Shown in pieces: positions 1 to 16,784 of a stretch of 16,784 nucleotides of DNA. The translations under genes were made by a program, and so were the position numbers. The notes below the pieces were generated by a model. The model searched no databases, was not told the origin of the DNA, and worked only from the letters and a program-made list of their open reading frames with translations. Source of the DNA: Candidatus Jordarchaeales archaeon (GTDB lineage Archaea > Asgardarchaeota > Jordiarchaeia > Jordiarchaeales > Freyrarchaeaceae). The stretch is taken from contig JAWCFL010000036.1 in NCBI GenBank assembly GCA_038858525.1, positions 1 to 16,784 on the forward strand, given 5' to 3'. Every line of letters begins with the position of its first letter. Within the stretch, counting starts at the first letter, position 1.

Positions 1-981
1 GCCTAGCTCCAAGGACGAGGTGGAGATGACGCCTTTTAGTTTTCCAACTTTAAACTCGTATTCAGTTGCTTCTCTAACTTCCTTAGATAATGAGCCATGG
101 TGAACGCGAACATCAATCTCCTTTTTGGAGAGCATCATGCCTAATCCGAGGGATTCAGCGGTCTCTCTGGTGTTCACAAATACTATGCTCGCTTTATGTT
201 CGCCTATTAGTTCAGCTATTTGTTTTACACGGTTAAATAAACTTTCAAGCTTTTTTTCAGGTGCTTCATCTTTGGGTAAGGTGATCAACTTAACTGTTAC
301 ATTCATGTTCTTATGAGCGTTTAGCGAGATCAGTGTAACATGTCTCCCTACACCCCCAAGGAAACTCGCTATCGTCTCTGGACTACCAATAGTTGCTGAA
401 AGGCCAATCCTCTGAAACTCTTTGCCGGTTAGGACGGATAGTCTTTCCAGTGCCAGCGCCAGTTGGGCGCCTCGTTTAGATGACGCTAGCTCGTGTATTT
501 CGTCAACCACCACGAACCTCACAGATTCCAAGTTTGGCCTCATCTTTGGCGCTGGTAAAATTGCTTGAAGCGTCTCAGGAGTCGTTATCAGAATGTCGGG
601 AGGAGACGCCAGCTGTTTCCTTCTTTCATAACTGCTAGTATCTCCATGCCTTATAGATACGTTGATGCCAAGGGATCTCGCGAGCCTCTGCATCCGCCGA
701 AAAAGGTCTCTGTTAAGCGCGCGGAGAGGAGTAATGTAAATTGCTTGAACACCTTTCTTCGGGTTGACTCCAGATTTTTCCTTTTCCTCAAGTATAAGAT
801 GGAAGAGTGGGAAGAAGACGGCTTCCGTCTTTCCCCATCCTGTTGGAGCGATAAGTAGAACACTGTCTCCTCTAAGTATTAGGGGGATGGCCTTTTCTTG
901 GGGGGGTGTCGGCCTGACGTATCCCTCTCTTCGTATAATTTCGCGAAGTTTAGGATTTAGTAGGTTGAAGACGTTATCCAT
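1..981 (-). CDS. lhr: Lhr-family SF2 (DEAH-box) helicase, N-terminal part; runs off the left edge of the window
   Basis: Not in the ORF track; translated by hand from ATG at 981 (MDNVFNLLNPKLREIIRREGYVRPTPPQEKAIPLIL...). The frame is open to base 1. Motifs: Q-motif PTPPQ, Walker A APTGWGKT, Ia YITPLRALNRD, RHGDT, ITTPETL, Walker B VVVDEIHEL, KRG, III GLSATIG, IV VFVNTR, HHGSLS, V STSSLELG. Confidence 0.95.
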   Translation of the reverse strand, partial: MDNVFNLLNPKLREIIRREGYVRPTPPQEKAIPLILRGDSVLLIAPTGWGKTEAVFFPLFHLILEEKEKSGVNPKKGVQAIYITPLRALNRDLFRRMQRLARSLGINVSIRHGDTSSYERRKQLASPPDILITTPETLQAILPAPKMRPNLESVRFVVVDEIHELASSKRGAQLALALERLSVLTGKEFQRIGLSATIGSPETIASFLGGVGRHVTLISLNAHKNMNVTVKLITLPKDEAPEKKLESLFNRVKQIAELIGEHKASIVFVNTRETAESLGLGMMLSKKEIDVRVHHGSLSKEVREATEYEFKVGKLKGVISTSSLELG

Positions 982-1801
982 GCGGAAACCCTTCAAAACA
1001 TCTTCTTAGTTCACCTAGCTTTCCGAGATATGTGGCATCCGGGAGGGTTAGTGATATGTCATTGGTGTTTATTAATTTGCTTGACAAAAGTGGTCCTAGA
1101 AGTTCAGTGTCGGTATTTATGGGGGTTCCTCCCAGTAGAGGATTGAATGCAGGCATAACCAGTATATTGATTAGACCATTAGGGGGGAAGCTCGTTTTCT
1201 CAAGCTGTGATGTGACTTTTATCCTGTCTAATTGTATCTCCATCCAGACGGGCTTTAGCCATCTAGCACCGGAAACGTCTCTAAACTCTACGACAGGGTG
1301 ATTGTGCCCCATCACTATTTGTTCCGCCTGAAGCAATTCTGGTTTAGGCCAAGCGTGACCATGAATTAAGGCGGTATTGCATTCTTGGAGGAGAACACCC
1401 CTTGAACTGTGTAAAACTACGTTTTCAGGAAGAAATTTTTCAATATTAAAGTCATGGTTCCCTCTAATTATCTCAACATCAACAAAAGAGGAAACTTCAG
1501 TTAAGAAAAGTTCGCACTCCCGAAGTTCACGTCTAAACGAAGCAACCCCGTGCTTGACATCTCCAAGTATAATCAACTTTTTTGCATTAACTTTTCTAGT
1601 GAGGTTGTAAAGTTTTTCGACAAGCTTTCCAGTCTGAGAGGGAATACGGAAGCCCGCTTGCCCAAGGGCGATTTCGTAGCCAATGTGCACGTCTGCCACG
1701 CATAAAACGTTCGAGTTCTTAGAACTAAAAATCAGGGCAGGTTCATTAATCATTGGTTTTAAGGTCGCAGAGGGCACATTTTCCACCTTTATGTTCATCA
1801 A
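974..1801 (-). CDS. Calcineurin-like metallophosphoesterase (COG1407 type, the usual Lhr neighbour)
   Basis: Motifs ADVHIG, LGDVKH, GNHD, HGH and MGHNHP. Its stop overlaps the lhr start codon region (974-981), indicating coupling. Confidence 0.9.
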   Translation of the reverse strand: MMNIKVENVPSATLKPMINEPALIFSSKNSNVLCVADVHIGYEIALGQAGFRIPSQTGKLVEKLYNLTRKVNAKKLIILGDVKHGVASFRRELRECELFLTEVSSFVDVEIIRGNHDFNIEKFLPENVVLHSSRGVLLQECNTALIHGHAWPKPELLQAEQIVMGHNHPVVEFRDVSGARWLKPVWMEIQLDRIKVTSQLEKTSFPPNGLINILVMPAFNPLLGGTPINTDTELLGPLLSSKLINTNDISLTLPDATYLGKLGELRRCFEGFPHG

Positions 1802-1882
1802 CTAGCAAATCATACGGAAAAGCGGAGGAATTTATATTTTTGTCACGAAACACCTTTAAAAAGTGTAGATAGAACTAAGACT
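1802..1882. promoter_or_regulatory. Divergent promoter region with TATA-like elements
   Basis: 81-bp gap between divergent genes containing TTTATAT (about 1832) and CTTTAAAA (about 1854). Confidence 0.45.
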
Positions 1883-2365
1883 GTGGAATTTATGACTCAG
1901 AGAGAAGAAAGAAAAGTTCTTGGGAAAGATAAAAATGGGGAAGGCGGTTACTTGGAGGCGCTGGAAAAGATCAGGCGGAATGGGTCTATTTCGGGAAGGG
2001 AACTAGAGGAGTTGGCGGGGAAACTCGGTGAGAGGTTTTGGAAGGCGCTTAGAACAGTTACTGAGAGAAGGGTTAAAAAATATGTTTTTACGCCCAGCAA
2101 AAGAGTTCTTTGGGTCGTAATCGGAAAGAGGCGGGATTACCTAGTAATTTCAAATTTCTACTGCAGCTGCGATGACTTTTACTTGAACGTTGTTGTACGC
2201 AGAAATGCATTTATGTGTTATCATTTACTAGCTAAACAGTTGGCGGAGGCTCTTGCAACATACGACACATATGTTGTCTCAGACGAAGAGTATGAGCCAC
2301 TAATAAGAGAGTGGAAGGAAATAGAGAGAGAGCGGCAAAGTGAGGTGTTAGAGTTTGATAGTTGA
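1883..2365 (+). CDS. SWIM-type zinc-finger protein (COG5431-like)
   Basis: YCSCDDFY...CYHLLA matches the CxCx(n)CxH SWIM signature; the upstream 'YLVISNF' beta-strand pattern also fits. Confidence 0.8.
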   Translation: MEFMTQREERKVLGKDKNGEGGYLEALEKIRRNGSISGRELEELAGKLGERFWKALRTVTERRVKKYVFTPSKRVLWVVIGKRRDYLVISNFYCSCDDFYLNVVVRRNAFMCYHLLAKQLAEALATYDTYVVSDEEYEPLIREWKEIERERQSEVLEFDS

Positions 2366-2471
2366 ATTCCCCTTTATTCAGAATTTAACGCTACTTATTG
2401 GAGCGTTAATTATCCTCTTCATATTAATTTACGTGGTAGTTAGCGGAAAAGAGCAGAGGAGCGAAGAATAA
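2355..2471 (+). CDS. Small single-pass membrane protein, 38 aa (MIVEFPFIQNLTLLIGALIILFILIYVVVSGKEQRSEE)
   Basis: Below the ORF-track cutoff. TTG start with GAGGTG SD at 2342-2347, one long hydrophobic run and a charged tail. It overlaps the SWIM stop, and its TAA overlaps the next ATG (TAATG at 2469-2473). Confidence 0.65.
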   Translation: MIVEFPFIQNLTLLIGALIILFILIYVVVSGKEQRSEE

Positions 2472-2716
2472 TGGAGGGGGCGGAGTGGATTAAAACCGTG
2501 ATCCTCGAAGCCTTCAGAAACGCTGCCCCCCACTTGTGCGAGCCTTCAAAAATTAGAGAATTGATTGAAGATATTGTTAGGCAAGCTACATCGATGAGTG
2601 GCGTAATAAGTAGATTGCAAGAAGAGGTGACGAAACGTAACGCTGCAACAGAAAGAACTGATCTGAAAATCTTTCTTTTGTTTCTCGAAAGGGAGTTTAG
2701 GAAAAGGGAAACATAA
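2471..2716 (+). CDS. Hypothetical helical protein, 81 aa
   Basis: ATG start coupled to the upstream stop, GAGGAG-like SD upstream, amphipathic helical composition. No family recognised. Confidence 0.7.
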   Translation: MEGAEWIKTVILEAFRNAAPHLCEPSKIRELIEDIVRQATSMSGVISRLQEEVTKRNAATERTDLKIFLLFLEREFRKRET

Positions 2717-2781
2717 AAAGAATGTGAATTAGTGAAAAAACATAAAAAAAGAAGTATCGATAAATAGGTTATTAGGCATCT

Positions 2782-3819
2782 TTGGAGAGTATGTTAGGGA
2801 AGGGAGCCTCTTTGAGCCAAAGGCAAACACGAAAGCTCGTGAAATGGGGGAGTAGTAACACACTAGTTATGAGCTTACCTAGAGAGTGGACGAAGAAGAA
2901 CAAGCTTACTTCAAATGACGAAGTACAAGTTGTGGAGAACCCCGATGGAACTCTACTAGTTATACCCTCCCCTGAGGCGGCCCCCGAACAAGCTTCGACG
3001 GCAACTGTAGACATCCAGAAGTATCCTAACTTTGAACATTTAAAATACGTGATCGAGACTAAATACCTTAGCGGCTTTGATATTATTAATATCATCTCCA
3101 AGCAACCGTTCACTAGCGAGAAATACGGTTACATATCAGAGGTTGCACATCAGCTTTTAGGTTTTGAGATAACAAGCAAGACGCCAAACCAAGTTACACT
3201 GCAAGACGTTATGTCCATCCAGCAGACGAACATAATACTTTTAATACGTGTTCTTAGCAGAAACGTGCTTGAACTCATGGAGGAGCTAATTAACGCACTT
3301 CGAAAGAAGGATCTGAGAGTTATAGACGCGATACTTCAAGCGAGAAATAACATAAATAGATATTACCTTAGAATAGTGCGGCAACTCAGAAAGGGACTTC
3401 AGCAGTCGTTTCTGCTCGTCCAAATGGGAGTCACAGTACAGGACACGATAGACATGGTGACATATGTAACAGCCCTTAACGATGTAGCCGGAAACATAGA
3501 GGCGATGTGCAGGGCAATGCAAAGGTATCCTCACTCAGAGGAGGGACAACTAAAGGAAGTTGCGGAGACCCTTCAAAGAATATATGAGCTGCTACAACAA
3601 GCTACACGCTCCTTTCTTTTCAAAAAGGAACAAGACGCCATCGAAGTTCTAACAGTAATACCAAAAATAATAGGAGATAAAAGGGAGCTCGAAGTTAAGC
3701 TAAATAAGCAGATACCTACTCCAGAAGGGTTGCTACTTCAAATAGTCCTTGATGCAGGAGAAAAAATCGTAGAGGCGATGAGAAATATAGCTCAAGCTGC
3801 GCTCAGAAGGGCACTTTAA
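2782..3819 (+). CDS. phoU: Archaeal PhoU-family regulator with an N-terminal AbrB/SpoVT-like DNA-binding domain (COG0704)
   Basis: N-terminal RKLVKWGSSNTLVMSLPREW...GTLLVIP AbrB signature, followed by KYLSGFDII, EIT and two helical PhoU repeats. The start may be ATG 2791. Confidence 0.85.
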   Translation: MESMLGKGASLSQRQTRKLVKWGSSNTLVMSLPREWTKKNKLTSNDEVQVVENPDGTLLVIPSPEAAPEQASTATVDIQKYPNFEHLKYVIETKYLSGFDIINIISKQPFTSEKYGYISEVAHQLLGFEITSKTPNQVTLQDVMSIQQTNIILLIRVLSRNVLELMEELINALRKKDLRVIDAILQARNNINRYYLRIVRQLRKGLQQSFLLVQMGVTVQDTIDMVTYVTALNDVAGNIEAMCRAMQRYPHSEEGQLKEVAETLQRIYELLQQATRSFLFKKEQDAIEVLTVIPKIIGDKRELEVKLNKQIPTPEGLLLQIVLDAGEKIVEAMRNIAQAALRRAL

Positions 3820-4053
3820 AAAGGAGTATTCTACCGATCTTTGCAACTTAATGAACTGATTTTTAGAAGCTTAAGGGGAAGCTGGCAATTTCATAATTAG
3901 TTAACGTTCATATTTCTCCAATTGTTGAGACAGGAGCATAAGTAATAATTTGAAGATAAAGCAGAAGGGCTGAGTTTGAGGGAAGATCGACAAAAAACAT
4001 AAATACGAACTCATTAGTTGTTCTTTCGGCAGGCGTTTCAGGAGGCGGAAAGG

Positions 4054-5754
4054 GTGCCAAACGCTTACGTTCTTAAAGGTGGATACGTTTATGACCCTTT
4101 AAATGGAATTGATGGAGAAAAAATGGATGTTGCTATTGCTGACGGGAAGATAGTTGATACGGCTCCTAAAGGAGCAAAAGTGATTGATGTTTCAGGTAAA
4201 GTCGTAATGCCCGGTGGAGTCTGTATCCATTCACATATAGCTGGAGGAAAAGTTAATTCAGGTAGAAGACTCCGGCCAGAAGACCATAGAAAAGATGTTG
4301 TTCCAAAGAGGGGGCAATTAAGGTCGGGAGTTGGGTATACAGTTCCATCAACATTCATAACGGGGTATAGGTTCGCGGCTATGGGTTATACTACTGTTTT
4401 TGAGCCCGCTGTCCCGCCTCTCAAAGCACGTCATACACATGAAGAATTCCAAGACACGCCTATCTTAGATAATGGAGGCTTCGTCTTAACGGGAAACAAT
4501 TGGTTTGTCTTGAATTACATTAGAAACAATGAGATGGACAAGTTAGCGGCGTACATAGCATGGCTTCTCTGGGCAACTAAATGTTATGCCGTTAAGATTG
4601 TTAACCCAGGAGGAGTCGAATCCTGGGGGTGGGGAAAGAACGTTAATGGTTTAGATGATAAGGTTCCCTACTTCGATGTAAGCCCTCGCGAGATAGTAAC
4701 TGCACTAGCGCAAGTTAATGAGAAACTCGGTTTACCTCACACCATTCATGTTCATGGAAATAATTTGGGTCATCCAGGAAACTACGAAATTACTCTTGAA
4801 ACTATGGAGGCGGTGAGAGAGGTCAAACCAGCTAAGGGTAGACGTAACGTGATTCACTTCACGCACGTACAATTCAACGCTTATGCTGGCACGAGCTGGA
4901 AGGACTTTGCGTCAGGAGGCAAAGAAATAGCGGAATACATTAACAAGCATGACCACGTAACGGTCGACATAGGGCAGGTTATTTTTGGAGACGCTACAAC
5001 CATGACGGCTGATGGACCATGGGAATTCACGCTTCATCAAATCACAGGGGGAAACAAGTGGGTGAATAGCGACGTCGAGTTAGAAACTGGGTCAGGAATT
5101 GTTCCCTATGTTTTCAGACGCACCATCCCTGTCAACGCAGTTCAATGGGCGATAGGACTAGAAATAATGCTGTCAGTTAATGACTTATATAAGGTCTGTT
5201 TGACGACTGACCACCCGAATGGGGGACCATTCTACTTCTACCCAAAAATTATTTCGTGGTTGGTTAGTCGTAAAGCTAGGAACGAAATGCTGGAAAAGAC
5301 GCATAAGGCAGCTGCTGAGAGGACAACTCTAAAGGATTTAGACAGAGAGTTCAGCCTCTATGATGTGGCGATAGTTACTAGGGCAACTCAAGCCAAAATT
5401 TTGGGCCTTAAGAATAGAGGACATCTTGGACCAGGTGCAAAAGGTGATGTGGCAGTCTACGACCTTGACCCAACGAAGGTTGACATTTCCTCCAACCCTG
5501 ACTTGGTGGAAAAGGCATTCAGCGCGGCACTATACACATTCAAAGATGGCGAAATCGTTGTAAAGGACGGCGAGGTTATTGCGGCGCCACAGGGAAGCAC
5601 AATATGGGTCAAAGTGAAGAGCCTTGAAGAGATGATGCCTTTAATCGAGGAAGACCTAAAAGAAATGTGGAAACACTATACTGTTTCACTGAGCAATTAT
5701 CCTGTTCAGATGGAATATTTGCCGAAGTCGGAAATGATAGAAGTAGGAGCGTAA
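4054..5754 (+). CDS. fwdA: Formylmethanofuran dehydrogenase subunit A (amidohydrolase)
   Basis: Motifs GYVYDPLNG, HSHIAGGKVN, GYTTVFEPA, KIVNPGG, HVHGNNLG, HFTHVQF, DVGQV-like DIGQV, TTDHPNGGPF and TRATQAKILGL. Start moved to GTG 4054 (GGAGG SD upstream); the ORF track gives TTG 4018. Confidence 0.96.
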   Translation: MPNAYVLKGGYVYDPLNGIDGEKMDVAIADGKIVDTAPKGAKVIDVSGKVVMPGGVCIHSHIAGGKVNSGRRLRPEDHRKDVVPKRGQLRSGVGYTVPSTFITGYRFAAMGYTTVFEPAVPPLKARHTHEEFQDTPILDNGGFVLTGNNWFVLNYIRNNEMDKLAAYIAWLLWATKCYAVKIVNPGGVESWGWGKNVNGLDDKVPYFDVSPREIVTALAQVNEKLGLPHTIHVHGNNLGHPGNYEITLETMEAVREVKPAKGRRNVIHFTHVQFNAYAGTSWKDFASGGKEIAEYINKHDHVTVDIGQVIFGDATTMTADGPWEFTLHQITGGNKWVNSDVELETGSGIVPYVFRRTIPVNAVQWAIGLEIMLSVNDLYKVCLTTDHPNGGPFYFYPKIISWLVSRKARNEMLEKTHKAAAERTTLKDLDREFSLYDVAIVTRATQAKILGLKNRGHLGPGAKGDVAVYDLDPTKVDISSNPDLVEKAFSAALYTFKDGEIVVKDGEVIAAPQGSTIWVKVKSLEEMMPLIEEDLKEMWKHYTVSLSNYPVQMEYLPKSEMIEVGA

Positions 5755-5765
5755 GGGTGGTGGCA

Positions 5766-6593
5766 ATGAGTAGGATAGAGATTACGCCCCTTGAGAAGCC
5801 ACGGGTTCCCGTCGAGGCAGAGGTAATATCACCCGATGTTTTTGCGGGGAAAAGCTTAGAGGAAATAGGTAATCTAGAAGTGTGGCGAGGAAACAGAAAG
5901 AAAAAGCTTAAGGAATTATTTAAAATTTCAGGCGATGTAGGAGGAAAACCAAGCGAAGTCACCATAATTATAAACGGGGACGCGAGTTTCGCTAAACGCA
6001 TAGGACAGAACATGACAGCAGGAGAGATAGTGATTAAGGGGAACGTCGGAATGCATGTTGGTGCAGGAATGATGGGAGGAAAAATAGTCGTTGAGGGAAA
6101 CGCAGATCATTGGGCAGGAGCAGAAATGAAGGCGGGTGTTCTCCACATTAAGGGTAACGCAGGAAATTACCTTGGTGGGAACTATAGAGGAGGCGTGGGG
6201 ATGAGTGAGCTCCAAAAGGGGGTATATGGAACAATAATAGTTGAGGGTAATGCTGGAAACGAGGTAGGTGCGTGGATGTCTGGAGGCAAAATAATTGTTA
6301 AGGGGGACGTGGGGGCCTTTGCTGGCGTTCACATGAGCGGGGGAAGTATAGTAGTTCATGGGAATGTTGCTGAGAGAGCTGGAGGCGAAATGAAGGGAGG
6401 AAGTATAATAGCGATGGGGCGCCTTTCAGAGTTACTTCCAAGCTTTGAGTATAAGGGAGAAGCAGGAGAAGTTGAGGTATATGGAGAAAAAATACCTGGG
6501 CCATTCTTAACGTTTACGGGAGACTTGGCAGAGAACGGAAAAGGGATGATTTATCTCCTTAAAGAAAAGAACACTCATATTCGCACTTTTTAA
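5766..6593 (+). CDS. fwdC: Formylmethanofuran dehydrogenase subunit C
   Basis: VPVEAEVISPD N-terminus and repeated GxxMxGGxIxVxGN beta-helix units. Start set at ATG 5766, 11 nt after the fwdA stop. Confidence 0.95.
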   Translation: MSRIEITPLEKPRVPVEAEVISPDVFAGKSLEEIGNLEVWRGNRKKKLKELFKISGDVGGKPSEVTIIINGDASFAKRIGQNMTAGEIVIKGNVGMHVGAGMMGGKIVVEGNADHWAGAEMKAGVLHIKGNAGNYLGGNYRGGVGMSELQKGVYGTIIVEGNAGNEVGAWMSGGKIIVKGDVGAFAGVHMSGGSIVVHGNVAERAGGEMKGGSIIAMGRLSELLPSFEYKGEAGEVEVYGEKIPGPFLTFTGDLAENGKGMIYLLKEKNTHIRTF

Positions 6594-6630
6594 TTAATTC
6601 AATCATAAATGGAGAAATGGGAGGGTAAAT

Positions 6631-7590
6631 TTGGTTAGTGTGAATCTGCTGGCTCAGGAAATAGTTGAAGATATGATAGACTATTCTGAAGAGTTACAGG
6701 TTGAAGTTATTCAGATGGAAAACGGCGCTTGTATGATCGACGCAGGAGTAAATGCTGAGGGCTCAATTTTAGCAGGGGAGTACGTGACGGAAATATGCCT
6801 CGGGGGATTAGGGTCAGCTAATGTAGCCTCAGCTCAGTATGGGGACTTAACTCTTCCGGTAATACACGTCTCCACGAATTACCCTGCTATCTCAACATTG
6901 GGAGCACAATTTGCGGGATGGAGGATCACGGATGAAAACGGAAAATATGTTGGCATGGGCTCTGGTCCAGCTAGAGCCTTAGCACTTAAACCCAAAAAGC
7001 TTTACGAAAAAATAGACTATAAAGACGAGGCAGAAGTTGCTGTCCTATTCCTTGAATCAAACAAATTGCCTAAAGACAACGTGGCGAAAATTGTAGCGGA
7101 TGCGTGCGGCGTTGATCCATCAAACGTATACATTATAGTAGCGCCTACTAACAGCATAGTTGGAGCAATTCAAATATCTGGAAGAATTGTTGAAACCGGA
7201 ATTCACAAAATTTCAGAGGTAGGGCTTGACCCCAAGAAAATCAAGTATGCAAATGGTGTTGCCCCGATCGCGCCTATTCATCCTGACCCGACTATTGCTA
7301 TGGGGCGAACAAACGACATGATAATCTTTGCAGGCCACGTAAATTTATTCGTCGAGGTTGACAGTGACGACGAGTTGAAAAGCTACGTGGAAAAGACGCC
7401 GTCCAGTACATCTAAAAGCTATGGGAAACCCTTTTATGAGACGTTTAAGGAGGCGAACTTCGATTTTTACCAAATTGACGCAGGGATCTTCGCTCCAGCC
7501 AGCATATTTGTGAATAACATAAAGACAGGCAACTCGTTCCGCGCCGGGCAGATAAACATTAACCTCCTTAAGAAAACGATGGGCATTTAA
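6631..7590 (+). CDS. mch: Methenyltetrahydromethanopterin cyclohydrolase
   Basis: MVSVN start, IDAGV, ICLGGLG, LGAQFAGW, GSGPARALA, APTNSIVGAIQISGRIVETG, MGRTND, SSTSKSYGKPF and DAGIFAPA. Confidence 0.96.
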   Translation: MVSVNLLAQEIVEDMIDYSEELQVEVIQMENGACMIDAGVNAEGSILAGEYVTEICLGGLGSANVASAQYGDLTLPVIHVSTNYPAISTLGAQFAGWRITDENGKYVGMGSGPARALALKPKKLYEKIDYKDEAEVAVLFLESNKLPKDNVAKIVADACGVDPSNVYIIVAPTNSIVGAIQISGRIVETGIHKISEVGLDPKKIKYANGVAPIAPIHPDPTIAMGRTNDMIIFAGHVNLFVEVDSDDELKSYVEKTPSSTSKSYGKPFYETFKEANFDFYQIDAGIFAPASIFVNNIKTGNSFRAGQININLLKKTMGI

Positions 7591-7723
7591 ATGTTATAAT
7601 TTAACTCACTACTTTTTATTTAAAGCGGGAATCGCTTATTTTCGAAGACAATCATGAAAGAAAAATTTATGACGCCACTAGAGAACAGTTCTTATTAAGT
7701 AGAGGAAGAGGAGTGGCTTTTTA

Positions 7724-9013
7724 ATGTTTGATGTTTTAGTTGTAGGTGGAGGGGTTGCTGGCCTCTCGGTCGGGGCCCTCCTGTCTAGGAGGGGAGTTAA
7801 GACGCTTGTTGCTGAGAGGGCAACTATTCTTGGTGGGCGAGGTAAATGCTTTGAATATAAGAAGGGGTATATCGTGGATTATGGTATTCATGCGCTTAGA
7901 ATGGCTGATAATGGGGCGGCAGCCAGTATTTTTAGAATGTTAGGAGAGAATTTGGAAATAGTTGAGCCAAAGGAGTCTAGTCTTTACCATGAAGGAGAGT
8001 GGAGCGAGCTTCCACTCAACCTTAACGCTATAATGTCAAGCCCTCTTTTTAGTAAGGAAGAGATTAATGAATTGTTGGGCGGGTTAGGAGGGGTTTTGAG
8101 TGCTCAACCCAGTAAGTATTGGGATATACCTTTGAGTAGATGGGTGGAGGAGAATTTTAAGAGTGAGAGATTACGGTGGTTTGTTAAGGAGATTTTAGCG
8201 AAGCTTCTACTAATATCTGCTGATGCCGGTGAAACTTCGACGGGTGAGCTTTTCGACATTATACAAGCATTCGTTAAATCAGGTAAAGGTGCCGGATTTG
8301 CTGTTGGAGGATGGAGGAGCATAATTGAAAGGCTATCCGAAATTGTAGAGGAGAATGGTCAAGTACGTGTCAAAGCTAAGGTTGAAAGAATTTTGGTGAA
8401 AGACGGAAGGGTTGAGGGAGTAGTTGTTAATGGTGAAAAAATAAAGGTTGATACTGTCGTCGCTGCTGTGCCGGTGCAGGGATTGTTCAAGCTGGTTGAG
8501 GAAAAGTGGTTTTCAGAGGAATTTATCAGAAAGGCGAAGGGCATGAAGCCGACTATGGGAATTTCGATAGATTATGGTTTAGCGACGAAAGCTTGTGAGT
8601 ATGACACGTTTATGTGCTCGGATCCATGGATTTATGGAGCTGCCACTTCGAACATGGACGCTAGTGTGGCTCCTCAGGGAGAACAACTTCTAACTGTTTT
8701 TTCCGTTTTAACGCCCAGTATTGTTTTGAATAAAGAACGTGCGAAAATGGAGCTTGAAAGAATCGAAAAGAAACTTGAAGAAATGTTTCCGGGAATTAAA
8801 GGAAACGTAAAGTGGAAGAGGACACTGATACTCGGCATGGTGGATGGAGCAGCCCTTACAGTAACGCAGTCACGGGACAAAAGACCTGGTCCTGAGACAG
8901 ACGTTAAGGGACTTTACCTTGCAGGAGACACGTGTAATGGACGCGGAGCAGGGGGGGATATCGCCTTCAACTCTTCCTCAAATTGTGTAGATGCTGTTCT
9001 CCGAACAATGTAG
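7724..9013 (+). CDS. FAD-dependent oxidoreductase, phytoene desaturase/COG1233-like; substrate unknown
   Basis: Dinucleotide-binding VVGGGVAGL, E..LGGR, DYGIH and C-terminal GLYLAGD. Confidence 0.85.
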   Translation: MFDVLVVGGGVAGLSVGALLSRRGVKTLVAERATILGGRGKCFEYKKGYIVDYGIHALRMADNGAAASIFRMLGENLEIVEPKESSLYHEGEWSELPLNLNAIMSSPLFSKEEINELLGGLGGVLSAQPSKYWDIPLSRWVEENFKSERLRWFVKEILAKLLLISADAGETSTGELFDIIQAFVKSGKGAGFAVGGWRSIIERLSEIVEENGQVRVKAKVERILVKDGRVEGVVVNGEKIKVDTVVAAVPVQGLFKLVEEKWFSEEFIRKAKGMKPTMGISIDYGLATKACEYDTFMCSDPWIYGAATSNMDASVAPQGEQLLTVFSVLTPSIVLNKERAKMELERIEKKLEEMFPGIKGNVKWKRTLILGMVDGAALTVTQSRDKRPGPETDVKGLYLAGDTCNGRGAGGDIAFNSSSNCVDAVLRTM

Positions 9014-9135
9014 CGTTTCTACTTGAAACACAGTTCCCTAAGGAAAAAAGTAGGTTTTAAAGGAAGAGTATTTTCGTTTTATCAAAAATAAGTAATTTCG
9101 GAGAAAGAAAGGGTCTTCAGTTGAGAGGGGTAGGT

Positions 9136-10083
9136 ATGCGTGTTAAACAGATGAATATTAAGGGTGGCATGAGCGCCCTAGAGATCATAGAAGAGATGGC
9201 GGGGGCAGGGGTTTTTATAGCGGGGCGCCTAGCAAGGGCGGTTCGTGTGCTTTCAGAGATGATTGGTAACGAGGATGTGACTGTGTTTTTCGGAGCGGCG
9301 GGTGCACTAGTTCCTGCTGGACTTGGAAGGATAATAGCTGAAATGATTTATGACGGATTCGTTGATGTTGTCGTAACTACCGGGGCTAATATAACTCATG
9401 ACCTTATAGAGGCGTTTGGTGGAGCGCATGTAAAAGATATTAAAGGAGAGGACGACAAGTTAAGGGAAAAGGGCGTCAACAGAATTTTTGATTCGTATGT
9501 TTCAGATGATGCTTTCGTGGTTTTTGAAAAAAGAATTCAAGAAATATTAATGGACATTCCCGTTGAGAAGAGAGAGAAGGGGATTCCGGTTTACGAGTTG
9601 CTTAGGGAAGTAGGATTACGCGTAAACTATAAGCATTCGTTTGTTAAAGCGGCTGCCGAGACCGGTGTGCCAATTTTTTGTCCTGCAATAACGGATTCAA
9701 TTTTGGGATTGCAAATGTGGCTTTTCTCTCAAAAAAACGCATTGAGGCTAGATGTACTAGAGGACCTTCACAAAATAGTGAGTATGGCTTATGAGTCGAA
9801 AAAAGCTGGAGCATTTATTTTGGGGGGTGGCGTGCCGAAAAACCATATTTTACAAGCCATGCTACTAACAGGTAGGGGGTTTGACTATGCGGTTCAGATA
9901 ACACTTGACAGGCCAGAGTCGGGAGGGCTGAGCGGAGCGACGTTAAGTGAGGCAAAATCTTGGGGGAAAGTCGCGAAGAACGCGGTTACGGTTGATGTAA
10001 TAGCAGACGTAACGATAACATTACCATTAATTTTCTCGGCACTCAAGGAAATTCTAGGAGGGAAAAAGACTACAACGGATTAA
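9136..10083 (+). CDS. dys: Deoxyhypusine synthase
   Basis: GALVPAGL, VTTGANITHD, GVNRIFD, PIFCPAITDS, LGGGVPKNH, GGLSGATLSEAKSWGK (catalytic Lys position intact). Start is ATG 9136 or TTG 9121. Confidence 0.93.
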   Translation: MRVKQMNIKGGMSALEIIEEMAGAGVFIAGRLARAVRVLSEMIGNEDVTVFFGAAGALVPAGLGRIIAEMIYDGFVDVVVTTGANITHDLIEAFGGAHVKDIKGEDDKLREKGVNRIFDSYVSDDAFVVFEKRIQEILMDIPVEKREKGIPVYELLREVGLRVNYKHSFVKAAAETGVPIFCPAITDSILGLQMWLFSQKNALRLDVLEDLHKIVSMAYESKKAGAFILGGGVPKNHILQAMLLTGRGFDYAVQITLDRPESGGLSGATLSEAKSWGKVAKNAVTVDVIADVTITLPLIFSALKEILGGKKTTTD

Positions 10084-10099
10084 GTCTAGGAGGAAAGCG

Positions 10100-11416
10100 T
10101 TATGGAAAATGCCAGGGGTCAAGTAGCTTTATTGGAGGAGCATTTTTTCTGTTAAGGCGACTGTAGGGTCTCGTTAAGTGGCGCTGAGCTCTTGGTGGCG
10201 GAATATATATGGACTCGGTTATTCTACGAGCGAGCTCAACGGTAACTTTTTCTGCAAAAATTTTTTTACCGCATTTCTTACATTTGAATCCCTGCCCTCT
10301 TCCTGCAGATGAAGTTCTTTTACCGCAGTTAGGACAAATAGGGTTATGAAGTTTTAAATTGGGAGCTAGCTTAACTATTTCAATCTTTTCTAAATTAAGA
10401 GTTTTTGGGTGCGATAAGGAAGGCGGGCGGATCCCGCCATAAACACGAACCACGTCTCCTGGAATTAAGTCAGATATAACCCATCTAAAGGAGCCTGCTG
10501 GCTCATATGCAGCGCAATTTATTTCTCCCGTATCGTCACGTATTTTAACGAATACGTGACCGCCTTGAGAGACCACTGGCTTAGATGAAACTACGCCTTC
10601 TATTACTGCTGACATGTAAGGGTGAGCGTTACATATTTTACGCTTAACACGCAAGTGAGCATCCGTTCCTTGATTTGAACGAAAAATAACCCAGCGCTCT
10701 ATTGGCTCATGAACTTTCACCAGCTTATACGCTTTAAGCAGAACCTCAGGAGACTCGCCGCGAACACCATATAGAACAGGGTCCGGGCCGTGCGGTGCTA
10801 TTAGAACTCTGTCATCGTCTATATTGTTGAACGTGTCAGGACTTGTTAATCGGTCCATTTCTTTTACTGATTCGATATCAATCGCTCTTGGTTTCCCCCA
10901 ATTTTCAGGTACTCGGTAAGTAATTAATTCGTAGGTATAGTCGTCCTCTAATGTTTCTCCTATAGCGGCAAGTGCACCTATAATTCCTCTTCCTTCCTTA
11001 AACGTGTGTATTTCGGCACCACATTTTTCAGCAATTCGAAAAGCTTCATTTAAACTGACCATGTCGCACATGGCTTGTTCTGACAGCCTTCTAAGCTCTG
11101 CGGGAATATCACCCAGTAAAAAGGCCACTCCAGGATCTGTTCCGGAAAATGAGAGGTCCGCAAGGCGACTTACCTCCTTTAAAACGAGTTCTTTAATGAC
11201 GTCGACTGCTTTCTTTTCCACCTCGAGCCTTAGGCAAACCGCGCCGTTTCCTCTAGTTTTAAATGGAACGTTTGGATTTAGCCTTATCAGGAGAGGATAA
11301 TCTCTGAATTTAACTTTAAGCTTTGAGAGAAGCTCAACTAACACTGCACAAAGATGAGTTGTGCATCCTCCTCTTGGCGAATCTGTATCGTCAAGTCCTA
11401 TATTAAGGGTAAGCAC
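10100..11416 (-). CDS. tiaS: tRNA(Ile2) 2-agmatinylcytidine synthetase
   Basis: IGLDDTDS...GCTT, RLNPNVPFKTRGNGAV, GRGIIGALAA, PHGPDPVLYGVRG, SNQGTD, OB fold GGHVF...AAYEP, zinc ribbon CPNC...CKKC. Start set at GTG 11416 (GGAGG SD upstream). Confidence 0.95.
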   Translation of the reverse strand: MLTLNIGLDDTDSPRGGCTTHLCAVLVELLSKLKVKFRDYPLLIRLNPNVPFKTRGNGAVCLRLEVEKKAVDVIKELVLKEVSRLADLSFSGTDPGVAFLLGDIPAELRRLSEQAMCDMVSLNEAFRIAEKCGAEIHTFKEGRGIIGALAAIGETLEDDYTYELITYRVPENWGKPRAIDIESVKEMDRLTSPDTFNNIDDDRVLIAPHGPDPVLYGVRGESPEVLLKAYKLVKVHEPIERWVIFRSNQGTDAHLRVKRKICNAHPYMSAVIEGVVSSKPVVSQGGHVFVKIRDDTGEINCAAYEPAGSFRWVISDLIPGDVVRVYGGIRPPSLSHPKTLNLEKIEIVKLAPNLKLHNPICPNCGKRTSSAGRGQGFKCKKCGKKIFAEKVTVELARRITESIYIPPPRAQRHLTRPYSRLNRKNAPPIKLLDPWHFP

Positions 11417-11753
11417 AGTTATTACTCCTCCAAGCATTAAGACCATAGTCGTTATTAATCATTCCACTCAGTCTTTATGAGGACTCGCAAGTAAACATTA
11501 TATCTATAACAACTACAGCCAAAAGTAACTTGTCAAAGTTTCCATAATGAATTAGAGAGGTAACGGATATATTTTCTTTCCTTGGAGAAACTACTTTGAA
11601 CGTGCATCTGTATGGTCTACGTGCGAATTCTCTAAATGTTTTTCATTAAAATAATTAATGAGCCAACTCGTCCATCTGTTTATTTTAAACGCGATTGCCA
11701 CAAAAGAAAAGCAAAAATAAAGAAAGGGGGTTCTTAAAAGAAGAAAGTTAAGT

Positions 11754-11993
11754 TTATGGTTTTCCCTCAGCTACTATGAGGGTTAAGGTCGAAACTACAC
11801 CCTTTATTCGTCTTATTTGCCAGATAACAGTTTCCTTCAGTTTTTCCATAGATTCTGTTTCTACTTTGATCAAGATGTCGTAGACACCATACAGAATATA
11901 TGCTTCAACCACACCCTCTATTTGGGAGACGGCCTTCAAAACGGTTTCTTCATTCGCTGGTTCCGTATTAACAAGCACAAAGGCGGTAGGCAC
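11754..11993 (-). CDS. Stand-alone Lrp/AsnC ligand-binding (RAM) domain protein, no HTH
   Basis: PTAFVLVN...V.EAY.LYG.YDILIKV...IRRI.GV.ST.TLIV. Probable start GTG 11993 after a GGTGA SD; the ORF track gives 12035. Confidence 0.88.
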   Translation of the reverse strand: MPTAFVLVNTEPANEETVLKAVSQIEGVVEAYILYGVYDILIKVETESMEKLKETVIWQIRRIKGVVSTLTLIVAEGKP

Positions 11994-12085
11994 ACTATCA
12001 CCTACACTTACTGCTACTATTTCTTTACTTTTCACGTTCCTTATATAGATGTTTTCGGTATTATCCTCCTGAAGGAGGACTCACT

Positions 12086-12601
12086 TTGAAGGGAAAAAGG
12101 GGACAAAAAATAATAATTTATCATGAGGGAACATGTGACCCTGCCAAATGCACTGCTTTAAAACTCGCCCGCTTGGGAAAAGCAATTATAGTTAGGAGAA
12201 TTACTGATATTCCTTCTAACTTTTTAATTCTGAACCCACTTTCACAGACTGCTTTATCTCTCATGGATAAAGATGTTTTTGAGATGAGAGGACTAATAGC
12301 TGTCGATTGCTCTTGGAACAGGCTAAGTAACGTCTTTCGTAACATAAAGGGGGTGCACAGGGCGTTGCCATATTTAATTGCAGCTAACCCAGTGAACTAT
12401 GGGGTTCCAACTAAGCTTAGCACAGCAGAAGCTATTGGGGCAGCATTATACATACTTGGGTTTAAGGAGGAGGCGAAAGGTATTCTTGAGTGTTTCAAGT
12501 GGGGGCCGCACTTCTTAACGTTAAACTGCGAGCTGCTCGAGGCTTACTTTTCAGCAAGAAATAGTGCTGAGGTTATCAGTATTCAGAAAGAATTTATTTG
12601 A
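12086..12601 (+). CDS. tsr3: rRNA aminocarboxypropyltransferase Tsr3 (DUF367)
   Basis: CDPAKCTALKL, LNP, DCSWN, RALPYLIAANPVNYG.P.KLSTAEA, FKWGPHFL.LN. TTG start with GGAGG SD. Confidence 0.95.
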   Translation: MKGKRGQKIIIYHEGTCDPAKCTALKLARLGKAIIVRRITDIPSNFLILNPLSQTALSLMDKDVFEMRGLIAVDCSWNRLSNVFRNIKGVHRALPYLIAANPVNYGVPTKLSTAEAIGAALYILGFKEEAKGILECFKWGPHFLTLNCELLEAYFSARNSAEVISIQKEFI

Positions 12602-12998
12602 GGCGGCGTGCCAGGAGTAATCCATCTTCTGTTGGGAGACCGTTGTTACCAACGGCCTCTTGGCGGCATTCGGCTATGCGCCCTACCCGCCGCCTCCCGT
12701 GGGCGTCATCGGCAGCCTATTTGGGCTTGCACCCCCGAGGATGGCCGTTTCAACGGTCCCACCTGCATCCTCAGCGGGTTATCTCGGCGCTTGTCGCCAA
12801 GCGCCTTCTCGGGAGCCCCTCAGCCGCTTCATCGTCATCCCGCAAGTGGACGTGTCGTTTGCAGCCTTTTCACCGGTTTCTGCTCCAGAGCCAAGCCTCT
12901 CGGCTTGCGCCTCGCGGCGCTCGGGTCCCACGATGGTGGATGGAATTTCCTCAGCGCTCTATTGGAGCGCCGTGAGCCGCCCTCTGGCTCGCCGCCTC
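12600..12998 (-). ncRNA. rnpB: RNase P RNA, archaeal type A, about 399 nt
   Basis: GC-rich island. On the minus strand: P1 GAGGCGGCGAGCCAG/CUGGCACGCCGCCUC; P2 GGCGGC/GCCGCC; P3 GCGCUC/GAGCGC; P4 GAGGAAAUUCCAUC with AACAGAAGAUGGAUUA; P8 GCGCC-GCGA-GGCGC; P9 AAGCC-GAGA-GGCUU; CR motifs AGCAGAAAC and UGAAACGG; GCAAGCCCAAAUAGG; P6 CGUGGG/CCCACG; L15 GGUA; P19 GAGGCCGUUG-GUAA-CAACGGUCUC. Confidence 0.97.
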
Positions 12999-13020
12999 TT
13001 AATACTGATGGAGAATACTT

Positions 13021-13039
13021 GAAATTAAATTTTTCTTTG
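13021..13039 (-). promoter_or_regulatory. Putative BRE/TATA promoter of rnpB
   Basis: The minus strand reads AAAGAAAAA-TTTAATTT, about 25-30 nt upstream of the P1 5' end. Confidence 0.5.
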
Positions 13040-13471
13040 TCAGGTGATTCGCCTAGCTTTAGGGAAGAAATTTATTAGAGTGCCCTTTTTCGCTAGCCCA
13101 CATCCGATGAAGTCGTTTCTCGACTTGTCTTTCACTATAACGTAGCCTTCAAAGTCCGGAGGAATTGGTATGTTTTCTCCTTTAATCCACCTTTCAGCTA
13201 GTGTGCCATCTATTTCTACTACGTTTTTCTTGGCACTCTCGCCGACCATTTGGGATCCTTCAACAGATAGTCTTATTCCGTCAGGCATTAGTGTTGCAAA
13301 GTAAACGCCTACTGAGAGCACGTTCTGATTATCTATCTTCTTGAGTAAGTCTTCTGAAGCTGCACGTATCCTTCTTTTTCCTGAAAGAAGAAGTCTCACC
13401 CCGTTTATTTTCGGTATACCAAATTGAGCTTGAAGCTGGCGCCATATATTGTCTTCGAAGTTTTCGTCCAA
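13040..13471 (-). CDS. PUA-domain partner of NOL1/NOP2/RsmF methyltransferases (COG3270/Nip7-like)
   Basis: GVYFA...IRLSVEGSQMVG..AKKNVVE...W.KGE...GYVIV...IGCG...INFFPKARR; lies directly downstream of the methyltransferase. Confidence 0.85.
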   Translation of the reverse strand: MDENFEDNIWRQLQAQFGIPKINGVRLLLSGKRRIRAASEDLLKKIDNQNVLSVGVYFATLMPDGIRLSVEGSQMVGESAKKNVVEIDGTLAERWIKGENIPIPPDFEGYVIVKDKSRNDFIGCGLAKKGTLINFFPKARRIT

Positions 13472-13476
13472 ATTAT

Positions 13477-14434
13477 TTACCTCTCCTTTCTTATTCTAGC
13501 TATGAAGAAGGCATCAGTGTAGTTATCATGTGGATATATTCGCATGCAGTACTTTAAATCTGGATGAAATGTTTTTTCTTTGTATTCTGTTAAACCGGGA
13601 TGGAAACGGATGCCTTTGATTTCGAAGTACTCGACGCGAGCCTTTCCTTCCTTTGAGAGAAGATAATTAACGACTGCCTCGTTTTCGAATGGATGGATGC
13701 TGCATGTTGAGTAAACTAAGATTCCGCCTGGTTTTAACATTTTGAATCCGGCGATTAGAAGTCCTCTTTGAAGAACGTGAAGTGACTTGACTCTTTCTTC
13801 CGTAAAGTTGGATGGAAATTTACTTAGAAAGTGTCCTGAGGAGGAGCAGGGGGCGTCGACAAGAACTTTGTCAAAATGGTCTTTGATGATTGATGGAAGT
13901 TTTCGTCCATCAAACATAGTTACCGCGGTGTTTATAACTCCGCAGAGCTGCAAGTTAAAACCTAGGGAGGATATCCTTTTGAGGGAGACGTCGTTGGCTA
14001 TTATGGCACCCTTGTTTTTCATGAGCTGAGCTATTTGCGTCGTCTTTGAGCCTGGAGCTGCGCACATGTCTAAAACGTAATCTTCTGGCTTCGGCTCCAA
14101 AAATAAGGGAGGAATCATGCTTCCTCCTTCTTGAATGTACACGTAACCTAATGCACGTTCATATGCGATGTAAGAAAGAGGGTTTTCTCTAGGCTCGAGC
14201 ACCCTGAAACCGTCATCGAAACCAGCTTAGGGGGGAGAGCTTCACGTTTCTTTCTTCCAATCGCTTTAATACTTCAAGTTTAGGCTTTTTCAAGGTGTTT
14301 AACCTAACAAAGAATTCAGGAAATTTTTCTGTGCAAGCGAAAACCTCGCTGGATTCTTCCCCGAGAAGAGAAACATAAAGCTTAGCGATTTCAGGTGGAA
14401 GCCCACATGCTTGATGAACGTTCAATTCACTCAC
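13477..14434 (-). CDS. RsmB/NOP-family RNA m5C methyltransferase, split by a +1 frameshift near 14216-14226 (about 318 aa if joined)
   Basis: The 14213-14434 ORF carries the N-terminal VRLNTLK motif. The 13477-14220 frame carries YIQE..SM.PP, VLDMCAAPGSKT, AND, motif IV DAPCSSSG, motif VI YSTCS..P.ENE, and RIYPH...DAFFIA. Both catalytic cysteines are intact. Confidence 0.88.
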
Positions 14435-14443
14435 CCTCTCTGC

Positions 14444-14656
14444 TTAAAGTCCTAGAGAAACTAGGAAAATGTATATTCCGAAGCCGAGACAGGCTGATGC
14501 TATGATGGCTGACATTAAGAGCTTTTTGAAACCTTGTTCTGGGTCTCTTAGAGCGAGTAGAAACCATGCCACAGTAATAAGTCCGATCAGGATTAATACG
14601 TATCCAACCCACACTGGGATATTCCATGGTGCGATGAACAATTTCAGCACCCCCAC
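14444..14656 (-). CDS. Small two-TM membrane protein, 70 aa
   Basis: Two hydrophobic segments linked by LRDPEQGFKK. It sits co-directionally with 8-9 nt gaps on both sides. Confidence 0.75.
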   Translation of the reverse strand: MGVLKLFIAPWNIPVWVGYVLILIGLITVAWFLLALRDPEQGFKKLLMSAIIASACLGFGIYIFLVSLGL

Positions 14657-14664
14657 TATTTAGC

Positions 14665-15360
14665 TTAGATGGATTTTATTTTTCCTTTTCGCGCTAAAAT
14701 GCTTTGAACAAGCATTGATGCGCCCAGGATGGCTGTTGTGCTCGGTAGCACGTTGACGAGGCTTAGAGATAGAATGGCGCCACCTAAGGTTAAGGACAGC
14801 TTAGACCCTTTACTTTCACCCTTGTTTAAAATGTTTCTTCTGGTGTTTAGCACGTATAGTTCTATTTCTTTCATGTTGAGGCGACGGGAAAGCGATTTGA
14901 CTAATTTGTTTTTCTTCCATTTCATTGAGGCTACCGTCATGTGACGCTTAGCTAGGTTATATAGTTGAACCCGTGTAAGTTGGTAAAGCATCTGCTCCTT
15001 TATGCTGAAGGTTTTTGTTATTGGCCTTCCTTCAAGAAGCGCTGAACATGAAAGATAGAGCGTCAGGAGCGCTATCGTGAAGCTTGGAACCGCAACTATT
15101 ATAACGCCCCAAATAACCAGTATTCCAATAGCGATAATTAGGACGGCTACACCATAGAAGAGCAAGTCAACGAACGCGAAGGAGCAAGCTTTTCTAAGGA
15201 CGTAACTTAGCCCTACAAGTGATATTGTCGCCCCAATAGCCATTGTCAGTAAAGATTCATAGGAGACGAAAAAACCAGTAGTTTGCACAAGTAAGCCAAC
15301 TAGCAGAAAAGCCCACATCTGCTTTAGCGGCGTAATTTTTCCATCGATTTTTCCCCACAT
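14665..15360 (-). CDS. Hypothetical multi-pass membrane protein with a basic soluble loop
   Basis: About 4 N-terminal TM segments, a Lys/Arg-rich helical loop (about aa 111-187) and C-terminal hydrophobic segments. GGAGG SD upstream of the ATG. Confidence 0.75.
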   Translation of the reverse strand: MWGKIDGKITPLKQMWAFLLVGLLVQTTGFFVSYESLLTMAIGATISLVGLSYVLRKACSFAFVDLLFYGVAVLIIAIGILVIWGVIIVAVPSFTIALLTLYLSCSALLEGRPITKTFSIKEQMLYQLTRVQLYNLAKRHMTVASMKWKKNKLVKSLSRRLNMKEIELYVLNTRRNILNKGESKGSKLSLTLGGAILSLSLVNVLPSTTAILGASMLVQSILARKGKIKSI

Positions 15361-15836
15361 TCCTCCAACCCCAAATTAAACAATTTTTCCGTTCAAGCAA
15401 CCAATGAGGAAGCATGAGAAACTAAAAAAAGGTTTCCTGCCAGCTTATTCAAAAGAGCTTATACTAAACAACCCCAGCTATTTTAAGATGGAATAAAACG
15501 ACGCATATAAAGGTTTTCATGAGTAAACCACTAAATTCGCCTTAGCCAAAAGAAAGTTGCATATCAATATTTTGAGCCAAGAGCTTGCATGCCATTTTAT
15601 CTCCTTTAATGCAGCTTTTATTTTGCCAGAACTGTTCAGGTGTGTCAAAAAGGGGCCTTAGATTTTTGACGGTTAAAACCAGAATAAGGATTGGTTTTGC
15701 TGTTCCTGAAGGACATTAAAAGAGATAAAAATAAAAGAGTGAAGCAAAAAGCCGGCTATCTTGCAAAGGTTGGTTTTAAGCATTACGAAGTTTAGATACG
15801 TAAAGTTCAAATAAATCAAAGGCCAAAGGAGTAATT

Positions 15837-16140
15837 GGGCTCCCTTATCGAGGACTGGGCCGACTGCCCAAGCGGGGTGGATGAGGCTTGGAGCAAGGAG
15901 GGAGCTACATTATTGGGGGAGACCGCCGCGCAAAACCCTACTTGAACGGACTTTCACCGAGAAAAAGGGAAGGTATAAAACTTCCGGGATGAGGTGGAGT
16001 TTACCCAAGTAGGGGACAGCGGCTTAGAAACGCCAGGTATGGCTCCCGGGTTTGAGAGCATGGTTGAGGGGGGCGAATGCTCCACTATGAAACCATGTGT
16101 TAGTTACCTCGGGAACACTGGCGTTTCTCCCCCTAATGTT
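15837..16140 (+). ncRNA. Three-hairpin box H/ACA pseudouridylation guide RNA (predicted)
   Basis: Three stem-pocket-stem-K-turn units. ACA boxes lie at 15907-15909, 16016-16018 and 16115-16117, which is 14, 15 and 16 nt from the 3' pocket start. The G-U pairs are consistent only with the + strand. Folded by eye. Confidence 0.8.
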
Positions 16141-16165
16141 CCATTTATTATCTTCCGAAAGATGA

Positions 16166-16176
16166 GCTGTTTTTAG
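16166..16176 (+). terminator. Possible oligo-T terminator after the structured RNA
   Basis: GCTGTTTTTAG follows a short AUCUU/AAGAU hairpin. Weak evidence. Confidence 0.3.
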
Positions 16177-16251
16177 TGGGGGGACAGAAATTTTAAAAGC
16201 TTCTAAGATTGTTAGGGTTTAGGAGAAGGAGCGATGTAGGTGAGGGCGACA

Positions 16252-16569
16252 TTGCCTAGGAAGAGAGATAAGGACCATGAGGTAATTGAAGTTAAGGACG
16301 TGCGAGTGCCTATGGAGGGGGAGATTTTAGGAGTAGTTGAAAGGATGGTTGGCAACGATAGGCTTATTGTTAACTGTACTGATGGGAAGACGCGATTGGC
16401 GAGAATAAGAGGCAAATTTAAGAAGAAGGTTTGGATAAGGAATGGCGATGTTGTTCTCGTGGCGCCTTGGGATTTTCAAGATGATCGTGCCGATGTTGTG
16501 TGGAGATACAATGAGGGAGAGGTTAAGTGGCTTAAAAATAGAGGGTACTTGAACGGGTTAAATGTTTAA
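16252..16569 (+). CDS. eif1a: Translation initiation factor aIF-1A
   Basis: VRVP.EGEILGVVERMVGNDRLIVNCTDGKTRLARIRGKFKKKVWIRNGDVVLVAPWDFQ...DVVWRY. Start is probably TTG 16252 after a GGTGA SD; the ORF track gives GTG 16240. Confidence 0.96.
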   Translation: MPRKRDKDHEVIEVKDVRVPMEGEILGVVERMVGNDRLIVNCTDGKTRLARIRGKFKKKVWIRNGDVVLVAPWDFQDDRADVVWRYNEGEVKWLKNRGYLNGLNV

Positions 16570-16784
16570 CTCGTCTTTTTGATGCGGCGAATACCACTGA
16601 GAATTCTTTCAATGACTTCCGGCTTTAAGTATATGACTGCTGCAAGAGTTAATGTTGCTAATAAGGAGAAGGCTGACGCTTGGTTGTTCAGCTGGCTAAG
16701 CTCCCAATGTTTTAACATAACTTGCGTTATAATGGCTGTTAGAAGCGAAAGTGGCCTTATCGCCTCAGGAGGTAAAACATCTAT
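16566..16784 (-). CDS. C-terminal part of a probable membrane protein; runs off the right edge
   Basis: Open frame IDVLPPEAIRPLSLLTAIITQVML...AFSLLATLTLAAVIYLKPEVIERILSGIRRIKKTS-stop. Its TAA overlaps the aIF-1A stop region. Confidence 0.65.
   Translation of the reverse strand: MDVLPPEAIRPLSLLTAIITQVMLKHWELSQLNNQASAFSLLATLTLAAVIYLKPEVIERILSGIRRIKKTS

Follow-up and report, generated by a model that had tools for sequence, protein, structure and literature searches.

The gene for an RNA m5C methyltransferase in the Asgard archaeal family Freyrarchaeaceae carries one extra base at UGG UUU C, and its full enzyme very probably depends on a programmed +1 ribosomal frameshift, in which tRNA-Phe would slip from UUU to UUC much as at the PA-X site of influenza A. 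The frame break is real and inherited. That the two frames are joined by the ribosome and not by RNA processing is something we infer from sequence comparison, as are the exact codon, the efficiency and the purpose of the shift.

In the 16,784-nt stretch of DNA analysed here (the window), the gene lies on the minus strand at 14434-13477. Frame 0 opens with GTG 14434 and ends at TGA 14215-14213 after 73 aa, with the C-terminal end LSWFR; at the break it reads CTA AGC TGG TTT CGA TGA. In relatives, the ORF1 start is preceded by a purine-rich Shine-Dalgarno-like sequence. The +1 frame is closed by TAA 14229-14227 and then stays open for 249 codons down to 13477. Removal of one T yields a 318-aa read-through with the catalytic domain at its end and the junction SWFDDGFR. 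The preliminary description of this locus gave an account of both frames, the N-terminal stop and the upstream +1 TAA which proved accurate when the frames were recomputed, and its read-through of about 318 aa with both catalytic cysteines is borne out by the length and by the invariance of C196 and C244 in 69 homologues. It had also confined the shift to the 11 nt between the two stops, outside the nearby C6 run. The exclusion of the C6 run stands, as no single-base loss there restores the frame, but the interval was drawn too narrowly, since single-base loss at any of 17 positions, from 14229 to 14213, does so. The features are collected in Table 1.

Table 1. Features of the frameshifted methyltransferase gene and its partner gene, in window coordinates
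Feature	Positions	Strand	Remark
ORF1, frame 0, N-terminal 73 codons	14213..14434	-	First two thirds of the RsmF_N domain
ORF2, +1 frame, 247 codons	13477..14220	-	Remainder of the N-terminal domain plus the complete catalytic domain
Conserved shift-site motif YTR RGY TGG TTT C	14218..14230	-	
Predicted slip site UUU-C	14218..14221	-	P-site tRNA-Phe would move from UUU 14221-14219 to UUC 14220-14218
Frame-0 A-site codon CGA, then UGA stop	14213..14218	-	Stop in 2/7 lineages
33 codons from the shift site to the sole conserved in-frame ATG	14119..14217	-	No conserved start codon
7-bp hairpin with internal ATG 14118-14116 in the loop	14108..14127	-	Preceding purine-rich run in the stem
Cys196, motif IV (DAPC)	13846..13848	-	Invariant among 69 homologues
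Cys244, motif VI (STC)	13702..13704	-	Invariant among 69 homologues
Partner gene, RsmF-type PUA-like domain PF13636	13040..13471	-	5 nt behind the methyltransferase
Junction peptide of the read-through in this species, LSPLSWFDDGFR			

An inherited frame break in the Freyrarchaeaceae

The same +1 break is found in all 27 records that cover the junction, which represent seven Freyrarchaeaceae lineages at 62-90% nucleotide identity; some of the 27 may share samples, and the seven lineages stand for one origin, not for independent events. In one genome the contig ends before the shift site. All junctions read YTR RGY TGG TTT C with an identical +1 offset. Six further assemblies of this species (JGI, Logan) keep the TTT, and six other lineages (JGI, ENA, NCBI, Logan) have the identical break. 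We take the sampled family, which contains Ca. Freyrarchaeum guaymaensis, to be the Freyrarchaeaceae as the name is used in 10.64898/2026.10.13.758758. No intact Freyrarchaeaceae copy was found among the records examined, and the closest database proteins are all fragments of 213-241 aa with no in-frame copy among them; these Freyrarchaeaceae entries are probably truncated. Longer proteins that include ORF1 were sought and none turned up, a result of little weight. The preliminary description had named a continuous ORF in close relatives, with no conserved slippery site, as what would refute the shift, and the reverse was found, with all Freyrarchaeaceae keeping both the break and UGG UUU C. 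The 13-nt motif also has exact matches in genomes of the sister family, but these lie in unrelated contexts with no frameshift and were set aside as coincidental.

Outside the family the gene is whole. Across 41 Asgard genomes the best-matching open frame measures 318-383 aa, the Freyrarchaeaceae being the exception at 249-251 aa, and the gene is intact both in the nearest relatives, the Hermodarchaeia, and in the sister family. A quick maximum-likelihood tree places the frameshifted genes in one clade (SH-aLRT 99) whose sister is formed by the intact Hermodarchaeia genes (support 99). The single frameshifted clade shows that the extra base had one origin, in the Freyrarchaeaceae ancestor.

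Both parts of the gene are constrained. Across the seven lineages pN is 0.23 against a pS of 0.70 in ORF1, and 0.14 against 0.71 in the catalytic part of ORF2. The 33 start-less codons give 0.19 against 0.70 in the +1 frame, as opposed to 0.36 against 0.18 when the same codons (14119-14217) are read in frame 0, and they include Y99, Q101 and S105, which are invariant across the family (69 homologues). Judged by these substitution patterns, both frames are translated and under purifying selection. Since this selection extends over ORF1, the 33 codons and ORF2, it argues against a pseudogene as well as against separately translated halves. Several single-base deletions would repair the gene and none has become fixed in any sampled lineage despite near-saturated synonymous sites, which suggests that the shifted state is an advantage or, at the least, does no harm.

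No gap is needed to align the read-through with intact homologues, L-S-W-F-D-D-G-F standing against L-P-W-Y/F-x-x-G-F. Scored with an HMM of 102 intact homologues in four frameshifted genes, removal of 1 nt came out ahead of removals of 4-61 nt and of a -2 re-read in every case, by a margin of 5 bits or more. Offsets 9, 13 and 14 receive tied scores, and the HMM does not separate a shift at UUU-C from one a codon later. The frame overlap has the site at its 5′ end; a +1-frame stop lies two codons upstream, and both flanks are coding sequence.

The probable shift site, its surroundings and the tRNAs of the lineage

Among the seven lineage representatives, no other invariant stretch of the gene is as long as GCTGGTTTC (9 nt, the next being 5), though Trp and Phe force part of this invariance; one further allele alters the C of GCTGGTTTC and leaves TGGTTTC still invariant. 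TTTC is present in 7/7 lineages, although pS is ~0.7 elsewhere in the gene. The change from UUU to UUC is the sole cognate re-pairing between the two stops, and in this species the shift has to precede UGA 14215. Directly behind UUU, five lineages have the codon CGA, one has CGG and one CAG. No Arg codon of the genome is used less often than CGA (4.9% of Arg codons), and CGG is the second rarest (5.7%); CAG is a common codon in this genome. After UUU, the frame-0 tail runs for 1-14 codons, depending on the lineage. The E-site codon is UGG in 7/7, so that the site departs from the UCC/YCC subtype of PA-X and PLEKHM2. Pro precedes Trp in 82 of the 102 intact homologues and is replaced by AGC or GGY in the frameshifted genes, a change that may form part of a nucleotide signal.

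These data modify the slippage motif proposed earlier. UUU_CGN had been named as the site, and UUU-C is indeed kept in 7/7 lineages and CGN in 6/7, but one lineage has CAG and the E-site UGG is unlike the UCC of PA-X. A slow CGA codon had been offered as a contributor; it cannot be essential, since CGG and CAG also occur after UUU, in two of the seven lineages. The UGA stop behind CGA was dropped as a site element, as its presence in 2/7 lineages only shows that it is not part of the shift signal. Reinitiation at GTG 14202 is poorly supported, this GTG being private to the species. An earlier in-frame UUU CCU (KFP) within ORF1 of this species, at 14309-14314 (-), is not conserved, and a slip there would run into +1-frame stops.

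No conserved stimulatory structure was found close downstream of the site (pS 0.78 over codons 4-12; covariation term +0.29), and inspection revealed no RF2-like internal Shine-Dalgarno sequence before it. The upstream +1-frame stop, present as TAA, TAG or TGA in all lineages, was rejected as a signal, as 9 of 50 comparable columns do likewise. The most stable local structure of the gene is the hairpin at 14108-14127 (mean z -2.0 to -2.6). Its synonymous positions are paired at 13 of 14 sites in frameshifted genes versus 10 of 26 in intact ones; covariation in this hairpin is not significant and not above shuffles. The hairpin may block internal initiation at the purine-rich ATG, a suggestion that the pairing counts raise, and shared ancestry could equally explain the pairing.

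Loss of frame-keeping factors was considered as a cause of the break and discarded: MBF1, Trm5 and Taw1 are present, and Taw3 was found neither in frameshifted nor in intact-gene genomes. Five Jordarchaeia genomes, one of them complete, yielded no Taw3 (PF02676), while Taw1 was found in four of the five and Trm5 was also found; the wyosine pathway of tRNA-Phe may be truncated there. In this genome only 11 tRNA genes are recognisable, nearly all with introns. Genome-wide tRNA scans did not find genes for tRNA-Phe and tRNA-Trp, and the tRNAs of the family are heavily interrupted; Freyrarchaeaceae have the highest tRNA intron load of the Asgard families (10.64898/2026.10.13.758758). Scans of the genome for other +1 genes with UUU-C gave no convincing case, at a low sensitivity, since stricter settings missed the present gene too. 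On another contig of this genome, near 51976 (+), the frames of a MoxR ATPase (287 codons) and a VWA gene overlap, offset by -1, at G GAU UUU CGG UAA, and 52 codons pass without a start. The succession of UUU and CGN there, as in the methyltransferase, hints at a slip-prone tRNA-Phe in this lineage.

The enzyme, its partner gene and the neighbourhood

By its domain and motifs, the gene encodes a NOL1/NOP2/Sun-family RNA m5C methyltransferase. The +1 frame matches PF01189 (E=3e-52) and TIGR00446 above its cut-off, the read-through product reaches 261.8 bits with TIGR00446 (cut-off 210.45), and the PC of motif IV and the TC of motif VI are both in place. Cys244 is the residue which we take, from knowledge of the family, to be the catalytic nucleophile. 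The best PDB matches of the read-through are Nop2 (E=1e-52) and Pyrococcus PH1374/1IXK (E=7e-51). No substrate-specific NCBIfam model reaches its cut-off, those for RsmF, RsmB and archaeal Trm4 all falling far short: the read-through scores 205 bits with the RsmF model NF008898 (cut-off 588) and 252 bits with NF040814, the model for archaeal Trm4 (tRNA m5C48/49; cut-off 550). The Pfam domain RsmF_N spans residues 12-102, and the junction at 71/72 falls inside this one domain. The product shares its domain order and both catalytic cysteines with other NOL1/NOP2/Sun enzymes (Nop2, PH1374/1IXK, RsmF/YebU and archaeal Trm4). In RsmF, which makes 16S m5C1407, the PUA-like domain is fused C-terminally, whereas here it is a separate downstream gene. 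The PF13636 gene also adjoins the intact methyltransferase outside the Freyrarchaeaceae (sister family, Hermodarchaeia and a further family), and its presence beside frameshifted and intact genes supports their orthology.

Next after the PUA gene, and in the same orientation, comes an archaeal RNase P RNA gene (RF00373, 174.6 bits) at 12606-12992 (-); the GC-rich ORFs listed across this RNA gene are not genuine. Just upstream of the methyltransferase, at 14444-14656 (-), is an Ost5-family gene (PF05251, oligosaccharyltransferase subunit 5, E=2e-8), which occupies this place in all Freyrarchaeaceae loci seen. It is followed further upstream, at 14665-15360 (-), by the gene for a membrane-like protein of 231 aa that matches nothing in Pfam or NCBIfam and heads the same gene string throughout the family (229-238 aa). 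The interval 9121-16569 forms an RNA-modification and translation neighbourhood with tiaS, tsr3, RNase P RNA and aIF-1A (from Pfam matches in syntenic loci), together with a deoxyhypusine-synthase-like gene recognised by eye. A GC-rich segment at ~15830-16200 lacks a long ORF, and nothing in Rfam matches it at gathering score.

Proposed mechanism, rival explanations and known systems

In the reading that we favour, ribosomes would start at GTG 14434 and translate ORF1. The majority would terminate 1-14 codons past UGG UUU and release a fragment of 73-86 aa that lacks the catalytic domain. In a minority, tRNA-Phe on the P-site UUU, usually with a rare CGN codon in the A site, would slip by one base to UUC, and these ribosomes would complete an enzyme of 314-319 aa, with the junction SWFDDGFR in this species. 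The extra base arose once, in the Freyrarchaeaceae ancestor, and has been kept since. The likeliest use of such an arrangement would be to keep the level of the enzyme low or tunable. A point against this reading is that a shift of ~1%, as in PA-X and PLEKHM2, would be low for the sole route to an enzyme.

The ribosome could also change frame without the UUU to UUC slip, either one codon later (after CGA, in a Ty3-like manner without re-pairing) or with a four-base tRNA-Phe or tRNA-Trp that has an enlarged anticodon loop, which we consider improbable. The later codon is compatible with the HMM tie at offsets 9, 13 and 14 and with the Arg that comes next in frame 0 in 6/7 lineages, but CGA is unable to re-pair with GAU, and Arg is outside the six commonest residues of that column in the 102 homologues, among which Glu, Ser and Asp are found. 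As for a four-base tRNA, the genes for tRNA-Phe and tRNA-Trp were not found in this family, whose tRNAs are heavily interrupted (10.64898/2026.10.13.758758); such a tRNA would upset ~1,000 in-frame UUU-C sites in long genes, and the genome scan gave no other convincing UUU-C break. Removal of the extra base from the RNA, through a bulge-helix-bulge (BHB) intron of the tRNA type, polymerase slippage or editing, is very unlikely. The alignment to homologues has room for one base only. What speaks for BHB splicing is the top tRNA intron load among Asgard families, together with a loose pattern that would allow a frame-restoring cut of 34 nt in four of the six lineages screened. That cut deletes the near-invariant W, G and F at a cost of ~20 bits, its helices consist mostly of G-U pairs with a pyrimidine bulge and fail in two lineages, and the loose pattern matches 30 of 140 control points as well. 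Under a stricter pattern there is no match at the site in this genome; two sister lineages, and no others, admit a 58-nt cut. A BHB mRNA intron of the cbf5 type was rejected, there being no insert relative to homologues and a weak match that occurs at background rate and is missing in two lineages. Polymerase slippage would need a longer run than three T, and we know of no U-deletion editing in archaea.

A split gene, in which ORF1 and a 213-aa ORF2 (from the internal ATG or GTG 14202) are made separately and then associate, is scarcely credible. ATG 14118 is conserved in 7/7 lineages behind a purine-rich run, and gene callers annotate products of 213-241 aa; yet this Met and the purine run belong to a family motif, EGGSM, 34 codons past the site and inside the hairpin. 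In the +1 frame, purifying selection acts on the 33 codons before ATG 14118, which include residues invariant in the family; no start upstream of that ATG is conserved, and the break falls in the middle of the RsmF_N domain. Almost no weight is left for an assembly error or a recent pseudogene, both of which the preliminary description had listed. The genome was assembled from a metagenome into 63 contigs, but the break is identical in the six more assemblies of the species and the six other lineages, and strong purifying selection with synonymous sites near saturation is at odds with a pseudogene; conservation across seven lineages refutes both.

Beyond the favoured PA-X-like shift, a feedback sensor is conceivable, though we think it unlikely. 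By analogy with autoregulatory frameshifts, the enzyme might methylate a cytosine of tRNA-Phe, of a tRNA-Arg or of the decoding centre in rRNA; tRNAs or ribosomes without that mark would slip more at UUU-C, so that low methylation would give more slippage and more enzyme. The position m5C1407, the RsmF site, lies at the decoding centre (PMC13694986), and in Thermococcus ribosomes m5C sites crowd the A, P and E sites (PMC11344067). The site, the enzyme class and the RsmF-type partner are compatible with feedback and would allow an archaeal counterpart of RF2 and antizyme that reads RNA modification. The question raised is whether an RNA modification enzyme may regulate itself through reading-frame fidelity. 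The short cassette comes with natural variants, having CGA, CGG or CAG, and a nearby stop that is present or absent.

No report of this gene, of Asgard frameshifting or of an archaeal UUU-CGN shift was found in the open literature, at incomplete coverage. The closest likeness of the site is influenza A PA-X, where a P-site slip on UUU_C with CGN in the A site was established by mass spectrometry at ~1% (PMC3498833). The PA-X site is UCC_UUU_CGU, and PA-X-like UUU_CGN occurs in amalgaviruses, fijiviruses and chronic bee paralysis virus (Firth 2012, PMC3498833). The methyltransferase differs in its E-site UGG in place of UCC, and in the A-site CAG of one lineage. In PA-X the shift yields a minor extra protein, whereas here, in a cellular archaeal gene, it is apparently the only route to the full enzyme. 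Human PLEKHM2 shares a conserved UUU_CGN site in a cellular gene, with a +1 shift of ~1.3% at UCC_UUU_CGG (10.1101/2024.08.30.610563); in this vertebrate gene the unshifted product is the main functional protein, while here it would be a fragment without the catalytic domain. The nearest functional parallel is yeast ABP140/TRM140, also an RNA methyltransferase whose catalytic part is reached through a conserved +1 shift, at CUU_AGG_C (Atkins 2016, PMC5009743). It belongs to another enzyme family, its Ty1-type Leu/Arg site is unlike the UGG UUU CGA found here, and it joins two domains, whereas the present shift would fall inside one.

Bacterial RF2 is made through an autoregulatory +1 frameshift at CUU_UGA, and it is alike in that no functional protein arises without a +1 shift and that the product works on the translation machinery. 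The same likeness holds for antizyme, with its autoregulatory +1 frameshift at UCC_UGA (PMC3498833). The site here is not of the RF2 or antizyme type, as a sense codon follows UUU and a stop comes one codon later in 2/7 lineages only. In archaea, -1 recoding has been described for fucA1 of Saccharolobus, chlD of Methanococcales and haloarchaeal virus tail genes (PMC8211752, PMC5009743, PMC3711429), and the tail gene of virus HSTV-2 is predicted to use a shift that is probably +1 (PMC8211752, PMC5009743). As in fucA1 and chlD, two overlapping frames would be joined by ribosomal frameshifting, but those genes shift by -1 on A-rich sites, and +1 is on record only as the prediction for one virus. 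Reviews give only -1 shifts for cellular archaeal genes (PMC8211752, PMC5009743), in contrast to the family-wide +1 seen here. If the favoured reading is true, this housekeeping RNA-modification gene shows the influenza-type slip at UUU-C to operate on the ribosomes of archaea, within the group nearest to eukaryotes, and to supply the main product rather than a side product.

Follow-up and report, generated by a model that had tools for sequence, protein, structure and literature searches.

A three-hairpin RNA gene upstream of aIF-1A in a Jordarchaeia genome, a probable box H/ACA guide and ortholog of Pab40/HgcG

The window analysed here, 16,784 nucleotides long, is a whole contig (C36) of the Asgard genome G000. 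Between a 231-aa ORF (14665-15360, - strand) and the aIF-1A gene (16240-16569, + strand) it contains a non-coding stretch. A preliminary description had proposed a three-unit H/ACA guide RNA at this place, and the expected layout, GA/UGA elements, ACA boxes and guides complementary to 23S rRNA were all recovered in each unit. Positions 15838 to ~16133 of the + strand very probably represent a box H/ACA guide sRNA gene of ~300 nt whose product has three guide hairpins and is orthologous, in Jordarchaeia (Asgard), to the RNA known as Pab40, Pf7, Pho40 or Afu4 (Rfam HgcG). The three hairpins most likely direct Cbf5 to form pseudouridine at three 23S rRNA uridines. The RNA class, its proteins and its mechanism are already textbook matter and the closest family has a name; because this described family already contains the ortholog, the novelty of the Jordarchaeia RNA is lowered. 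A search of a limited literature collection found no paper describing H/ACA sRNA genes of Asgard archaea.

All three units have the hairpin-pocket-hairpin layout of archaeal H/ACA sRNAs, in which a lower stem of 7-9 bp and an upper stem flank a pocket with strands of ~5-11 nt, and all nine of their stems covary across 26 homologs (Table 1). Stems, K-turn elements and ACA boxes can be read directly from the sequence where the preliminary description had put them, with some revision of stem lengths. The lower stem and ACA of unit 2 stand, but its upper stem, drawn earlier as a 9/8-nt version, gives way to a covarying stem of 7 bp; the 5-bp lower stem of unit 3 (UCCCG/CGGGA) is retained and can be lengthened by two pairs. 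In every unit the stack consists of 7 Watson-Crick pairs, 2 G-A pairs and a single closing layer that is non-canonical (A-A, C-U, G-U). A GA in the 5' strand faces (N)UGA in the 3' strand in every unit and both elements are conserved; the K-turn region of unit 2 is less regular in some orthologs. An ACA is found just 3' of each lower stem (starting at 15907, 16016 and 16115). In units 1, 2 and 3, this ACA is 15, 16 and 16 nt away if the count starts at the final Watson-Crick pair of the upper stem, and 14, 14 and 16 nt if it starts at the first guide base with a predicted pairing. Both counts fall in the 14-16 nt range claimed earlier and replace the values given then (14, 15 and 16 nt). According to Toffano-Nioche et al., ~10 (9-10) layers stack above the pocket up to the second G-A pair and the ANA is at a distance of 14-15 (at most 16) nt, with 14-15 nt in productive Pyrococcus folds (PMC4652768). 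Given the layers counted above, the layout fits these rules, with unit 3 (16 nt) at the long end. All homologs with a unit 2 have ACA 2, and ACA 1 and ACA 3 are kept in most homologs, a few having CCA, UCA, AUA or GCA. Across the phylum, conservation is strongest in the pocket strands, the ACA boxes and the GA/UGA elements.

Table 1. Features of the putative guide RNA gene (positions in the window).
Feature	Position	Strand	Description
TATA-like element (putative promoter), TTCAAATAAAT	15806..15816	+	centred ~28 nt upstream of G15838
Unit 1, H/ACA	15838..15909	+	aligns to motif 1 of Rfam HgcG
Unit 1 lower stem	15838-45/15899-906	+	8 bp
Unit 1 upper stem	15855-61/15885-91	+	7 bp
Unit 1 guides	5' 15846-54; 3' 15892-98	+	
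Unit 1 K-turn	15862-63; 15880-84	+	GA opposite GAUGA
Unit 1 distal hairpin	15864-80	+	
Unit 1 ACA	15907-09	+	
H-A 5' strand, GGGGGAGA	15915..15922	+	pairs with 16126-33, encloses units 2 and 3
H-B 5' strand, GCCGC	15925..15929	+	pairs with 16019-23
Unit 2, H/ACA	15936..16018	+	helices 6-7, 87-90% paired
Unit 2 lower stem	15936-44/16006-14	+	9 bp
Unit 2 upper stem, UUUCACC/GGUGGAG	15952-58/15993-99	+	7 bp, covarying
Unit 2 guides	5' 15945-51; 3' 16000-05	+	3' guide possibly to 16007
Unit 2 K-turn elements	15959-60; 15988-92	+	GA with GAUGA
Unit 2 apical hairpin	15968-85	+	
Unit 2 ACA	16016-18	+	
H-B 3' strand, GCGGC	16019..16023	+	begins directly after ACA 2
H-C 5' strand, GAAACGCCAG	16027..16036	+	pairs with 16118-27
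Unit 3, H/ACA	16044..16117	+	aligns to motif 3 of Rfam HgcG; helices 10-12, 86-87% paired
Unit 3 lower stem	16044-48/16110-14	+	extendable to 7 bp (16044-50/16108-14)
Unit 3 upper stem	16058-65/16091-98	+	
Unit 3 guides	5' 16051-57; 3' 16099-107	+	
Unit 3 K-turn	16066-67; 16086-90	+	GA opposite UAUGA
Unit 3 distal hairpin	16068-85	+	
Unit 3 ACA	16115-17	+	
3' strands of H-C (16118-27) and H-A (16126-33)	16118..16133	+	two bases contested between the helices

Folding, an Infernal search against Rfam and a covariance model had been suggested as checks in the preliminary description, and all three were run. The fold of the + strand has a z-score of -5.1. At Rfam gathering thresholds, the whole window yields RNase P RNA only, with no match in 15838-16133; the RNA, correctly described before as unannotated and missed by gene callers, escapes this search as well. 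With E-value reporting, the sole meaningful match is RF00064 (HgcG/Pab40; 28.6 bits, E-value: 3.9e-6), which covers the full model length on the + strand. This score does not reach the gathering threshold of RF00064 (77 bits), and the sequence is accordingly classed as a distant homolog of RF00064 and not as a member by Rfam's own rule. Multi-hairpin K-turn H/ACA RNAs of Archaeoglobus and Thermococcales had been named beforehand as precedents, and the closest match is indeed to that family, Pab40/Pf7/Afu4.

BLAST-level homologs are found in each of the four relatives within the family, three of them other species of the genus and the fourth from the sister genus. A metagenome pattern scan returned two contigs only, near-identical to G003 and G004, and added no diversity. 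Because a MAFFT alignment alone mis-registers several stems, a covariance model (R1) was built from the ortholog alignment and the structure proposed here, and the sequences were realigned. R1 detects full-length homologs in 10/11 Jordarchaeia genomes and, under strict filters, in 27 of the 151 sampled Asgard genomes (13/52 genera). In an alignment of 26 Asgard homologs fitted to R1, standard pairs make up 88.9% of cells, against 66.7% after shuffling; both sides have changed in 68 of the 78 pairs, and the covariation score is 0.51, compared with 0.19 when shuffled and <=0.13 with the partners slid. None of 500 shuffles reached the observed value on any measure. Plain MAFFT alignments show the same compensatory changes, and RNAalifold independently recovers most helices. 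The helices of unit 1 (helices 1-3) are 86-93% paired in the 26-sequence alignment, with double changes in 18/20 pairs. The stems, K-turns and ACA boxes anticipated in the preliminary description are conserved among these homologs.

In addition to the stems of the units, the RNA is predicted to form closing helices (H-A, H-B and H-C). H-B (helix 5) is 96.7% paired with double changes in 5/5 pairs, and is also recovered by RNAalifold on the MAFFT alignment. H-C (helix 9) is 98.9% paired, all eight of the pairs modelled show double changes, and a position can have as many as 6 pair types; its compensatory changes are already visible in the model-free MAFFT alignment. H-A (helix 4) is 74% paired, differs in register between genera and is missing in family f2, such that its support is weaker and restricted to this lineage. 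The RNA probably extends with these helices to ~16133 and has its 3' end there; a pyrimidine/T-rich tail follows this position. As H-B and H-C close units 2 and 3 beyond the ACA, ACA 2 and ACA 3 would be located in asymmetric internal loops and not in free linkers. H-B and H-C are taken here as a presumptive structural scaffold, and closing helices around ACA boxes are a possible structural variant.

The genomic context of the RNA differs between lineages. The RNA is located 100 nt upstream of aIF-1A on the same strand, and this adjacency is found in 5/5 genomes of family f1. Within the TATA-like element upstream of unit 1, TTCAAATA is invariant in the five family-f1 orthologs and its flanks vary; judging by the usual distance from TATA to start, the TTCAAATAAAT/TTCAAATA element is a putative archaeal TATA promoter. 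The copy in the sister family follows the 23S gene at a distance of 160-330 nt, in the same orientation (L031 = G006:C1:1840049-1840346; G008:C44; G005:C204), and is ~50 kb away from aIF-1A; it may be co-transcribed with the rRNA operon. This location indicates that the RNA is not tied to aIF-1A. In G002 and G004, the RNA precedes the 23S gene by ~3.6 kb. An AT-rich TATA-like element, AATTTTAAAAG, is present at 16189-16199 (+ strand) of the window, ~40 nt upstream of the aIF-1A GTG start; it includes TTTTAAAA (~16192-99) and suggests that aIF-1A has its own promoter and a short leader. Elsewhere in the window, an archaeal RNase P RNA is encoded at 12606-12992 on the - strand (Rfam RF00373, 174.6 bits), and two adjacent ORFs of 241 aa and 73 aa (13477-14434, - strand) resemble a split RNA methyltransferase with a SAM-dependent catalytic part.

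The constant position of the RNA just upstream of aIF-1A in all five family-f1 genomes would also suit an aIF-1A mRNA with a structured leader acting in cis (or another structured RNA, not a guide, that merely resembles H/ACA hairpins), were it not that the sister family carries its homolog beside the 23S gene, far from aIF-1A, that conservation peaks in the pocket strands, ACA and GA/UGA and not near the aIF-1A start codon, and that the TATA-like TTTTAAAA intervenes between the RNA and that start. Both are considered very unlikely. Smaller still is the chance that the conserved structure belongs to a minus-strand transcript or that overlapping small ORFs (43-60 aa) are what is encoded. Folding alone does not settle the strand, as the minus strand does equally well (z-score of -5.8), but the strand is fixed as + by the excess of G-U over A-C cells on that strand (202 vs 51) and by the polarity of the ACA boxes and K-turns, which fit the + strand only. 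ORFs of 43, 43 and 60 aa do overlap the region; orthologs, however, differ by indels of 1 and 2 bases within them, and the substitutions in the stems are compensatory. A guide RNA transcribed from the + strand is thus the preferred reading, and the identity of its targets can be considered.

As the 23S rRNA of this genome is not assembled, targets were read on the 23S rRNA of G002 (same genus) and on the genome's own 16S rRNA. E. coli numbering was taken from an alignment to the E. coli rrl gene, calibrated on known landmarks, and target scores were compared with those of 200 shuffled guides. Guide strands of all three units are complementary to 23S rRNA around an unpaired U-N, with a clarity that differs by unit. 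The prediction is strong for unit 1, whose target would be U2621 (G002) in the peptidyl-transferase region, the equivalent of E. coli U2496. The guides GCAAG and AUCGAGG(+U) pair with 5+8 bp around this position (score: 32), and 0/200 shuffled guides reach this score. In the 14 Asgard 23S sequences with that context, the target U is invariant, the next base is U, A or C and both flanks are constant, as the U-N rule predicts. Unit 1 is missing altogether in the homologs L039 (G016), L041 (G036), L042 (G026) and L043 (G053). 23S rRNA was recovered for two of these genomes, G016 and G026, and in both the base immediately 5' of the unit 1 target U is G and not C.

By homology, unit 2 is predicted to target U2711 (G002), corresponding to E. 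coli U2586, beside U2585. This site is exactly 90 nt after the unit 1 site. Unit 2 guides of other lineages pair with 6-7 + 7-8 bp around U2711, and the pairing is strong in every one of them, whereas the guides of this genome form only 5+5 bp with two mismatches there. The target of unit 3, a prediction of moderate strength that is marginal on its own, would be U2047 (G002) in the helix 69 stem, the equivalent of E. coli U1921. Its conserved GUUA(G) and GAGA pair with 5+7 bp around U2047, and 6% of shuffled guides reach this score; the ACA spacing is 16 nt, compared with 14-15 nt in productive Pyrococcus folds (PMC4652768). Registers aimed at U1915 or U1917 leave conserved guide bases unpaired and are therefore ranked below the U1921 register.

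Several other candidate targets were rejected. For unit 2, 23S positions 31 and 1097 would require parts of the upper stem, and 16S U556 is supported within one genus only. For unit 3, 23S position 1030 offers a 10-bp one-arm match with no U at the required place, the 5' guide does not pair in a Pyrococcus-like register on loop U1915, and a register with a three-nucleotide bulge on U1917 leaves conserved guide bases unused. Several Asgard 23S genes are interrupted next to helix 69 (L056/L070 in G026, L059/L072 in G011, L060/L071 in G042, L062/L075 in G021, L061/L074 in G008 and L064/L073 in G111), which suggests introns of ~30 to 800 nt. The break occurs after ...CUCUUAA or ...GACUCUC, inside the stretch predicted to pair with the 5' guide of unit 3.

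It is possible, though on balance doubtful, that the RNA is an H/ACA RNA in which not all units guide modification at the predicted sites: unit 2 may, within the genus Jordarchaeum, have shifted to another target (16S U556, for example) or to none, and unit 3 may act on U1915 or U1917. The best complementarity of unit 2 in this genome, with a score that 19% of shuffled guides reach, is at 16S U556 (5+8 bp) and not at U2711, where two changes specific to the genus, an A inserted into the 5' guide and a U-U mismatch adjoining the target, weaken the pairing. A similar drift is known for Pab40, as a single point mutation re-aimed motif 2 in P. abyssi (Muller et al., PMC2377435). However, the guide of the sister genus (G004) does not support the 16S U556 site, and the U2711 pairing is strong in all other lineages. 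Unit 3 can also adopt a non-canonical register in which AGUUAC pairs with rRNA 2036-41 and GAGAG with 2046-50, leaving the U1917 equivalent unpaired. Nevertheless, the U1921 register uses precisely the unit 3 bases conserved phylum-wide (GUUA(G) and GAGA), which are unpaired in the alternatives. U2621, U2711 and U2047 therefore remain the preferred targets of units 1, 2 and 3.

Genes for Cbf5 (TruB_N), Nop10, Gar1 and L7Ae are all present in the genome. The Cbf5-like and Nop10 genes are ~2 kb apart (G000:C1:177136-179608; L076-L078). The TruB_N match is in two pieces, with one TGA inside the first piece.

The proposed model for the function of the RNA, based on what is established for its family, is as follows. 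The RNA would be transcribed from its own TATA-like promoter. In each hairpin, L7Ae would bind the K-turn, and Cbf5-Nop10-Gar1 would bind the lower stem, the ACA box and the pocket. 23S rRNA would pair with the two pocket strands, leaving a U-N unpaired between the two paired segments, and Cbf5 would convert that U to pseudouridine.

These results bear on annotation, on rRNA modification and on the age of the family. The RNA gene falls into an annotation gap, as it escapes gene callers and Rfam thresholds, and model R1 recovers it across Asgard archaea. Three concrete candidate pseudouridine positions are now named for Asgard 23S rRNA, and one of them, in the helix 69 stem, corresponds to a site modified in yeast and human. 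As a three-motif guide directed at the peptidyl-transferase centre and helix 69 is found in both Euryarchaeota and Asgard archaea, the family appears to be old. It is tentatively suggested, as an unlikely but conceivable interpretation, that the Asgard form is a structurally distinct H/ACA architecture, with closing helices H-B and H-C (plus H-A within the family), ACA 2 and ACA 3 in internal loops and the units tied in one compact junction, and that unit 3, whose Pyrococcus counterpart is aimed at helix 69 loop U1915, has been redirected from that loop to the stem position equal to yeast pseudouridine 2264 and human 3747. If so, the closing helices could alter Cbf5 docking or order the assembly of the three RNPs, and an archaeal-type guide would serve a eukaryote-type modification site in those archaea that are most closely related to eukaryotes.

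Pab40/Pf7/Pho40/Afu4, the HgcG family (RF00064) of Thermococcales and Archaeoglobus, likewise has three H/ACA hairpins, arranged in the same order and each carrying an ACA and a K-turn or K-loop. The cmscan alignment to HgcG is full-length and places units 1 and 3 on motifs 1 and 3. Pab40 and unit 1 have a CGAGGA 5' guide in common, and the unit 1 site matches P. abyssi pseudouridine 2588, which is assigned to Pab40 motif 1 by Muller et al. 2008 (PMC2377435). Under the rules of the same authors, motif 2 of Pf7 and Afu4 is directed at the equivalent of P. abyssi 2678, 90 nt after 2588 (PMC2377435), the same downstream site as that predicted for unit 2; this position is modified in Haloarcula, Drosophila and mouse (PMC2377435). 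The order of the three targets is likewise common to HgcG: a site in the peptidyl-transferase centre, a site 90 nt further on and helix 69 (U2621, U2711 and U2047). The third motif differs in detail. Pab40 motif 3 is aimed at a helix 69 loop uridine (P. abyssi 2016 = U1915), and the unit 3 site is 6 nt 3' of it. The 5' guide of unit 3 is GAGA where the Rfam consensus has GGUUAG, such that its canonical target would be U1921 in the stem and not U1915 in the loop.

The closing helices also distinguish the Jordarchaeia RNA from HgcG. The spacer from ACA 1 to hairpin 3 is 131 nt here and 79 nt in HgcG, and the ~50 additional nucleotides hold H-B and H-C. Judging from the consensus line alone, Pyrococcus appears to be without at least H-C, since the Rfam HgcG consensus places hairpin 3 directly after ACA 2. 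The solved Pyrococcus RNPs are laid out differently as well: in the RNA described here, a helix starts immediately after ACA 2 and ACA 3. Haloferax volcanii sR-h45 is a double-hairpin H/ACA sRNA that serves helix 69 and the equivalent of E. coli position 2586. Compared by description only, it differs in having two hairpins and in being aimed, as described, at loop positions 1915/1917.

Helix 69 also invites a comparison with eukaryotes. By arithmetic, the position targeted by yeast snR3 (25S pseudouridine 2264 = human 3747, PMC2794176) equals the predicted target position of unit 3. The spacing is alike, with E. coli 1921 located 6 nt 3' of 1915 and yeast 2264 located 6 nt 3' of 2258, and the Asgard helix 69 sequence reads like the eukaryotic one. 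Eukaryotic H/ACA snoRNAs have two hairpins joined by an H box hinge and no K-turn; the Jordarchaeia RNA is of the archaeal type, and its likeness to snR3 is one of position.

Follow-up and report, generated by a model that had tools for sequence, protein, structure and literature searches.

A three-hairpin box H/ACA sRNA of an Asgard archaeon with a predicted guide for pseudouridine at position 2496 of 23S rRNA

The DNA analysed here, referred to as the window, is a stretch of 16,784 nucleotides from a Candidatus Jordarchaeales archaeon (GCA_038858525.1, JAWCFL010000036.1:1-16784). Close to its 3′ end, between an unassigned 231-amino-acid open reading frame and the gene for aIF-1A, lies a GC-rich region free of open reading frames that is occupied by a box H/ACA sRNA of three hairpins, termed units 1 to 3 (Table 1). 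The sRNA has a much better fold than shuffled sequence has (z = -6.7), and in the consensus fold 24 pairs are maintained through changes on both sides. Compensatory changes are also present in the long-range helix formed by the linker and the 3′ tail (alignment columns 111-116 with 329-334). Upstream of the sRNA, each of the five family genomes has the sequence GTAAAGTTCAAATA at an equal distance, and archaeal promoter geometry suggests that the TATA-like element within it, TTCAAATAAAT, is a putative promoter. Elsewhere in the window, an archaeal RNase P RNA was detected at 12606-12992 on the minus strand (Rfam RF00373, 174.6 bits); compared with the model it contains large insertions.

Table 1. 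Features of the sRNA locus, in window coordinates
Feature	Position	Strand	Evidence or remarks
231-aa ORF	14665-15360	-	one flank of the sRNA
TATA-like element TTCAAATAAAT	15806-15816	+	within GTAAAGTTCAAATA; centred ~26 nt before the 5′ end of the sRNA
Three-hairpin box H/ACA sRNA, 302 nt	15838-16139	+	Rfam HgcG match, fold, homologues, RNA-library contig
Unit 1 lower stem, 5′ strand	15838-15845	+	pairs with 15899-15906; 7 of 8 pairs covary, 22 Asgard sequences
Unit 1 5′ pocket strand UAUCGAGGA	15846-15854	+	15846-15853 predicted to pair with 23S CCUCGAUG (E. coli 2498-2505)
Unit 1 upper stem (H2), 5′ strand	15855-15861	+	pairs with 15885-15891; 6 of 7 pairs covary
Unit 1 predicted K-turn and apical stem-loop	15862-15884	+	G15862-A15863 opposite G15883-A15884 (tandem sheared G·A); apical stem in 15864-15880
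Unit 1 upper stem (H2), 3′ strand	15885-15891	+	folds, covariation
Unit 1 3′ pocket strand AGCAAGG	15892-15898	+	15893-15897 predicted to pair with 23S CUUGC (E. coli 2491-2495)
Unit 1 lower stem, 3′ strand	15899-15906	+	folds, covariation
Unit 1 ACA box	15907-15909	+	invariant in the family
Linker strand	15915-15922	+	pairs with 3′ tail 16126-16133; encloses units 2 and 3 in one domain
Outer stem enclosing unit 2	15925-15929 with 16019-16023	+	fold
Unit 2	15936-16018	+	lower stem 15936-15944/16006-16014; upper stem 15952-15958/15993-15999; ACA 16016-16018
Unit 2 K-turn	GA 15959-60 with GA 15991-92	+	sequence, fold
Unit 3	16044-16117	+	lower stem 16044-16050/16108-16114; upper stem 16059-16065/16091-16097; ACA 16115-16117
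Unit 3 K-turn	GA 16066-67 with GA 16089-90	+	unit 3 aligns with HgcG motif 3
Pyrimidine-rich 3′ tail	16118-16139	+	16118-16124 pair with 16030-16036; 16126-16133 with 15915-15922
aIF-1A gene	16240-16569		other flank of the sRNA; Pfam eIF-1a, E 3.6e-25

Only one Rfam family matched the sRNA region below an E value of 0.01. The HgcG/Pab40 model (RF00064) was aligned end to end (1-276) with 15786-16122 at E 3.9e-6, and the locus is the only match to this model in the 2.09-Mb genome (E 3.4e-6). At 28.6 bits the match falls well short of the gathering score of 77, which places the sRNA outside the Rfam family as curated. None of the eukaryotic snoRNA families in the Rfam scan matched the region at E values up to 10. 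The sRNA is a remote homologue of the three-motif sRNA known as Pab40, Pf7 and Afu-4 (Rfam HgcG). Like Pab40, Pho40, Pf7, Tko1 and Afu-4, it is built of three hairpins that all carry a K-turn and an ACA box. Compared column by column with HgcG motif 1 (using the Rfam consensus and published papers for Pab40), unit 1 has the same 7-bp upper stem, the same 9-nt 5′ pocket ending in GAGGA and the same 15-nt spacing to the ACA box, and the K-turns of the two are aligned with one another by the model.

Several differences accompany this resemblance. Unit 2 measures 131 nt in the comparison, against 79 nt in the HgcG model, and extra long-range helices surround units 2 and 3 of the window sRNA, whose host belongs to the Asgard archaea. 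Where HgcG has an a-u pair at the pocket-proximal end of its upper stem, the window family always has a purine opposite a purine (A15854 and A15892 in the window). Lastly, the 3′ pocket reads GCAAG in the window and GCGAc in the Rfam consensus, a change that presumably tracks a different 23S sequence in Thermococcales.

In unit 1, the guide strands AUCGAGG (15847-15853) and GCAAG (15893-15897) and the ACA box (15907-15909) were read directly from the window sequence. Both the minimum free energy and the centroid fold give the lower stem, pocket and upper stem of this hairpin, with the two strands facing each other across an internal loop that has a lower stem of 8 bp beneath it and an upper stem of 7 bp above it. 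The ACA box follows immediately 3′ of the lower stem, which ends in a G15838·U15906 wobble, the last Watson-Crick pair being G15839-C15905. Counting from G15893, the first target-paired base of the 3′ guide strand, A15907 is 14 nt away, while the upper stem is separated from the ACA box by 15 nt; in archaeal H/ACA RNAs the ACA box is, as a rule, separated by 14-15 nt from the pocket or target position (PMC2377435). The G·A-capped element above the upper stem is a predicted K-turn, the candidate binding site for L7Ae. Its pattern GA...(A/G)UGA is kept in relatives, and smaller Asgard homologues have K-loops instead; the bulge in the window copy is 2 nt, not 3 nt, if C15864 pairs with G15880. 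As judged from sequence and fold, unit 1 has the layout of an archaeal box H/ACA hairpin with a K-turn.

The target of the unit 1 pocket was read from the 23S rRNA of related genomes. No 23S rRNA turned up in the 63 contigs of the window's own genome, whether by exact motif search, with the Rfam LSU model or through several conserved 23S words, and a whole-genome search with the target word returned five partial matches of 11 nt and no full site. Since the window contig ends 645 nt past the sRNA, an assembly break is the likely reason: in two relatives (G002 and G004) the 23S rRNA gene is located ~4 kb downstream of the sRNA and aIF-1A, on the same strand as the sRNA. The genome's own 16S rRNA gene (C12:4061-5556) stands alone, with no 23S in the following 55 kb. 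This lone 16S, together with the position of the 23S in relatives, indicates that the rRNA genes are unlinked and that the guide gene is a close neighbour of its target gene.

In G002, G003 (same genus) and G004 (same family), the 23S rRNA reads GGCUUGC-U-(A|U)-CCUCGAUGUCGG, that is CUUGC-U-(A/U)-CCUCGAUG, with A at position 2497 in G003 and U in both G002 and G004. With this sequence the pocket forms 13 pairs, five through the 3′ strand and eight through the 5′ strand. One of them is the U15846·G wobble, which lengthens the pairing of the 5′ strand to 8 bp; the 3′ duplex is 5 bp only, and the bases beside the upper stem, A15854 and A15892, remain unpaired with 23S rRNA. When every uridine in the 23S rRNA of the three relatives and in the own 16S rRNA was scanned, this was the sole site with at least 9 pairs, the runner-up having 8 pairs of which two were G·U. 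Shuffled pocket strands reached 13 pairs anywhere in 3 of 2000 trials. In the window genome, aragorn finds only 5 tRNA genes, and there are ~46 runs of ~97 N over 21 contigs; apparently these runs mask most tRNA genes, and the scan covered rRNA.

Gapless alignment with E. coli MG1655 rrlB (positions 2445-2620) places the target uridine opposite C2496. Two offsets connect this position to sites of known modification. Yeast 2826 corresponds to E. coli 2457 (PMC11077068), an offset of 369, so that yeast 2865, where pseudouridine formation is guided by snR46 (PMC5699541), corresponds to E. coli 2496. In P. abyssi, positions 2549, 2672 and 2697 have been assigned to the E. coli RluE, RluC and RluB positions 2457, 2580 and 2605 (PMC2377435); because these Pab35-guided sites all lie at +92, P. 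abyssi 2588 likewise corresponds to E. coli 2496. The predicted site, at the peptidyl-transferase centre, is the equivalent of P. abyssi psi2588, T. kodakarensis psi2592 and yeast psi2865.

Much of this had been anticipated by a first-pass annotation made from the window sequence. It had picked out the strands AUCGAGG and GCAAG, the latter 14 nt before ACA, and both the sequence and the fold bear it out; the target that it deduced, CUUGC-U-N-CCUCGAU, is matched by the 23S rRNA of all three relatives. Its assignment of the uridine to E. coli position 2496, and of the yeast equivalent to the snR46-guided U2865, agrees with the alignment and the offset given above. The same annotation had put the site in the peptidyl-transferase loop, and here the position needs refining: the uridine borders the central loop of domain V and does not lie inside it, since position 2496 closes helix 89. 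Muller et al. (2008) also assign psi2588 to helix 89 (PMC2377435).

Pab40 motif 1 makes P. abyssi psi2588, which was positive by CMCT-RT in cellular rRNA, and the motif showed strong activity in vitro. For motif 1 of Pf7 and of Afu4 an identical target was put forward, and the psi2588 site was described as highly conserved in eukaryotes (Muller et al. 2008, PMC2377435). Like Pab40 motif 1, unit 1 has the position equivalent to psi2588 as its predicted target. Knocking out cbf5, nop10 or gar1 in T. kodakarensis abolishes psi2592 (PMC6138745).

With yeast snR46 the window guide is predicted to share the modified position, the pocket mechanism and the enzyme family, namely Cbf5/dyskerin with Nop10, Gar1 and an L7Ae-type protein. 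Unlike the window sRNA, however, eukaryotic guides adopt a two-hairpin H-box/ACA form without K-turns. The flanks of the target in yeast 25S rRNA differ from the Asgard flanks. As far as the sequences can tell, what snR46 and the window guide have in common would be the site only, sequence homology between the two guides not being detectable.

Homologues of the whole sRNA were found in each of the four other genomes of the family (G001-G004), with 73-84% identity. These include Candidatus Jordarchaeia archaeon QC4 (G001) and Candidatus Jordarchaeum sp. LHC_1308 (G003), both of the same genus as the window and the latter the closest homologue at 84%, as well as a MAG of the same family labelled Thermoproteota archaeon S9B3_HD70 (G004). 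An exact-pattern scan of public genomes found unit 3 in three archaeal records, identical to G001, G003 and G004, which marks the window as DNA of a Jordarchaeum-type Asgard archaeon, and the public runs that contain the window stretch are hot-spring metagenomes.

Beyond the family, a first covariance model of unit 1 detected one hairpin in each of 22 genomes among 151 sampled Asgard genomes. Twenty of the 22 hairpins have the same pocket; the other two (L090 and L103) have different pockets and were dropped. A second model, built from the 20 same-pocket hairpins, matched 47 of the 151 genomes, representing 11 of 27 families, again with one match per genome. Among ten newly fetched matches of this second model the pocket was the same in nine, with (A/U)UCGAGGA and (A/U)GCAA(A/G) as its strands, the exception being G021. 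Across these homologues the pocket strands (A/U)UCGAGG(A/G) and (A/G/U)GCAA(G/A/U) are fixed while both stems turn over, UCGAGG being nearly invariant. Within the 22 sequences, 13 of the 15 stem pairs of unit 1 change on both sides, and none of 500 shuffles matched the observed values, the alignment having been fitted to the covariance model and so favouring structure somewhat. When the partner columns were slid against one another, pairing dropped from 86% to 34-59%.

All four proteins expected to act with such a guide (Cbf5, Nop10, Gar1 and L7Ae) are encoded in the genome. The cbf5 gene (contig C1, ~177174-177220; L076:1539-1585) carries an insertion of ~30 nt with an in-frame TGA in the codon for the catalytic aspartate, and removal of the insertion restores the motif GHAGTL-D-PKVTG. 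The insertion has conserved ends (CUAGA...GUGAAA), a variable length of 28-34 nt and a covarying hairpin. It was also found in G002, G003, G004 and four genomes of a sister family, with no match reported for G001. Crenarchaeal cbf5 contains a bulge-helix-bulge (BHB) pre-mRNA intron in the same codon (PMC2738675). From these features the insertion is a predicted short intron, whose splicing would be required to restore the catalytic Asp codon.

We conclude that unit 1 very probably guides the formation of pseudouridine at U2496 of 23S rRNA. In the predicted complex, L7Ae would bind the K-turn of unit 1, and Cbf5-Nop10-Gar1 would be positioned on the lower stem and the ACA box. GCAAG (15893-15897) would pair with CUUGC (E. 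coli 2491-2495) and UAUCGAGG (15846-15853) with CCUCGAUG (E. coli 2498-2505), such that U2496 and the next base would stay unpaired directly below the upper stem, and there Cbf5 would turn the uridine into pseudouridine. We infer that the ribonucleoprotein assembles and that U2496 is indeed modified in the window organism.

Three other explanations were weighed against this prediction. According to the first, unit 1 is a real guide that acts, in place of U2496 or alongside it, on the neighbouring uridine at 2497 or on a second substrate. G002 and G004 have two consecutive uridines at 2496-2497, and moving the register by one base would bring A15892 into pairing with the first of them. The move would cost one G-C pair and leave G15853 and A15854 unpaired, and in the closest sRNA homologue (G003) the A at 2497 offers no uridine to the shifted register; the validated Pyrococcus site, moreover, is the equivalent of E. 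coli 2496. As for a second substrate, single archaeal motifs are known to act at several sites (up to three) and to work with a short minimal duplex (Muller et al. 2008, PMC2377435), and with five readable tRNA genes such a substrate could lie among the tRNAs; within rRNA, no other site reaches 9 pairs. We consider this explanation unlikely.

It is very unlikely that the hairpin binds rRNA without catalysis, as a chaperone for the folding of helix 89 or the peptidyl-transferase centre, or that it is a decayed, inactive guide. What could be read in this way are the non-canonical 2-nt bulge of the K-turn in the window copy, the one unpaired base on each side of the pocket and the interruption of cbf5 at its catalytic codon, which makes splicing necessary. 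Yet the pocket, the ACA box, the spacing and the GA pairs of the K-turn are kept across many Asgard families, as expected for an active guide, and Pab40 motif 1, with the same geometry, is highly active. The cbf5 insertion, for its part, resembles the spliced crenarchaeal intron in having conserved ends and a covarying hairpin. Finally, it is hardly credible that a GC-rich structured RNA with another function matches 23S rRNA by chance, for although the 3′ duplex is short and 3 of 2000 shuffles equalled the pairing, the pocket is constant and the stems covary in 47 genomes, the site is identical to that of an experimentally proven homologous guide, and all H/ACA hallmarks are present.

Guidance of U2496 by unit 1 thus remains the preferred reading, and targets were also sought for the other two units. 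For unit 2 no convincing rRNA match was found, the best having 11 pairs, five of them G·U, at the equivalent of E. coli 2580. The unit 3 pocket has its best match in the helix 69 region of 23S rRNA (CUGAC-U-C-UCUUAAG, 5+7 pairs), where more than one register fits relative to the loop uridines 1915 and 1917. In the best register the uridine aligns with E. coli G1921 (yeast 2264 by offset). The target of HgcG motif 3 is a helix 69 uridine (P. abyssi 2016), and unit 3 may address the same helix, its register being ambiguous.

Contigs of the sRNA are present in two metatranscriptome libraries of one study, the RNA being from a near-identical strain. A 332-nt contig from library X13, with a word depth of ~379, covers 15838-15980 and 15951-16139 in permuted order and joins 16139 to 15838 without shared letters; the DNA contigs of X11 continue past both ends. 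The same contig carries the variant T15888C, which converts the G15858·U15888 wobble of the upper stem to a G-C pair. No contig in the RNA libraries X13 and X14 covers 15700-15837 or 16140-16784, an absence that proves nothing in contig data. The X13 contig hints that the sRNA is expressed, with its 5′ end at the first base of unit 1 and its 3′ end 22 nt past the last ACA. The Pab40 transcript similarly extends from the first base of motif 1 to beyond the last ACA (PMC4652768).

The head-to-tail joint, found in one contig of one run, could reflect a circular sRNA of 302 nt or an artefact of reverse transcription in the form of an end-to-end template switch. There is a precedent in Sulfolobus solfataricus, where the H/ACA RNA sR109 was found to be circular (Danan et al. 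2012, PMC3326292). The joint, if real, would make both of them head-to-tail joined archaeal H/ACA RNAs; sR109 is a single atypical motif of 70 nt, unlike the window sRNA with its 302 nt and three hairpins. Excision by the splicing endonuclease through a bulge-helix-bulge at the sRNA ends was considered and rejected, as the leader-trailer pairing of the window is not conserved in four relatives. A real circle would make the window sRNA the first H/ACA guide of several hairpins in circular form.

The pairing of this type of guide with this site, and the conservation of the site in eukaryotes, were published for Euryarchaeota between 2002 and 2008 and are not new. The first-pass annotation was right to propose an archaeal guide for a eukaryote-type site at the peptidyl-transferase centre, but the novelty that it implied falls away, guides of this kind having been known since Afu-4, Pf7 and Pab40. 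What the analysis adds is the presence of the same pocket across Asgard archaea, in at least 11 of the 27 sampled families. Our literature searches found no paper on Asgard H/ACA guides and no pseudouridine map for any Asgard archaeon. Asgard archaea also have a predicted guide for one of the few rRNA pseudouridine sites common to Pyrococcus and eukaryotes. Some target sites of eukaryotic snoRNAs have long been considered to predate eukaryotes; the Asgard guide agrees with that view and extends it to the lineage closest to them, leaving the overall picture unchanged. In practical terms, the analysis yields an unannotated non-coding RNA gene, a covariance model for the annotation of Asgard genomes and a concrete site for future maps of Asgard rRNA modification.

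A further-reaching proposal combines two elements: that the U2496 guide is ancient and was inherited vertically in Euryarchaeota and many Asgard archaea, and that the mature sRNA is a 302-nt circle joined between 16139 and 15838. We put this combination forward tentatively, as a possibility that we would not expect to hold in full. Were the ancient-guide reading true, the eukaryotic psi2865 site (of the snR46 type) would descend directly from an Asgard H/ACA guide-target pair.

One Asgard genome departs from the common pattern at both the guide and the target. In G021, a complete genome from another family, the unit 1 homologue has the altered 5′ pocket AAAGAGG. Its 23S rRNA (L009, G021:C1:456113-459127) contains a 32-nt hairpin insertion at ~1460-1500, directly after GCUUGCUA; the insertion falls between positions 2497 and 2498 in E. 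coli numbering, at the target site of the guide.

Follow-up and report, generated by a model that had tools for sequence, protein, structure and literature searches.

Helix 69 of the 23S rRNA is a key bridge between the ribosomal subunits and touches the tRNAs. The window analysed in this study, a stretch of 16,784 nucleotides from Candidatus Jordarchaeales archaeon (assembly GCA_038858525.1, contig JAWCFL010000036.1), carries near its end a small RNA whose third hairpin has a pocket complementary to this helix. Which uridines of helix 69 does the pocket serve? The original prediction, based on the sequence and an assumed archaeal consensus of helix 69, offered two pairing registers, namely register A, presenting U1917, and register B, presenting U1921, which we take to be equivalent to yeast position 2264. 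It left a choice between one pocket serving two sites and a eukaryote-like helix 69 in this lineage, two alternatives that are not exclusive. All the sequence words it quoted are found where it placed them, and the claimed spacings to the ACA box, 14 nt for an arm from 16101 and 16 nt for one from 16099, are correct. Our analysis indicates that one pocket probably does serve two sites, but covariation best supports U1915 as the partner of U1917, in place of the U1921 first proposed.

The guide RNA and its genomic context

A search with the HgcG family (Rfam RF00064) gave a match at 15786-16122 with an E value of 1.2e-4 and 28.6 bits, below the gathering score of 77. The RNA folds into three hairpins (folding z=-5.3) and is kept across the genus, family and order; its three motifs occur in the HgcG/Pab40 order, and the pockets of motifs 1 and 3 are conserved. 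By architecture and targets it is an HgcG/Pab40 orthologue, though not a formal Rfam member. The gene downstream of it has its nearest relatives in Jordarchaeia genomes, and the host is therefore an Asgard archaeon. The coordinates of the features are collected in Table 1.

The pocket of hairpin 1 fits the 23S uridine that is presumably the equivalent of E. coli 2496. Orthologues of hairpin 2 point to the U2585/U2586 region; our pairing analysis of hairpin 2 in this RNA gave no clean canonical target. Its 3' arm reads UACCCA here and AACCCA in genome G004 and family f3, a difference that might move the U2585/U2586 target or make its pairing weaker.

The 23S gene was not found in this genome's assembly and falls in an assembly gap. 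In two relatives the guide gene lies about 3.6 kb upstream of the 23S gene, which here would be beyond the end of the contig, and contig C11 of this assembly begins with sequence that in a congener comes after the 23S gene. The two genes are at most about 4 kb apart in four genomes of the host order (L042, L044, L068 and L072), the guide coming before the 23S gene in the host family and after it in the sister family; the 16S gene is unlinked. The window also encodes an archaeal RNase P RNA at 12606-12992 on the minus strand (174.6 bits). The genome has cbf5, identified by a TIGR00425 match over the cut-off and interrupted by a bulge-helix-bulge intron. [quoted passage not shown]

Table 1. Features of the guide RNA gene and of hairpin 3 (positions in the window)
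Feature	Position	Strand	Evidence or remark
TATA-like box of the sRNA gene	15806..15813	+	identical word 5' of the RNA in three relatives; putative function
Three-hairpin box H/ACA sRNA, HgcG/Pab40 orthologue	15836..16135 (ends approximate)	+	RF00064 match, folding, conservation
Hairpin 1	15838..15909	+	best site in congener 23S (8+5 bp, -22.7 kcal/mol)
Hairpin 2, ACA at 16016-18	15936..16018	+	fold and alignment
Outer helix enclosing hairpin 3 and its ACA	16027..16127 (16027-36 with 16118-27)	+	fold; complementary flanks in orthologues
Lower stem P1, hairpin 3	16044..16114 (16044-51 with 16106-14)	+	includes the GGGU of register A
Candidate 5' arm of a third register (B), facing 1923-1929 with U1921 as target	16051..16057	+	7 bp here; 5 bp and 4 bp, respectively, in two family members
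5' guide arm GAGAG, predicted to pair with 1920-1924 (or 16054-56 with 1920-22)	16054..16058	+	common to the 1915 and 1917 registers
Upper stem P2 and K-turn	16059..16097 (16059-65 with 16091-97; GA 16066-67, GA 16089-90)	+	
3' arm GUUA, predicted to pair with 1911-1914 and present U1915, 16 nt from ACA	16099..16102	+	homologous to Pab40 motif 3 arm
Shifted 3' arm AGUUAC, predicted to pair with 1910-1915 and present U1917	16102..16107	+	6 Watson-Crick pairs
ACA box, hairpin 3	16115..16117	+	sequence; nearly invariant in alignment

Hairpin 3 is a conserved box H/ACA hairpin

Hairpin 3 has the stem-pocket-stem form of archaeal box H/ACA hairpins. Its upper stem stands 16 nt from the ACA box, at the upper edge of the 14-16 nt range; the spacing is 14-15 nt in productive Pyrococcus folds (PMC4652768). 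The K-turn lies 10 layers above the pocket, counting the 7 bp of P2 and G16058-U16098, and 10 layers is the productive upper-stem length (PMC4652768). The C16059-G16097 pair is invariant (44/44), the P2 stem covaries strongly, and in the covariance model the upper stem is 87% paired across 42 orthologues with 83 compensatory cells. That model found matches in 109 of 151 Asgard genomes, with a single match in this genome; a further candidate in G025, which this model does not recover, is not the orthologue and was left out. A metagenome scan added one further host-family member, near-identical to the one in G004. Matched against the 23S rRNA of a congener, since the genome's own 23S gene is unassembled, the pocket provides a bipartite complement around a uridine.

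Helix 69 of the host lineage is eukaryote-like

Helix 69 is identical in two congeners and one family member, with A1909, C1916, G1918 and U1921, which suggests that this genome also has A1909-U1921 and C1916. The archaeal consensus used in the original prediction is therefore not the target sequence of this lineage. The Rfam archaeal consensus has G1909-C1921 where the Asgard relatives have A-U. Human position 3747, the equivalent of 1921, is U (PMC8763049). Yeast has A at 1909 (PMC2584109). The idea of a eukaryote-like helix 69 thus stood, but not as a peculiarity of this lineage: U1921 occurs in 44 of the 47 Asgard helices read, and the eukaryote-like form is a general Asgard trait.

The helix repeats itself, with UAAC at 1911, URAC at 1917 and a run of CU dinucleotides from 1920. 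Family f7 differs in having C1910-G1920, a C1920G change. In several Asgard 23S genes the helix 69 3' strand is interrupted by insertions that follow 1924 or 1928 and adjoin the guide-binding site (L004, L008, L013, L014, L102, L106, L109 and L110); these are likely introns.

Covariation supports a register presenting U1915 and U1917

We scored 81 orthologues from 20 families, 43 of them with their own rRNA and the other 38 against the helix 69 of their family or the common one; a register passed with at least 3 bp per arm and at least 8 bp in total. The register presenting U1915 passed in 78/81 orthologues (41/43 with their own rRNA), and the one presenting U1917 in 69/81 (34/43). Both share the 5' arm. 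U1917 would generally be presented by a shifted 3' fit of UAGU on 1913-16; in the host family the longer AGUUAC is identical in all five members. In this conserved register U1921 is paired and not presented.

The position of the 5' arm is supported by one compensatory change. Guide position 16056 and rRNA position 1920 form G-C in 29 genomes and C-G in 13, with one C-U exception, genome G077. The change took place in family f7 (18 genomes), where 13 of the 14 genomes with their own rRNA combine G1920 with a guide C at 16056. It keeps the arm on 1920-1924 and abolishes register B in all 18 f7 genomes. This decisive covariation goes back to a single evolutionary event, and in one genome the rRNA change is uncompensated. 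In that exception (L145), the rRNA has A1910-U1920 and the guide still has C at the position facing 1920.

In most Asgard orthologues GAGAG stands at the positions of 16052-56. The host family has lost GA at 16052-53; its GAGAG lies directly against the upper stem, and 1920-1924 pair with 16054-58; a contraction of the GA repeat behind the shifted GAGAG would account for this. Because the ancestral GA was lost, the 5' arm here needs G16058-U16098 to be opened to reach 5 bp, or else is limited to 3 bp. Five target bases stay unpaired in the 1915 register, against four in Haloferax. Arms in other lineages lend the conserved register independent support: the 5' arm reaches 7 Watson-Crick pairs in f12, provided that f12 has the common helix, the 3' arm reaches 6 bp on 1909-14 in f15, and G013, whose helix 69 differs, has a 5' arm matching 1917-1924 in a canonical 1915 register. 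The 1917 arm was independently lengthened to 6-9 bp in f19.

Together, hairpin 3 has two alternative pairings around one anchor arm, conserved in evolution, as in the dual-guide pocket of sR-h45 SL2. We therefore favour, as the probable reading, that hairpin 3 is a dual pocket directing pseudouridines 1915 and 1917 of helix 69, like its Haloferax counterpart. L7Ae would bind the K-turn and Cbf5 the ACA box, as established for this guide family. The GAGAG arm would anchor on 1920-1924 and hold U1921 paired, while GUUA on 1911-14 would present U1915; a 2-nt shift of the 3' strand would then present U1917, 14 nt from the ACA box. In the host family C1916 of the rRNA breaks the pair beside U1917, and the shifted arm has grown to six pairs. 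Both modifications and their order are predictions from sequence comparison.

Alternative readings of the pocket

Register A, with its 10-bp 3' arm, its GGGU 5' arm and U1917 as target, is the reading in which we place least trust, and it was rejected as written. Its 14-nt spacing and six 3' Watson-Crick pairs hold, and GGGU is able to pair with 1919-22 in this genome. However, two mismatches arise with the congener target, 16101 with C1916 beside the target U and 16108 with A1909, and GGGU is the wrong arm, belonging as it does to the lower stem. Opening that stem costs 8.5 kcal/mol and leaves a net -5.0, the target U is away from the base of P2, and none of the 81 orthologues passes. Two further candidates were discarded, namely U1923 as target, where U16100 mismatches U1921, and U1915 with an arm from 16103, which starts only 12 nt from the ACA box. 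Alternatively, the pocket might make pseudouridine 1915 only, like motif 3 of Pab40, which gave no 1917-equivalent product in vitro (PMC2584109). Conservation is highest for the 1915 arm, the 1917 arm is missing in f3 and f15, and G16103 and U16104, paired in 33/44 and 31/44 orthologues, could also serve to close the lower stem. We nevertheless consider this improbable, given that the two groups with a changed rRNA 1916, the host family and f19, are precisely those with a longer 1917 arm, and that with the ACA spacing of 16-17 nt in most orthologues the shifted arm would start at 14-15 nt.

Register B requires more attention. It was confirmed and gains one pair over the original description (7+5 bp), as G16103 pairs with C1916. 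Its geometry is canonical, with an unpaired UN, a 10-layer stem and 16 nt to the ACA box, and no canonical match in the congener 23S and the genome's own 16S rRNA is better; it is equalled in 1.3% of shuffled rRNAs, a null that ignores the internal repeat of helix 69. Because of that repeat, register B of at least 8 bp passes in 63/63 orthologues outside f7. Every guide for 1915 will thus also show some match to 1921, and register B here is mostly such a shadow. The net nearest-neighbour energies (-10.0 kcal/mol for 1915, -12.2 for 1917 and -11.8 for 1921) do not separate the registers.

The host-family pocket might still use register B besides the other two, making pseudouridine 1921 as a third, eukaryote-type site. 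In addition to its textbook geometry and energy, register B reaches 9-12 bp in all five host-family members (12 bp here). However, 16052-53 are UU in three members and CU and CC in the other two, where the extension is broken, and G16054, a wobble in register B and a Watson-Crick pair in the conserved register, is G in 79/81 orthologues. An independent case comes from genome G014 of family f6, whose orthologue has UUUAAGAG 14 nt from the ACA box and replaces the wobble at 1926 by a Watson-Crick pair. As a 1921 guide it is predicted to form 7+4 bp, with G014's rRNA missing from the assembly; a search for a relative of G014 or a 23S gene of its lineage found none. The 5' arm of hairpin 3 at this locus (L162; G014 C15:21350-21430, minus strand) fits U1921 better than 1915/1917. 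Because the G014 orthologue resembles a good 1921 guide and the energies rank no register, a third site keeps a small share of the probability. We regard it as unlikely for the host family, and hardly less so in its wider form, in which one pocket also makes pseudouridine 1921 in the Jordarchaeaceae and independently in the G014 lineage, giving three helix 69 sites.

It is very unlikely that the host-family pocket has been retargeted to U1921 alone, with 1915 and 1917 made otherwise or not at all. No register other than B is fully canonical in this genome, and in three of five family members B has a small stability advantage over the 1915 register. Against this, AGUUAC is invariant in the family yet useless to register B past its first two bases, and modification of 1915 and 1917 has been described for all domains of life (PMC7075261). 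A replacement 1915/1917 guide was not found in this genome, a weak result because the scan detects only hairpins with a two-sided K-turn and overlooked hairpins 1 and 2.

Relation to known guides

Motif 3 of Pab40/Pf7/Afu4 (RF00064; PMC2377435) is likewise the third hairpin of three, with the same upper-stem length to the K-turn, a GUUA arm on 1911-14 and 1915 as target, which Pab40 modifies in vitro (PMC2377435, PMC2584109) and which is predicted here. Pab40 differs in its canonical UN pocket at 14 nt, with no 1917 made, whereas the Asgard RNA has its 5' arm on 1920-24, a spacing of 16 nt and a 1917 arm.

The SL2 of Haloferax volcanii sR-h45, named a homologue of Pf7 stem III (PMC2584109), makes 1915 and 1917 sequentially from one pocket and tolerates UCUG (PMC7075261), the sequence found in the host-lineage target. 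The Asgard pocket is predicted to serve the same two sites across a similarly enlarged unpaired target loop, with five unpaired bases in place of four. The Haloferax RNA has two hairpins instead of three, and no 1921 register is described for it. Jady et al. explained such pockets by alternative pairings round a shared anchor (PMC8763049), a scheme that by analogy the Asgard pocket appears to fit. The 5' pocket of human SNORA53 also makes two helix 69 pseudouridines by alternative pairings 14 and 16 nt from the box (PMC8763049); its sites are 3747/3749 (1921/1923) in a eukaryotic RNA, and no homology is claimed. We found nothing on Asgard H/ACA guides or on archaeal pseudouridine 1921 in the literature searched, the coverage of which is incomplete.

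Since the 1915/1917 dual pocket has already been demonstrated in Haloferax, the Asgard case is a useful extension and no surprise. If the favoured dual-pocket reading is true, such a pocket would be the common state across Asgard archaea and not a halophile oddity, and the covariation would fix the pairing register, bearing on the choice between a four-base loop (PMC7075261) and alternative pairings (PMC8763049). If 1921 is modified as well, the repeat in the target would have let a guide gain a eukaryote-type site, an archaeal case of a modification described only for eukaryotes in the literature searched.
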